Positions 1 to 64,000 of a DNA stretch of 64,000 bases are shown here, in pieces. Made by a program: the position numbers and the translations under genes. Below the pieces are notes generated by a model. That model searched no databases. It was not told the DNA's origin and saw nothing but the letters and a program-made list of their open reading frames with translations. The first letter of the stretch is position 1. Each line of letters begins with the position of its first letter. The stretch covers positions 248,001-312,000 of the forward strand of contig NW_005434648.1 in NCBI RefSeq assembly GCF_000315625.1, read 5' to 3'. This stretch comes from Guillardia theta CCMP2712 (lineage: Eukaryota > Protista > Cryptophyta).

Positions 1-1179
1 CTCCTTCTTGATCTTGCCCTGCACAAGCTGGATGGGGAGGATGGGGAGTGGGAGAGCTTCGACGGAGTACTCGAGGTACGCCCTGCTGATGGCTTCACCG
101 CCAGCAGATACACAGGAGCATAGAAAAGCCCTCACCTGCCATCCTTGCAGCTGGTGATTGAGTAGATGCCTTCGAACTCGATGAACTCCCTGGACTCTAC
201 CTTGGAGAACTTGAGGCGCTGGAATGGTTCTTCTGTGACCTCCAAGACGATCCTCGTCGTTATCCTCAGGGTCGGCGATATCACTCCGACCTGTTCGATC
301 CGAACTCTCCCATTGGGCTGCAGGATAGCTCCTGCAACAAGCACGCCAAAGCCGTCAGGATGTGACGACAGGAGCAGCATGAGTTAGCTCACCAGATTCT
401 GCGATGTTCGGAATGTACTCGTGCAAGTTGTTGTAGTTGGTAAGAACGTCCCAGATCGCTCTCGGAGGCGCTTCAATGAACAGCCCTCCGCTGATTCGCC
501 GCCTACTGCCGCCCAGGCCCTCGAGCTTGATGTTGATGTCAACGCCGTCCACGTTCTTGACCTCCTTCAGAATCAGCTCAGCTGGTCTGTACATATCGAG
601 CGCTGAATGGACTTGAAGAGTGTCGCCTCGTGAACGTTTTGCACGCACTTTCCTCCTGTTCGATGATTCGACGGCAAGCTTTCCTGCAACCTCTCCCAGT
701 CGAGGTGCATGAGTGGCAAAGCAAGCGGTTGATGTCTCTTGTCGCAAACAAAGACAGGATACAGAGTGTTCACCCACGAGGATGAAGAGGATTGCGATGA
801 GGAAGGGAGCGCGGCATTTTGACAAAAATAGATTTTCAGTTCCAGACCATAAACGCAAACCATTCAAGCTCCATGAGGATTTCCCCGAGGATATTGCCAC
901 AGCAGGAGAAAATTCAACGTCTTGAACAAAGTTTGTGGTCCGAAAGGACGAGATCAGGTCCCTCAGAGATGATGGGGACGAGGGGACGGAGATGTTGGTA
1001 TCACTTAGCACGCAACGGGAGTCGGCTACATGGCAACAAGGGGAGAGGGCAGAGGTGGAGCAGGAGGAAGCATCAGTGGGAGATGGACAGAGAGAGGAGG
1101 AGCGAGGGGAAGGCGAGGAGGTGGCAAGAAACTCTCCATCCTCCCTCCTGCTTCTTGCGCGTCTCCTCCTGTCAGCCAT
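1..1179 (-). CDS. SRPBCC/START-like polyketide cyclase/dehydrase family protein (multi-exon; 3' end runs off the window; start uncertain)
   Basis: Spliced translation RRRISGGLFIEAPPRAIWDVLTNYNNLHEYIPNIAESG / RVRIEQVG...IVLEVTEEPFQRLKFSKVESREFIEFEGIYSI / AYLEYSVEALP matches the algal/plant/cyanobacterial cyclase pattern. Short GT-AG introns lie near 335-390 and 85-135. Confidence 0.8.
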
Positions 1180-1418
1180 GGCGGCCAGAGGGTACCCCGT
1201 CTGGTAAGAGGGTAGTCTGAACCTTCGGGGGTCATGGTGACAACATACCCCTTATCTGCTAAGAGACATCGCTATTAAACTAGGGGTTCAATCCAAATAT
1301 ACAAATTGTGTCGCCAGGTGGGTTGTTGTCAGAAGGGGGTAGGGTGGATCCCCGCAAGTCATAAGGCTCGAAACCACATCCCCGCTCACTAGAAAAACCG
1401 CAAACTTAGTCAAACTCA

Positions 1419-1560
1419 GTGACTGACCCGGAGCCTCACAGTCTCGGACGGTCAGTCAGAGTCCGACCCGGAGGCTCCCGGGCTCGGAGTCAGTGCGACC
1501 GGCCCGGTCGAGCCGACCGAGTCAAGGGCAGTGACTCGTCCAATATCCGATCGGTAACTG
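1419..1560. promoter_or_regulatory. CCGG/GTGAC/GAGTC-rich intergenic island
   Basis: Dense gtgact, gagtc and ccgg words between the SET stop (1631) and the start of gene 1. The same word content recurs in five other intergenic regions. Confidence 0.35.
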
Positions 1561-1630
1561 TTGGCAGCTTTTCAAAGTTTCAATCAAGTTCATGGCGGCC
1601 TTAGGGCGGCCGCCTTTCTCAGTTCCCCAG

Positions 1631-4420
1631 CTACTTGGCTTCAGCCTTCTCTTCCTCTGCGGCAGCCTCCGAGTTTGCGGCTTGCCCCTCGCATGGAGGA
1701 AGCACGAAGCCCCAGCGGTTGAGAGGTTTGTTCCCGCAAAGCTGTTAGTGTGTCAGAGTCAGGTGGGGAGAGAGAGAGCAACTTGGCAAGGGAGGAGGGG
1801 GGTGAAGGTTGACTGGGAGGACAGGGTGCAGCCAACGGAGGACAAAGAGAGTTGGCAGGAAGGTTCACCTTGGGGGAGTAGTTAATCGCAACCTCGTATC
1901 CTCTCTGTAGACCCTCGTCCGCTGCTGTCACGATTATCTGTCATTTAGGTCAGATCAAGCTCGCCTTGCTCCTCCCTTTCGCCGACTGTTGCTGCCTGAG
2001 CGTGCTAGCTGGTCTCCTCCTCTCCTCCCCACTCCTCTCCCCCTCCCCTCCCCTCAGATCTCCCTACCGTCCCGTCCGTCTTCTGCTTCATCTTGCACGC
2101 CAAGCTTGAATTCGAGTCGTGATTCATCATGTCGACAACGGGAACAAGAACCTGCACGGCAGTCAGACAAAGAGAGTCATGAGCGGGGAGAAAGGCAGGG
2201 GGGGGGGAGCAGAGCAGAGAGGATGGGGAGGGCAGGGAGGGGGAAGCAGAGCAGAGAGGAGGGGGAGGGCAGGAGGCAGGAGAAGAGCAGGAGCTCACCG
2301 GCGCCACGTGCGCATCAGATTTGCCAGACTTGAGGGCCTCGAGGACGTTGGCAACGTCGAGGACCTCGGGGTCAGCGAGGCTCCAGGAGTAGCCCAGCAC
2401 GCCCCCCGTCCTCTTCATGGCGATGGAGCGAGAGACGACGATACTGAGGGCCCAGGCCCACTTGGACTTGGTGAAGCGATCCTCCGGGAAGACTTGAGGA
2501 TACTTGAGGATGAGCGGGGCGATGGTGGAGTTGTAGCTGAGAGACGTGTACTCCAAGAGCATCTGCAGCAACTTCAGGCTCCCTCCGTCCTCTTGCTGTC
2601 CTCCTCCCCTCCCCCCCTCCCTCCCTTCTCGTGAAAGGCATAGCATACGAGCTGCGCGCAGGAGTTTCCTAGCAACACGCACCTTCCTCTCCTCGACGAC
2701 CTCCGGCATCCGCATGAAGTCAGCAGGGATGTCAGCGTCGCTCCACATGAAGGGGAGGGGCATGTAGAGCGGAAGGGAGCACAGATACTTCCTCCAGGCG
2801 CTGCACGTCGACGTCAGTGCGGGTTGAGGGCACGCCGGAGCGCAGGCAGGGGACCTCGTCTCCTTGTTCGCTTCGTGCAGGAGGAGGATCATGAGCCCGG
2901 TGAAGCTGTCGATACTCTTCTCCTCGCCGAAGATCTTGGGTGGAGCAGTGAGGAGGGAGCGAGGGAGGTGAAGACAAAACTCTCCACCTTGGACAGCTCG
3001 GGGACGTCTTTGACGGACCAGATGCTCAAGAAGCTGCTGGCGGGAACCTGCCGAAGATACTCAGCTTGAGGCAGTGGAGGGACGAGGGAGGGAGACAGTG
3101 AGGGAATTGGTCACAAAGGAGGAAGAGGAGGAAGGGAGGGAGGGAGGAAGAGGAGGGCAGCAGGATCCAGGGCAACGGTGAGGGCAAGGAAAAGGGTCCA
3201 CCTCCACGATAACGTCGTCCGACTTCATTTCCTGTAGGACAGCAACTCCCCTTCCCCTACCGTCCGCCTGGTCGACCGTCTTAGCCGCATTCGGCCTCTG
3301 CTTCCTTCACCTGGGACTGGTCGAAATCGAAGTCCGCTATCATGATCCCGTCCGCCTGGAGTAGAACATCGTGAGACAAACCTGATTCAACTCCCTGCTC
3401 CCCTCCTCCACCACCATCACGTACTAATCCTCCGTCTCCCACCTTCTCGTTCATGACGACCTTCCCACCCTTCTCCTTGATGAAGCTGACGCTCTCCTGC
3501 GCCCGGGCGATCAGGACGGAAGGCCCGGGAGGCCTTGTTACTCACATCCACATTGCAGAGCGAGATGTTGGCAATCGGGTTCTGAGCCTCGGCCTCGCTG
3601 ACGAGCGTGGAGAGTGCGATTATGTCGGGAGCTGTTGCCCAAGGAAACCTCAGCTGGGGGTGTGGGCAGCGGGAGAGAGGCACCTGAGAGCATCTGGTTC
3701 GTCACGATCTCCATCATCTTCTGGCGAGCGTACGCCAGGTTGCCGTACTGGATGGCTCGCTCGATCTGCCACATCAGCAATGTGAGGGAAACTTCAAGGC
3801 ACCCGCCGCCATGGCGTGAGACCTCGTTGACGATCTCGTGGCTCTCCAGTCCCCTCTCCTGCTCTGCTGTCAGCTCCGGCTCCAAGGAGCACAAGGGAGC
3901 AGAACCTTCACGTTGCGATGTTTGACGTTCAGATCGTCGTAGAAGTCGTCCAGCCGGAAGGTGGCGAGGGGAGCTTTCGACAGGTCAAAGTGCTTCTCGA
4001 TTTCCAGGCCCCTGAGAGAGACCGTAAGAGGTACAAGAGGAGGGGAAGGAGCTGTTAGGAGACGATGACGAGGAAGAGAAGGGGTTTTGAGGAGAGGAGC
4101 AAGAGGAGGGGAAGGGGGAGCGGAGCCTACAGGGACACGTAGCAGACGATTGTGAAGAGCACGGCCACCACAAAGATCATGACTCCCAGAGCGACAGCGA
4201 CTGTGTCTACTCCTTTGAGGAACTGGAAGACCTAAGTGGACGGTCAGCAGATCCCACGGCCTGCTGCGGACGGGCAACCCACCCCCTCTCCCTTCTCCGA
4301 AGTGTCGTCGTCCCCCTCATCGCTCTCTGCACCCGATTTGTCAAGGACGGCGGTCGAAACAGCTCTCAGCCCGCACCCCTCGCTCGTCGTCCTCGAGTCA
4401 GCCGGTTGTTTGCCTTCCCC
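1631..4420 (-). CDS. SET-domain lysine methyltransferase (Rubisco LSMT/SETD3-like) with N-terminal extension; many short introns; start uncertain
   Basis: Motifs GRGRGVAVLQEMKSDDVIVEV, LLLHEANK..AWRKYLCSLP, WAWALSIVVSRS, LVPVVDMMNH, GYEVAINYSPK and a last exon LCGNKPLNRWGFVLP...EAK* (TAG 1631-1633). Confidence 0.8.
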
Positions 4421-4659
4421 ATGACGCCCAGACTCTTAGTAGCTCAAAGAATGAACCGAGCTGCAGGATGCAAATTAGCAGATCTACTAAAATGGAGGTG
4501 TGGTTGGGGGGGGGGCGGGAAGCAAGGAGAGGGTGTATGGAGTGCGGAAAGAATATGCTATTGGTGGAGAGGCAGGACTACAAGGGAAAGACCGAGCGAG
4601 TGAAACGAGGAGAAGATCATGGAAGAGTAACACCCTTCAGCCAAGGGATGTTCAACGAC

Positions 4660-5120
4660 AGTCGGTGATGGGAGGAGGATAATGTAAGGGAGAAGAGGCA
4701 AGTACAAAGATGATAAAGAGGAAAGGGGATAATGGCGATCGGAGAAAGAATACTCGCAGAAAGAGGAAGGAGGGGGGCGGAGGAGAATGTGGGTAGGTGA
4801 GGGGGACAGCAGGGTTCAGGATGGATCAGGTGGAGGAAGGATGAAAGGGAAGAGATTGGAAGTATGGAGGGAAAGGGCAGGAGGAAGGAAGATGGAGGGG
4901 TGGATAATGGGAGGGAAGGAGGGGGTGGAGGTTGAGGGTGGGAGGGAAGGAGGAGGAAGGGGTCGATGATGGGAGCGGAGGAGGGGGTGGGGGTTGAGGA
5001 TGGGAGGGGAGGAGGAGGAAGGGGTGGACGATGGGAGGGAAGGAGGGGGTTGGGAGTGTACGATGAGAGGGAAGGATGGGGGTGGGGTGGACGATGAGAG
5101 GGAAGGAGGGGGTGGGGGTG
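4660..5120. repeat. Purine-rich (GGA/GAG/GGGT) low-complexity tract
   Basis: About 450 nt that is almost entirely A/G on the + strand; it generates spurious Pro-rich ORFs on the - strand. Confidence 0.8.
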
Positions 5121-5199
5121 GGTCTTCTGCTGGATCCTCACCTCACTGACGCTCAGATCGCTTGCATGCCACGCGAGCGAACAGCGAGGCCGAAACAGG

Positions 5200-5480
5200 G
5201 TAAGAGTGGGGATGAGGGCTCTCGGCCCGCTGGACCGTCACACACTCACTGCCAGGCTGGTCACTCACCGTCACCGTGGCACTGTCCCGGGCCCGGTGGA
5301 ATCGCCGGGCGCGGCCGGCTTGAAACGGCTGTCCCCTGGCCGGGCAACTTCAAGCATCAATCCGAGTGAGATATCAGACTGTCTGGCCGCGGGCACTTGC
5401 CCCGGCCCGGGCCTGGCCCGGCTGTCACCGGGCCTCAGTGGTACACTTTGGCCGCCGTGCTGTGAGTGCCGCAGTGTGCT
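5200..5480. promoter_or_regulatory. GC/CCGG-rich island in a divergent intergenic region
   Basis: cccgggcccgg, gtcacc and cagtg words between the divergently oriented SET and Trx-UBX genes. Confidence 0.35.
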
Positions 5481-5979
5481 CACATTTCTATTTTCAACTC
5501 TGAGGCGGGTTCAATGCCCCGTCATTGCACTCAGAGGGGGTTGGGGTACTTGAATGGGAGGTTATGGGCGGAACGAGGGGTCACAAATATATACTTGTAC
5601 CCCTACTATATACTGATATTATTTCTAAAAAGATATGGTGGGTAGTCTTTGAGACTGGGTACAGCCAAAGTGAATTCGATATTGAGGGGTAGGGTAGTCT
5701 TGTGATGGGACGGGTGGGGGTAGTGTTTGCGATGATGGCGAAATTTTGTCCAGGGGAGTGATGAAGAGGCACCTTCAGGAGGAGGAGAGGAGAGGTTGAA
5801 GGAGGAGAGGACAAGATAAACGGAGCAATGGATATGAAGAGACCAGGCTCAAAACTTAAGAGAGAAGTCCTGTATCGTTCAGATCGGCTTGTTTGAAGGA
5901 AGAGCAAGAAGAGCCGGGATTTCTTTTTGATTCTGGTCGGGAAGCCGCCAAAATTGACGACCCTGCCAATCACACGATC

Positions 5980-8900
5980 ATGGCATCTGCAAATACGAGC
6001 AGAGTCAGAATCATCACGACGTTCAATCAGTATGAATCAGGTGCTTGTCTTCACAATGCTCGCAGTCTGCCCGCTCAAGTGATTGGACTTTTCCTTCAGC
6101 TATGTCGGATACAAACTCTGTGGTTGTGATCCTCTACACTGCACCGGTCTGTCGACTCGTAGCATATTCTTGCTGTTCCCAGGAAATTCTCAACCTGATC
6201 TAACATCCATGTGCCTCAGGGTTGCCCCCACTGTAACAGGTTCTTGCCGCAGTACAACTCTATCTCGATCGAGGTACCCCTTGACCTGCCCAAGGGGGAG
6301 GAGACTGACTGTCTGTCGCTCCAGTCTGCATGGAACAACATTTCTTTCTACAATGTAAATATCATGAGCGGCGATGGGCTTGGAATAGCGAGGTAAGCTT
6401 TCCCTGGCACTGCGAGAATTCTGGGATGACGCCCGGGGCAGGCGCAACAACGTCGGAGGCGTTCCGCATACTTCCTTCTACTCCCGTGCCAAGAAGCTCG
6501 GAGACATGAGAGGAGACAGGTGGGAGCGATCGCTGCTGCTATCTGCAGCTCATCGCCATGGTCGGCAGCATCTCGGAGTTTCGCAAGCTCCTTGCCAAGC
6601 ACTTGCAAGACCGCACCTTCGTTGGAGCAGGTGGCCCGTCGATCGCTCGCTCCTCCCGAGCTCTAGGTCGCCTCCTCACCGTATCCTCCAGGATACGTCT
6701 TGGGCTCCAGCGCCAACTCGGAGCCTCCCCGAGCCATGGGGAACTCTCGTGAGGAGAATGCCAAGAAGCTTGAGGTCAGCTGGACAACGACTCGCCTTCG
6801 TCTCCCCTCCCTCACCCTGCAGTCTCTCTCCCCTTCTCCCCTCCTTCACCGAGCATCCCTCTATCTTACGTGAGGGAGTGCAGAAGAAATCCGTGCCGGC
6901 CCACAAGATCGAGGCCTTGGAGGGGATGGGGTTCGAGCGCAGCAAGGCGATAGGTAGAGCTGCCTCCTTCTTCCTCCCGCCGCAAGTTTGAACCTTTGGT
7001 CCAGCTGCGCTGCAGAGGACAGAAGGCGATGTGGACCAGGCAGCTGACATCCTGCTGGGAGGTGGCTCGGCTCAGGTGTTGCCTGCGGGGGGGGGGGATA
7101 GGTGGACACTGAAGGAGGGGCAGGACAAAGCTTGGATCGCTGGAGTGTCCATCGACACAGAGGCATCGGACGCTCAGCGAAGGGTTGGAGGAGGAGGAAA
7201 GTGTTGTGACTTCCAGTCATTCCTGAGCAGGAGCTGGAGCAGGGAAGGAAGTGCGGTATTGGGCTGGTCGGTACCTTGCTCTTCCCTTTCATCATCTGAC
7301 CGGAGTCTCCCCACATGATTTTTCTTTTTCGTCCTCTTCCTCCTGCTCTTCCTCATTCTTCTGCTCTTCATTGTCCTCCTACTCTCCGCTGCTCTTCTGC
7401 TCGCTCTCTTGTCAGGGCCTCGTTGATCACTGGGACAACACTGGGCCCAGAGTCTCAGACGTGGTCCCCTACTCGCCTTCAGGTCGTTGAAGTGATGAAG
7501 AGTTTTCCGCCTCCATGACAGTCTCGCAGCTGAAGCAAAGATTTTCAACAAGGGAGACAAGATTGTTGCGATTGATGGTGAATCCGCAGGATGGGAGGGG
7601 GTGAGGGGAAAGGTGGAAAGGAGAGGACACTGATACAGGGATGGGAGAACGGAAGGAAAGAAAGTGGAGGAGGGTAAGGAGGATCTGACTTGTCGCTCAA
7701 GGGGTGGACGTGCGGGGATTTCGAGTCGACCAGCTCAAGAATCTGATCCTTGGGGCTCCGGGCACGCAAGTGGAGATCTCCTTCGTGTAAGGCTGTCTGC
7801 TTCTTCTGACCGCTACCCCCCCCCCCCACCTCGCGTCCTCTGGTGAGTTGCAAGGCAGGCCTGTCTCGCACCTACGCTGGGGAGGAGGACTGCTAGGAGG
7901 AAACGATTCGAAGGATATCGTGAAGGTTTGTACCGATGAAAGTGTGGGAGGAGGAGGAGGAGGAGGAGGAGGAGGAGGAAGGGAGTTGACCGGAAGAGGA
8001 ATTGATAACTGCTTCCATAGGTCATTTTGACCCGAGAGGTCAGGCTGGATACATGCCTGGCAGGTCGCATGAGGGGAAACAGACTGATTGTTTGCTGAGA
8101 GTGGCTGCAGGAGCGAGAGGAAAGGACGTGAAGACCCAGACGATGAAGAAGAGGGAGGAGCCGGCGTCAGCGAAGCCGGCATGGTACTCGACAGGTTGAG
8201 AGTGCGGCACGAGAGCCATCGGCTTCTCATTCCCTTCCTCTCAGTCTGGCAGGACATCAAATCCGGCTCTGAGCGGATGAGCAAAAGTAGCTGCTCCTTG
8301 CTGTGCGGCCCCTGGCTCACGCCTCCTCCTCCCTACAGACCTGGAGAATGGCTTCAAGTCAGCTGGGGACAAGATCGAGGAGGCAGGCAGCGCCATCGGA
8401 AAGTCAGCCTCGGTGCTGCTGATGGATCGGAGGAGGTGGTGCAGGAGACGAGGAGACTGACCGATGGTCCAGAATGGATGGGAGAAAACCTCCAAAGGAG
8501 CCAAAGAGGTAGCGAAGTCCATCAACGAATCGACGGCTTCTGCAAGCGAGACCATGACGGAGGCGGGAGAGAAAGTGAGATCGAGATGCCCCTCACCCGT
8601 TCCTCCTTCCCTTTTTTTTTTGCCTTTCATGCCTTCGCCCTCCACCCTCTCTTCGCTGATGACTTCGAGCTTCGAGCTGCTGCCATTCAGCACTGACCCC
8701 GACACAGATCAAGGAGGCCGTCGTCGTCGACACAGCCGCTCGCAAGAGGATCGCAGGTTCAGGGAGTGACGCCGAATGTTGATCCTGCTGAAGTTGAGAC
8801 GGCAGAACTCGAGGAGGAGAACAGACTTCTCAGAGAAAGGTTGTCGTCCTTCTCCCTGCTCCCTCCACTTCTCACCTCTCTCTCCTTGCCAGGCTCAATC

Positions 8901-9960
8901 AAGCTGCTTCGAGCGGTTCCAACACGCCGAGCGCCAAGTAGGTCTCCCTTACCTCCTGGCCTCGAGTCTGACGTCTGCCTTGCACCTTTCAGGTCCGACG
9001 GCTCAAGGAGAGGTGAGGGCAGCGCTGCGGGGGGGAAGGGACTTTGATTCTCCTCAGAAGCTTCGTTCCGATTCGACGAGGACGCAAAGTCGAACACACC
9101 ACGAGGTCTTGTTGGATTGATCACCCTGGAAACACGCCCTTCCTCTCCCCCTCCTCTCCCCCCCTCCATGCGTTCCTCCCCTCCATCCTCCTTCCCCTCT
9201 CCCCCGATCTTCTTCTCTTCGCTCTCCTTGTGCTCCTTGCCCTGACTGCTTCATCAGGCGATGGATGCCAGGAAGGAGAGTCAACGGACATCCGCAGCTT
9301 CGCAGCTGAGTCCTTCTCCACTGCCAAGTCGCCTAACGTAAGAGGAGGGAGGAGGAGGACGAGGAGGAAGTGCCTGAATGTTGGCAGGTACCCGAGTGCT
9401 CTATCAGAGTGAGGATGACTGACGGAACGGTTATCGAGAAGAGCTTTCCCTCGTCCACGAAGCTCAAGAAGGTTAGGGTTCTGATCCCCTCCTCCCTCCT
9501 CTTCCTCACGTATCTTCTCCCGTCGCCCTGCCTCCTTGTAACGTTTCACTTCCCATCCTCCCACCCGCTTCTTCCTCGTCCTCCCTCATTGTAACTTATC
9601 TCTTCCCATCCTCCCACCGTCTTCCTCGTCCTCCCTCCTTGTAACTTATCTCTTTCCTGCCTTCCTCCTCCCTCCTGCTCTCTCCTCCTCCCTCCTCCTC
9701 ATGTTGCTGCAGGTGGTTGAGAGCGTTCTGCCCTCGGACGACCTGCGCGAGGAGTGGACTCTGATGCTCCCGTGGCCTCCGATGTCGCCAAGAGACTTTC
9801 CTGACCTGCTCCTCAGGTACCCGAGGAAGATATTCGGCGACGAGGACCTCGACAAGACCCTTCTCGAAGCTTCGCTGGTGCCCTGCAGCTGATCTCGCTT
9901 CCTCTGTGATCCCTCAGGCAGGCACCTGCTGCTACCATGAACGTCACCAAACGGAGATGA
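5980..9960 (+). CDS. Multidomain p97/Cdc48 adaptor: thioredoxin (CPHC) - SHP box - UBA - PDZ - helical/coiled region - UBX; more than 25 small exons
   Basis: Manual GT-AG splicing gives one open frame. Trx: MASANTSRVRIITTFNQYESAMSDTNSVVVILYTAPGCPHCNRFLPQYNSIS...NVGGVPHTSFYSRAKKLGDMRG. SHP: TFVGAGYVLG. UBA: IEALEGMGFERSKAIAALQRTEGDVDQAADILL. PDZ: KCGIGLGL...VSDVVPYSPSAEAKIFNKGDKIVAIDGVDVRG..QLKNLILGAPGTQVEISF. UBX: CSIRVRMTDGTVIEKSFPSS...LPYPRKIF..DLDKTLLEASLAPAATMNVTKRR*. Confidence 0.75.
9549..9651. repeat. Intronic tandem duplication, ~50-53 bp x2
   Basis: cttcccatcctcccacc..cttcctcgtcctccctc.ttgtaacttatct appears twice in tandem inside a UBX-region intron. Confidence 0.85.
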
Positions 9961-10096
9961 TGATGATGTGGTCGGGTCGATCAGGATATGGACAGCGAGA
10001 TGAAACTGAGACAGTGGTAACGGTGCGACTTGTCTCTAATGAATCCTATCAAGTTTCCCCCTCACAAGTCACCTGTGGAACTTCAGTCAACGTCAC

Positions 10097-11434
10097 TCAG
10101 TCCGACGAATCCCCACCTATCCCCAAGTTCTTCCTGAGCTGATTGGCGACAGAGATCAGGTTGTCCCTCTCCAGCCTCCCTCGTATCCCCATCTGCCATA
10201 GGAAAGCTTCAACATCCCTCACCGCAGCTTCCAGCAGACCTCATGTAAGTCTTGAGCTCCTAGCCGGATCAAGCCGCTCCCATCCAGCTCCTGCGTCCCC
10301 CTCCCTCGTCACTCCTCCTCAACGATCCCGACTGTCTCACCTGCTTGTACAAGGCGTGCAGAGTCCCGGGCTGGACGCACTCAGGCCCCAGCTGCTGCCA
10401 CAAGAACTCGTGGACCTTGCGGGGGGGCCAGCACCCAACGTCAAGTTCGCGGCTGGCTGCATAGCGGGGAGTTGCCCGCACCTCCTCCTGACCCAAGGAA
10501 GAGTCTCTCGTCGCGCGATCGTGCAGGAGCTGAGGGCTCGAGCGACTTTCTCCTCCTCCTCCTGCCGACTTCGCGACCCCCTTCTCGGCGAGTGCCCCTG
10601 CCGTCCCTCCAGCCCCCAGGGCCTCCCGTCGGCCGGATGCTCCCCCAGCCAGAACCTCGAGTAGTTAAGGACCAGCTGAGTCTTCACCGCCTCCACCTGC
10701 TCAGCGCTCATCCAGTTCTTTGAGGAGAGGATCGGAAGGTTGCGGCCGTACTTGTACCTCAGCAGCGCCTTGAGCGACTCTTGCCTCCCCTCGAAGCGAG
10801 CGAGGACCCCGGGGACCTGGACTACCTTGGAGGGGTTGACCTTCTTGTAGAAGACCTCCAGCCTCTGTTTCATGGTCTTTGCATCCTCCTCCTCCTCCTC
10901 GACCGACTTTGACCGCCGGAAAGACGTCGAGAGACGAGAACAAGACCCCGGCGACCTTCGCTGAGTCCTGACCGGGGAGCAGGACAGGTTTAGGAGGCTA
11001 GGAGACGACGGACTGTGCGCTCTCAGGATCGATCTCTTCTGTGAACTAGCAAGGGAGGAAGATTGATCAAGGGAAGTCTCCAGCAGCTCAACTTTCTTCA
11101 AGGAATCTTGTATCAGAATGTCCAAGTCCTCCAACTCCTGCTCGGTCTCCTCCAGCGAAGCGTGGACCCGCGTTTCAAAGCGATCCTGCGCGCTGGTCAT
11201 TTCATTGTTCAGGTCTATAAATGTTGCCGAGAAATCGTCATAGCTTTCTGACGCGTCCGAGTCCTCGATAGTATCGAGCAGCAGTTCCGATTGCTGTAGG
11301 TTTTGGATGTGTTCTTCAATCGACCCCAAGTTCGCCTGAATCCTCATCATGTCACTCTGAGAGTGCGCTTCTTGCCTTGCAGCACTCCTGAATGACATCT
11401 GCTCCCTGGCTGTCGTTTCATCCTTCAGGTTCAT
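10097..11434 (-). CDS. Coiled-coil protein with a C-terminal SAM domain and an FY..NP.K...KYG module
   Basis: N-terminal heptad-rich region, then KQRLEVFYKKVNPSKVVQVPGVLARFEGRQESLKALLRYKYG. After splicing, WPPRKVHEFLWQQLG...LYKQELDGSGLIRLGAQDLHEMGIRGRLERDNLISVANQL fits the SAM consensus. Stop TGA at 10097-10099. Confidence 0.65.
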
Positions 11435-12155
11435 AGCGTTCGTATGCTCACATGAGGGAGAGCCTAGGCAACAAAAATTTGAATGTTTGATGGGCTAAAC
11501 GGAGGAAGTTGATTCCAATTTCTCGTCAGTACTTTTGATTCCATTCTCTCGTCCCCTCCCTCACTCCCTCCTCCGCTCGTCCCCTCCCTCACCCTCTCCT
11601 CCTCTCGTCCCCTCCCTCCCTCCCTCCCCCAGCACTCTCCCTCCCTCTGTCACCCGCCGCCATTTCGGCATAGTGACGCCACCCTACCCGCCGGCCCTCT
11701 TTTTGATTTAAAACAAATATTCTTTTTTCATTTTACAAGATTGCTTACTTTTTATAGCACCACCCTACCCACTATTGATTGAGTCTACTTCGCAACGTAC
11801 CCCATCCAGAACAACAATTTCATGCTGTGTGATGGGGTACTTTCGTAGTACCCACCCGGCACGTGCTGCTGTAATTCGTGATTTGAGGGGGTACCTCTGA
11901 GTACCCCTACCCCATCATAGTTGAGGGTGCCAGGTTTCACCCCTTTCAGTGACCCTACCCCTTGATATTTGAGGTAATATTTCTGTTGTGTCTAATTACC
12001 CCTCCATCAAACTGGTTCATTGGGGGTACTTCTACCCCCAAAAGTTCTCAAGCACATCAAGTACCCACCCACCCCACCCCACCCCACCCTCTTTGTCCAA
12101 TCTCCCTCGCCCTACCCTCCGTTCCACAAGTCTCTTGCCAGCCCCCACTCGCGCC

Positions 12156-15100
12156 ATGGCGATGCTGAGGCTGCTTGTCGGAGTAGCCATGCTGGCGTCC
12201 TGTAGCGGCTTCTCCTTCACGTCCACTCCTCTCCGCCTCAGACATGCTGGCAGCAAGAGATCCTACGTGCTCCCCACTCCTTCGAGCAGCCGGAGAGTGC
12301 TCAGGACGGCGGCCAGAAGGGACGTGATCGGGCTGAAAGCGACAGGCATTGCAGACCCAGCAAAGATGAAGCCGGGAGCGCCAGCGATTGAAACCCTCGA
12401 ACTTGAATACTCTGAAGACAATCTGTTCCATGACGGAGAGACCGTCATCGTGAAGAGGTCAGACGGTAAGAACTACTTCGCTCGTGTGGACGTGTCAGCA
12501 GAGGATGGCCGGTATTTAGTCTGTGTGGATGAGGAGAAGGGCAAGTACAGGAAGGAGCTGCCGAAGGACATCGGGAAACTTGTTGGTGATGATCATATGA
12601 GTGATGAGAAGGCCATTCCTCCTCCAGCCAAGATGGCAGGAGCGTACGTGTCCAACATGGCGCAGTACAACAAGATGTACAGGCAGTCCCTTGACGAGCC
12701 GGAGAAGTTCTGGGGGATGATGAGCAAGGACTTCTACTGGAAGGAGATGTGGCACACGCTGAACGAAGTGAACTTTGACTACACCAAAGGCCCTGTGTCG
12801 ATCAAGTGGTTCTTGGGATCCAAAACGAACCTGGCCTACAACGCGCTCGACCGCCACATCGAGGCTGGCAAGGGCGACAACATCGCCTTTTACTGGGAGG
12901 GCAACGACGATGAGAGCAGGGCTTACACTTACAATGAGGTCTACGAGATGGTCTGCAAGTTTGCCAACGTGCTGAAGAGCAAGGGCATCAAGAAGGGAGA
13001 TACGGTTGCCATCTACCTCCCCATGGTTGTCGAGCTCCCTGTTGCTATGCTTGCCTGCGCCAGGATCGGGGCAGTGCACAGCGTTGTCTTCGGCGGCTTC
13101 AGTGCCGATGCCCTTGCTAGTCGCGTCGCTGACTGCAAGGCAAGAGTGCTGGTGACGGCCGATGGTGTGATGCGAGCCAAGAAGTTGGTGAACCTGTTGG
13201 ACATCGTCGACAACGCGGACAAGATCCTCAAGGCAGACAAGGAGGCCAATCACAAGTTGGATAGCATCATTGTCGTCGAAAGAAACTCAAAAGCAGGTGT
13301 GCTTTGCACGTGCGACACACTCGTCTCTCACTCGTTGTCCAGGGCCCTTGAAAGAGCAGCATGAACCCTGGAACAAGCTGATGGCGGGCGCAAGTGCCGA
13401 TTGCCCAGTCGAGTGGATGGATGCCGAAGATCCCTTGTTCCTCTTGTACACGTCGGGGTCAACAGGAAAGCCCAAGGTATCCGTGTGAAGTCTTTGATCG
13501 CCTAAGATCGTTTTGACTTCGCTACAGGGAGTTCTGCACACAACCGCCGGCTATATGGTTTGGTCCGCCACCACCTTCAAGTACGTCTTCGATTACCGTC
13601 CTGGAGATGTGTACTGGTGCACAGCAGACTGCGGATGGATCACTGGTGAGCTATAGATGATGGATGATCGAGGCTGGGTAGCTGACTTCCGTTGGGATCA
13701 GGTCATTCATACATCACCTATGGCCCGATGATCAACGGGGCCACCCAAGTGCTGTTTGAAGGAGTTCCAACGCATCCGACACCTGCTCGATGCTGGGAGA
13801 TCATCGACAAGTACAAGGTGAACTTGGTGCGAGGTTCCTCCTTGAGGTCACTCGGTGGCAGGTCAACCAGTTCTACACCGCTCCCACGGCTGTGCGATCC
13901 CTTATGAGCTTCGGGGAGCAGTACCCCGAAGGGCACTCTCTAAAGTCTCTCAGAGTCTTGGGGAGTGTCGGCGAGCCCATCAACCCTGAGGTGACTTGGG
14001 ACAGAGCTGCTGCCTCCCACCTCTTGCCCTCGATCGCGCGTTGACTTGGAGCAGGCATGGAGATGGTACAGCAAGCATGTCGGACGAGGCCAGTGCTCGA
14101 TCTCCGACACCTGGTGGCAGACGGAGACTGGCGGTCACATGATCACACCGCTGCCTGGAGCAACTCCCCAGAAGCCTGGCTTCGCTACCAAGCCCTTCTT
14201 CGGTGTCGAACCTGCCATTTTGGACCCGGACGGCAAGGAACAAGATGGCGCTTGCGCTGGGTATCTTACGATCAAGAGATCCTGGCCGGGCCAGGTGAAC
14301 GCTCCCTGACGCTCTGAGTCAGCCTCTCACTCGTTGCTATCAGCTGCGCGGCATCTACGGAGACCAGGAAAGGTTCGAGAAGACTTACTTCCAGCTCTTC
14401 AACGGGGCCAACGAGATGATCTCCAAGGACAAGTACATCACGGGCGATGCGTGCCGGCGCGACAAGGTCAGCATCGCAGACAGCCCCTGAAGCTGATGGT
14501 GACCCACAGGACGGTTACTACTGCATCACCGGCCGCATCGATGACGTCATCAACGTGTCCGGGCATCGTATTGGAACGGCGGAGCTGGAAAGCGCTCTCT
14601 CGCAGTTCGAGCATTGTGTGGAAGCGGCGGTCGTCGGGTTTCCCCACCCGATCAAAGGAGAGGCGATCTACGCGTTCGTTACCCTCGAGCAGGGATATGA
14701 GATGACGCCGGAGGTCCAGAAGGCGCTGAAGCAGGTGATGCACGCGAGGAGGGAGGAGGGAGGGAGGGAGGGAACAAGCACTCTTGTGTGTAGAACGGGT
14801 GACTGTTTATGTCACATCGTTCAAGAGATGAGTGCGACAACATGACAACCGAGCTTACTCCTCGTTGCGATCCCACAAGTGACGCCATGAGAAGCCTCAA
14901 GTGTCAAAATATTCTTCCTGCCGCAATCAGCTCCTGTCTCTTTGTGACTTTCTGACATGCCGGACAGGTTGTGAGGTCTGAGATTGGAGCCTTTGCTGCC
15001 CCCGACAAGATTCAGTTCGCCCCTGCCTTGCCAAAGGTACAACTCGATCCCATTCAACAGGGTTACCCTTGTGACCTGCTGCCAGACGAGAAGCGGCAAA

Positions 15101-15277
15101 ATCATGCGCAGGATCTTGAGGAGGATCGCCGCCGGTAAAGCAGCAGAGCATGCTCTCCGTTTGTTGCTGATTTGTGCGGCAGGGGTGACGGACGTGTCTG
15201 AGTTCGGAGACATCAGCACCATCACCGACCCGAGCATCATCGACGAGCTGCTGGAGAACGCGAAGCATGCTTCATGA
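12156..15277 (+). CDS. acsA: Acetyl-CoA synthetase (AMP-forming), predicted plastid-targeted; multi-exon
   Basis: Motifs [53 protein letters not shown] and [12 protein letters not shown]. The N-terminus [21 protein letters not shown] followed by an Arg/Ser-rich stretch is a bipartite presequence. Confidence 0.95.
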
Positions 15278-15344
15278 ACGGACTCAATCATGGACTCGTA
15301 GACTCGAAGGTTTTGAAACATTAAGAATGTAAATTAGATTGAGT

Positions 15345-15660
15345 TGCCGCTTGGTGACTGTCTCAGTGTCACGCGCCGGGCCAACCGGACGAACTTGACA
15401 CTGAGCACTACAGTGTCGGATCATCATTGGCCACCCGGGCCGGGCGGCGTGACGGAGTGTGCCAGTTGGCCAGTACCGAGCCCGGTCGCGGTCCGACGTC
15501 AGTGTACCGCCGTACGGTACCGTACGGTACTTTACTCAAAGTTAAGTACGGTACGGTACGGCACCGTGTCACAGTTTTCAGTCACAGTTTCGGGCTCTTG
15601 AAGTTCGCCACCAAAGTTGCTTTTATCTTCAAAGTTTCAAAGTTCAGTGACGGGGCCCGA
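15345..15660. promoter_or_regulatory. CCGG/GTAC-rich island upstream of Mis18, including an 18-bp perfect palindrome
   Basis: ccgtacggtaccgtacgg at 15510-15527; nine GTAC words in 15473-15559. Confidence 0.4.
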
Positions 15661-15677
15661 CCATGCGAGGTAGCGGC

Positions 15678-16638
15678 ATGGCGGTGCAGGAGGACGTGCG
15701 CGGGCCTCTGGTGTTTCAATGCCGCGAGTGTCTGACCATCATCGGAGACTCCTTCTCCATGGTGTCTGCGGTCGAGAGCCTCGATGCCATCATCCTCTCT
15801 GGTACCAGCAAGCAGCTCCCGTGTCCACTGTGTTGACATTTCCATCAGTCGCTGTGCAATGCACAACGGGACGAAGAACGTCGGATGGGCATGGCAGGTC
15901 AGCCTCCGCTGTGAGGACGTCAATGTATCTGTGAGCATGCCATGGCAGTATCTACCAAGAGGTCAGGTGCACGTGTGGCAACTTGATAGGACGATGTTTC
16001 TTCAAACATCCTCACTCAGAGCAGTATGACATCTTGTAAGTGAGAATCTAGCCATGACCACATGCTCCTCGCTTTCATCGCCCTCTTGTCGTCCTGTGCA
16101 TCGCTGATCCTGCGTTCAAGGGGCCACTACACCTTGGACAGAACGTCCATCACCAGGCAGAGTCACGAGTGCGAGAGGACGTGGGTAACTTTGACATGAT
16201 AGTTATGAGCTGGGAAGTGGCAACGACAATCCTCTGGTCCCGCCACTTGGCGATGTCACGACATCGAACAACTCCAATCAAGCCATCGAGAGGTGAGAGA
16301 GCGCCCAGATCCTTTCTCTCACTTGACTGTTACGCCCTTCCCTCGCCCTTATCCTCCCTTCAGGATTTTGGAAACAATCCAGGCAGACATCGCAAAGGTA
16401 CTCGAATGCCATCTTGACTTGTGTGCCGGTATTGTCCGACCATACAATCAGATGAAGGCGATGACTCTCTTGTTCGACGAGCGCTTGTCTAGTGTCGAGG
16501 CCGTGTGCAAAGTAGGAGTTGCTCTCCCTCCTTGGCTTCATGTGACTCTGTTGTGGACAGCCTGTAGGCTCGAAAGGAAGTTCAAAACAAGGGGAAGACA
16601 CGGAGGTGCAGGAAAATCCAAAGAAGAGGCGGAGATAG
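15678..16638 (+). CDS. MIS18: Mis18/Yippee-family zinc-binding centromere licensing protein
   Basis: MAVQEDVRGPLVFQCRECLTIIGDS (Mis18 'VFQC..C..IVGDS'), YTLDRTSITSYELGS, a C-terminal coiled coil ILETIQADIAKMKAMTLLFDERLSSVE and a terminal NLS PKKRRR*. Confidence 0.75.
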
Positions 16639-16784
16639 AACTTTCACGATCGAAGGGGCAACAACAACATGTGATCTTTATTTACAGAGTTTCGAAACAT
16701 TGTTTCCTAAATTCCATCACAACCTCCACCATATACATGCTACCTCTACATGGCACTTTGATTGCACCTATTCCAAACTGCCAC

Positions 16785-19700
16785 CTATTTCCGGAGCGTC
16801 TGAACAGCAGGAACTATTCCTTCTTCAGTATCGGAGTCCATCGCTTTCTTCATCTTGGAATAAATCCTTGCACCTAGATCAACCTGATCGGAGAAAATCT
16901 TGACAACCCTTTTTAGATAGTTCACGATCTGATCCTTGGTCACCTCCACCTGCCTGCTCAGCTCTACGCTGTCGCTCTCAGTGACAAATGTCAGGTAGGA
17001 AGCAAACACAACGACGACAAGAATGAGGTCGTTGATCAGACTTGCTTGGAAGTCCGTTGTGCTGGTGAATGCGTTGAAACCAATAAAGAGACAAGCGAAG
17101 ATCAGTGCCATTGTGACCATGTACTTGAGCACTAGGATGCAAATGTGAAAGTATGAGAGGCCATGGGAAGCAAGACACTGCTCAACGTTCTTGGCAATCA
17201 CTGCCTCAACAATTGGCTTCGGCAGCTTCTTGGCGATGTGTGTAGACTCCGAGGTCATCTGCTTCCAGACCAGTCGCCTCACCCTGTACATCATGATGTA
17301 CTTCCTTGCTACCATACTGTATGCGACCGTGCAAGATCCGATGACTGCGATTGCGTAGGGCAGCATCAATGAGACGTTGAACAAGATCCCAAGCAGCACG
17401 AACACCGTCAACGTCGAGATGCAAGAAAGAGACATAAACCAGATGACGACAAAGACAACTACGAAGAGTTTTTGAATGAGCCTCCTAAAAACATTGAACG
17501 AAGTTCGAAGGTAGAACATGCTCAGCTCAAGGCATGCAATCACGAAATATGTGTACGTGAAGATTTCAACAGCAAGGGATGCCTTAACAACTTGGAACTG
17601 TTCCTGCATGCAATTACACCAGTCTGCTCTGAATTGACACTCGTACTTGCGATATGAATCTTTCAGTGCGGACGAGATCATCAACACAAAAATGGTTGGC
17701 AATGCTGAGAAGATCACCTCTGTTGCAGCCCAGAACCATTGTGAGATGATGCTCTTCTGAATCTCGGCGACTCCCGCGAAATCTTCAAACATGAACCAGA
17801 ATGTGGTTCTTTGTTTCATCTCCTCCACGATATCTTCTGGCAGATCGTCGATCTCAATCGCGCTCGGGTGTGAGCCGTTGATAATCTGACTTAAATTTCT
17901 GTTCATCTGCTCCTGCACCAGCTTTCTCCGTCTGTAACGCATCAGATACCTCCTTGAAAACGTTAAGACGAGGCAGGTGAAAACCAGCGACAAGAAGACA
18001 GGCAGCCCGATCCCGAATCCAAACATACTCAGCACGTAGGGGTAATCTTCCATGTTGAAGCTCTTCACGTGAATCATCCCAGAGAACTGATCAATGCTGA
18101 AGATCAAGGATTTCCCGTCAGTCTGATCGAAGACGATCATGCTCCCTTCTGGGATCAACCGCTGCGCCTGGCTGGGAGGATAATTCTCTATCACGTTCAG
18201 CAGGGCCTTGTACATGGACTCCAGACGAGTGGCATAGACGAGCGAGGTGTTGGGAACGAATGCTGGGCAGAAGGAGGGCAGAAGTTTCGATTGAGACTGG
18301 GAAGTGGAAGGAGTGAGAAGTCCGTAAGAGATCACGTTCATGATCCAGGGTCTGAAGATCAAGTAACGGATCGATGAGATCCATACGAATTGCCCAACTT
18401 CAGAGCTCACCGTCCCTGGGCCAAGAAGGTTCAGAACAAACCAGTCTTCCAAGGGCTGACTCGCCCCCCTGGGTGGAACAACAGATCTAAAATGTTCTTA
18501 TCAGTCTGCCTGATATCCACACTCGTGTTGATCATCGAGCTTGGGTTGCCACCAGCGTAGGAGCTTTCGCTCCACGTGGAGGACAAGTTTCCTTGAGCAT
18601 CTTCGCACAGTCCAGGGGAGAAGGCATCACAATTCTTGCCAACCTGGAATGAGATTGAGCCCGTGCTCGACATGAAGGTGAAGGATTGCCCCAGGTTCCC
18701 CGTGCACCAGGGCATCTTGACTGGATCGATGGCCGACCCGCACCGAGGCTGAAACGGCTCTGGGAACATGTCAGCCCGGGAATACCCCGAGCAGATGAGC
18801 TGGCAGCACTGCCCCAGAGCGTTGCACGTGCCTGCGGGTCTGAGGCCCGCCATGTCACAATGAGGTTTACAGACGCACTGAGGGCTCTGCGAAACAGTGC
18901 AAGCCTCAAGGTTAGTACACCCTGGTATCCTCGGCACATCACTCCGTTTTGCGTACGCTGATTCGGGAGGGCACGGCTGATCCAACGCTATGGCAGTAGC
19001 ATCGTAGGGAGCGCACAGCCATTCTTTGTCAACGTCAGGGTTTCCGGTGCACATGTACTTGGTCCCATTCAATCCTGGGCAAGGAAGTCAAGAATAGCGT
19101 ATGAGAGCATCAATTCAACTCACCAGCAACAGGATTGACTACCGGAAGTCCGAAGAAGTCTGTGACATTCAGTCCATTTGCTCTCAGTTGTGAGCTCGAG
19201 TGATTGTTGATTCCTCTCTTGCTGAAGGAAGAGATCCTGCTTCTGATGCTGGCAGATTGGGAAGGCTCCCAACGATCGTCTCTCAACAATCGTCTCCGTG
19301 CTCCTGTCGTGCTGTTTGTCGTGTTTTGGAGGTCTATATCCTTACAAATCTCTTCGCAAGAGTTGTTGACATATAGTGACCCCTTCGCTGCGGTCAAACA
19401 GACTAAATTTGAACTTATCTGCCAGAATCGGACGGAAGTTCGGAAAGGAGTTGTCACGATGAGATCGGCTTCCACGCTCTTAAAAGTGCCAGCTCCTCTT
19501 GCAGACACGTCCATGGCTATCAACTCTCCCTTGTTCGCATTGTACTCAAAGTTTGTCGCACTCACGTTGCTCAGTCTAGCCTGAAGGACAGTTCCCTTCA
19601 ATATGAAGTTGTTCGGTCCAAACTCGAGGCCAAAGTTCATGCTGTCAGCATCCGTCGAAGAGGATCGAACCGTCGTCGTTCGCTCTCCTACTGCGTTGAC

Positions 19701-22700
19701 TGTGATGCTCGGAAGGACAACGAGGTCTGGCACAATAATCTGTATGTTGCAATAGAAGCTGTCATATTTCACGGTTGTAGGCCTCTTGTTTGATAGCGTA
19801 ATTTGTGCACTTGCACCACAAGTCTCTGCAGTCAACACAATCTGTGGGCTTGTACTGTAAGCAATTTGCAGCTGGGGACTTGAAATGTTCCTTATGAGAC
19901 CAGATTGCGTTCGGCTGGGCAAGAATCTTATGTAGCAGTTGTCCACTGTGATCTGGACTTCCTGCGCTTGATCCAGCAGGAAATATCTATCAAATTGGCA
20001 TTGTGAATGACTGGTTCCAGTAAGCAGGATGATGACAAGAGCGATAGCAAAGAACAGCAGGAGCACCACGAATTGAGAGTAGTTCGCTTCGTCCGATGGG
20101 AGAAAATTCAGACGTTTGAGGTACAGCGTGAGTTCAGATTGCTTTCGCACAAAGAATGTCAAAACGTTGCCATGTCGCTTTGCAGCCCATCTGGAGAAAT
20201 AGAAGAAAGCAATTACGATGAGGAAGATGATAGCGGCCAAAGCACTCAAGATGATCAGCTGCTGATTCGAGCTCTTGGAGCATTGTCTCCATCCAAGGCC
20301 AGTAGGAGATTGCGGGCAGATCTCATAGGTTGGCCCCGAACTGGTTCCTATCATGCACTTGCCTCCTTGCTTTGAGCAAGAACCCGGACACCATCCACAT
20401 CCGCTCTCAGCGTTACACTTGGAGCAAGGGTTCGCGTCTGTCTGAGGGGTATGGTAACATCTTATCGCGGGCCCGACGACTGTGTTGATGGTGGCAGTCG
20501 ATGTCCCCATCAGAGGAGGTTTGTGAGCAGTCGCTTTCAAAGGATCGAGACATGCAGGATATGCAGCTCCACAGACGTGCTCACCACTGCAAGAACCATA
20601 GTTGTAGTTGTCAAAGATCTTGACAATGAACGGAACATAGCCTTGATACCTCGGATCTGCATCATAGAACAGTCCTTGCATAAGGAAATTGAGTTCACTC
20701 AAAGTTCCGTCGACTTGTAGCTGAAGCAACTGATCGGAACCTCTGAATTCTGTATACCATATGGTGGTGAAGATTTGAGTCTGCCTTAAAAGGAAGGATC
20801 CAGCAGATGCATGTTTCTTCGGATCATTGCCGACTTGCAGTATCAGAGTCATATTTCCATACGGAACATCATTCACATCCACGTCACTGAACTGTATTGG
20901 GTTCACATGATTGATGGGCACAGCTGACCCGTTTGGATTTGCAACACACTGCGGACTCAAACCTTGCACGGCGCTGACATCATAACGCTGAAAATCGAAA
21001 AAGCATCTTGAGCCTTTCTGATATGCCTGCACTGAGGTGGGCGATTGAATGACAGGATTATCGTTCACTCCAACCACCCTGATTCCCATCGTTGCCTTCG
21101 CAACCAGACTTGAGTTGTAACATCCATCTGTGTATCCTTGGTCATTCACGATGATATCGAGATTGTCATAGCCGTAGAAATTTGGTTTCCCTTGATATGA
21201 GAAGTATAGCTGTTCAAGAGCTGTTTGAAGCGTTGCGCGAGTTGCCAATATATGCATTTCCGAGACATTCCTCATACAACTTAATTGATTGTCACATGGC
21301 TTGACAAACCCACCTGCTGTTATTGGGATGTAGGACGCGTTGGTCACAAACGTTAGTTGGGATGTAGGAAAAAGCGATCTTCCAGGGGGGGGATAAAAAG
21401 AGAGCATGCCATTCACAACAAAGAAGGAGACCAGCAGCTGGCCTGCGCCTCCTGAACAAACTTCCGGGACTCGACAAGCACATGTTCCAGTACTACAAAG
21501 GCAAGGACGACCACAATAACATACTGAAGAACTCGATTGTGGACAGCAGAAACTTCGAGATCCTTGAACTTCCAGCGCTTCTTGAGAGTCTACATCATAG
21601 ATCCATAAGAAGTCTGGAGTGATGTAAAACCTGGTGTCCTCGTCGATATCTATGTACTCCCGCAAGCCAGGTCGGCAATGAGTCCAATACTCAGTTGATG
21701 TTGGACTTAATGAAAAGCAGAGAGCATTGATGCTGTTGTTAATCGGCAAGATTGCATAGTCTTGCACGATCGTATCTGGACTTTTACCTCCGTCAAAGTG
21801 CTTGACAGTCAAGTTTGACATGACTCTCCGCCCAATCAAGGGTCGATCATCAACAGCTTTGACGACAACATCAACTTGGTGAGCGTCTTCCAGTGGGTTG
21901 ATATTCGCAAACTTTGAGCCAGGTGGGTAGTCACCTCTCGCACCATTATCGTTGACCGAGAATTTGATTGTCTCGCTTGAACCAAATTCTGTGTTGAAAT
22001 TGGGATCAGGCAGGTATGTCACCAACGAAAGAGCTTTGTTCAGAGCCACCAATGTTCCTTTGATGGAAATGAATTTGTTTCCGGTGATATCCAAGCACAA
22101 CCCGCAAGACATGGGCATGGTTGCTCTTTGAGGATATATGGGACCATATGCTTGATTAGGAATGAAGCCGTATTTAGTGTCTTGCGAGACAAGTTTCGTG
22201 CCATCAGAACATTGAGGCTGGAACTGACATCCATTTCCAAACACTGGACCAGAACTGACAACGTTGCCTTGAGAATCGTAGAAGATGTTGTACAAACCTC
22301 TTCGTTCCTGATTCCAGACCAAATACTCAATCTCATTCTTCCCTTCACCCTGCAGGTATGTCTCGTTGAGGTACAATCTACCATGAGTGCATGATAAATT
22401 GACGGTCAATCTGGGAAGGAAAACAGACTTGTCAGTATTCCCCAAGGAAGTGCAAGTCTTCCTCACTTCATTTGATCGTACAAGTAGTCTTGAGAATCAG
22501 GATCTGTGATATAAAAACCTGGAGATACAAATTGACTGCCAGACTGCGACCCGGTGACACTGGCAACGAAGTTCTGAGGGATGTCCTCCATGGCTTCAAC
22601 GACTGCAACGATGTCAGCTTCAGTACACAGCCAAGTCAACCCCTACCAGTCGGCCCGTTGGCCTTTGGCGGATGATTGACGGCATGGACTCTGATCGGCA

Positions 22701-25700
22701 CGCTGATACTCGCTGTCCTCGGGTCATACACTCCGCCTCCTGGTTGAAAGTCAGTTTTGCTATGCACAATGGAACAGAGTTGAACCTGAATTTCCTAGAT
22801 CGTTTGCTGTGATGCTGAGCACGTCCAACGTATCAGCTCCAAGTACGAAAGTGGCTGGATCCCTTTGCGATACTGCAAGCAACCTCAGCAAGGACTATGA
22901 AATCTAGTCATCAAGTGACAACCTGGTGGGCGATAAAGCCTGCTGAAATAAGGGTTGGCAATGTATTCTATGGAGTTTAATGCCAGGTTCACATCGGACA
23001 ATGGGCCAAACAATGAAATCTCGGAGCTGCCATATGAAGAAAGCGAGATTCGATCAAATTCAGTTTTGAGAGTAGTCCCAGTGACAGCATATGCGGCTGA
23101 TCTACAGTAACTTGAACCAGGACCAGCATAATGACATGCATGTCCATCAAGTTTTGGAATAGGATTTGGTGATATGATGATGGTGGTATTTTGCTGTGAA
23201 GGATCTGTGCTGGAAAAAAATGGCCCACACTTTCCACTTCCTCCTTGTAAGCAACCACACGGGGAGCCAAGGTTATATCTATCACAATCAGTGTCCACCG
23301 AGCAGACTTGCGATAGATCCACGCAACATCTGCACGTCACTCCGGGTATACATTGCTCAGGGATACTGTTTGAGCAGTCCTAGAGACAATGTAAGTCGTC
23401 TTTCTCAAAACAAAGTAAGTTTTTTCAACCGTGTTTGTTTGACATGCAACACCAAATGTGAAGCTGTTTGGAGATGGAAAGTATGCCATGCCTCCACATG
23501 TCCTTGAGAACAAGCATCATTTCATGTTTTTTTCACGGATGTCATGTTGTTTACCTATCGAGGGAGTTGATGGCCTTGGGAAGAGCATCTACAAACCCCT
23601 GACTTTGAAGACTTCTATTCACATACAGGACAACACTCGATTCCACAGTTTCTTGGCAAACGCAACCTTGTTCTTTTCCTGTGGGGCAGGCTGCTTCTCC
23701 TAAATTTGAATATTCGCAGACCTGAGAATATGGCAAAACTATATCTGATACATGTGTTTGAAAACCATTGAGATATCCTGTGTTATCAAAATATGGAAAC
23801 ACTCTGCTCAAATCATGACCATAGCGAAAAGAAGATACTGTGAGATAACTGTTCAAGCAAAGAAATCAGCAATCACAGCATGTCTGGAGATCAAGGGTTC
23901 AGCACCTTGTAGTATTTGTGCTTTCCAGCCACAAATTTCGAGTGTAATCCAATTTGAGACTACCATGCTTCACTGAAAGTGAAACTTGTATCTAAGGACA
24001 AGTCACTTGGAGGTAAAGTCCAGTGATTCGTTACTTGGTTGATGTATACAGAACTAGAAGAGTTGCTCATCCAATTCCTGCATCATGTTGTTAAGTGAAT
24101 AATTCGAATTTCTTTCGTGAGTTACCTCAAAGCAAGATTTGAGGTTATTTTTTCATTAACGTCCACATCATGCACTGATACTGCTGACGCATTTCCCTGA
24201 GTATGAAACATTAATGGTGTTTTAAACAAACATTTATGGTGTTTTAAACAAACATTGATCAAACTCGAATGACACTCACCTGCTGGCCTTCTTGCATAGA
24301 CAACTCAGGTTGCAATAGCAAAAAATACGGAGCGTTGTTCACGGCAACAATCGTGATGCTGACATTGGAGGTGGACACTTTGGCAAAGCCATCATATGAC
24401 GTGTACCCCTTTGAATAAGACCATGTCAGAAGGCTTTCACGAGATTGAGTGACTTGCAACCTGATCAGATGCAAAAATTTCAATCAATTCCAACTGTCCA
24501 TTCGTTTGCGTGTTAAAGTATTTGACGGAGCTCGAGGACATCAAAGAGTTCACCCCCAAAGTGTACTTCAGAGACTGCACAATCAAATCACATCAAGAGA
24601 TGAACATACATGCGAGAAAACCTTGAGGGCATTATTTAGATCATTCAAGTTGGCCATCAGTCGCAAAGAGGACGAACTTTGGGAAATAATTTCGAGATTG
24701 GTTCTTGATGACAAGCTGATTGTTCCTTTGTATGTCGACAATATTACGTCAAGTTGATGGCATTCGAAGTTTGATGAAGTACAAGTCTCATAGAGATCTG
24801 GGTCTGTCACTGACAAGCCCGTTATCATAAGTGAATTATCTGAACCTTCATAAACAAAAAATTGTCCGAAATTGCATTCGGGGAGCTGTGTAAATAGGTC
24901 AATACCGGGTCAACGCAGAAAATGACAAGTCTACACCTCACTTCCACCATTGCAAGCAGATGGTTGGCTGTACAACGACGACTTCATCTCTGGCGGATTG
25001 TCGATTGCCAAAATATTCAAAAACACTGGAAATGTCGAATTATCTGGAAGACTGATGTTCAAAACTTCATAAGGACGGATTTTTGAAGATGCGCTATTGT
25101 AATATTCAGACTTCAACCGAAGAGAATTTTGATATTGATTCGGCTTATATTTTACATTCAGGATTGTCGAAGAGATTTCAGATAGCTTCCCACTGATTTC
25201 AAGTTTAAAAGGAGAAATATCATTCACTACGACAAACTGGGTGAGAACAATCATTGTCGGACAGCTTGTCGATGATGACAAGTAAGGTGCAATGTAGCTG
25301 CACAACGTATCTGACGAGAAACTGCAACTTTTTTGTACTTGAAATCCATCTACTGTCACGTTGCCCGATTCCTCGACCCATCCACACTTACTTGAAATGT
25401 TGTATACATCCAACACCCCGTAGTAGACGAGCAAGCTCAACGCATAAGAGCTAGAATCTGAACTTGCCTTCAAACCAATGCCAATCCCAGTCCAGGTATC
25501 CTCTAGAGCATATATCATGGGCAATTGAGCATTTGAATTGCAGGAAAGCGTATTTGGGTCTGTTGGACATCCTAATCTCTCTCCTGCAGGGACAACTATG
25601 ACGGGATTCGGTGACTGATGCTTACAACCAACCGATTCTTGGGGTGAATCATAGCATTGATACAGAGTCTGTCCATTCCAAATAAGATCAGACGAGTACG

Positions 25701-25779
25701 ACACTGATGAAACAAGGATCTTCGATGGAGCGATCAATTGAAAGATCAAGATCCACAGGAGTAAGCTCCTTCTGACCAT
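16785..25779 (-). CDS. Giant cell-surface protein: signal peptide, ~6 cadherin-like repeats, PSI-like Cys domain, TM hairpin, second ectodomain, C-terminal multipass membrane domain
   Basis: Co-oriented ORFs 25779-24931, 22466-19110, 19072-18431 and 18452-16785, joined by short introns and one apparent frameshift. Repeat ends AIDNPP, AVNNAP, AVNHPP, AVDDRP and GVNDNP occur with DPD/DVD and G.L..LN.AL..Y motifs. Also CSKCNAESGCGWC and many hydrophobic segments. Confidence 0.7.
24206..24256. repeat. 22-bp tandem repeat x2 (intronic)
   Basis: atggtgttttaaacaaacatt is repeated directly, between a GT donor and AG acceptor of the giant gene. Confidence 0.8.
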
Positions 25780-26059
25780 CGCAGTATCTAAGAGCTAGCA
25801 GGTCGCTCGACAAGCACAAATTTCAATACTGGAGCTCAACTCGATCATCGTGCTGTATGGAGCGACTGGACTATCATTCATGAGACTGGCTGTGAAGCGA
25901 GTCAGTACCAAGGGAAGGCGAGGCCTCAACAATCCTGCATGAGCAGCATTCTCAGCCTCAGCCTCCGGTCTCTCCCCCGATGCCGGCGACCCGATCCTGC
26001 ATTGCGCGCCTCTTGGCACCCAAGGTTTCTCCAACCGTTACTCAGCGTTTCTACTGTTT

Positions 26060-26310
26060 GTAACGGCCGAGCCAAGTCTCGGAGCCGCTGAGCCCGGCCG
26101 CTTCATTGGGCCCGGGGGGGTGACTTGCAGCGGCGAGCAGGCCTTGGACCAAGTTGACTGAAGTTCCGATCCTGGACGGCGGCGGATGACATGCTGCGTT
26201 TACTGAACTTGCGGTAGTACCGTACGGGCCCCGCCTGCCAGTGGGTCGAAGCCTTGAAGCGGGCGCCGGGGCCCGCTCCGACCCGGGCCTCCGAGGCTCC
26301 GTCCACTCCT
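26060..26310. promoter_or_regulatory. GC/CCGG-rich island in a divergent intergenic region
   Basis: Lies between the starts of the giant gene (-) and La (+); ccgg, gtgac and gtaccgtac words. Confidence 0.35.
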
Positions 26311-26613
26311 GCGTACACTCACGTTATTATTAGTGTGGGGAGGAGGGCCCGACAGCACGTGCCGCGGATGATCCGGGAGGAAGAGGAAGCGGGAGGAGAG
26401 GTGGGGGGTAGGGGAGAAGAGGAGGAGGAGAAGAGAAAGATCATGGGGGCCAGGGTGAGGTGGGAGGAGAGAAGTGGTAGAGAGGAGAGGAATGCCAAGA
26501 GTGGAGGGTTGAATGGCAGGATAATGGTTTGGGAGGCAATCTAAAGCTGAGTAGGATAACATTCGTTCCGATCGCTAACTTGCTTGTGTTTAAGGTATTC
26601 CTTCAGTGCTAAG

Positions 26614-28131
26614 ATGGAACCTGCTCAAGGAGTGCCGGACCAAGCTGAACCGCTTGATCCAAAGATCAAGAAGCAAATCGAATTTTACTTCTGCGACTCT
26701 AACCTGCCCAAGGACAGATTTTTGTTGTCAAAGACGAAAGAGACACCCGAGGGATGGGTGAGCCTTGAGCTCATCGCCAGTTTCAAGAAGATGCGTGAAC
26801 TAGGAGCGACCACCTCGAAGCTTGCTGTGGCTGCTGCTGCATCGGACTTCTTGGAGGTGGATCAGGAAGTCACCAGGGTGCGCCGAACTACTCCACTGCC
26901 TGAAACGGACGTGACTATCCCACGATCTTTGCATGCCAAGGAATTCCCTGGAGACACGGGCATTGAACAGCTCGAGTCCTTCTTCTCTGGCTACGGAACC
27001 GTTCTGAGCGTTAGATTGCTCAAGGCGGACAAGAAAGCAAACGCTGATTCCGATACTGCTCCGATTTCAGCTTTCATTGAGTTTAGCAGCAAGGAAGAAG
27101 CTGAAGCAATCTGCCAGAAAGAAATCTCGTTTGCGAATGCAAAGCTTGAAATGGTCTCAAAGGAGGAGTACCTCAAGCAGAACCCTTCTGCCAGCAGTGA
27201 GAATGAGAAGGCGAAGGATGGAAAGAAAAAAGGCCACGATGGCAAGGGCGGTGATAAGAAAGAAAAGAGCGAGAAGAAAGAAGATACGTACAAAGCCTAT
27301 CCCAAAGGAATTTTCATCAAGATTGAAGGAATTGGAGAAGGAGCGACCCTGCATGACATCAAAGATACATTCAGCAAATACGGCAGTGTCAAGTTTGTTG
27401 AGTTCAAGGAGGTGACGCAAATCCATTCCATTTGTTTGCCGCTGGATTGAGTTTGCTTGTTTCAGGGTGATACTGAAGCTTGCATTCGCTTCGATACTCC
27501 AGATGACGTAATTTGATTTCATCTTGAGCCTCCCTATCGGCAGCCCAATGCTTGTGATTTGATCCTTGTCTTTGTTTTACCAGGCCTCGGAGGCGGTCAG
27601 GGGAGAGAAGAACGCAGGAACTGAGATATGTGGCTCTGCGATCACTGTATCTGCCATCACCGTACGAGTCACATGAATGATCTCGCAACCTGATGATTGT
27701 CCAGGGTGAGGAAGAAGACCAGAAGCTCGAGGAAATCAAGCAGAAGCAGGTAGGGGAGAGCTTAGCCGAATCTTCATACACGATGAGGGGAAAGGTTTTT
27801 ACTGACGTCTGTCCTTCAGGTTGACAAAATGAATCGATTTGGAGATAAGGTATTCCTGATTCCTCCTTGTCTTAACCCTCTGACGCCTTTTTTCAGGGTG
27901 GTCGCGGTGGTCGCGGTGGTCGGGTAAGCTTCAGAGGTATATGTGCTAACGCCCTGCTTACTGGAAACTGCCAGGGCGGTCGAGGAAGAGGACGAGGGCG
28001 CGGAGGTGGACGTGGGGTGATGCGAGCTTGATGTTGTTGTTCATGGCTGACGTCCATAGCAGGGTTCTCGAGAAAAGCGACAGCGCGAAGGCAGCGACGA
28101 TGAGAACGAAAGGCCTACGAAGAAAGCTTGA
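26614..28131 (+). CDS. SSB: La autoantigen homolog (La motif, RRM1, RRM2, RGG tail)
   Basis: La motif KIKKQIEFYFCDSNLPKDRFL...GWVSLELIASFKKM, RRM SAFIEFSSKEEA, second RRM IKDTFSKYGSVKFVEF, small RGG exons, and end ...ERPTKKA*. Confidence 0.9.
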
Positions 28132-28322
28132 AATAGGATGAAGCAACAGCACTGCAGAGAGCCTCCTGGATTGTATCTGGCGTCTTGTCACAAATGGTTG
28201 GACCGTAGAAGTTGACTGGTTTCTGCCACGTTCTTGTTCGGAGCCAAACCTTGTTTTGCATACAGAAGAACATGAATAAACGTGTAACTTTAATCGCAGA
28301 GCATCATTGTAGTTGACGAAGT

Positions 28323-30290
28323 TTACTTGGTTTGGAAGATATTCTGTAGTTCTGGTCATCCACCACAGGAAGTAGGAAGTAGTGAGCTCTCACCTGAACG
28401 AGCTCCCGTGGAACCCTCTTCGCCGCAAGGTCCAGCACTTCAACTTCGCCTGGGGGCATTGACGTAAGTCATCACATGCTAGGTGACATCCTCGCAATCA
28501 TACTCATGGTCAGGCGCCATCCGACAGCCCCGAGATTCTCCTCTGCCTATCGAGGAGCAGGAAGTCATGCCAACGGCATGTCAGCGAGTTCGTTTTCACT
28601 TGTTTCAGCGACTTCGCCCCGGGGATTGGAATCGTGTCCTTGCACAGGCACCAATTGATCGCAACCTGGCAACAACAATGAGCCAAGTCGAAGAGACCCA
28701 GTTGCTCCTGAGCTGCTGCGGCCTCAAATCACCTGCGCGATTGTCTTGCCTCGCTGGTCTGCCACTTCTCGCAGGCACTGCTCGGTCTCATCGTCAGGCA
28801 CCACAGGAGAGGATCCGCATGACCTCAAGCAGCGGCGCCACTTCCTCTACCCTCTCTCTGAAAACAAATCCCCGCGGGCCCTTGGGCAGGTCGTCCTTGC
28901 TCTGGTACCTGCCGGACAGGAGCCCGAGGCCCAGGGGACTGTATGCGATCATGGCGATGCCGAGCTCGTCGCATACCTGATGAAGCATCACCCCCCTTCC
29001 GAGTGAGACGGAGACAAACGTACTTCCTTCACCTCCTCCCCAACAGTCCTGCTCAAGAGAGAGTACTGGATTTGATTGGACGCCAGGGGGACACCTGACG
29101 CGTCGCCTCAGTCAGTCAAGTAAGGCAAGGGTGAAGGTACCGTTATCTTGGAGGAAGGCATGAATCTGAAGGTTGGACTCAGTCACAGGCAGCAACAGAG
29201 AGGGAGGGAGGGAACTTTTCTCAGCTGTTGAGGCCCGTAGTTGCTCACTCCGACAGCTCTACACCGCCCGGACTTGTAAAGGCTGACAAGACTCTCCCAC
29301 AAGACACGCTGAAGGAAGAAACGTCAGCCTCGGCAGGGCAAGTTCCAAGTGCACCCTACTGCACACGTCCCACCTCCTGCCAGGGGAAGTAGTTTGCAGT
29401 GGACCAGTGGATTTGTCCGATGTCGACCGGCCTCCTCAGGCGTTCGGCGCTCTCATCGCAAGCTTTCTCCATGCTGCTCACACCGTCACGCCTCACACAC
29501 ATCACAAGAGGCTGAAGGGAACGTTCCTGCCCACGGTCAGACGCCAGGGGTAGGAAGCGAACTTGGTCCCGATGTTGGGATACACTCCTCCGTTCTGCCT
29601 CGCATACTCCTCCATGAACTTCCCCAGGAGCTTTTCGCTGTGTTTGCTCGTCAGAAGGGAGAGTTGTTCACACTGGCACAACCTCTGCCCATTCAGCCTG
29701 CCTGTCCCGTAGGAATCTCCCGTGTCAAACAACCTGATCCCCTTGCTGTGCGGAGGATTCGGAGTGAGGGACGAGCAAGACATCGAAGCTCCTCTACCTG
29801 ACGCACAGGTTGAACACTTGCTGAAGCTCGTCGTCCATCTCCTCGTTGTACCCCCACTGAGCGAGAATCACAAGGAAGGCCCCGATCATCGGAGCAGCAC
29901 TCACCAACAGCTGGTTGCCCCAAGACCACGTTCCGATCCCCATCTCTGAAACCACCAAATCCCCGATCTGCAAACGATCCATCAACAGAAATTCACCAAG
30001 CACCACTCCTGTCCTCTTGCCTTTCTCTCCTTACACATGGCTGCTCCTGGTTTCCCCTTCATGTTCTCCTCTTTGTCTTTCCCCTTTCCGAAGAACCCAT
30101 CAAGAAAGCTCATCCTCACCCCAACAACATTTGGAGCTTTGTTGGGTCGAGGAAGTGAGGGGGGAAGCAGAAATCCTGAGATTTCACGTCAGTACCTTCA
30201 TGAACGAAGGTGATCAAAGTGGTAGATGATGATGACGACGACGGTGATGCGGAAGAGCGTTCATAGAGCTATCCGTGAATTCATGCCATG
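28323..30290 (-). CDS. PLR1: Aldo-keto reductase of the pyridoxal reductase (plant PLR1) type; many exons; start uncertain
   Basis: MGIGTWSWGNQLLWGY...DDELQQVFN, LFDTGDSYGTGRLNGQSEKLLGKF, TKFASYPWRLT, IAYSPLGLGLLSGRY and C-terminal NIFQTK*. Confidence 0.85.
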
Positions 30291-30599
30291 CTCTCTCGAG
30301 AGACAACAACTACCCAAACCATGTTTCATCATCTCAAACTTGACAAGTTCATCTCAGCACGTGGACGATCTCACTGTCACATGTTCTGATCTATCTCAAC
30401 ATTGTCAGTTCACCTTCTGTGCAGCTCAGCATCTTCACGCCAATGGCCAGCATGAGCGCCACACGCGCTCTAGACGCCACCATCGTTTAGATCCCACAGA
30501 CCCCCACCCACCCATCCCACTGTCAGACCTACCCTCACTTGCTCCATGGATTTGAGTAGAGAGACCCCTACTAGAATACAACCCCACCCCATCAGCGAG

Positions 30600-32739
30600 A
30601 TGAACCTGGAGGAAGACTGCCCGACAATGTTGCAGGACCGCTCGGGCAGGTGATGGCGAGGAGCGAAACATGAGAAAGCGAGACGAGCATGGCACGAGAG
30701 GAGAGGGATGACAAGGACAAGAGGACGCAGCCATGAACGCAGGGAGAGCAGAAGATGAGAAATCAAGGGAGGAAGAATGAGAACAGGTGGTCCTGCTCGA
30801 AGAGTTTCAAGCAAGTTTACGGTCAAGTGTCGACTGACATCTCCCTCACAGCCATCGCGTTTCTGCTCCTGGGCATCTCCAACAACGTCACCTTCTGCAT
30901 CGTTCTTGCCATAGCCAAGGATATTGAGAATGGTAAAAGGGCGAGCTAGTAGCATCCAAGAGGACTGACCATCATCGTAGGTGGCGTAGGAGTTGTCTTC
31001 CTCGCGTTGCAGGTCTACCTGATAGCTTTCCTTGATTTGCCATTTCCATGCTTGTAAGTAAGCTGCAGCTCCCTGCGTTGCTGATCAAGACCACGGGGCC
31101 AACATGGATGCACTTGTTGGGTTATCGAACCCGAACGATCGTTCAAGCGACGGCAGCAAGCAGCGGACTCATGCTGATAGCCTTGTCCACCTTCGTCGAA
31201 GATGACATGAAGCGACTTGCCATCCAGCTCCTGGGTGTTTCCTTGTGCTCAGTACAGAATGCCGTCGGAGAGCCGTCCTACCTCGCACTCTCGTCGGTGT
31301 GCTTACGTCCTGCGAGTGCCCTGGCAGCTTGGAGTACGGGGACTGGGCTGGCGGGTCTGTTGGGTACGAGAGTGGAGGAGGCGCGGGACGAGTTGACGTG
31401 GCACAGGGTTTGCGTGGGTGATGCTGCTCAAGATGCTTAGCTTGTCGCTGCTGCGCGTCTGCCTCTTGAGTCTGGTGTTCCCAGCTCAGCTCCTTGTTTC
31501 CTTCTTCTTCATCCTACCGTCACAGACACACGGTAACGGCAGACACGCGAGATGCCCTCTGTTGTTCTCTTCCTCTCCTTACTCCTTGTTGTTCTCTCCC
31601 TCCTTCCCACTTCCTTCATGTTCTCTCCCTTCTCCTTTACTCTCTTTGCCAGCAGGTTACGCCAGCGCTGAGATCGAAGAGAGTCAAACTCGCGATGAGA
31701 CGGCTGCGGAGGTCAGCGAGACAACCCGGACGAGAAGGATGAGTGCGAGGATGAATCAGCGACTAACATTCTCATCTCCTCCCCCCGAGACAAGTACGTC
31801 CCATCATCTGACTCCAAGGAGGCTTCCTCCCCTTCTCACTCACCACTAGCCCTGAAGAGAGTCTCTTGGTCTCCTCAGAGGATCTCGCTCCGACCAAGTT
31901 TCATCCCCTCCAACGCTTCAAGTTCGCCATGTCGCTCTGGAGATTCATGATCCCCTTGTTTCTGGTCTATCTCGCCGAGTACAACATGCAGGTGACTGCT
32001 CCGTGTGATGGCGCGATGACGAGCTATTGAGCTAAAGAAGCGTTCCCAGTCGGGAGCATGGAGTGCGATAGGTTTTCCTCTCGACGATGAGTCCGCCAGG
32101 AATCAATTTTACAGGTGTGCCGTTGAGCTCTAGTTCGTCTCTCAGCACACAACAGGACGTCGAACATCATGTATCAATGCGGCGTCTTCGTCTCCCGGTC
32201 TTGCGGGCAATTCTTCACCATCAACCTCTACGTGCTGTGGGTGGTTCCTCTCCTGCAGGCACACGAGCTCGCTGGACTTCCTCATCCTGCCTTCTAACTT
32301 GTCAACGACCAGTTTCTCCTCCTCGCATTCTTCATCGTCAACGCTCTCTTTGAGTTCTGGTGAGTCTTGGCGCCTGTCCGAGGAAGGTCACAGACCTGTC
32401 AAGGTACGATTGGTCCCTCCTCTCCATGTGCTTCGTTTCGGGCCTCTTCGGCGGGACCGTCTACTTCCATGGCTTCTCGCTCCTGTCAAAGACGACTGAG
32501 CATGGTCGGGGTGAGCTCGTTCCCTTCGCCGCCTGACGTGCCTGTGCAGCGAGGAAGGAGCTTGCGATGTCTTCAGTCTCCATGGCCTCTGACATCGGTG
32601 TCACGATCGCTGACTTCACGGGCATCCTCGTTCAGGTCAGTCACCCTCCAGACGCGATGGGAGTGATGAGTAGCAGGGCTGCATCTATCGCTTCCATGGC
32701 ATCCCCGGCGCCACCTTCCAGTGTCTCTCGTCTCGATGA
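30600..32739 (+). CDS. CLN3: CLN3/battenin (Btn1) lysosomal/vacuolar membrane protein; start uncertain (30600 or 30755)
   Basis: AFLLLGISNNVTFCIVLAIAKDI, GEPSYLALSS, AWSTGTGLAGLLG, FMIPLFLVYLAEY and YQCGVFVSRS are battenin signatures. Confidence 0.88.
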
Positions 32740-32948
32740 CACAGGGCGAGGCAGCAGGAAAGGAGGCACTTGTTAAACTTCATTAGCTGCTGTAAGTTAC
32801 ATTCTCTTCTCTCCACGGCTTCACGGTTGGCTGCCAAAAGCTGGAGGTGGTGTGGCGAAATGGAGGATTCTTGTCTGCACTCCGCTCGACGACGTGCCCT
32901 GCAGCTCCACCTCTCACGAGCAGCCGCAAACAACATGAAATCAACGAC

Positions 32949-35727
32949 TCACCTGGCTCCCCCTCGCACTCTGACCCTCCGAGCTCGCCGTCCTGCCACG
33001 TCATCAGACGAGACTCTCTCCCTCATCGACGTCACACCGAGCTGCTCGTCGAGCCTCAGCCTGTAGGTTCTTGTCGTTCACCCAGTCTCCTCGGTCCCTG
33101 CTGGAGCCAGCAAACGAGCTGGTGCTGCGGTCCTCGTCAGGTGACTTGATGCGGAGAGGATCTCGTTCACCTCCTGACCGAGGCATTGCTCCGCATGCTC
33201 CGGAAGCTGCTCTGAGAGTGTACGGAGGAGGCCGAGAAGCTTCGCTCGGTGGACACTTCCCTCCCGACATGCGCTCGTTGCCTCGACGAAGTCTCGATGG
33301 CTGAGATGAGCTCGTTGTACGCTACGAGGCCCCTCCCCTCATGGTCCGCGATCTGCTCCAGGAACGAGCACTCAGCCTTGCTCAGCGGCACGTTGTGCGT
33401 CTTCAATGCTGTGATGAGCTCCTGAACGTCGGAGGGAACGAGTCAGAGAGAGCAGCAGGCAACGAGCAGGGAGAGAAGGAGGAAAGGGTAAGGCACCGAG
33501 CAGCTGATGCTTCCGCTCCTGTCCATATCGTACTTTCTGAAGATCTTCAAACTCCGTGAGTGATCGCATGGCGGGCAGACTGGCTCCCACCTGTCGCAAC
33601 CGGAATCGATTGCCTATACCGCTCTCGGCGATCTTTGAGTACAGTGATTGAACGGAGGGGTCATCTGTTCCCCAGCTGCCTTTGAACTTGCTCGAAGGCC
33701 CTTGAGCCTGCAAGCAGGGGGTGAGGGAGGAGGGTCGTAACGTCCAGCTCTTACCTTTCGCAGCTTCGAACCTGTTCCGAACCCGAGGTGACTTTGAGCC
33801 TTTTCAGGGTCGAAGTACTCTGAGAGATGCTTCAGCGAGCTCTCAATGTCTTCCCTTGTCACTTTCCCATCGACTGCGAGCAAGTAAGACCATCCAAGAA
33901 AGGTCATCAGGCTCCATACCGCTAGCTTTCCGAAATATCGCTTGAGCATCTGATTCGCTTAGGATAGCATCCACTTCTGTGATTGCTTGTTTGAACTCCG
34001 ACTCATCCAGCTGAACTTTGATTCATTTTCTTGAACATTTTCATCAGAAAGATACCTTCCGATCACCGACTGTCTGACACAATTTTTTGAGGAGCAAGGG
34101 ATCGTTTTGCATCAACACGTATGACACCCTGTCCTGCTTGTGCTTGTCTCTCATCTCAATCGTTTCTCCTTTCATCAGCACATGTGAAATTTGCATCAGA
34201 ATGAATCGATTTGTTACCTTTGTGGTCAACAAAGACTTCTATGAGCTTTTGCAATGTGATTCCACCTCTGTCGATCTTCAATTTTGGCAATCTACAACCC
34301 CCCATGTCAAATCGAGTTCCAAAGCTTGCATACAACGATGATATCACATCTTTTCAAAGTCGCTGTCGCCAACGGAGACTCCAATTCTGTGAAGAGTTTC
34401 TTTGAACTCCTCAGGCTATCTCTCTGGTCAGCATTCCCCCGGTCTCATCGCTTGGTTCACCTTCAAATGCTTCTCTTGCTTTCCATTCGCATCCGCTGAG
34501 AAAGCCTTCTTCAACTCAGGCAGGTTTGCCTTGATCGCATTCCTGAGCTGAACGTCTAGCTTTGACCACTTGGAACGCTATCCCAGTGTCAGGATGACCC
34601 CGCAGGCGACAAACAGTCGCACTCTAGCAGTCGACGGGTTCTCTTGGATATGCAGCAGGTTCTTCTGGTCCTCCCTCCTCTAAAAGGTGAAGGTCAGAGG
34701 GTCATGGCGCAAGTCTGTTGCACCTGAGGGAAGGCTCTCCGCATGCTTCCGATCCTATCTGCTGGGGTTGCCTTCTTCTCGTTGATTTCTTCAGCTGAAG
34801 ATACCGTCTGTGGAGGTGTGCTGTACCACAAAGGTTGGTTCTCAATAAAGCAGCAAAACGACGTCATCACCAGCTCTCGTCGCCTTCTAGTTTGTGCGAA
34901 TCACCAGACCTATGAGAAACTTTTTGAAGGAAGACTCGTCAGTAACGTGTCAAACAAAGTTGAATGCACAAGCTGCATGTCACCAGGAAAGTCTTCAAAG
35001 TTGATGAGCTGGCGAGCAACTGACGCTGGCTCCATGTTCATCCTCCTCGTCAGCTTCTCTTTCTGGCGCAAATATTCTCAGCTGATCATCTTGAAGAGAA
35101 GTCAAAGACCTCAGCTGTCGTGAGAACTCCGTCCACATTCCTGATACGGTCGACATGCGCTATCCCATGCTCCACTCGTTTCTTGCATACGGCACGAGAG
35201 TCCATGTGGGCTGGCAGCAGTCCAGACTCTGAGTGGAACTCATGGAGATGCCAATCGACATCGAGGCAGTACCGATATGAGAGGCTTGCGCGGTCTCTTG
35301 GATCGACTTCGGCATCTTCCTGGAAGTTTTTGTTATCTGCAAACAAGAGCTCAGCGCAAGAAGCTGCTCATGGTAAGGAGAAACAACATCGTCATGTTGA
35401 TGCGGCAGATCATCTAGGGAGTCAATGACTGGTTCCTGTGAGAATTGAGAAGCTTCTTTCCATATTGACGAGATCTGCACGAGACTTTCACTTCCTGCAT
35501 TTCCATGGTAGTTCACCTCACCTCATCGTCCTTGAGAGAGATTCCTATTTCTTCCAATCCTTTCCTGAATTCCTTCTCCAACGTCACATGGAGTCCTCCA
35601 TCCATCCTGCAAGCTTCACCTTGAAGTTCAAGAGACCGTCGCCGTCCCTGTCCACACTCGAGAGTGCACTTCTCAGCTTGTCTATGTTCTTCTGCAAGTC
35701 TTCGATGTCTTCACCAGCAGAGCTCAT
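32949..35727 (-). CDS. EF-hand-containing protein of unknown function, multi-exon; 3' end uncertain
   Basis: MSSAGEDIEDLQKNIDKLRSALSSVDRDGDGLLNF (EF loop), C-terminal IFRKYDMDRSGSIS and ADHEGRGLVAYNEL. Confidence 0.55.
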
Positions 35728-35800
35728 GTTGTGGCAACCAGGCTCTCACAAGGCTCGATCAGGAGAATGTCTTTAACTCAACTTGCTCTGTTCTCCACTC

Positions 35801-35855
35801 CTCTGCTCTGCTCTGCTCTGCTCTGCTCTGCTCTGCTCTGCTCTGCTCTGCTCTG
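35801..35855. repeat. (CTCTG)11 microsatellite
   Basis: Perfect pentanucleotide run. Confidence 0.95.
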
Positions 35856-36187
35856 CTCATACCAAGCTGCTCTACACGCCCTACTTCGGCAACGGAAGCC
35901 CTCGAATTTCAATTTCGAAGAAGGGTGGGTCCTTTTGAATATATTTCGGAGGATATATGGTGGGGTAGGGTGGTCCAGTGCTACCAGTAGGAAAGGAAAG
36001 ATTGTTGATAGGAAAGGAAACATGAAATGTTCCTGCTGTTCAGGAGGGAGGGAGCGGATGGGGGAGGGAGGAAGGGAGGGAGGGAGGAAGGGAGGGAGGA
36101 GGGAGGGAGGGAGGGAGGGGAGGGAGGAGGGGAAGGACGAGAGAGAGAGGAGGAGGAGGAGGAGGAGGAGGAGGAGGAGGAGGAGGA

Positions 36188-36287
36188 NNNNNNNNNNNNN
36201 NNNNNNNNNNNNNNNNNNNNNNNNNNNNNNNNNNNNNNNNNNNNNNNNNNNNNNNNNNNNNNNNNNNNNNNNNNNNNNNNNNNNNNN
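36188..36287. other. Assembly gap (100 N) flanked by (GGA)n/GGGA low-complexity sequence
   Basis: Run of n characters with purine repeats on both sides; a ~20-bp repeat x3 at 36399-36468. Confidence 0.99.
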
Positions 36288-36597
36288 GAGGGAGGGAGGG
36301 AGGGAGGAGAGGGAGGGAGGGGAGGGAAGGAGGGACATGGTTCCAGTGGTCGATAACGAAGAACAAATTGAGTCACTCTAAGTCACTCTGAGGTTGCAGA
36401 GGAAGGGAGAAACGAAGGAGGAAGGGTGAAACGAAGGAGGAAGGGAGAAACGAAGGAGGAAGGGAGAAAGACTCGAGCCAGGAGTCGAGGACAAGAGGTC
36501 TTGCACACTGCAGGGGCGACCTCAGTGAGAACGAATGTTCAATGAGAAGAAGAACTGAACGGGAAAGAATATCTTACGCCTCGACACTGAGTCTGCA

Positions 36598-38567
36598 TCA
36601 GGGCTCTTGGTTGACAACACTTCTGTCCGCCTGGTCCGAGCTGTTGGGTTGAAGTCGGAAAAGCGAAGCAAGGTTAAAAATGATCTGCGACACGGGAACT
36701 TGATTGCTGAGCTCTATGGCAGTTTGTGCCAACTCAGGGTTTTTAGGGTCTGCCGTTTCCTTGTCGTAAGGATTCTTTGAGCCGGCAAGCCCTCTATGCC
36801 GCAGCCAAGATTTGAGATATGGCACATGCCGTTGCGAACGACCTGCTCAAAATGAGTCGAAGCTGAGAAGACGAGAGGATCTTTCACGTAATTTCTCGAC
36901 CATGTTTCTTGCAAGTAAGTCGGAGTGAAGATTCGTGTCTGTCCTTTCGTCTTCGCAGTCAGACATCGCATGGCCCTAGCAGAGCTCAGTTAGGAAAGCA
37001 AATGCAATGTCTCAATCACTTGTTCCCTGCTCTTCTTGTACGCCATGCGTGCTTGTATCATCAATGTCTTCCTTCTTTTTTCAACCTTGCAAATCGTTTT
37101 TTCAATTTTGTTTTGGTGAAAAATGAAACGGAATCTCACCCTGAGCCAATCTTTCGCGAAGGGAGCTGAACCTAACGATTGAATCATTGCCTTGCTGATT
37201 TCGCTGACGTCAGCAGCTGAATCTCTTGGAGTAATAACGTATCGTCCCTGGTCAAAAACAATCAGCGTCGAGACGATACAACACTGCACAGCAAGGAGCC
37301 TTACTGGAGTGATCTGCTTGCTAGGGCTGCAAACGACATCAATATTAATCAACACCAAGGCGAGACAGTCACCTGTTCCCATTGTATTCTCTGTTACTTG
37401 AATTCCCCAGAGCAGAAAGTCTGCGCGATCTTCTTCCGGTAGATCGCAATGAATCTTGTTGCATAGGCCGCATGCTGTCGTCAGCATGCCGCTCCAGCCA
37501 TTCTTTTACTTTGTCGACATCAAGCGACGGCTTCCAGCTGTCTTTAGACGGAACGGATGTCCCCCGACGAAGAGTGTCCTGTATGCACAGGTGTCAAACC
37601 AATTGTAAAGCAGGGTATTCAGATTGAGTTACATCGCCAGCAAGCTTCAATTCGTTTTGCTTGTCCTGCTGAAAGAAGGGAATGAATCCATTTTCAACTC
37701 TGGTTGAGAATCTTACCTGGACTGAATGACCTTTTTTCGTATCCATTTCTACCTCTCTCTCTTTCTCCTTCTCTTCCTTCTCTTTTTCCTTCCCCCAAAA
37801 GTCTGCGCTGACCGTTGGCTTTAAAGCGCTGCTGTCCACAGATGGATCTTTGCCTCCAAGCTTGGGAAAAAAGCATCTTTACGATCAAGTCAGCACAATG
37901 CACGCAAGGAAAAAAATCAATCCTCTTACGCAAGACAAGGCCCTCCACAACCAGAGAACAAGGAGTGTGGGGTAGAAACCCGTGGTGTGTCTACATTATC
38001 GTCTCCTTCCATGAGTGTGTTGGCGTTGTCTTCAGGGTTTACAGGCTTGTTTTCTGGTCCAAAGAATCTCAGGGGAGCGCGATCCTCTATCAGTTTCTCA
38101 GCTGGCACATCTTCAGGCTCCACCTTAAAATGTGCGGAGACAAGCTCATGCTGTTGAAATGAGTTAAACCTGACGCCCAACGTAAGCGACAACAGACTCA
38201 CCTGCGCAGGCGACTTGCGATGCGAGGCATTGACAGTATTCGGAGTAGGGATGTGAGAGGACGGTGAAGAATCACCTTTTGCAGGCGGGTTTTGGCTTTC
38301 AACTTGATCATGCGCATCATTTGAATGGTTGGGTGCAAAATGGTCCAAGGAATTTTCTCCCTGCATGCCATGTTGTTGTCCTGCACCAGCAATAGACTTT
38401 CCCTTTACGGTCGTATCTTCAGAAGAATTCATGTAATCGATGCGAGTGTTGTGATGAGCAGATGGGTTGTGATGGCCAGCTGATAAAAAGTGCTTTGCTC
38501 TTCGTGCTTCAGCCAATCGCCTTTCCTTCCTGTATCTTGGGCCTGCCCCTGTCAATGCAGCGATCAT
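36598..38567 (-). CDS. Hypothetical protein, multi-exon (may extend to ~38900)
   Basis: Chain of co-oriented coding-looking ORF segments (38567-37926, 37839-37594, 37487-36990, 36825-36598) with GT-AG breaks. No family recognised. Confidence 0.45.
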
Positions 38568-39319
38568 TCCTTACGAATCCTGCCTGCCTTCAAAGACAAA
38601 TTATTTGTAAAGAGAAACCAACGATACCTGAGTTAAAAACATAAAAGTCCAATGGAAGAGATGGAAGTCAAATGGAAGGGACAATCTGTTGCAACGAACA
38701 ATCTACGCAACGCAAAACGAGTAGTACTACCTTCATTCTTGCGCATAGTCTGGGTCATGGCTCATTCACGAGAGTCATAGAGGCTTTTCCAAATCTATCA
38801 TCTGTCGAATGTATCACCAACAATCCTCAATAACTTGTCAGTCATCCCGGCTACACCCTCATACTCCCCCAACGGAAGTTTTGGCCTCATCTTCCTAGAA
38901 GCTATATGATCTACAGCTCGTCTATAGTGCACTTTCCTCTCCAACTACCTGGCTAGCGCCTAGTCGATCTACTCAACCAAATTCTGCTGTCTGTTGTTCC
39001 CCACCGTTCTGAGCAGCAATTCTTTGCGGCGGGATTAGGAATGACACCCATCCCTTGACCGTCGTACAGGGCGATGAGCCTAACTGCAGCTACCTCAGTA
39101 GGAGGTGCCAGCAGGCTTGCAAGCCAGGTTCCCCGGAGTGACTTCTCGATTCTAGTAGTCTCAACTGAGCTCTTCCTCCTCCTCCTCTCTCTGCCTCTAT
39201 CGCACAACCGTCTCTACCTCATAGCAGCCTACCATCCGATTGCCCTAAAGAAATAGCGCGTGGACCCCCACCCCCCTCCAACCCTGTGGAACCCATAGGG
39301 GTCGTCAGGGCTCACTTAT

Positions 39320-39440
39320 CTGAGTCCGCCGGGCCGAACCCTTCGGACTCCGAGTGACTCCGCGGCCGGACTCGGACCCGGCGTTGGATAACCAGGCGGC
39401 CGGCCGGGCGGCCCGGGCCCGGCCGACCGGTCCTGTCAGT
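39320..39440. promoter_or_regulatory. CCGG/GTGAC/ACTCGG-rich island in a divergent intergenic region
   Basis: ccgagtgactccgcggccggactcggacccgg...ggccggccgggcggcccgggcccggccg. Confidence 0.35.
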
Positions 39441-40119
39441 TGGCGCAGGGTCCCACACGCTCCAAAGCTCCAGGCGGAAGGGCTGATGACATGCAGGACA
39501 CGACTGGCAGAGGAGGAAGTTGAAGAGAGAGAGAGAGGAGGGAGAGAGAATGTGGAGGAGGAGGTAGGGAGGGAGGAGTGACAGAGAAGTCATGGAGTAG
39601 AAGGGGGCAGTGTGGTCGGCAGTGGAAGGCATCGAGGATAGACATCGGACCGGCAAATGTACTACTGTCATGGGATGCAGTAGAGTTGAGGTTCGGAGCA
39701 AAGGAGAGTGTTATAGAGTATCGATGCTTTTGAGTCTTGCAAAGAAAATCAGAGCTGGGCATGGTGAGGGAGATTCCAGAAAGTGAGGGGAAGACCCGAG
39801 ATGAGTATGAGAAGTCCCTGTAAGTTGAGGATGAGTTGAAGACAGAGGAGGGGAGAGGAATTTGAAGATTTTAGGCAGAGCGTGGAAGGGAGGGGCGACT
39901 AGGGCGTGTACCACCCGATAGGAATGGAGGTTGAGGGGATGGAAGGGAATACAGGAAAGTCACTGATAGTGTCAAATGCTCCCTTGTTGGCCGATGATCT
40001 ATAAACCATCAACATGATTAGATTCCATCTAGCCACCTGTTAGCCCTTGATCGCTTTCCGTTGAATAATCAGAAAGCTTTTCTTCGCAATCCTTGTGTGA
40101 CTGAATTTTGTTTGTGAAG

Positions 40120-42279
40120 ATGGAAGCTGCTCTCGATTCTTCGACAAGCCATGATACATTGAATGAAGAGGAAATATTCGCTCCTGCTAGACCGTTCGGC
40201 AGCGCGTCAGATTCCAAGAACAAACAAATTGTGAACGTGAGTTGTCGTGTTTCTAAATCATGTGTTACCTTTCCCATCTTACTCCACAACATACAGAAGG
40301 ATACGAATGCCAAGATGAACTGGACAATGTATTCACGAGAAGAATTGTTAGCTATCGGGAAGCAAGAATCTGTCTGCCGCCGCCCTCCTGACATTCCCGA
40401 GTTGTTTCGCAGGTCTGTTCAGATGTTCTCAAGGTATTTTAGCTCATGGCTTTGCAGGGATGCTCCAGGAAATGTTGCAGAGAAAGCAAAGATGGAGAGG
40501 AATGTCAGGAAAAGAGATGAGCGGGAGAGAGAACGGGAGAGGAGAGATCGCGGAGGTCGTGGTATCCGCATGCCCATCAATCATGGTGCTGGGCTACTGT
40601 CACACCCCGAGCCGAGGGGCAGAGGTGGACTCTCGCATGAGGAGCGGCACAAGATGATGATGGAAGAGGTTGAGCGGGAGCGATGCGCCTTGGCCGCTCA
40701 AAGAAACCGGGAGAAGGCTGCGATGGCGACCAACCCGGGGCTAGTGGACGACGCGATCATCTCCATGAGCGGCACTGAAGCGCCCATGGTGGACCCTCTG
40801 ATGATGCGAGAGGTCCCAGTGAACCAGCAGTTTGCTGATGACGACGATGTTTTCGACCTAAAGAACCTCGTCGGGCCTGCGCTCTCGGATATTTCCGATG
40901 ACGCTGCTCCTTTGGTCGGAACCAACATCCCCGTTCCCCCCGAAGCATCTCCGAGTAAGTTTGGGGCTTCAAGGGCAGGCAGATGGTTTGCTAGTCCAGC
41001 AGAGCGGCAGGGGAATCAGCCCATGGCACAGGAGAAGGACGGCAAAATGAACAGCATACTGGGAGGCGCCTTGCCCTTGACCTTCAACTCGGACCCACTG
41101 CTGAGCCCCCAACCTGCTCCTTCCTCACATACGGCACCCTTCATGCCGCTCAACTCGGCTTTCATGGATCCTGTCACTTCCTCCTTTCAAAGCTTGCCCA
41201 ATATGCCACCGCAGCCTCCGCTCCTTTCAAGCTTTCAGGCTACAGACCTCTCCATGCTCGAGAGGCAGCAGTTCGAGAGCGCCAACAAGTCCGGAGGCTA
41301 TGAACCTCCTCTGCAACCCCCTCCTCCTCAAACCCCGTCCCCTGCGAGGGCAGAGGTGCGCGATCTTGATCTTGATGAGCTACATCGTCCTTCTCCTCAC
41401 GAGTTTGATCCAGAAACCGTCTGCCCCTCCGAACTTAGCCTCGCCAGGAATTCCCTTTGCTCGCCCAGGGAACAGGTGAGAAGGGCAGGAGAGGGACTTG
41501 ACTTGTTCTTGAAACCCTACCGCAGCATTCTTTCAAAACTTCTTGGCGCTAACAACCCTGCTGGCCTCTCTGCCTCTCCGCTTCCCCCTCTTCCTAACGT
41601 GCCATCGACCACACTCTCGGTCGAAGACATCGAGAAACAGCTTATGAATGCCAGCAGCAAGCAGGACGGGGGAGGAGGCGGAAGGGGAGGGGGAGCAGGG
41701 GGAGTTCTCCCAAATGTTCCAATCTCTCCTGCAACAACTGCTGGCGCTTTCGATGCGAAATCTTTCTTCCAGCTCTATGAGAACCCTGTGAGTCTCAAGA
41801 CATGTCTTTGTTGTCATTGTCTCATCCTCTGATGCTGCTCGCAGGCTCCTCCTTCAGGTCAATCGCCTGGCCCTGGACGAGGGAGGCAACCTCAAAATCT
41901 CCATCCCCATCCCCATCCCCATCCCCATCCCCATCCTCATCCTCATCCCAATCTCCATCCCCATCCCCATCCAATCAGTCCCTCGCATCCACCAGGACGA
42001 GAGCAGCAGAGTGAAATGCCGAATCACTTTGATGCTTCGAGCTTCTTCATGCAGTTCGGTAAGCTGCCACGCTCTCTCTCCGTTTTCTGCCTGTTCCTTG
42101 CATTTCCTTGATTTTTCTCTTCAGAGCATTTCGCTCCCATATCTCTCATTCCCTCTACATCCGATCCCCGTCTCTTGCGCTGACTCCTTACAGGTTCGTC
42201 GGCTGCTCTGCCGCCCATGCCAGCAGCATCCGTGGCATACGACGAGTCGCAGATGGCGACAGGGAAACCGAAGGCGTGA
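40120..42279 (+). CDS. Intrinsically disordered eIF4E-binding protein, 4E-T/Cup-like
   Basis: Canonical YxxxxLphi motif YSREELL (from 40330) followed by RRPPDIP; ASRAGRWF; LPPLPNVPSTTLSVEDIEKQL; (HP)n tract; spliced end ...TGKPKA*. Confidence 0.55.
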
Positions 42280-42503
42280 GGGGTCAAGAGGCCATGCGAT
42301 GGTTTCACGACTGTTTGTTCGAATGAATGAAATCATAGAAGGCCATGCTCTATCGTTTTCCTTTTCTGCCATGCTTCCCCTCCCCCTGAATCCTCCCCCT
42401 CCCTCTCGTCTTCTTCTTTCGTCCTCGTCCTGCTCAGCCTTCCGATGGTGGATGAGATCTTCCTGTCCGAGCATGCTGCTCCCTGTCTGCGTGCACTCGC
42501 ACC

Positions 42504-43130
42504 TTACTTCTGTGCGTCTTTGCGGAGCACGAGCTCGCTCTCCTGCGGTAATGACAGTCATCTGATCGATCAGACCCGAGCAGCTTCGAACCCATCCGTC
42601 TTGCTTCTGCTTCGCTGCAAGATCTTGAGCCTGCAAGAGCATGCCGGTTACCACTTGCGGGAAACCGCGAGGCCGGAAGCATCAAACACCTCGCATGCCA
42701 CACCAAATAAACATGATATGAACATAATATGATGGCAGAATCAGGAGAACAGTAATCACAGCCTCCTCCTCCTCCTCCTCCTCAGCATAGACCACAGACC
42801 ATCGGCACTTACATATGCTTGCTTGTCCTTCTCGATCTTCTTCCTTGCGGACTGTGAGAAGCTCCTCGTCAGCGACCCATCAACAGGAGGAGATGCTGAC
42901 TAACGATGGCGCCGAGGACAGTGAAGGTGACTCCGAGGACTAGTGCTCCGAGCGGCATCACGAGCTGGTCATCAAGACGTCATCCCACCAGAGTGGAAAG
43001 GATGCAAGCGAAGGAGGGAGGGAGGGCGAGACGGAAGGAGGGAGGATCGGATTGCGAGATGCTGAGCGGCTCTCTTGACTACCTGAGCACGCTGAAACCA
43101 TGTCCAGCGGCGCTGGTTCTTCTGCATGCC
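42504..43130 (-). CDS. Possible small single-pass membrane protein (several micro-exons)
   Basis: Splicing gives QKNQRRWTWFQRAQ-LVMPLGALVLGVTFTVLGAI-SARKKIEKDKQAY...AQDLAAKQKQD...ESELVLRKDAQK*. Start not resolved. Confidence 0.3.
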
Positions 43131-43404
43131 TGTTGCAGTACCGCACTGCCTCCCCCCGCAATTGCACAGGTGAATTTTCCCGTAAAGCCTTTGCACTGCT
43201 GTAATTTTGGGGTAGGGGGACGGGGTAGAGGAAAAGGAAGTAGGAGGGAGGGAGGGAGGGAAGGAGGGAGGGAAGGAGGATGGGATGGGAAGGAGACAGG
43301 GACGAGAAGGTCTTTCGACGAGCTTTATTTCCATCAACAAGGAGAGAGCGCGAGCGAGGTGAATCGTATGCTCGAGGATAGAGTACAACCGACGGGGCAT
43401 CTCA

Positions 43405-44404
<1,000 letters not shown>

Positions 44405-44719
44405 GGCTGGACACCTCAGCCCTTCACCCACCCGACTTGAAGACTACACCCTAGCAATACCCTAATAGCCACCCTCACCCCCTCCTTTCCTCATCAATTT
44501 TGAAACAATTTCTATATTCCAAATATATTATCAATATTTCAATATAGACCTTTCAAATTTCGAAAATATATCTCTCGTTTTACGAAAATATAACCCCCAT
44601 GGAGACCCACCTGTTTAAATCACTTCTCCCTCCCGTGCTCAGGTGTGCTACCCACCTTATGGCAACCAGCAGAGCAGGGGTAGGGGTACATTGTAAGCGG
44701 CAACACCTAACCACACAGC

Positions 44720-45050
44720 TAGAACTCAGCGGCCCGGCGGCACGGCCCGGCCCGGCCGGCCGGGCGCCGTACTGCGGCACTGAGTTAACTCGGAATGACT
44801 TCCAGGACCCCGGCGTGACTCAGTGACGGGACCCCGGCGTGACGGGACCCCGGCGTGACGGGCCACCGGCGGCCGGTGACGGTGACAGTACCGGCGGCGC
44901 GGCCCGGTGCCGGGCGGCCCGGGCCGGGCGGCCGCCGCGGTTGGATCATCCGGGCCCGGCCCGCCGTGACTGCCGAGGCCGCGCCCGGCCAGTGACTCCG
45001 ACCGGGCCGCCCGGCCGGGCCGCGGGGCAGCCTGCTCCCGGCCTGATTGT
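44720..45050. promoter_or_regulatory. Extremely GC-rich island with three copies of ggaccccggcgtgac
   Basis: Lies between the divergent RBX1 and AT-hook genes; repeat at ~44804-44860. Confidence 0.45.
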
Positions 45051-45670
45051 TCCTGATTTTTAACTTAACTTTTTTGAGTAAAAGATCGCCGGGAGTAGTC
45101 ACGCTTCAGACCGGCGTGCTTTTACAAGTCTTCTTTACAGTTAAAAGATTATTAAAGTCAACATAACTTATTTTTTCAGTACAAGTACCACGGAAAAATC
45201 AATTGTTTGAAGCGAGCTTTGTTTGTGCTGTGTGTGGTACCGCTCGGGGTATCCGGCGGCAGTGAACCATTCTAGACGGAACAGGGGGTCTCTAAAGTAC
45301 ATCTTGGTAGTGAAAGGCAGGGGAGAGAGGGGGTGGGGGTATTTCCCCTCCGAACCAAAAAGTTAACTCGCGCTATCACCCCACCTCACGAAAGTCGTCG
45401 ATCTACCCCACCATTTAAGGCATTCAGAGCCGAGTACCACCCACCCAGTGGGCAAGATGGTCGCCAGTGAAAGAAAAAGATGTAGTCATGTACCCCACCC
45501 CCTTGTATCCAAGACGCACAGTTTGAAACTGCATGATTCTACCCCTCCCTGAAGCCCAGAAACATGCCTTTCCGGGGTACAACAAGCACCAGGGACCCTC
45601 CCCGATCGTTCTGCTTTCCTTCTTTCCCGTCCAAGGCCTCCTCGTCGCCACTTCCCCATCCCCCCTTCCA

Positions 45671-45728
<58 letters not shown>
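45671..45728. repeat. (TCCCTG)n hexanucleotide microsatellite
   Basis: About nine perfect copies just upstream of the AT-hook gene ATG. Confidence 0.95.
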
Positions 45729-45790
45729 GTTGTCCTTGCTCCGCTCAACGACCCGACAGGATTTCATTTAACCCTCAGGTGCAGTCTATC

Positions 45791-46411
45791 ATGCAGGTCG
45801 ACGATCGCTGTGCCGTATACCAACTCATCGATGTTGCGACTCTTTGGAACCAGTCGTTCGATCTCATCAAATCGAATGCTTCTGATTTGATCCTCAGTCA
45901 AAAACGTCCTCGAGGTCGCCCAAAGGGCTCGAAAGACGCACATCCTAGGAAGCAAAAGCAGGGCTACACAGATATGAGCAAAAGGAAATTCTGTACTGTG
46001 CCAGCTGGTCACAACCAATGTGGCGACACAAGCAGCCCGTCGTCATCCGACGACCAATTGGCCGACGAGGCGCCGCAAAAGATCAAAGTTTACATCCCCA
46101 ATCGCTGTCGCCAACGCACAGAAAAGCACAAGAAGCTGGTGGCAGAGATTGCAGTTATGTGCCAGCAGCTTTCGAGGTACAGGCCTGGCGGTCTTGTGCA
46201 GCAGAGCAGAGAAGATGTATTGGATACCGTCATGAAAGATCTGCTAGGAGAAGGGTGCCATTCGTGCGAGGCCTGCGGGAATTGCCGTCCGTGCCCCTGC
46301 ACGTCGGATCGCTTCTATTCAAAGCAGAAAAGAGGTAGGGAGGAGGAACAAGAGGTTCCTACGACTACCTGCTCGACGTACTCAGAAGCCATTATCATGA
46401 ACCGAAGCTAG
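45791..46411 (+). CDS. AT-hook + divergent bHLH-like putative transcription factor with a Cys cluster (single exon)
   Basis: KRPRGRPKGSKD (AT-hook); RCRQRTEKHKKLVAEI...SREDVLDTVMKDL (basic-helix...helix pattern); CHSCEACGNCRPCPC. Confidence 0.6.
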   Translation: MQVDDRCAVYQLIDVATLWNQSFDLIKSNASDLILSQKRPRGRPKGSKDAHPRKQKQGYTDMSKRKFCTVPAGHNQCGDTSSPSSSDDQLADEAPQKIKVYIPNRCRQRTEKHKKLVAEIAVMCQQLSRYRPGGLVQQSREDVLDTVMKDLLGEGCHSCEACGNCRPCPCTSDRFYSKQKRGREEEQEVPTTTCSTYSEAIIMNRS

Positions 46412-46509
46412 ATGCGCAAAAAGCGATCGACAGAAACATCGTCGAGGTGTGAAGTATTACAGTGTGTACTTTATGATGATAAAATAAACCCTTTCATTGA
46501 GCCTTAGCT

Positions 46510-48334
46510 TTATCTGGATTCATACTCCCGCAACATCTTCTTCAGTTCTGTCACGTTAGGGTCGTTGGATCCCTGCACACAAGTGAGGGTTGTGAAGAAC
46601 GCAAGACCACCTCTAACAAGTTCAGCTTCCATCTCCCGAAGAGATGACTTGAGAGCTTCCATGACTCCGTCTTCTCCCTGCTTCTTCTCATCCTTGCAAG
46701 CAAGCTTCAGGTCGTCCACAGCATGTGCAGCACGGTTGACTTACAAAAGGTGAGAAGACCGCTTCCAGAGCGTGCGAATCTCCCCAGGTGTTGGCGAGCG
46801 ACTCCTTGGACGGCGACTGCCTCATTCGCTGCCGGGCAGTGAGAGACCAGCACAAGGAACAACACTTGAAGGTCTTACCTGGTATTCAGGAGCTTGAGAA
46901 GCAGAGCTGGCGCCATAGTCCATCCTGACACCGCAAGTGAGACGCGGAATTGAGCGGAGAGGAAGACGACAGGGGGAGATATTACATGCTTCTCCCCTCC
47001 ACTGCGCTCGACCCCGGTTCTATGTCCTCATACTCCGCGTTTTCAATCAGAACCTTGCAGAGTGGTAAGTTGAGAGCGAGTGGAGATTCCGTAAAGGTTG
47101 AGCCTCACATTGTAGAAGAAAATCCCGACTGAGTCAAAAAAGAAAGCAGGCCGTGGGCTGTTGTGATCTCCACCAAAGGTGATGATATTCTTGTCCCCAG
47201 CATATCTCTCATACAGTTGCTTGGAATGATGCGCAAGAACGAAATCATCGCCGTCAGCATGCGCAAACAAAGCCTGTCAACGATTCCACTATCAACCAAC
47301 CAGCACGAAACATGCAGACTGTCAGTACACGAGCGTCTCTATCGACTCACCGGAATGAAGCACTTGTCGGCTGCGTCCTCTGGATTCACATCTCTGCAGA
47401 TGGCAGAGAGGATCAGGAATCGAGACTTTCACTTCAATAGATTGGGATGCCTGATGTCGAAATTCCCCTTCTTCTGGACAGACTTGCGCAAGACGGAGAT
47501 CGCACCGTTGATGAGAATCTTAGGCACTTTGACTTGTTTCATGTACTGGTTGGCGAGCTCGTACATGACTTGAGTCAGCGAAGAGAAGGCGCTGTCGAGT
47601 ACCATTCCTGCCCATCGCATGTGAGCTAGAAATCTCTCCTGATCGTGCTTCTACCAGCGATGGAAGGATCCCGAGCAGCGACCAACACGCTCGTCGCCGC
47701 TCCCATGCTCCTCCCCCACAAGCCGATCCTCGAGACCAGTCCACTTTCACGCAAGTACTCGATAACGGCCAGCAGGTCGTCTTGCTCGTAGTAGCCCAGC
47801 GAGATGGTCTCTCCTGCTGGAGGTTCAGTCCCTCTCCTCTCGCTACTTCTCCTTGACTCACCGTCGGAGAGGCCGGAGCCTGAGAAGTCGAAGGCGAAGA
47901 CTGATATCATCTGAGGGAGCAGCAGGTCGAGGCAGTCGCTGGCGTCTACTCTACTGCCACAATTTCCGTGACAGTAGATGACACACGGGAACTTGGTCGT
48001 GTGCCCAGCCCTCGTCCCCTCGAGCACAGGCATGTAGTGGCTGCACTTGAGACGTTGCCGACGCTTGTTCATTACCTACCTCCATGTCAAGGTGCCACCC
48101 GCACTCTCTACCGCTCCCGACCTCCACGTCCACCCGCTCGAACAGCCTTCCGTCGATCCTGAACCTCTTGGGTCCCAGCACCTCATCCGGATCGTAGCTG
48201 TACCTGCAAGAGCACCTTCATCGATCGTCCACCATCCTCCTTGCAGACCTCGGAGGCCTGCACACCAGATTGACCAGCGTCTCCCACACCATGAGAAAAT
48301 GCGCAGAGCTGGAAAGCAGCCATGGAGGGGACAT
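46510..48334 (-). CDS. Alpha/beta hydrolase (YqkD-like) with a C-terminal extension
   Basis: LVNLVCRPPRYSY, PCVIYCHGNCGSR, FDFSGSGLSDGE, LGYYEQDDL, nucleophile elbow GLWGRSMGA, DDFV and GDHNSPRP. Confidence 0.9.
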
Positions 48335-48935
48335 GCGAAGGAGGAAGTACAAAGATCATGTCAGTGGATGCAACCTGTATGTGTACCGACTATCTCCCTG
48401 CACCTGTCCCTCGGTTTTCGCTCTTCCAGTAAATCATCGTTGGAACTATCTACAACGTCCCCGCAGTCCCTCCAATCAGCATAGGTTCTTGACTTTGTTA
48501 TGTCAGTTTCTCTTCTCTTGCCTTACCTCGCCACATCGTTACGATTAGAATACGATCAACATCTAAAACATCATTATCATTGCTTCCTATCCTGCCTCGA
48601 TCCCCTCACTTTCATCCTCTTTCATCATCTCCACTACCTCTTCCTCTACTTCTACCTCCTCCTCCTCCTCATCTCCTAATCCTCCTCTCCTACTCCTCTC
48701 CTCCTCCTCCTCCTCCTTCCCCCCCCCTCCTCCTCTCCTCCTCCTCCTCCTCCTCTCCTCCTCCTCTCCTCTCCACCCATCGCTCTCCTCTCCACCCATC
48801 CCGTTGCCATCGTCGCTGTCTTGTCCGAAGTGGTGGTACCGAGGGTGCAGCGGGGTAGTGAGCAGGCAACTATGGGGTAGGGGTAGTATTCGAGTTTTGT
48901 TCTTTCAGTTAATAATAGAGTAAATAATTGCAAGA

Positions 48936-50132
48936 ATGCACAAGTGGAAACTGGCCGCCATGGCAGCGGTCGCAGCGGCAGCGGCACGGGGCCTCGGGGG
49001 AGACATGGCAGGGTGGAGTTCCAAGGGACGATGCGAGGAGTCTCCCCGTCCCGAGCCCTACGACCTTGATGTGACCAAGGGCCCTGGGATCGCAGGGCTC
49101 CCTAGGTCCACCAAGGGGGCAAGGGACAGGTTTGTTCTGGATGCACAGACATTCCCTGACTACCAAGACTTCTCGGATTGGTCGAGCATCCTGAGGTGGA
49201 GGAGGAACGTGTCTCCTATCCCCAAGGTCGATCAGACAGCGCTCGACAGCGAGCTCCCAGTGCGCGAGCCTGACATGGTGGCACTCCTGGCCCCGCCGCA
49301 GGACATGATGCAAGTCACATGGATCGGCCATTCCACCGTCCTCGCGCAGTATGACGGGTGGAACGTCCTGACGGACCCCATCTTCAGTGAGCGATGCTCT
49401 CCCTCCCAGTGGGTCGGGCCCAGAAGGTATCGAAGGGTACCCATCCAAATACAGCAACTGCCCCCGATCCACGTAGTCCTTATCTCTCACAACCACTACG
49501 ACCATCTCGACCTGCAGTCGGTCAAGGAGCTGTCTCAGCACTCACCCTCCTGTCTCTGGGTCGTCCCCCTCGGCATGAAGCCTTGGTTCGACGACTTGAG
49601 AGTGTCGAGAGTGGTCGAGCTCGACTGGTCGGAGGAGGTGTTTGTACGCGACAGGCTGGACCCGGGCAAGCAGGCCCTCCGTCTCGTCTCCATCCCCTGC
49701 CAGCACTGGTGCGCAAGAGGCATCTTCGATCGCAACAAGTGCCTCTGGTCCTCCTGGTACAGCACGACCAACCGCTCGAGCCTCTTCTTCGCCGGCGACA
49801 CGGGGTTTAGCCCCATCTTCACCCGAGCTGGGAAGCTGCTGGGGCCTGTGGACGTGGCGCTGCTTCCCATCGGAGCGTACGGAGGGGAGGACGAGAGCTG
49901 GTTCCATCGACCCAACCACATGGAACCGGAGGAAGCAGTGCAGGCGCACGATGACCTCCTTTCGCGGCTGTCGGTGGCGATCCATTGGGGTACCTTCCAG
50001 CTCACGAGCGAGCCTGTCATGCAGCCCAAGGAGCGGCTGATGGCGGCGCTGAGAAGGAGGGACAAGAGGCAGGACGAGTTCGTGTGTCTCGAACACGGAC
50101 AGACGATCCGAGCAAGCACGTCAAGCAAGTGA
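48936..50132 (+). CDS. NAPE-PLD-like metallo-beta-lactamase-fold hydrolase (intronless)
   Basis: TWIGHST, LTDPIFSERCSP, ISHNHYDHLD, QHW, FFAGDTG, LPIGAY, HMEPEEAV and IHWGTF. Confidence 0.93.
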   Translation: MHKWKLAAMAAVAAAAARGLGGDMAGWSSKGRCEESPRPEPYDLDVTKGPGIAGLPRSTKGARDRFVLDAQTFPDYQDFSDWSSILRWRRNVSPIPKVDQTALDSELPVREPDMVALLAPPQDMMQVTWIGHSTVLAQYDGWNVLTDPIFSERCSPSQWVGPRRYRRVPIQIQQLPPIHVVLISHNHYDHLDLQSVKELSQHSPSCLWVVPLGMKPWFDDLRVSRVVELDWSEEVFVRDRLDPGKQALRLVSIPCQHWCARGIFDRNKCLWSSWYSTTNRSSLFFAGDTGFSPIFTRAGKLLGPVDVALLPIGAYGGEDESWFHRPNHMEPEEAVQAHDDLLSRLSVAIHWGTFQLTSEPVMQPKERLMAALRRRDKRQDEFVCLEHGQTIRASTSSK

Positions 50133-50218
50133 ATATGACTGTAACTAAACCAATAAAACCTCTACACAAAGCCAACCAACCAGCAAACTACATGGGAGCA
50201 TCCTGCTTCCTCCTTCCC

Positions 50219-53200
50219 CTACTCGCCCGATACCTGGACCATCGCTAGCTTCCGATAAGCTCCGTCGGGCTTCTGCATGAGCTCGCTGTGTGTCCCAGCC
50301 TCCACAATATGTCCGCGCTCGAGCACAACGATCTTGTCGGCGTTGCGGATGGTGGAAAGCCTGTGGGCGATCACGAGAGTAGTCGGTTTCGAGCTCATCG
50401 ACTCGGTGCCAGAGGAGCAGATCTTGTCGAGCGCCTCCTGCACCACAGCCTCGCTCTTGGAGTCAAGCGCTGACGTCGCCTCGTCCAGGAGCATGATGTT
50501 TGGCTTCCGAATGACAGCGCGCGCTATTGCCACCCTCTGCTTCTGCCCACCTGACAGCTGGGAGCCTCTCGACCCGCAGTGAGTGGCAAATGCGTGCTGG
50601 AAGCCGGCGATGAAGTCATACGCGTTGGCGTCCTTGGCCGCCTGGACCTCTTCCTCGCTGGCCTTAGCCCATGTCGATGGATCATGTCTGGTATCGACCT
50701 CCTCCGCACTGGCCGCATTCCGGCGGAAGCATGACCTTCTCTGCTCGGCCACGACCTGCCTGTCAGGAGGTGCTCCGCGATCGGTTTCGGGCTTGACTGT
50801 CGATTTCACGCCATAACCGATGTTGTACTGCACGCTGTCGTTGAAGAGCATCGGCTCTTGCTGGACGAGCCCCATGTTGGATCGAAGCCAAGTCACGTTG
50901 AACTCTCGGATGCTCCTACCGTCTATCAAGATATCGCCAGATGACGAGTCGTAGAAGCGCTGCACAAGCTGAATCACCGTACTCTTCCCGCTTCCTGACT
51001 CTCCCACGAGGGCCACCGTCTGCCCGTTTTCAATCTGGAGAGAAAAGTCTTTGAGCACTTTCAACTCTGGATGCGAAGGATAGCTGAAGGAAACGCCTCG
51101 GAACTCTATGTTTCCAGAGATCGGAGCGTCGAGCTTCGTTCCGTTTTCGTCGTCCATGGGGTCTACGTCCGTTCCTTCATTGGAGCTGTCGATGAGGAAG
51201 AAGATGGAGCGCGCTGCCGCCTGAGCTTTGACATTGTCTGGCATAGAGCCTGTGATTCGACCGATTCCCTCGCTGGCAACCGTGAAGCCTAAGAAGACAC
51301 GCATCATCGATTTGAAGTCGAGCTCCCCCCTCTTGATAAACTCTGAGCCTGACCAGAAAGTCAAGGCATACGCGTTCATCAAGACAAACTGCTTGAAGCC
51401 TGCGCCGATGCCCTGAATCATAGCTCGCCGCTTCCCTTCCTCCAATGGTTGGATGAGAGAATCGTCAAAGAGTGCCACCATGTCTTGCTGCAGATTGAAA
51501 GCGCTGACCGTCCGGATCGCCGTCACCGCGTCCCCCAGGATCTCTCCACCTCGCTCTGTGGACTTGTTCGCGGTCTTAGTCTGACGGGTGAACCTCTTGA
51601 ATTCGAAGACTGAGCCGGCAATGAGCAACGGAAAGATAGCCGTCAGAATGAGCGCGAGCCTCCAGGATGCGGTGTAGCCAATGATCAGCGCAGTTACAAG
51701 GGAAGAGAACCCTTCCAGCATCAGCCCTAGAGAATCTCCTGTCGCCCCTTTCACGAGGGTAGCATCGCTTGCAAGTCGAGTGGTGAGCCTACCGACGGAG
51801 TTCTTGGGGTCGTCGAAGAAGGACATGGTCTGCCGGAGAGTAGATTGGAAGGATAGGAAGCGAAGCTTTCTTGTCAGCTGCTCTCCAAGACCCACAAAGA
51901 TGGCAATCCTCGTCAAGGCAGCAAGCAGAGCACAAGAACCCAACAAGAAGAAATATCCAACATAATTGTTGATCCCGGCCCGCAATGCATTATCATCGGG
52001 ATTGAAGTACGTGTAAATGATGGATGAATACAACAAGGCAAAGATGGGCTGAATGGTTCCACTAGTAAGTGACCCAAGGCAGCCAATCACGATCAACGGC
52101 AAGTTATCCTTCTGCAGGTCCCATATGCGCGATAGAGGGACAGGAGGTAGCTCCTTTGCTTCCTCTAGAAGAAGTTGCTCACTGTTCAACTTCGCATCCT
52201 TCCCTTCTTTCTTCGTCTTCTTGCCATCGGACTTCTCATTCTCTCCTTCCGACTGCGTCCGTTTCAGGTCATCGGATCCATCCAGCGCAGATTCGACATG
52301 AGCTTTCTGCTCCTGGTGCGCCAGATCTTGTATGGCTCTCATTGCTTTGTACAGACCTTCCCCTTTTGCCATCAGTTGAGTGTGAGTTCCCATCTCAACG
52401 ATTTTCCCCTTTTCCAACACAACAATCTTTTCGCAATTGGTCACAGTTGAGAGCCTGTGCGCAATCATGATAGTTGTGCATCTATGGTTCTGATCCTTGT
52501 ACAGAAGGTCATCTAGAGATTCCTGGACAATCCTTTCACTCTCCGAGTCTAAAGCCGAGGTTGCTTCATCTAGCAGCAGAATCTTCGGATCCTTTACGAT
52601 TGCTCTTGCTATGCAGATTCGTTGCTTCTGTCCACCGGAGAGCATTACAGATGAGACAGAGGTGCCAGCCAGAGTATGATATCCCTCAGCAAGTTTGCAA
52701 ATGAAATTGTGAGCGTTTGCAGCTTTTGCTGCCTGAATACATGCATCTTCGATCTTCCCTTCAATTTTTCTCGTCAGAACATCTCCCTGACGAAATTGTG
52801 GGGCGCCCATAGCAATGTTTTCAATTACTGATGCACCGAACAATTGCGGCTCCTGTTGCACAAGGCCAATTTGATCTCTCAAATTCGTCAAATTCCAATC
52901 CTTCACTTCCACTCCATCAATCAACACACTTCCTTCTACAAGGTCATAGAATCTCTCAAGAAGCCCGATGATCGTACTCTTGCCTGACCCAGAGGGTCCA
53001 ACCAGAGCCACAGTTTCTCCCGGCTCGATTGTAAGGCTGAAATCTTTCAACACCACTTGATCCGGCCTTGACGGATAAGCAAACGTACAATTCTTGAATT
53101 CAATCTTTCCCTTGATTGTGTCTTTGTGCCCTCCTTCTGAAAAGGAGTCCACGGTAGGAACCGTGTCAATAATTTCATAGATTTCTGCTGCAGCCTGCCG

Positions 53201-54577
53201 AGCTGCAACAACATTACCGAACGCAGGACCGACGGCACCAAGGGTCACAGAAGCCAGCAACACTGTAGAAGGAATCAGCACGAGTCACATGCAAACAAGA
53301 GAAAGAATACCAGCAACTATGGTTTGCACGATCTTGCCTCCAGTGAAGCATTCCGAATTGGTAGCTTGAGCGGGATCTCTGCAGAAAGGATGCGCTTCTC
53401 TGCTTTGTAGGATGAACTGACCGCCCGCGTACGTGCTCAAAGCGTACATAGCATACATCGAGAAAAGCATAAGACCGACGGCAAACCCAGTTCCATAGCC
53501 TTTTTTCTTCCCTTGCTTCTCAGCATCAGCCAAGAACTTGTCATATCTTGAAACTTCATGCCTTTCGCCCGAGAACGCTGTCACTGTACGGATCATAGCG
53601 TACACTTCTGAGGCCACATCGCCAGCTCTGGCGTATGCCTTCTGCGAAGCTGCCTCTCCTGTACTCACACTGGCAACCAAGATACCAATCGCAATCGCAA
53701 AAAACGGTGCGCAAGCCATCATCACCAGCGTCAACTTCCAAGACGTGTAAAACCCGATCGAGAATCCTACGATCAATGTACAAAAAGACCTCGCCACTTG
53801 CGGAAACTTTTCCAATCCGGCAGACAAAGCAAGAGTAGTCTCAGCTAGTTTGGAAGTAGCCTCACCCCCCCTGTGCGTATCATAAAACCCAATATCCTGA
53901 CGAAGCAGAGACCGCATGTACTCGTGCCTCACTCGCATCAAGATGTGTTCTGAAACAAAAACAGAGCCATAGTTCTCAACGAAACTACCCAGACCAGAGA
54001 TGCACGCGATTCCCACAAAGAATAGACATAATTGCTGAATTTGATTTGCTTGCTCCACAAGGCTTGAGCTGCCACCAAGCTATGGAATGAGAAAGGAAGG
54101 GAGAGAAAGAAAATGTCAGGAAGAATCACATAAGCAATCGAAAACAAGATAACTCACAATATTGATCAAACGACCGTAGAGCAATGAAAATGACGGCAAT
54201 GCACTGCCGACAACCACTGAACAAAAACATGAGAAACCGTAGATAATCCTCTCTGTTGTAGTAGCATATCGCCACAGCTGAGAGAAACTGACCATCTTCT
54301 TTGCCTTCTTCCCTTCATCTTCCTTGGTGTCAGATGTACTTTTAGACTCAGCATCTGGGTCTGACACGCTGCCCTTCCTTGCATCGACTGCGTCGGATTC
54401 GTGATCAAGGGTATACACCTTGGTCATCTCAAGTTCGTTTTCGAAGCTTTTCTTTGAGTGACCGTTTAAATACCCATTGAAGTGACCGTTCGGTATGTCT
54501 TCACCACGAGAATTGCCATTCACAGCAACGACGAAATCAGATTGCACAGTTTTGCAGTCACTTCCATTCCCTCGCAT
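50219..54577 (-). CDS. Full-length ABCB (MDR/P-glycoprotein) transporter, TMD-NBD-TMD-NBD, about three exons
   Basis: Two Walker A motifs (GPSGSGKST, GESGSGKST), two LSGGQKQR signatures, LLDEATSALD, AHRLST and two TMDs with SWKLTL/SWRLAL. Confidence 0.97.
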
Positions 54578-54849
54578 GTTTCACAGGAAACCCCGATGCC
54601 CAACCATAAGTCTGCTGTCCTTGGGGTGGAAACAAGCAATCGATTCTAGATAAAAACCAAACACTGACTCTTGAGAATTTCTCCACCTTAATCGAGGTTC
54701 AAGCAAACCGATAGGTAGGGAAGGATAAGACTTAAGTTTCTGACGCCCGATGTAACACCTCCGACCCCAATCAGCCGACAAGTTCTCGATCCCCGCTCAA
54801 AGACGAGAGAACAACCAGAAGGCTCAGCGATGGGCAGTCAGATTTGAGG

Positions 54850-56150
54850 AGGAAGGACCCACGTGGGGATGAAGAGCAAGGAGAGGAACCCCTTGGGGGT
54901 GAGTAGCGGAGCAGGTCCGGTCTGGCAGGGTTGAAAGGCTTGAAGCTGACAGGGTGAGTGTACGAGCAGGTTGAACTAGGATAACAGGGGTGGTAAGTGT
55001 ATTTCATGGGGTGGATCGCGTTCAAATTAGGGGTGGTCATCTGGTCTTTGATAAGGTGGGGTGCGAAGGGGGTAGGGTGGTGTAATTTTAACAAGGGGTA
55101 GTTGGTGGATCAAGGGACCAGTTGAAGATATTATGGGGACGTGCAGGACAAAAATAAGGGGCATGGACCCCACCTTCTCCCTTGTGAGTATATCCTCTTC
55201 TAAAGGGTAGGGTAGTACACCGGAACTCCGAAGGATTTGTTGGGTGGGGTAGTTCAGAAAATTGCAGGGTGGGGGGTGACAGGGTAGTGTTTTGATGCCT
55301 CCACAAAGTGTTTAAATAAAATGTTATATAAGTAAATATTTATTTTTTGTTCATATCCATCGTGGAATTTCTACACTGATGTGATAGAATCTGGTACAAC
55401 ATAAATGTATTTATAGAATGAATTGTTGCATCAACAATTTTGTGCAGGAAGGTTAGCAATTTGTCGTGAGGGTGGGGTATTTCTTTCGACAATCAAAGGG
55501 GGTGGGGGGGGCGCTTGATGTTTCCTGGTTGGTCTAGTGGGGTGGGGTGGGTAGTCTTGTTTGGTTTGTGTGATGTGTTGTTGTAAAATTGGTACTTCCT
55601 TTCGCATGTGCCGAGGCTCGTAAAAGATTGGATTATTGAACTACTGGTTTGTGGGTAGGGGTGGTTCACATGAAGATCTGGCTCAGGTGGGGTGTATGAC
55701 ACCACAATCGGAAGGAGGGGGTAGGGGAGACGAGACACCCAGGGCTTGGTGTAAGTTAGTTTAGGATATACATAAAGGTAAAAGGCCAAGGGCCTGGGGG
55801 TTGCAAAGGTGGGGACGCGTGGGGGGACGTGAGTTCGAGAACCCTCGAGCGATCGGAGGGGTGGGGTATTTTCCTTCCGGGGGTGGTCATTGGTCAAGCT
55901 TTGATGACAGAGTCACGTCTGTTGTCATGTATCAAAGAGTCTTTGCAAATTTCAACATCACTGAGTAAATTTCAAACATGATTGAAATGAAAGGTATTCT
56001 CATTCCAACTGTTCCCCCAAAGGAGAGCATTTCGAAGACATCCGAACTCTCGTCACGGGGATTTGCCATGGCTGGGACTGAAAGGGCGTACGAGTCCAAG
56101 GGGTGATATTGACTGAATGTGCATGGGTAGGGGTGGTCATTCTCCGTCTC
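54850..56150. other. Strand-biased GGGGT(A/G) motif field around an AT-rich core
   Basis: More than 20 ggggt/gggtag words on the + strand; AT-rich block at ~55300-55450; no credible ORF. Confidence 0.5.
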
Positions 56151-56725
56151 GGCTCGTGATCTATGTGCGTGACAGGAGCAAAAAATGCACCATGACTGAC
56201 CCTTGTCCCCCTGTCCGCGAAACCCCTTAATAAGCATCGCTGCCCTTGTAGCATGCAAGAAATCTTCTTGATGAAACTATGTTTATCTTTTCTGTCCTTT
56301 GAAAAGGCACTAATAATAAGCGAGGCGGACTTTTGAAATCTTTTCAAGCCCCACCCCACCCCACCGTCTGATACCAAGTGTGTATCTCGGATTTGGCCGA
56401 ACTTGAGTATGTCACGGGACAGACTGTTCTCATGTAAAAATTCTACTTTTGACCATGGCAGTCTCAGATGGCAGACTCTCGATGGGAGGCTGGTCTGAGG
56501 GTGGATGAGAGAAAATGCGACGCCATAAAGATTACCTGAGGTGGATGGAGGAATCAGCAACCCAACATGGGAACACTGAGTGTGAAATGTCAGGAGACGG
56601 GCATAGAATGTTGCAGTGTAGAACATGAAGGAGATACACATGTTACCTTTATGCAACGGTTGATGCAACGGTTGATCTGTATTCTATGTTGTTTAATGCG
56701 ATAGTGTAGGGAACAGTGACCTGCT

Positions 56726-59344
56726 TTATCTTAACCAATTGCGAAAGCTCAGGTTGAGGTGCACCAAGGAAAGCAAAGGCACACTTTGCTTCGTGTTGCT
56801 GCTGCTCTTGGTCATCTCAGTAGACATGTCACTAAAATTGTGCGGTTGTTTGAATGAAAGAGATTGTCCTTTGTGCGTGAAAGTGAATCTCAAGACCCTT
56901 GGCATGCATTCGAATGACTTCTGAATCAAGAAAAGATGAGGCGTGATAGACTTTCCGAGAGTCTGGTTACACTGAATGGGGAGATGTCCTCGAGCGCACA
57001 GGAGATAGGAGAGCCAAGTTGTAAAAAAATCAAGAGAGTGTCGCCTTGCTTTTGGTCAACTGTCATGAATCACGATTGAATGTCTGATTCTGGGTTGTAC
57101 ATGAGAGGCCATTTCAATGGAGAGCAGGTAGAATGTCGAGAGGCGGTTGGCAGCGTTTTGAGACCCAAAGAGGAGTCTCGCGCATGTATCCGTTGGCAAC
57201 GTCAACTTCCTGGTTGGTTGTAGAGACTCACAGGCCGATTGCAGCAAATCGAAACTAGGAATACCTCATGCTGTCCAAACTGATCCTCTTCAAGATACGC
57301 ATACATTCTCCTGGGGATGCAAAGATGACCAACAGAGAGCAGAGCAGCTTTGCTCACCAGGAGTTGTGGCACCGGATCTGCTCCCTTGCCAGGAGAATGC
57401 TGTAGCGGAGGTAAGGAAAAGAGATATTGATCTCAAGTTGAACCTCAAAGCTGCTTGTTCGAACCGATGGGTCGATTGGGAGGCTCCTTCAGGAGCAATA
57501 CATGATCTTCTGCTCGCACACGCGACAAGAGGATGCAAAACCTGCCGTTGTACCTTTAGAAGGTTCAAGAGTGGGCATGACGAGAAGGAATCATAGCTGA
57601 GTGAGGAGCAAATGAAGACTGGTTCGCGAATAGGTGTTTCAGGTGGATGTTGTCTGAATCGGCTCACATTTTGAACTGCAATGCTTGAGTTTGACATCCC
57701 GAGGATGCCAGCAGCGCACATGTCATACCCTTTGACAGATTCCTAAAGGCAGAGATTATTCTTGCATGCATGCAATTGAATGTTTGCCAAGCCTGGGATA
57801 TGTTCATCTCGCCAAACATCTTTGGATGGACCTGATGGCTAGGCGGTCACATGAAGAAGTAGATTTGATGAAGCTTACAAAGTTCGGCAAAGCTCTTTCT
57901 TGCTGGATGGTGAAGAAATATCCATCTCTCTGAATGAGACTCCATGCCAAATCGATCGGCTGCCCCAGCTCTCATCAGGAGAACAACCAGCATGAAACTG
58001 AGAGGCAACCTGCTGGACAACTTGACCAGCATCCTGGAAGATGACCTTCAAACAATGAGTGAGTGAGTCTTAAGTCGAGCACAAATCGATGCGGACAGTA
58101 CATTCTCCACTCGTTGCAATGCATCCGAGAGAACAAAAGGTTTCCACGCCTTCCATCGTTTGTTCTGCACATGAGCTCCCAACTTGTCCCATTGTAAACC
58201 CATCAGCTCTACATTCTCTGACATCCACATCTCATTCTCTCAGTACAAAGAGGTCAATGTCACGCACTCCACGCGAAGGAATTTTCCCTTTCCATATCGT
58301 TTAGTCCAAGATCATACAGAAAAATCTGTGCCCTTGTCAACTGCATGCTCGGTACACGCTATCTATTCGACTTCACCTTCACCCGCGGATGATGCCTGTG
58401 GACTGATCCGACGAAGTTGGAAACACAGCCGAAATACAAAGAATTGGCTGCAGTGACAATTGCCACCTTCTCCGAGGCTGTACTGAATGATTGACATGGA
58501 GAAGGATGCACTCAAACATAACAAGACCTAGATTGTCGATTGAGCGGTTTGGCAAGGTTCTCCCTTTCAGCAATGATCTTTCTGCCTCGTTCAACACGAC
58601 CCCTAATTGTCAATCGCCATCTCGGTCATTTCAAACATCACAAACCAATCAGCAAGTATTAACCATGTTCGATCAGTCCCAATAATTGTGGCGCAATCCA
58701 CAAATCCTTTCTATCCATTCGCCTTACACCAAAGTAAGGTCGATACCCACCTCGCAAGACAACTGTACATTGCTGCCTTTAACGACCGATGAGCCAGATC
58801 TATGCTTCCTACTTTTCGCATTACATATGCAATGTGAGAAAAGATCCCAGGCTATCAGAATTACGGTTTAGATAAACACTTCAACCCCAAAAGTTTTCTC
58901 TACCAATGAATGGTCCACCAAACAGGCAAGCTTGAACGCACGCAGTGCCTCATTCCATCTTTTCAGCTGCAAAAGAACTTTCCCTTCACCTCCAAAGTCA
59001 AGGAATCCAGCTCTTCTCCTTAGTAATTTCTACCTCGCCTGTACTCCGTCGCAGGATGCCCCGAAAACAACGGAGCTTGAAGCACGCTGAGAGCTTCTTG
59101 AAGCTACAGCACGGGTCAAGAGTGGATTCAACCCAAAAAAGGAGAAGTCCTACCCTCCCTTCAGCTTCTGCCTGAAACGATCGACGAATGACGGATTCAA
59201 CCTGTTGCATCACAAGTTCCTGCAGTATGATCTCAGCCAGCTATCTGAGCCGCGACATCTCACCTCATGACTCTCGGTTGTCGATATCAATGGATACATG
59301 CAGAGCAGAAGCACTGCTAGTAAAGACGGAGATTGCGAGCCCAT
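56726..59344 (-). CDS. Possible secreted TPR protein with a degenerate GT41 (OGT/SPINDLY-like) C-terminal region; many micro-exons
   Basis: Signal-like MGSQSPSLLAVLLLCMYPLISTTESHE; TPR-like exons EGKVLLQLKRWNEALRAFKLACLVDHS and IFSHIAYVMRKVGSIDLAHRSLKAA; later LTLPTDTCARLLFGSQ and IFLHHPARK weakly resemble GT41 motifs. Confidence 0.35.
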
Positions 59345-62021
59345 GTTCGTTTTCGTTTTGTTCTGTCTTCCCGGACAGCGGTCAGTGCCACCCTCACGAC
59401 AAACTTCCAACAAACGAAACAGTTTCAGGCGGGATGGGAATGCCGGAGAGCAGCAGAAAAGAAGTCAGCTCACGGCACCCTCGGCTCAGCACCGGCATCG
59501 TCTTTCATCGAATCTTCTGCAACTTGTGATATCCCCCGCTAATGGATGCTCCTCTCCTACCACCGCGACCCTGCCATGGTGCCATACAGATGCGATCCTG
59601 GTTCTGATCAATTTTTTTGTAACGACTTTTAACGATACATAACGTCACAATGAAACGGCCCGTGGAAGATGAGGAGTATGAGGGCGATGCAAGGCTATCC
59701 GTACCTTGTGCCCAAAATAGGCGCAGCCCTGTAGGTCCTGATACCGCTGCCGCAATGTTCGCGCTCCTGAGAGAGGCCGGCGAGGCGAAGACGCAATCCC
59801 TGGTGAGGTTTCGATGCCAACCCCTTGTAGGTCTCGGACCGTGCTCTACCGCATCATTACTCACTGCGGCCCACTGGCCCATGCCGCCGTAGTCACCTCA
59901 TAAGTGTCGGATCGGACCTTATGTTCTAGTAGGCTAGTTCTATGCCCTTTTCTCTCTTATCTCAGCACTCAGTGATTGTTGAGAGCTTGAACATCTTTTT
60001 CATTCGAGTGGGGTGACACCTGCCTTCTGCATCTGAAAGAGACTGATGAGATACAGCCATGCATGTTGCTTTGATCTGTTACATCTCTGCCAGTCATCCG
60101 GGCCAATGTCATCATGGCAACCTTTGAACAGTTTTCCTCTCTCTCCTCCCCGAGTCGGGTCCTCTCATGTTCTCTCCTCTGCCCCCCCCCTCCCCCCAAC
60201 ATTTCTTCCTTGTATTTGTTTTGGTATCCGTTGTATATTGGATTCAATGTTCAGTGATCATCGGATTGCATGTTAGATCTTTCTCAAAGAGGTGTGGATT
60301 GTAGGACTACATGCTTTGTGAGAATGCTGGCTTTTGAATACGGAGTGACGAATATCTACAACGCAGTGCTTCGGCAGTGGATGCTATGCCCCAAATAACC
60401 ATCAATGGTGATCCTTTCCTTTGTTAAGTGACATGGATGCGTAACTGTTTATTGACACAGGTACAAGTACAACTGGTATAAGTACGCTGGTCCTGGATCC
60501 AACCCAACACCAACCATTCCAGCCGCCAACAGCCAGAGACAGTAAAGATCTTTATCAGCCTGAATAAAGCTTTAGCTTCGTAAAATCTCATCAAACGAAA
60601 AGGAAACCTCTACTCTGCTCTCTCAAGTGAGATACGAATTGGACCCCGTTTCAAGTGAACCCGTCTTTTCATCATGTATTCAGTGAGTTCAACGAGAAAA
60701 CTTCTTGCGTACAAGTGTAGAAGTTGTGATTTAAGGCCCACTCGAATCCTGTCCAAAAAAAAAAAAAAAATTTCGCGTGTTCTTTCTCTCGACATGTTAA
60801 AAATTTGCTTGTAATATCAACATTCAAAGCTTTTCAGAATCATGACAAGTAATCCGTTTGGAAGACTGAGAAAAATAAAAAGAAAATCATCCGCGAATGT
60901 GCTATAATAGTGCGAGATGTCAGAGAAACATACCAACTTGCCAGATGTGTTGTTTGATTCTGGGGAGTGTCAACACCAGACATCCAAAGTCAAGATTGTT
61001 CCTTGTTAACAAAGCAGGCTGGTCGCATTAGAGGTCTATAGAATTTGTCGCTACGAATCTTCAAATTCCACTTTCCTGATTTCATCACAAAATTCTCTAA
61101 AGATTGGTCCCATGAATGCTTGTAGAGCATCAATCATCGTGTTCGACCAAGGCAGATCTCTCCAAAAGTTGGCCTGCATTATTGCCGCGACTGAATTTGT
61201 CTGATTTCTCGCCAAATTGCTGGAACTTGGCAGGAAATTGCAAAAAGAGGTGTAGTGTGAATTCAAAAAGCCAGAGAGCCTCCGAGAGCAAGACCATGCG
61301 GCACCTTTCAGTTGAAGGAAATATTGTACCAACAAGATTTTGGCATGAGAATCTTATTAGCAGATGAAACATTGCCCTCCTTTCAACTCAGTAGCCCAAA
61401 TCTCTCATTCCAGGTAGATTCATTCGATAATCGATCTAAGAGGAATCCTTCACCGGACCCGCCGTCTTTATAGCTATAGGATCTTGAATCAAGCTGAGCG
61501 CTGGAGATCTTGTTTCACAACACTTCAACAGCTACTTCAAGTCCTCTCCATGTCACAATAGATGCTGAACTCTCCTCGCTGCATCTAGCTCACCCCGATC
61601 GCTCCCGACAAACACGACAAAGTTGATGTTAACCAGAGTAGCCGGTGAACCATGATTCATTCTAGAAGACCTTGTCCAAATTTGAAAACTACAGACTATC
61701 AAATGAAATTTACAACAATTTGAAATTGTTGACGATTGTTCGCTGCGCTTGAAGAGTTTTTCTACAAATTTTCAACATCTGATTAACATTTTGAAATGTC
61801 ATTCCCCTGGTACTCATGTTGACTAGGGGTCCTTTTGAAAGTAGGGGTTCTATGAGCCTTACGGGGGTAGTTTCATAAGGAACTATGTAGCTGCCTCTGG
61901 GGTAGGGTGATAATATATGAGCAAGGGGTAGTGGAGAAGGTTTCCAGCATGGAGGGGTGGGGTACGTGTACTACTAAGTTGTCCCTTGAGAGCGCCTCTT
62001 CGTATCGCAGCTAGGTAAACC

Positions 62022-63145
62022 ATGGCAGCAGCGATGGGACGAAGACTCCTCCAGGTATCCTCTATGCTTTATTGTTCGTCTTCATCGCTTCGTATCATTC
62101 TTCGTTCGTCTTCTTCAAGTCCAGATGACCTATGTTCGTGTACGATTCGATTATGGTTGAGACCTTCGAACGGGAAATAACAAGCCTCGTTCACAGTGCT
62201 GTTGCTTTTGTGTAACCTTAGATTCTTGTGAAAATTGTGTTGTATCTGACTTTCATTCGCCTTGAAAGATGAAAGCAATGTTCTCTTTCTTGTGTTCTGT
62301 TCATGATGAAAATTTTGAACTGAATCCCTCGAATTGTAGGAGGCAGAGCAAGCAGCGGCAGAGCCCACTGTCACCTTCCCCGATGACTACCCCAACTCTG
62401 TCCGCCACTTCCTCCTCATTGGCTTCTTGGGCATGTTCATCGGAGCCATTGTGTTCTTCTACATGGGCATCTCCCGCAAGGTCAACACCGTGATGCACGT
62501 GTTGACCTTCTTCATCGCTGCGGTCTCCGCATGCTCCTACTACGCCGAGTGGGCTGGTCTCGGAGTTGAGTACAAGACCACCGACACCACCCCCCGTGTG
62601 ATCTTCTGGGCCCGCTACTTGGACTGGGTTGTCACTGGACCGGTGAGGAGGAGGAGGAGGAGGAGAATGTGGGAGACTGACACAGTGCCGGGCAGCTCAT
62701 CCTCACCGACCTCGCCCTCCTCTCCAAGTCGGACACCCCAACCATCATCTCGCTTGTCGGCAACATGGTCCTGTACGTGATCTGCGGCCTCATTGGAGCC
62801 CTCACCGTCGCCCCCTACAAGTACATGTGGTGGGTCGCTGGATTGATCTTCTTGATCATCGTCTTCATGCTCCTCCTCCAGCGCCTCAACAACGCTGAGG
62901 GCTATGGCGGTGACGCTCTCAAGGGCCTCACCTGGCTCACCATCTTGGTGTGGATCGTATACCCCATCGTGTGGATTGTTGGCTCCGAGGGAACTGGCGC
63001 TCTTGGACTTTCCCAGGAGGTCGGCATCTTGACCATTGCGGACTTGATTGCCAAGATCGGCTTCGGCTTCTACCTTTTGGCGAACGTTGATGCTCCTGAG
63101 AGCGAGACTGTGCCCCTTAACCAGTCCTCCCAGCAATATGTTTAA
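62022..63145 (+). CDS. Microbial (type-1) rhodopsin, bacteriorhodopsin-like DTD type; 3 exons (62022-62054, 62340-62642, 62696-63145), 261 aa
   Basis: Helix C FWARYLDWVVTGPLILTDL, helix F WIVYPIVWIVGSEG and helix G EVGILTIADLIAKIGFG with the retinal-binding Lys. Both introns are GT-AG and preserve frame. Confidence 0.96.
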
Positions 63146-63782
63146 TCAGTAGCCTAACGTTTCATTAGACTGGAATGCTTTAGATTTCACTCGGCACTTA
63201 TGTGGTGCTGTCGAATCCCTTTTTCGCTGAAATATTAAACTTCAAGACGTTACATGAGATGTTGAAAGTTTGAACAATTGGATCAGATTGTTGTTGGTTG
63301 ATGATATTGCGTTTTAACGAATGAGAGTACGCTAAAACTGTATGTGGTGATTGAAAGGGTTCAATCAAGTCTCGAAGAGATTGAGCAAATTACATGCTTC
63401 TGTATAATTCTGAGCTCAATTCATATGTTGGCAAACCGACCTTTGGCAATATTGACGTGATGCGATTCTCGAAATGCGATGTTTCATTCCTAACTACGCT
63501 TTGGTGAGCTGCAGTCTCTCAGCAAAGCTGAGAGCGGTTTTCTGAACGACAACAAATGTGAAAGCTTTGTTTTTGAGTAGGTATGCATAATCGCTTTTGT
63601 TTTCCAATGTAGTGTCATGAAGATCTCGTATCGGAGGAAACTGCTCACCAACCACGCGACTACCAGTGTTCTTGCAGTCGTATTTTCATTCACCGCCCTT
63701 TCAATCAATATACAACCCTCTATACCATTATGGCTGTAATCTATGGAAAACAATACATCAAGTGGTTCAATTTTTCTTCGCT

Positions 63783-64000
63783 TTAGACGTACTGCTGGGA
63801 GGACTGGTTAAGGGGCACAGTCTCGCTCTCAGGAGCATCAACGTTCGCCAAAAGGTAGAAGCCGAAGCCGATCTTGGCAATCAAGTCCGCAATGGTCAAG
63901 ATGCCGACCTCCTGGGAAAGTCCAAGAGCGCCAGTTCCCTCGGAGCCAACAATCCACACGATGGGGTATACGATCCACACCAAGATGGTGAGCCAGGTGA
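63783..64000 (-). CDS. Second, inverted copy of the same rhodopsin (3' end only; the rest lies outside the window)
   Basis: The reverse complement of 63793-64000 is identical to 62928-63135, and both copies end ...VPLNQSSQQYV*. Confidence 0.93.
   Translation of the reverse strand, partial: TWLTILVWIVYPIVWIVGSEGTGALGLSQEVGILTIADLIAKIGFGFYLLANVDAPESETVPLNQSSQQYV

What the first reader, a model, noticed from the sequence alone, without database searches (positions are those of the whole stretch)
5980..9960. Hidden thioredoxin-SHP-UBA-PDZ-UBX fusion: a candidate redox/ubiquitin/p97 hub
Seen: the ORF track shows only fragments here, but GT-AG splicing joins them into one frame with a CPHC thioredoxin, an FVGAGYVLG motif, a UBA (MGF...LL), a CtpA-type PDZ (GIGL...GDKIVAIDG), an amphipathic/coiled stretch and a terminal UBX (YPRK loop). 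Known: SHP boxes and UBX domains both bind the p97/Cdc48 N-domain, UBA binds ubiquitin, PDZ binds C-terminal peptides and CxxC thioredoxins reduce disulfides. Inference: one protein could capture substrates by C-terminus and ubiquitin, reduce them and pass them to p97. I do not know a characterised protein with all five modules.
Basis: partly seen in the sequence, partly recalled or inferred. Interest (0 to 1): 0.75.

Follow-up and report, generated by a model that had tools for sequence, protein, structure and literature searches.

The report
Thioredoxin-UBA-PDZ-UBX Cdc48 adaptor gene
The alga Guillardia theta really does have one expressed 30-exon gene that joins a thioredoxin, a ubiquitin-binding domain, a PDZ domain and a UBX domain. 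It is probably an unusual helper of the protein-unfolding machine Cdc48/p97, is already in public databases as an unstudied "hypothetical protein", and appears in no paper I could find.

Summary
A complete public transcript ORF (MMETSP Transcript_28351, 605 aa) maps at 100% identity onto window 5980-9960 (+). The NCBI model XP_005834315.1 (GUITHDRAFT_162699, Guillardia theta CCMP2712) also maps exactly, so the gene is already annotated as one gene and is not hidden.

On the transcript protein Pfam calls four domains, all above their curated cut-offs:
- Thioredoxin, residues 13-103
- UBA, residues 160-191
- PDZ, residues 223-291
- UBX, residues 525-600

These features are invariant across every relative that covers them:
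- the CPHC active site and the cis-proline
- an FxGxG[YH][VT]LG SHP-like motif
- the GIGL loop of the PDZ
- the YPR loop of the UBX, which aligns on FAF1's FPR loop

The sister alga Hanusia phi has the same five-module protein. About ten environmental relatives carry parts or all of it. The capped searches found nothing outside this small family. There is no signal peptide and no membrane segment.

Best reading: a cytosolic UBA-UBX type Cdc48 adaptor with a built-in reductase and a peptide-binding PDZ. This function is inferred, not shown. It is a new variant of a known kind, of moderate interest.

The parts
5980..9960 (+). Coding region of GUITHDRAFT_162699 (605-aa isoform), 30 exons: 5980-6040, 6100-6146, 6220-6273, 6325-6392, 6442-6519, 6569-6630, 6692-6774, 6884-6953, 7005-7075, 7124-7183, 7231-7266, 7416-7482, 7530-7577, 7702-7786, 7859-7925, 8021-8063, 8111-8194, 8245-8286, 8339-8412, 8473-8574, 8708-8756, 8806-8839, 8893-8937, 8993-9012, 9061-9105, 9258-9337, 9388-9471, 9713-9771, 9817-9877, 9922-9960 (stop TGA 9958-9960)
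   Evidence: Exact codon-by-codon mapping of transcript ORF P0004 with GT-AG introns only. The NCBI model P0010 also maps exactly.
5893..5979 (+). 5' leader, colinear with the genome. It holds no upstream in-frame ATG.
   Evidence: Transcript-derived P0005 reads through 5893-5979 in frame before the ATG. ORF list.
6016..6569 (+). Thioredoxin domain (residues 13-103, exons 1-6). The CPHC active site lies at 6223-6234 and the cis-Pro (Val-Pro) at 6461-6466.
   Evidence: Pfam PF00085, 1.3e-8, 35.3 bits against a cut-off of 23.5. PDB thioredoxin and PDI a-domain hits. PGCPHC is present in 9 of 9 relatives that cover it.
6618..6705 (+). SHP-like linear motif FVGAGYVLG (residues 120-128), split by intron 6631-6691
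   Evidence: One match in the protein, with 6e-4 expected by composition. F120, G122, G124, L127 and G128 are invariant. Compared with the Ufd1 SHP box in PMC5042407.
6724..6774 (+). Second conserved linear motif of unknown role, PP[RT]AMGxSRxxNAxxLE (residues 135-151)
   Evidence: P136, A138, M139, G140, S142, R143, N146, A147 and L150 are invariant or nearly so.
6908..7054 (+). UBA domain (residues 160-191, exons 8-9)
   Evidence: Pfam PF00627, 6.9e-7, 29.4 bits against 22.4. The two exon halves alone scored 0.08 and 0.18.
7243..7781 (+). PDZ domain (residues 223-295, exons 11-14), with the GIGL loop at 7255-7266. A conserved extra strand VKVILTREV follows in exons 15-16 (7859-8063).
   Evidence: Pfam PF00595, 5.8e-9, 36.6 bits against 23.2. 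PDZ_6, 31.5 against 27. PDZ_2, 25.8, is below its cut-off of 27. PDB PDZ hits.
8182..8908 (+). Long amphipathic, helical and coiled region (residues 358-467, exons 17-23)
   Evidence: Hydrophobic moment 0.41 against 0.21 +/- 0.04 in shuffles. AF2 predicts helices 358-401 and 407-468 at low to moderate confidence. The orthologue gives weak Tropomyosin and Apolipoprotein hits.
9335..9942 (+). UBX domain (residues 525-600, exons 27-30). R532/R534 lie at 9406-9414 and the YPR loop at 9818-9826.
   Evidence: Pfam PF00789, 2.9e-14, 53.4 bits against 21. Exon-wise hits of 1.8e-5 and 4e-3. Ungapped alignment to the FAF1 UBX with YPR on FPR.
9772..9816 (+). 45-nt in-frame intron just before the YPR loop. 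It is spliced out in the transcripts and kept in the NCBI model.
   Evidence: The Hanusia transcript also lacks it. The FAF1 alignment is ungapped only when it is removed.

Best explanation
Window 5980-9960 (+) is a single, expressed, single-copy nuclear gene of Guillardia theta CCMP2712 (GUITHDRAFT_162699).

Shown:
- Its 605-aa product carries, in order: a thioredoxin domain with a CPHC active site, an SHP-like motif in a linker, a UBA domain, a PDZ domain, a ~110-residue amphipathic helix and a C-terminal UBX domain.
- It has no signal or transit peptide and no membrane segment.

Inferred: it is most likely a cytosolic substrate-recruiting adaptor of the AAA+ unfoldase Cdc48/p97, of the UBA-UBX class.
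- The UBX domain (Arg in strand 1 plus the YPR loop) and the SHP-like motif would dock on Cdc48 N-domains in a two-point fashion, as in p47/Shp1.
- The UBA domain would hold ubiquitin chains on the client.
- The PDZ domain would hold an exposed C-terminus or beta-strand of the client.

More speculative: the tethered thioredoxin would reduce disulfide bonds that block threading through the Cdc48 pore. This is analogous to what is proposed for TXNL1 at the proteasome.

Confidence by layer: one gene with these modules about 0.97; Cdc48 adaptor about 0.8; client reduction by the thioredoxin about 0.35.
For: One gene:
- Transcript ORF P0004 maps at 100% as 30 exons.
- The NCBI model and two intron-retaining transcripts cross every junction.
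- The Hanusia phi orthologue is a single 604-aa ORF.

Domains:
- Four Pfam domains score above their cut-offs.
- PDB sequence hits go to thioredoxin/PDI, PDZ and the FAF1/UBXN7/FAF2 UBX domains.

Functional constraint:
- PGCPHC and GVPH are present in 9 of 9 relatives.
- F.G.G[YH][VT]LG is present in 11 of 11.
- YPRK is present in 4 of 4.
- GIGLGL is conserved.

Docking loop: YPR aligns on the FPR loop of FAF1, whose UBX was crystallised with the p97 N-domain. The FPR consensus is taken from PMC10641518.

Partner present: a strong CDC48_N locus exists in the same genome, 1.3e-22.

Cytosolic location:
- The Trx fold starts at about residue 9.
- The maximum 19-residue hydropathy is 0.92.
- In relative L001 a stop codon lies directly before the ATG.

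Precedents:
- Shp1 has UBA, UBX and SHP boxes.
- TXNL1 is thought to reduce substrates at the proteasome entrance (PMC12700817).
- The periplastid s_PUB protein combines thioredoxin with a PUB domain as a Cdc48 cofactor.
Against: - No binding, redox or localisation experiment exists.
- The SHP-like motif lacks the upstream Phe (Ufd1 F225; Asp/Gln/Glu here) and the Asn (Ufd1 N233; Tyr/His here). PMC5042407 lists both among the four residues that make the most prominent contacts, and it includes F225A among the substitutions tested in its binding assays.
- The UBX loop is YPR, not FPR.
- CPHC is the motif of oxidising DsbA-type proteins, so the direction of the redox reaction is uncertain.
- The AF2 models were too poor (mean pLDDT 37.5 and 48.4) to check any fold or interface.
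Confidence: 0.6

Rival explanations
1. These are two adjacent genes: a Trx-UBA-PDZ gene ending at the TAA at 7788-7790, and a separate UBX gene starting near 8180.
For: An in-frame TAA follows ISFV if the GTAAGG donor at 7787 is not used. One MMETSP isoform (Transcript_28350) is split into a 415-aa ORF and a 208-aa ORF.
Against: P0004, P0005, P0011 and the NCBI model all splice 7786 to 7859, 8063 to 8111 and 8194 to 8245. The split isoform is caused by retention of intron 8413-8472, not by a gene boundary. The Hanusia orthologue and the environmental relatives P0012 and P0015 are continuous through PDZ, helix and UBX.
Confidence: 0.02
2. It is a Cdc48 adaptor, but the thioredoxin does not act on clients. 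It would be a redox sensor or switch: oxidation of CPHC would change adaptor conformation, oligomerisation or Cdc48 binding under oxidative stress.
For: CPHC is a comparatively oxidising motif (my own knowledge of DsbA). The Trx lies directly next to the SHP-like motif. The non-catalytic Trx-like UAS domains of FAF1 and UBXD8 have regulatory roles (my own knowledge).
Against: The full catalytic signature (CxxC plus cis-Pro, with PDI-like surroundings) is invariant. That fits catalysis at least as well as sensing. No data separate the two readings.
Confidence: 0.2
3. It is a membrane- or lipid-droplet-associated adaptor. The long amphipathic helix would bind a lipid surface, as in UBXD8/PUX10-type adaptors, bringing Cdc48 to membrane-bound clients. 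This is compatible with the main reading.
For: Very high helical hydrophobic moment over residues 358-430. The orthologue gives a weak Apolipoprotein hit, E 0.057. The nearest solved UBX domains belong to FAF1, FAF2 and UBXN7.
Against: There is no hydrophobic hairpin or transmembrane segment. The helix could instead be a coiled-coil spacer like the long helix of SAKS1. Residues 440-467 look like an ordinary charged coiled coil.
Confidence: 0.2
4. It is a component of the periplastid ERAD-like import machine (SELMA), acting on symbiont Cdc48.
For: Cryptophytes have SELMA. In other algae a thioredoxin-PUB protein and a UBX protein were proposed as periplastid Cdc48 cofactors.
Against: There is no room for a bipartite leader, because the Trx fold starts at about residue 9. 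The transcript 5' ends show no upstream ATG. Relative L001 has a stop directly before its ATG. The SELMA survey found s_UBX only in stramenopiles and s_PUB only in stramenopiles and chromerids, so neither in cryptophytes.
Confidence: 0.03

Closest known systems
p47/Shp1-type UBA-UBX adaptors of Cdc48/p97 (NSFL1C, UBXN2A/B, yeast Shp1)
   Same: An N-terminal-side UBA, a C-terminal UBX, and a short FxGxGxxL(G) linear motif in a linker. This implies two-point docking on Cdc48 N-domains plus ubiquitin binding (PMC10641518, PMC5042407).
   Different: There is no SEP domain: no Pfam hit even at E<=1 on the orthologue. The SHP motif lies before the UBA rather than between SEP and UBX, and lacks the first Phe. 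A catalytic Trx, a PDZ and a long helix are added.
FAF1 / FAF2 (UBXD8) / UBXN7 family (UBA - UAS - coiled coil - UBX)
   Same: The nearest solved UBX domains belong to this family: FAF1 at E 8e-5 with an ungapped alignment, and also the FAF1 coiled coil plus UBX. They share UBA plus UBX and a helical segment before the UBX. They also contain a thioredoxin-fold module, the UAS (my own knowledge).
   Different: The UAS has no CxxC and sits between UBA and UBX. Here the Trx is N-terminal to the UBA and keeps CPHC plus the cis-Pro. There is no Thioredoxin_7/UAS hit. The PDZ has no counterpart.
SAKS1/UBXN1 (UBA - long helix - UBX)
   Same: UBA and UBX separated by a very long helix (predicted helices 358-468).
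   Different: SAKS1 has no Trx, SHP or PDZ.
TXNL1 at the 26S proteasome, and the periplastid s_PUB (thioredoxin + PUB) Cdc48 cofactor
   Same: A redox-active thioredoxin tethered to an AAA+ unfolding machine by a docking module. For TXNL1, co-translocational reduction of substrates has been proposed (PMC12700817; bioRxiv 2025.03.31.646294).
   Different: The docking modules differ (PITH or PUB against UBX plus SHP). Neither has UBA or PDZ, and there is no sequence relationship beyond the Trx fold.

Membership tests
UBX-domain Cdc48/p97 cofactors | UBX domain recognised by the family HMM above its curated cut-off | tested here: met
   PF00789, 53.4 bits against 21, residues 525-600 of P0004. 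Exon 9388-9471 alone scores 25.3 bits.
UBX-domain Cdc48/p97 cofactors | Arg in strand 1 plus a Phe-Pro-Arg loop between strands 3 and 4, which insert into the N-domain cleft | tested here: met
   IRVRM aligns on FAF1 LRIRT, and YPR on FAF1 FPR, in an ungapped alignment. Y574, P575 and R576 are invariant. The Phe is replaced by Tyr.
UBX-domain Cdc48/p97 cofactors | Physical binding to the Cdc48 N-domain | not testable with these tools
   No multimer prediction or assay is available. A CDC48_N locus exists in the genome.
UBA-UBX substrate-recruiting adaptors | UBA domain with an MGF loop and a C-terminal LL | tested here: met
   PF00627, 29.4 bits against 22.4, residues 160-191. M166, G167, F168, L191 and L192 are conserved.
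SHP box (BS1) p97-binding motif | Core Phe-x-Gly-x-Gly-x-x-Leu with both glycines strictly conserved | tested here: met
   FVGAGYVLG at residues 120-128. F, G, G, L and G are invariant in 11 of 11 relatives. 6e-4 matches expected by chance.
SHP box (BS1) p97-binding motif | Upstream aromatic residue (Ufd1 F225) and Asn (Ufd1 N233) that contact the Nc lobe | tested here: not met
   The position three residues before F120 is Asp, Gln or Glu. The N233 position is Tyr or His (compared with PMC5042407). From memory this resembles the Derlin-1 variant; that was not checked.
Catalytic thioredoxin superfamily | Thioredoxin HMM above its cut-off, a CxxC at the N-terminus of helix 1, and a cis-Pro loop | tested here: met
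   PF00085, 35.3 bits against 23.5. CPHC aligns on the CGPC/CGHC of thioredoxins and PDIs, and VP aligns on the cis-Pro. Both are invariant.
Catalytic thioredoxin superfamily | Disulfide oxidoreductase activity | not testable with these tools
   Needs an insulin or DTNB assay.
PDZ domains | PDZ HMM above its cut-off and a G-hydrophobic-G-hydrophobic carboxylate-binding loop | tested here: met
   PF00595, 36.6 bits against 23.2. PF17820, 31.5 against 27. C226, G227, I228, G229 and L230 are invariant among the full-length members.
CtpA/Tsp-type (bacterial, permuted) PDZ | Best match to the bacterial-type PDZ models or structures, and a permuted strand order | tested here: inconclusive
   PDZ_2 scores 25.8, below its cut-off of 27. 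Tail-specific protease PDZ hits have E about 6e-3, weaker than the consensus PDZ and DLG PDZ hits. A conserved extra strand after the domain hints at permutation, but the models were too poor to judge.
p47/SEP family | SEP domain between UBA and UBX | tested here: not met
   No SEP hit at E<=1 on the orthologue or at E<=0.01 on P0004.
FAF/UBXD7/UBXD8 family | UAS (Thioredoxin_7) domain between UBA and UBX | tested here: not met
   No PF13899 hit. The only Trx fold is N-terminal to the UBA and is catalytic in type.
SELMA / periplastid proteins of cryptophytes | Bipartite leader (signal peptide plus transit peptide) | tested here: not met
   The first 20 residues are hydrophilic (mean Kyte-Doolittle -0.37) and the Trx starts at about residue 9. 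There is no upstream ATG in the transcripts. A stop precedes the ATG in L001.

The most novel reading that the evidence does not exclude
A small group of algae (Guillardia, Hanusia and unnamed relatives known only from environmental DNA) has built a Cdc48/p97 adaptor with its own disulfide reductase and a PDZ clamp. Ubiquitylated, disulfide-locked or C-terminally exposed clients would be reduced at the mouth of the unfoldase while being threaded. That would be the Cdc48 counterpart of what is proposed for TXNL1 at the proteasome, in one polypeptide with all the parts visible.
Probability: 0.3. Interest if true: 0.6.

Novelty: new variant of a known kind. Interest (0 to 1): 0.45.

Why it matters
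Cdc48/p97 adaptors are usually described as docking modules joined to ubiquitin or substrate binders. None of the characterised ones I found carries a catalytic thioredoxin or a PDZ domain.

If the thioredoxin acts on clients, this protein would be a natural one-chain model for how disulfide reduction is coupled to mechanical unfolding. That question is currently open for the proteasome cofactor TXNL1.

It would also add a PDZ domain to the list of client-recognition modules used by Cdc48.

There is a practical gain too. The transcript evidence corrects the public gene model at three places, one of them inside the UBX loop region.

Tried and rejected
- Exon-by-exon Pfam scans by reference. Only the UBX exons were significant, the UBA halves were marginal, and the Trx and PDZ exons gave nothing, because the exons encode only about 20-28 residues each.
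- My own joined exon model. All full-length searches used public proteins reached from an exon query. Scripts only checked frame continuity and mapped public proteins onto the window.
I therefore could not view the transcript contigs themselves or the origin of the environmental relatives.
- AlphaFold2. Two runs, with 4 and 13 aligned sequences, gave mean pLDDT 37.5 and 48.4. That is too poor, so no fold search was run.
- ESM Atlas gave no usable hit.
- Literature. Searches for the locus tag and accessions and for the domain combination found nothing relevant.
- The SELMA/periplastid idea was rejected because there is no leader.
- p47 membership was rejected (no SEP domain). FAF/UBXD8 membership was rejected (no UAS between UBA and UBX).
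- The apparent lack of the Trx N-terminal half in relatives P0006/P0012/P0015 proved to be an artefact of intron-blind gene calling. The CPHC exon lies one intron upstream in L001, L002 and L003.
- My first hand model differed from the transcript at three points: the acceptors at 6875 and 7228 were wrong, and exon 7124-7183 was missing.


Full report
**What is in the sequence**

The window is eukaryotic. The bacterial-style ORF list shows only short fragments between 5980 and 9960, and the window has no tRNA genes. Reading the three forward frames, I built a GT-AG model by hand for the 5' half. It has 13 exons and 280 codons with no stop. It contains APGCPHC, FVGAG|YVLG (split by an intron), a UBA-like MGF...LL and a PDZ-like GIGL...GDKIVAIDG...GTQVEISF. 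Directly after ISFV there is an in-frame TAA unless the GTAAGG donor at 7787 is used. So whether this was one gene or two was a real question.

**How the spliced product was tested**

I searched exon by exon by reference and never sent my own joined model to a search or fold tool. Scripts only checked frame continuity and mapped public proteins onto the window.

- Exon-wise Pfam gave UBX for 9388-9471 (1.8e-5, above the cut-off) and for 9713-9889 (4e-3). The two UBA exons gave marginal halves, and the very short Trx and PDZ exons gave nothing.
- A full-library phmmer search with the 59-residue piece of the UBX region encoded at window:9713-9889:+ returned a 604-aa protein, P0001. It is an MMETSP transcript ORF of Hanusia phi (UniProt A0A7S0EUU0, 'UBX domain-containing protein').
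- tblastn of P0001 against the window aligned every segment of it colinearly from 5980 to 9957.
- A word search with P0001 returned P0004, a 605-aa MMETSP ORF marked 'type:complete'. Its 90%-identity cluster also holds XP_005834315.1 / EKX47335.1, 'hypothetical protein GUITHDRAFT_162699 [Guillardia theta CCMP2712]', UniProt L1JGX6.

**Gene structure**

I wrote a script that accepts only exact codon matches and GT/GC..AG introns. It maps all 605 residues and the stop codon of P0004 onto the window as 30 exons (20-102 nt, median 61). The 29 introns are 44-241 nt long (median 52) and all are GT-AG.

- The NCBI model (P0010, 609 aa) also maps exactly. This identifies the genome as G. theta CCMP2712, in agreement with earlier scan notes and with the assembly size of 87.1 Mb in 669 contigs.
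- The NCBI model differs from the transcript at three places: it uses an acceptor at 8794 instead of 8806, it skips exon 9061-9105, and it keeps the 45-nt in-frame intron 9772-9816.
- Two further transcript-derived ORFs are intron-retention isoforms. P0011 with P0020 retains 8413-8472, and P0005 retains 8287-8338. Both still use every junction between the PDZ and the helix.
- The two-gene alternative is therefore refuted.
- The gene is single-copy. A six-frame search of the genome with P0004 finds only this locus plus unrelated PDZ domains.

**Domains**

On P0004, which is identical to the window's exons, Pfam calls four domains above their curated cut-offs:

| Domain | Residues | E-value | Bits (cut-off) |
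|---|---|---|---|
| UBX | 525-600 | 2.9e-14 | 53.4 (21) |
| PDZ | 223-291 | 5.8e-9 | 36.6 (23.2) |
| Thioredoxin | 13-103 | 1.3e-8 | 35.3 (23.5) |
| UBA | 160-191 | 6.9e-7 | 29.4 (22.4) |

PDZ_6 is also above its cut-off, while PDZ_2 is just below. The Hanusia orthologue gives the same picture, with no SEP or UAS/Thioredoxin_7 hit even at E<=1.

Against solved structures:
- The Trx domain aligns over its whole length with thioredoxins and with the a-domains of PDI A3/A4. CPHC falls on their CGPC/CGHC, and the Val-Pro falls on the cis-proline.
- The PDZ matches a consensus PDZ and the DLG PDZs best, and tail-specific protease more weakly.
- The C-terminus matches the UBX domains of FAF1, FAF2 (KIAA0794), UBXN7 and UBXN4.

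With the C-terminal ORF P0020 as the query, the alignment to the FAF1 UBX is ungapped over 74 residues. It puts IRVRM on LRIRT and YPR on FAF1's FPR. This holds only if the 45-nt intron is removed, which favours the transcript over the NCBI model. The FPR loop between strands 3 and 4 is the p97-binding signature (PMC10641518).

**The SHP-like motif**

FVGAGYVLG occurs once, at residues 120-128. From the protein's composition, 6e-4 such matches are expected. It lies in the linker between Trx and UBA.

The Ufd1 SHP box is FRAFSGSGNRL. In it F225, F228, N233 and L235 make the main contacts, and the two glycines are strictly conserved (PMC5042407). The motif here keeps the F228, G230, G232 and L235 positions. 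It has Asp/Gln/Glu at the F225 position and Tyr/His at the N233 position. It is therefore a plausible but non-canonical SHP box.

**Helix, localisation and partner**

- Residues 358-467 are predicted helical in both AF2 runs.
- Residues 358-430 are strongly amphipathic: mean hydrophobic moment 0.41 against 0.21 +/- 0.04 in shuffles, with none of 1000 shuffles reaching it.
- There is no transmembrane segment. The maximum 19-residue hydropathy is 0.92.
- The N-terminus is hydrophilic, and the Trx fold begins at about residue 9.
- The transcript 5' ends show no upstream ATG.
- In the environmental relative L001 a stop codon lies directly before the ATG.
- The protein should therefore be in the host cytosol or nucleus, not in the periplastid space or the ER lumen.
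- A strong CDC48_N locus is present in the same genome, together with at least three other UBX loci.

**Relatives**

Three word searches found only this family:
- G. theta and H. phi
- two lineages of 639-703 aa proteins with UBA-PDZ-helix-UBX (P0006/12/13 and P0007/15)
- fragments with Trx-UBA-PDZ (P0018, P0019, P0021, P0022)
- fragments with UBA-PDZ (P0008, P0016, P0017)

Identity to G. theta is 45-65%. The ESM Atlas was blank.

The 639-703 aa proteins seemed to lack the first half of the Trx domain. Fetching related metagenome contigs and aligning them showed that the CPHC-bearing exon lies one GT-AG intron upstream (L001, L002) or in the same exon (L003). The truncation is an artefact of intron-blind gene calling.

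Conservation counts across all sequences that cover each site:
- PGCPHC: 9 of 9
- GVPH: all
- F.G.G[YH][VT]LG: 11 of 11
- GIGLGL: conserved, with one Val for Ile in two members
- YPRK: 4 of 4

A further motif, PP[RT]AMGxSRxxNAxxLE, right after the SHP-like motif, is as conserved as the domains and is unexplained.

**Mechanism**

- Shown: one expressed gene, four HMM-supported domains, and conserved catalytic and docking signatures.
- Inferred from established knowledge of the families: UBX (with SHP) docks on the Cdc48 N-domain, UBA binds ubiquitin, and PDZ binds C-terminal or beta-strand peptides.
- Speculative: the tethered thioredoxin reduces client disulfides so that Cdc48 can thread them.

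Two precedents exist for a thioredoxin attached to an unfolding machine. TXNL1 at the proteasome entrance is thought to reduce substrates during translocation (PMC12700817). The thioredoxin-PUB protein s_PUB was proposed as a periplastid Cdc48 cofactor in stramenopiles and chromerids.

The main alternatives for the added parts are a redox-sensing Trx and a lipid-binding role for the amphipathic helix.

**Comparison and novelty**

The protein works like a UBA-UBX adaptor. It is not a p47/SEP member, because it has no SEP domain. It is not a FAF/UBXD7/UBXD8 member, because it has no UAS between UBA and UBX, although its UBX is closest to theirs.

No paper in the library names the locus tag or its accessions. 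Neither the domain-combination search nor the Guillardia theta/UBX/Cdc48 search turned up a paper describing this protein or its architecture.

The protein is already in NCBI and UniProt as an automatically named hypothetical protein, so the gene itself is not a discovery. What is new is the recognition of a conserved five-module adaptor confined, as far as the capped searches show, to a small family: Guillardia, Hanusia and unnamed environmental relatives. I rate it a new variant of a known kind, with interest 0.45.

**Limits**

- Both AF2 models were too poor for fold searches.
- The taxonomic origin of the environmental relatives is unknown.
- Nothing here is human or viral.

Noticed in passing
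window 8794-8839, 9061-9105, 9772-9816: The public NCBI model XP_005834315.1 differs from the MMETSP transcript at three places. It uses the acceptor at 8794 instead of 8806 (adding 4 residues), skips the 45-nt exon 9061-9105, and keeps the 45-nt in-frame intron 9772-9816. Keeping that intron would insert 15 residues right before the UBX YPR loop. The Hanusia transcript and the ungapped FAF1 alignment favour the transcript version.
   Followed up: yes
window 8287-8338 and 8413-8472: Intron-retention isoforms exist. Transcript_28350 keeps 8413-8472, which splits the ORF into 415 aa (Trx to mid-helix) and 208 aa (helix plus UBX). A JGI transcript contig keeps 8287-8338 and runs out of frame. Whether these are regulated or just unspliced RNA is unknown.
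   Followed up: partly
window 6724-6774 (residues 135-151): A linear motif, PP[RT]AMGxSRxxNAxxLE, directly after the SHP-like motif is as conserved as the folded domains in all relatives. It matches none of the Cdc48-binding motifs I know (VIM, VBM). It may be a further docking or regulatory site.
   Followed up: partly
L001:2335-3096 and L003:1816-2250, compared with window exons 5-15: Intron density differs sharply between relatives. Residues 80-317 are spread over 11 exons in G. theta but are one uninterrupted exon in environmental relative L001. In L003 residues 3 to about 150 form one exon. The introns of L003 contain short tandem repeats that translate as ...NLNPKP*TLN....
   Followed up: partly
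window 7859-8063 (residues 298-333): After the PDZ comes a variable Gly-rich loop and then a conserved strand-like segment, KDIVKVILTREVRLD. The structure models were too poor to tell.
   Followed up: partly
window 10337-11434 (-): A 365-aa open frame on the opposite strand lies just downstream of this gene. It is probably part of the neighbouring gene and was not examined.
   Followed up: no
G000:C183:57439-57705, C65:384103-384195, C164:24822-25134: Three other loci in the same genome have UBX-domain exons above the Pfam cut-off. They were not examined for Trx or PDZ neighbours, but the whole-protein search found no paralogue of this gene.
   Followed up: partly
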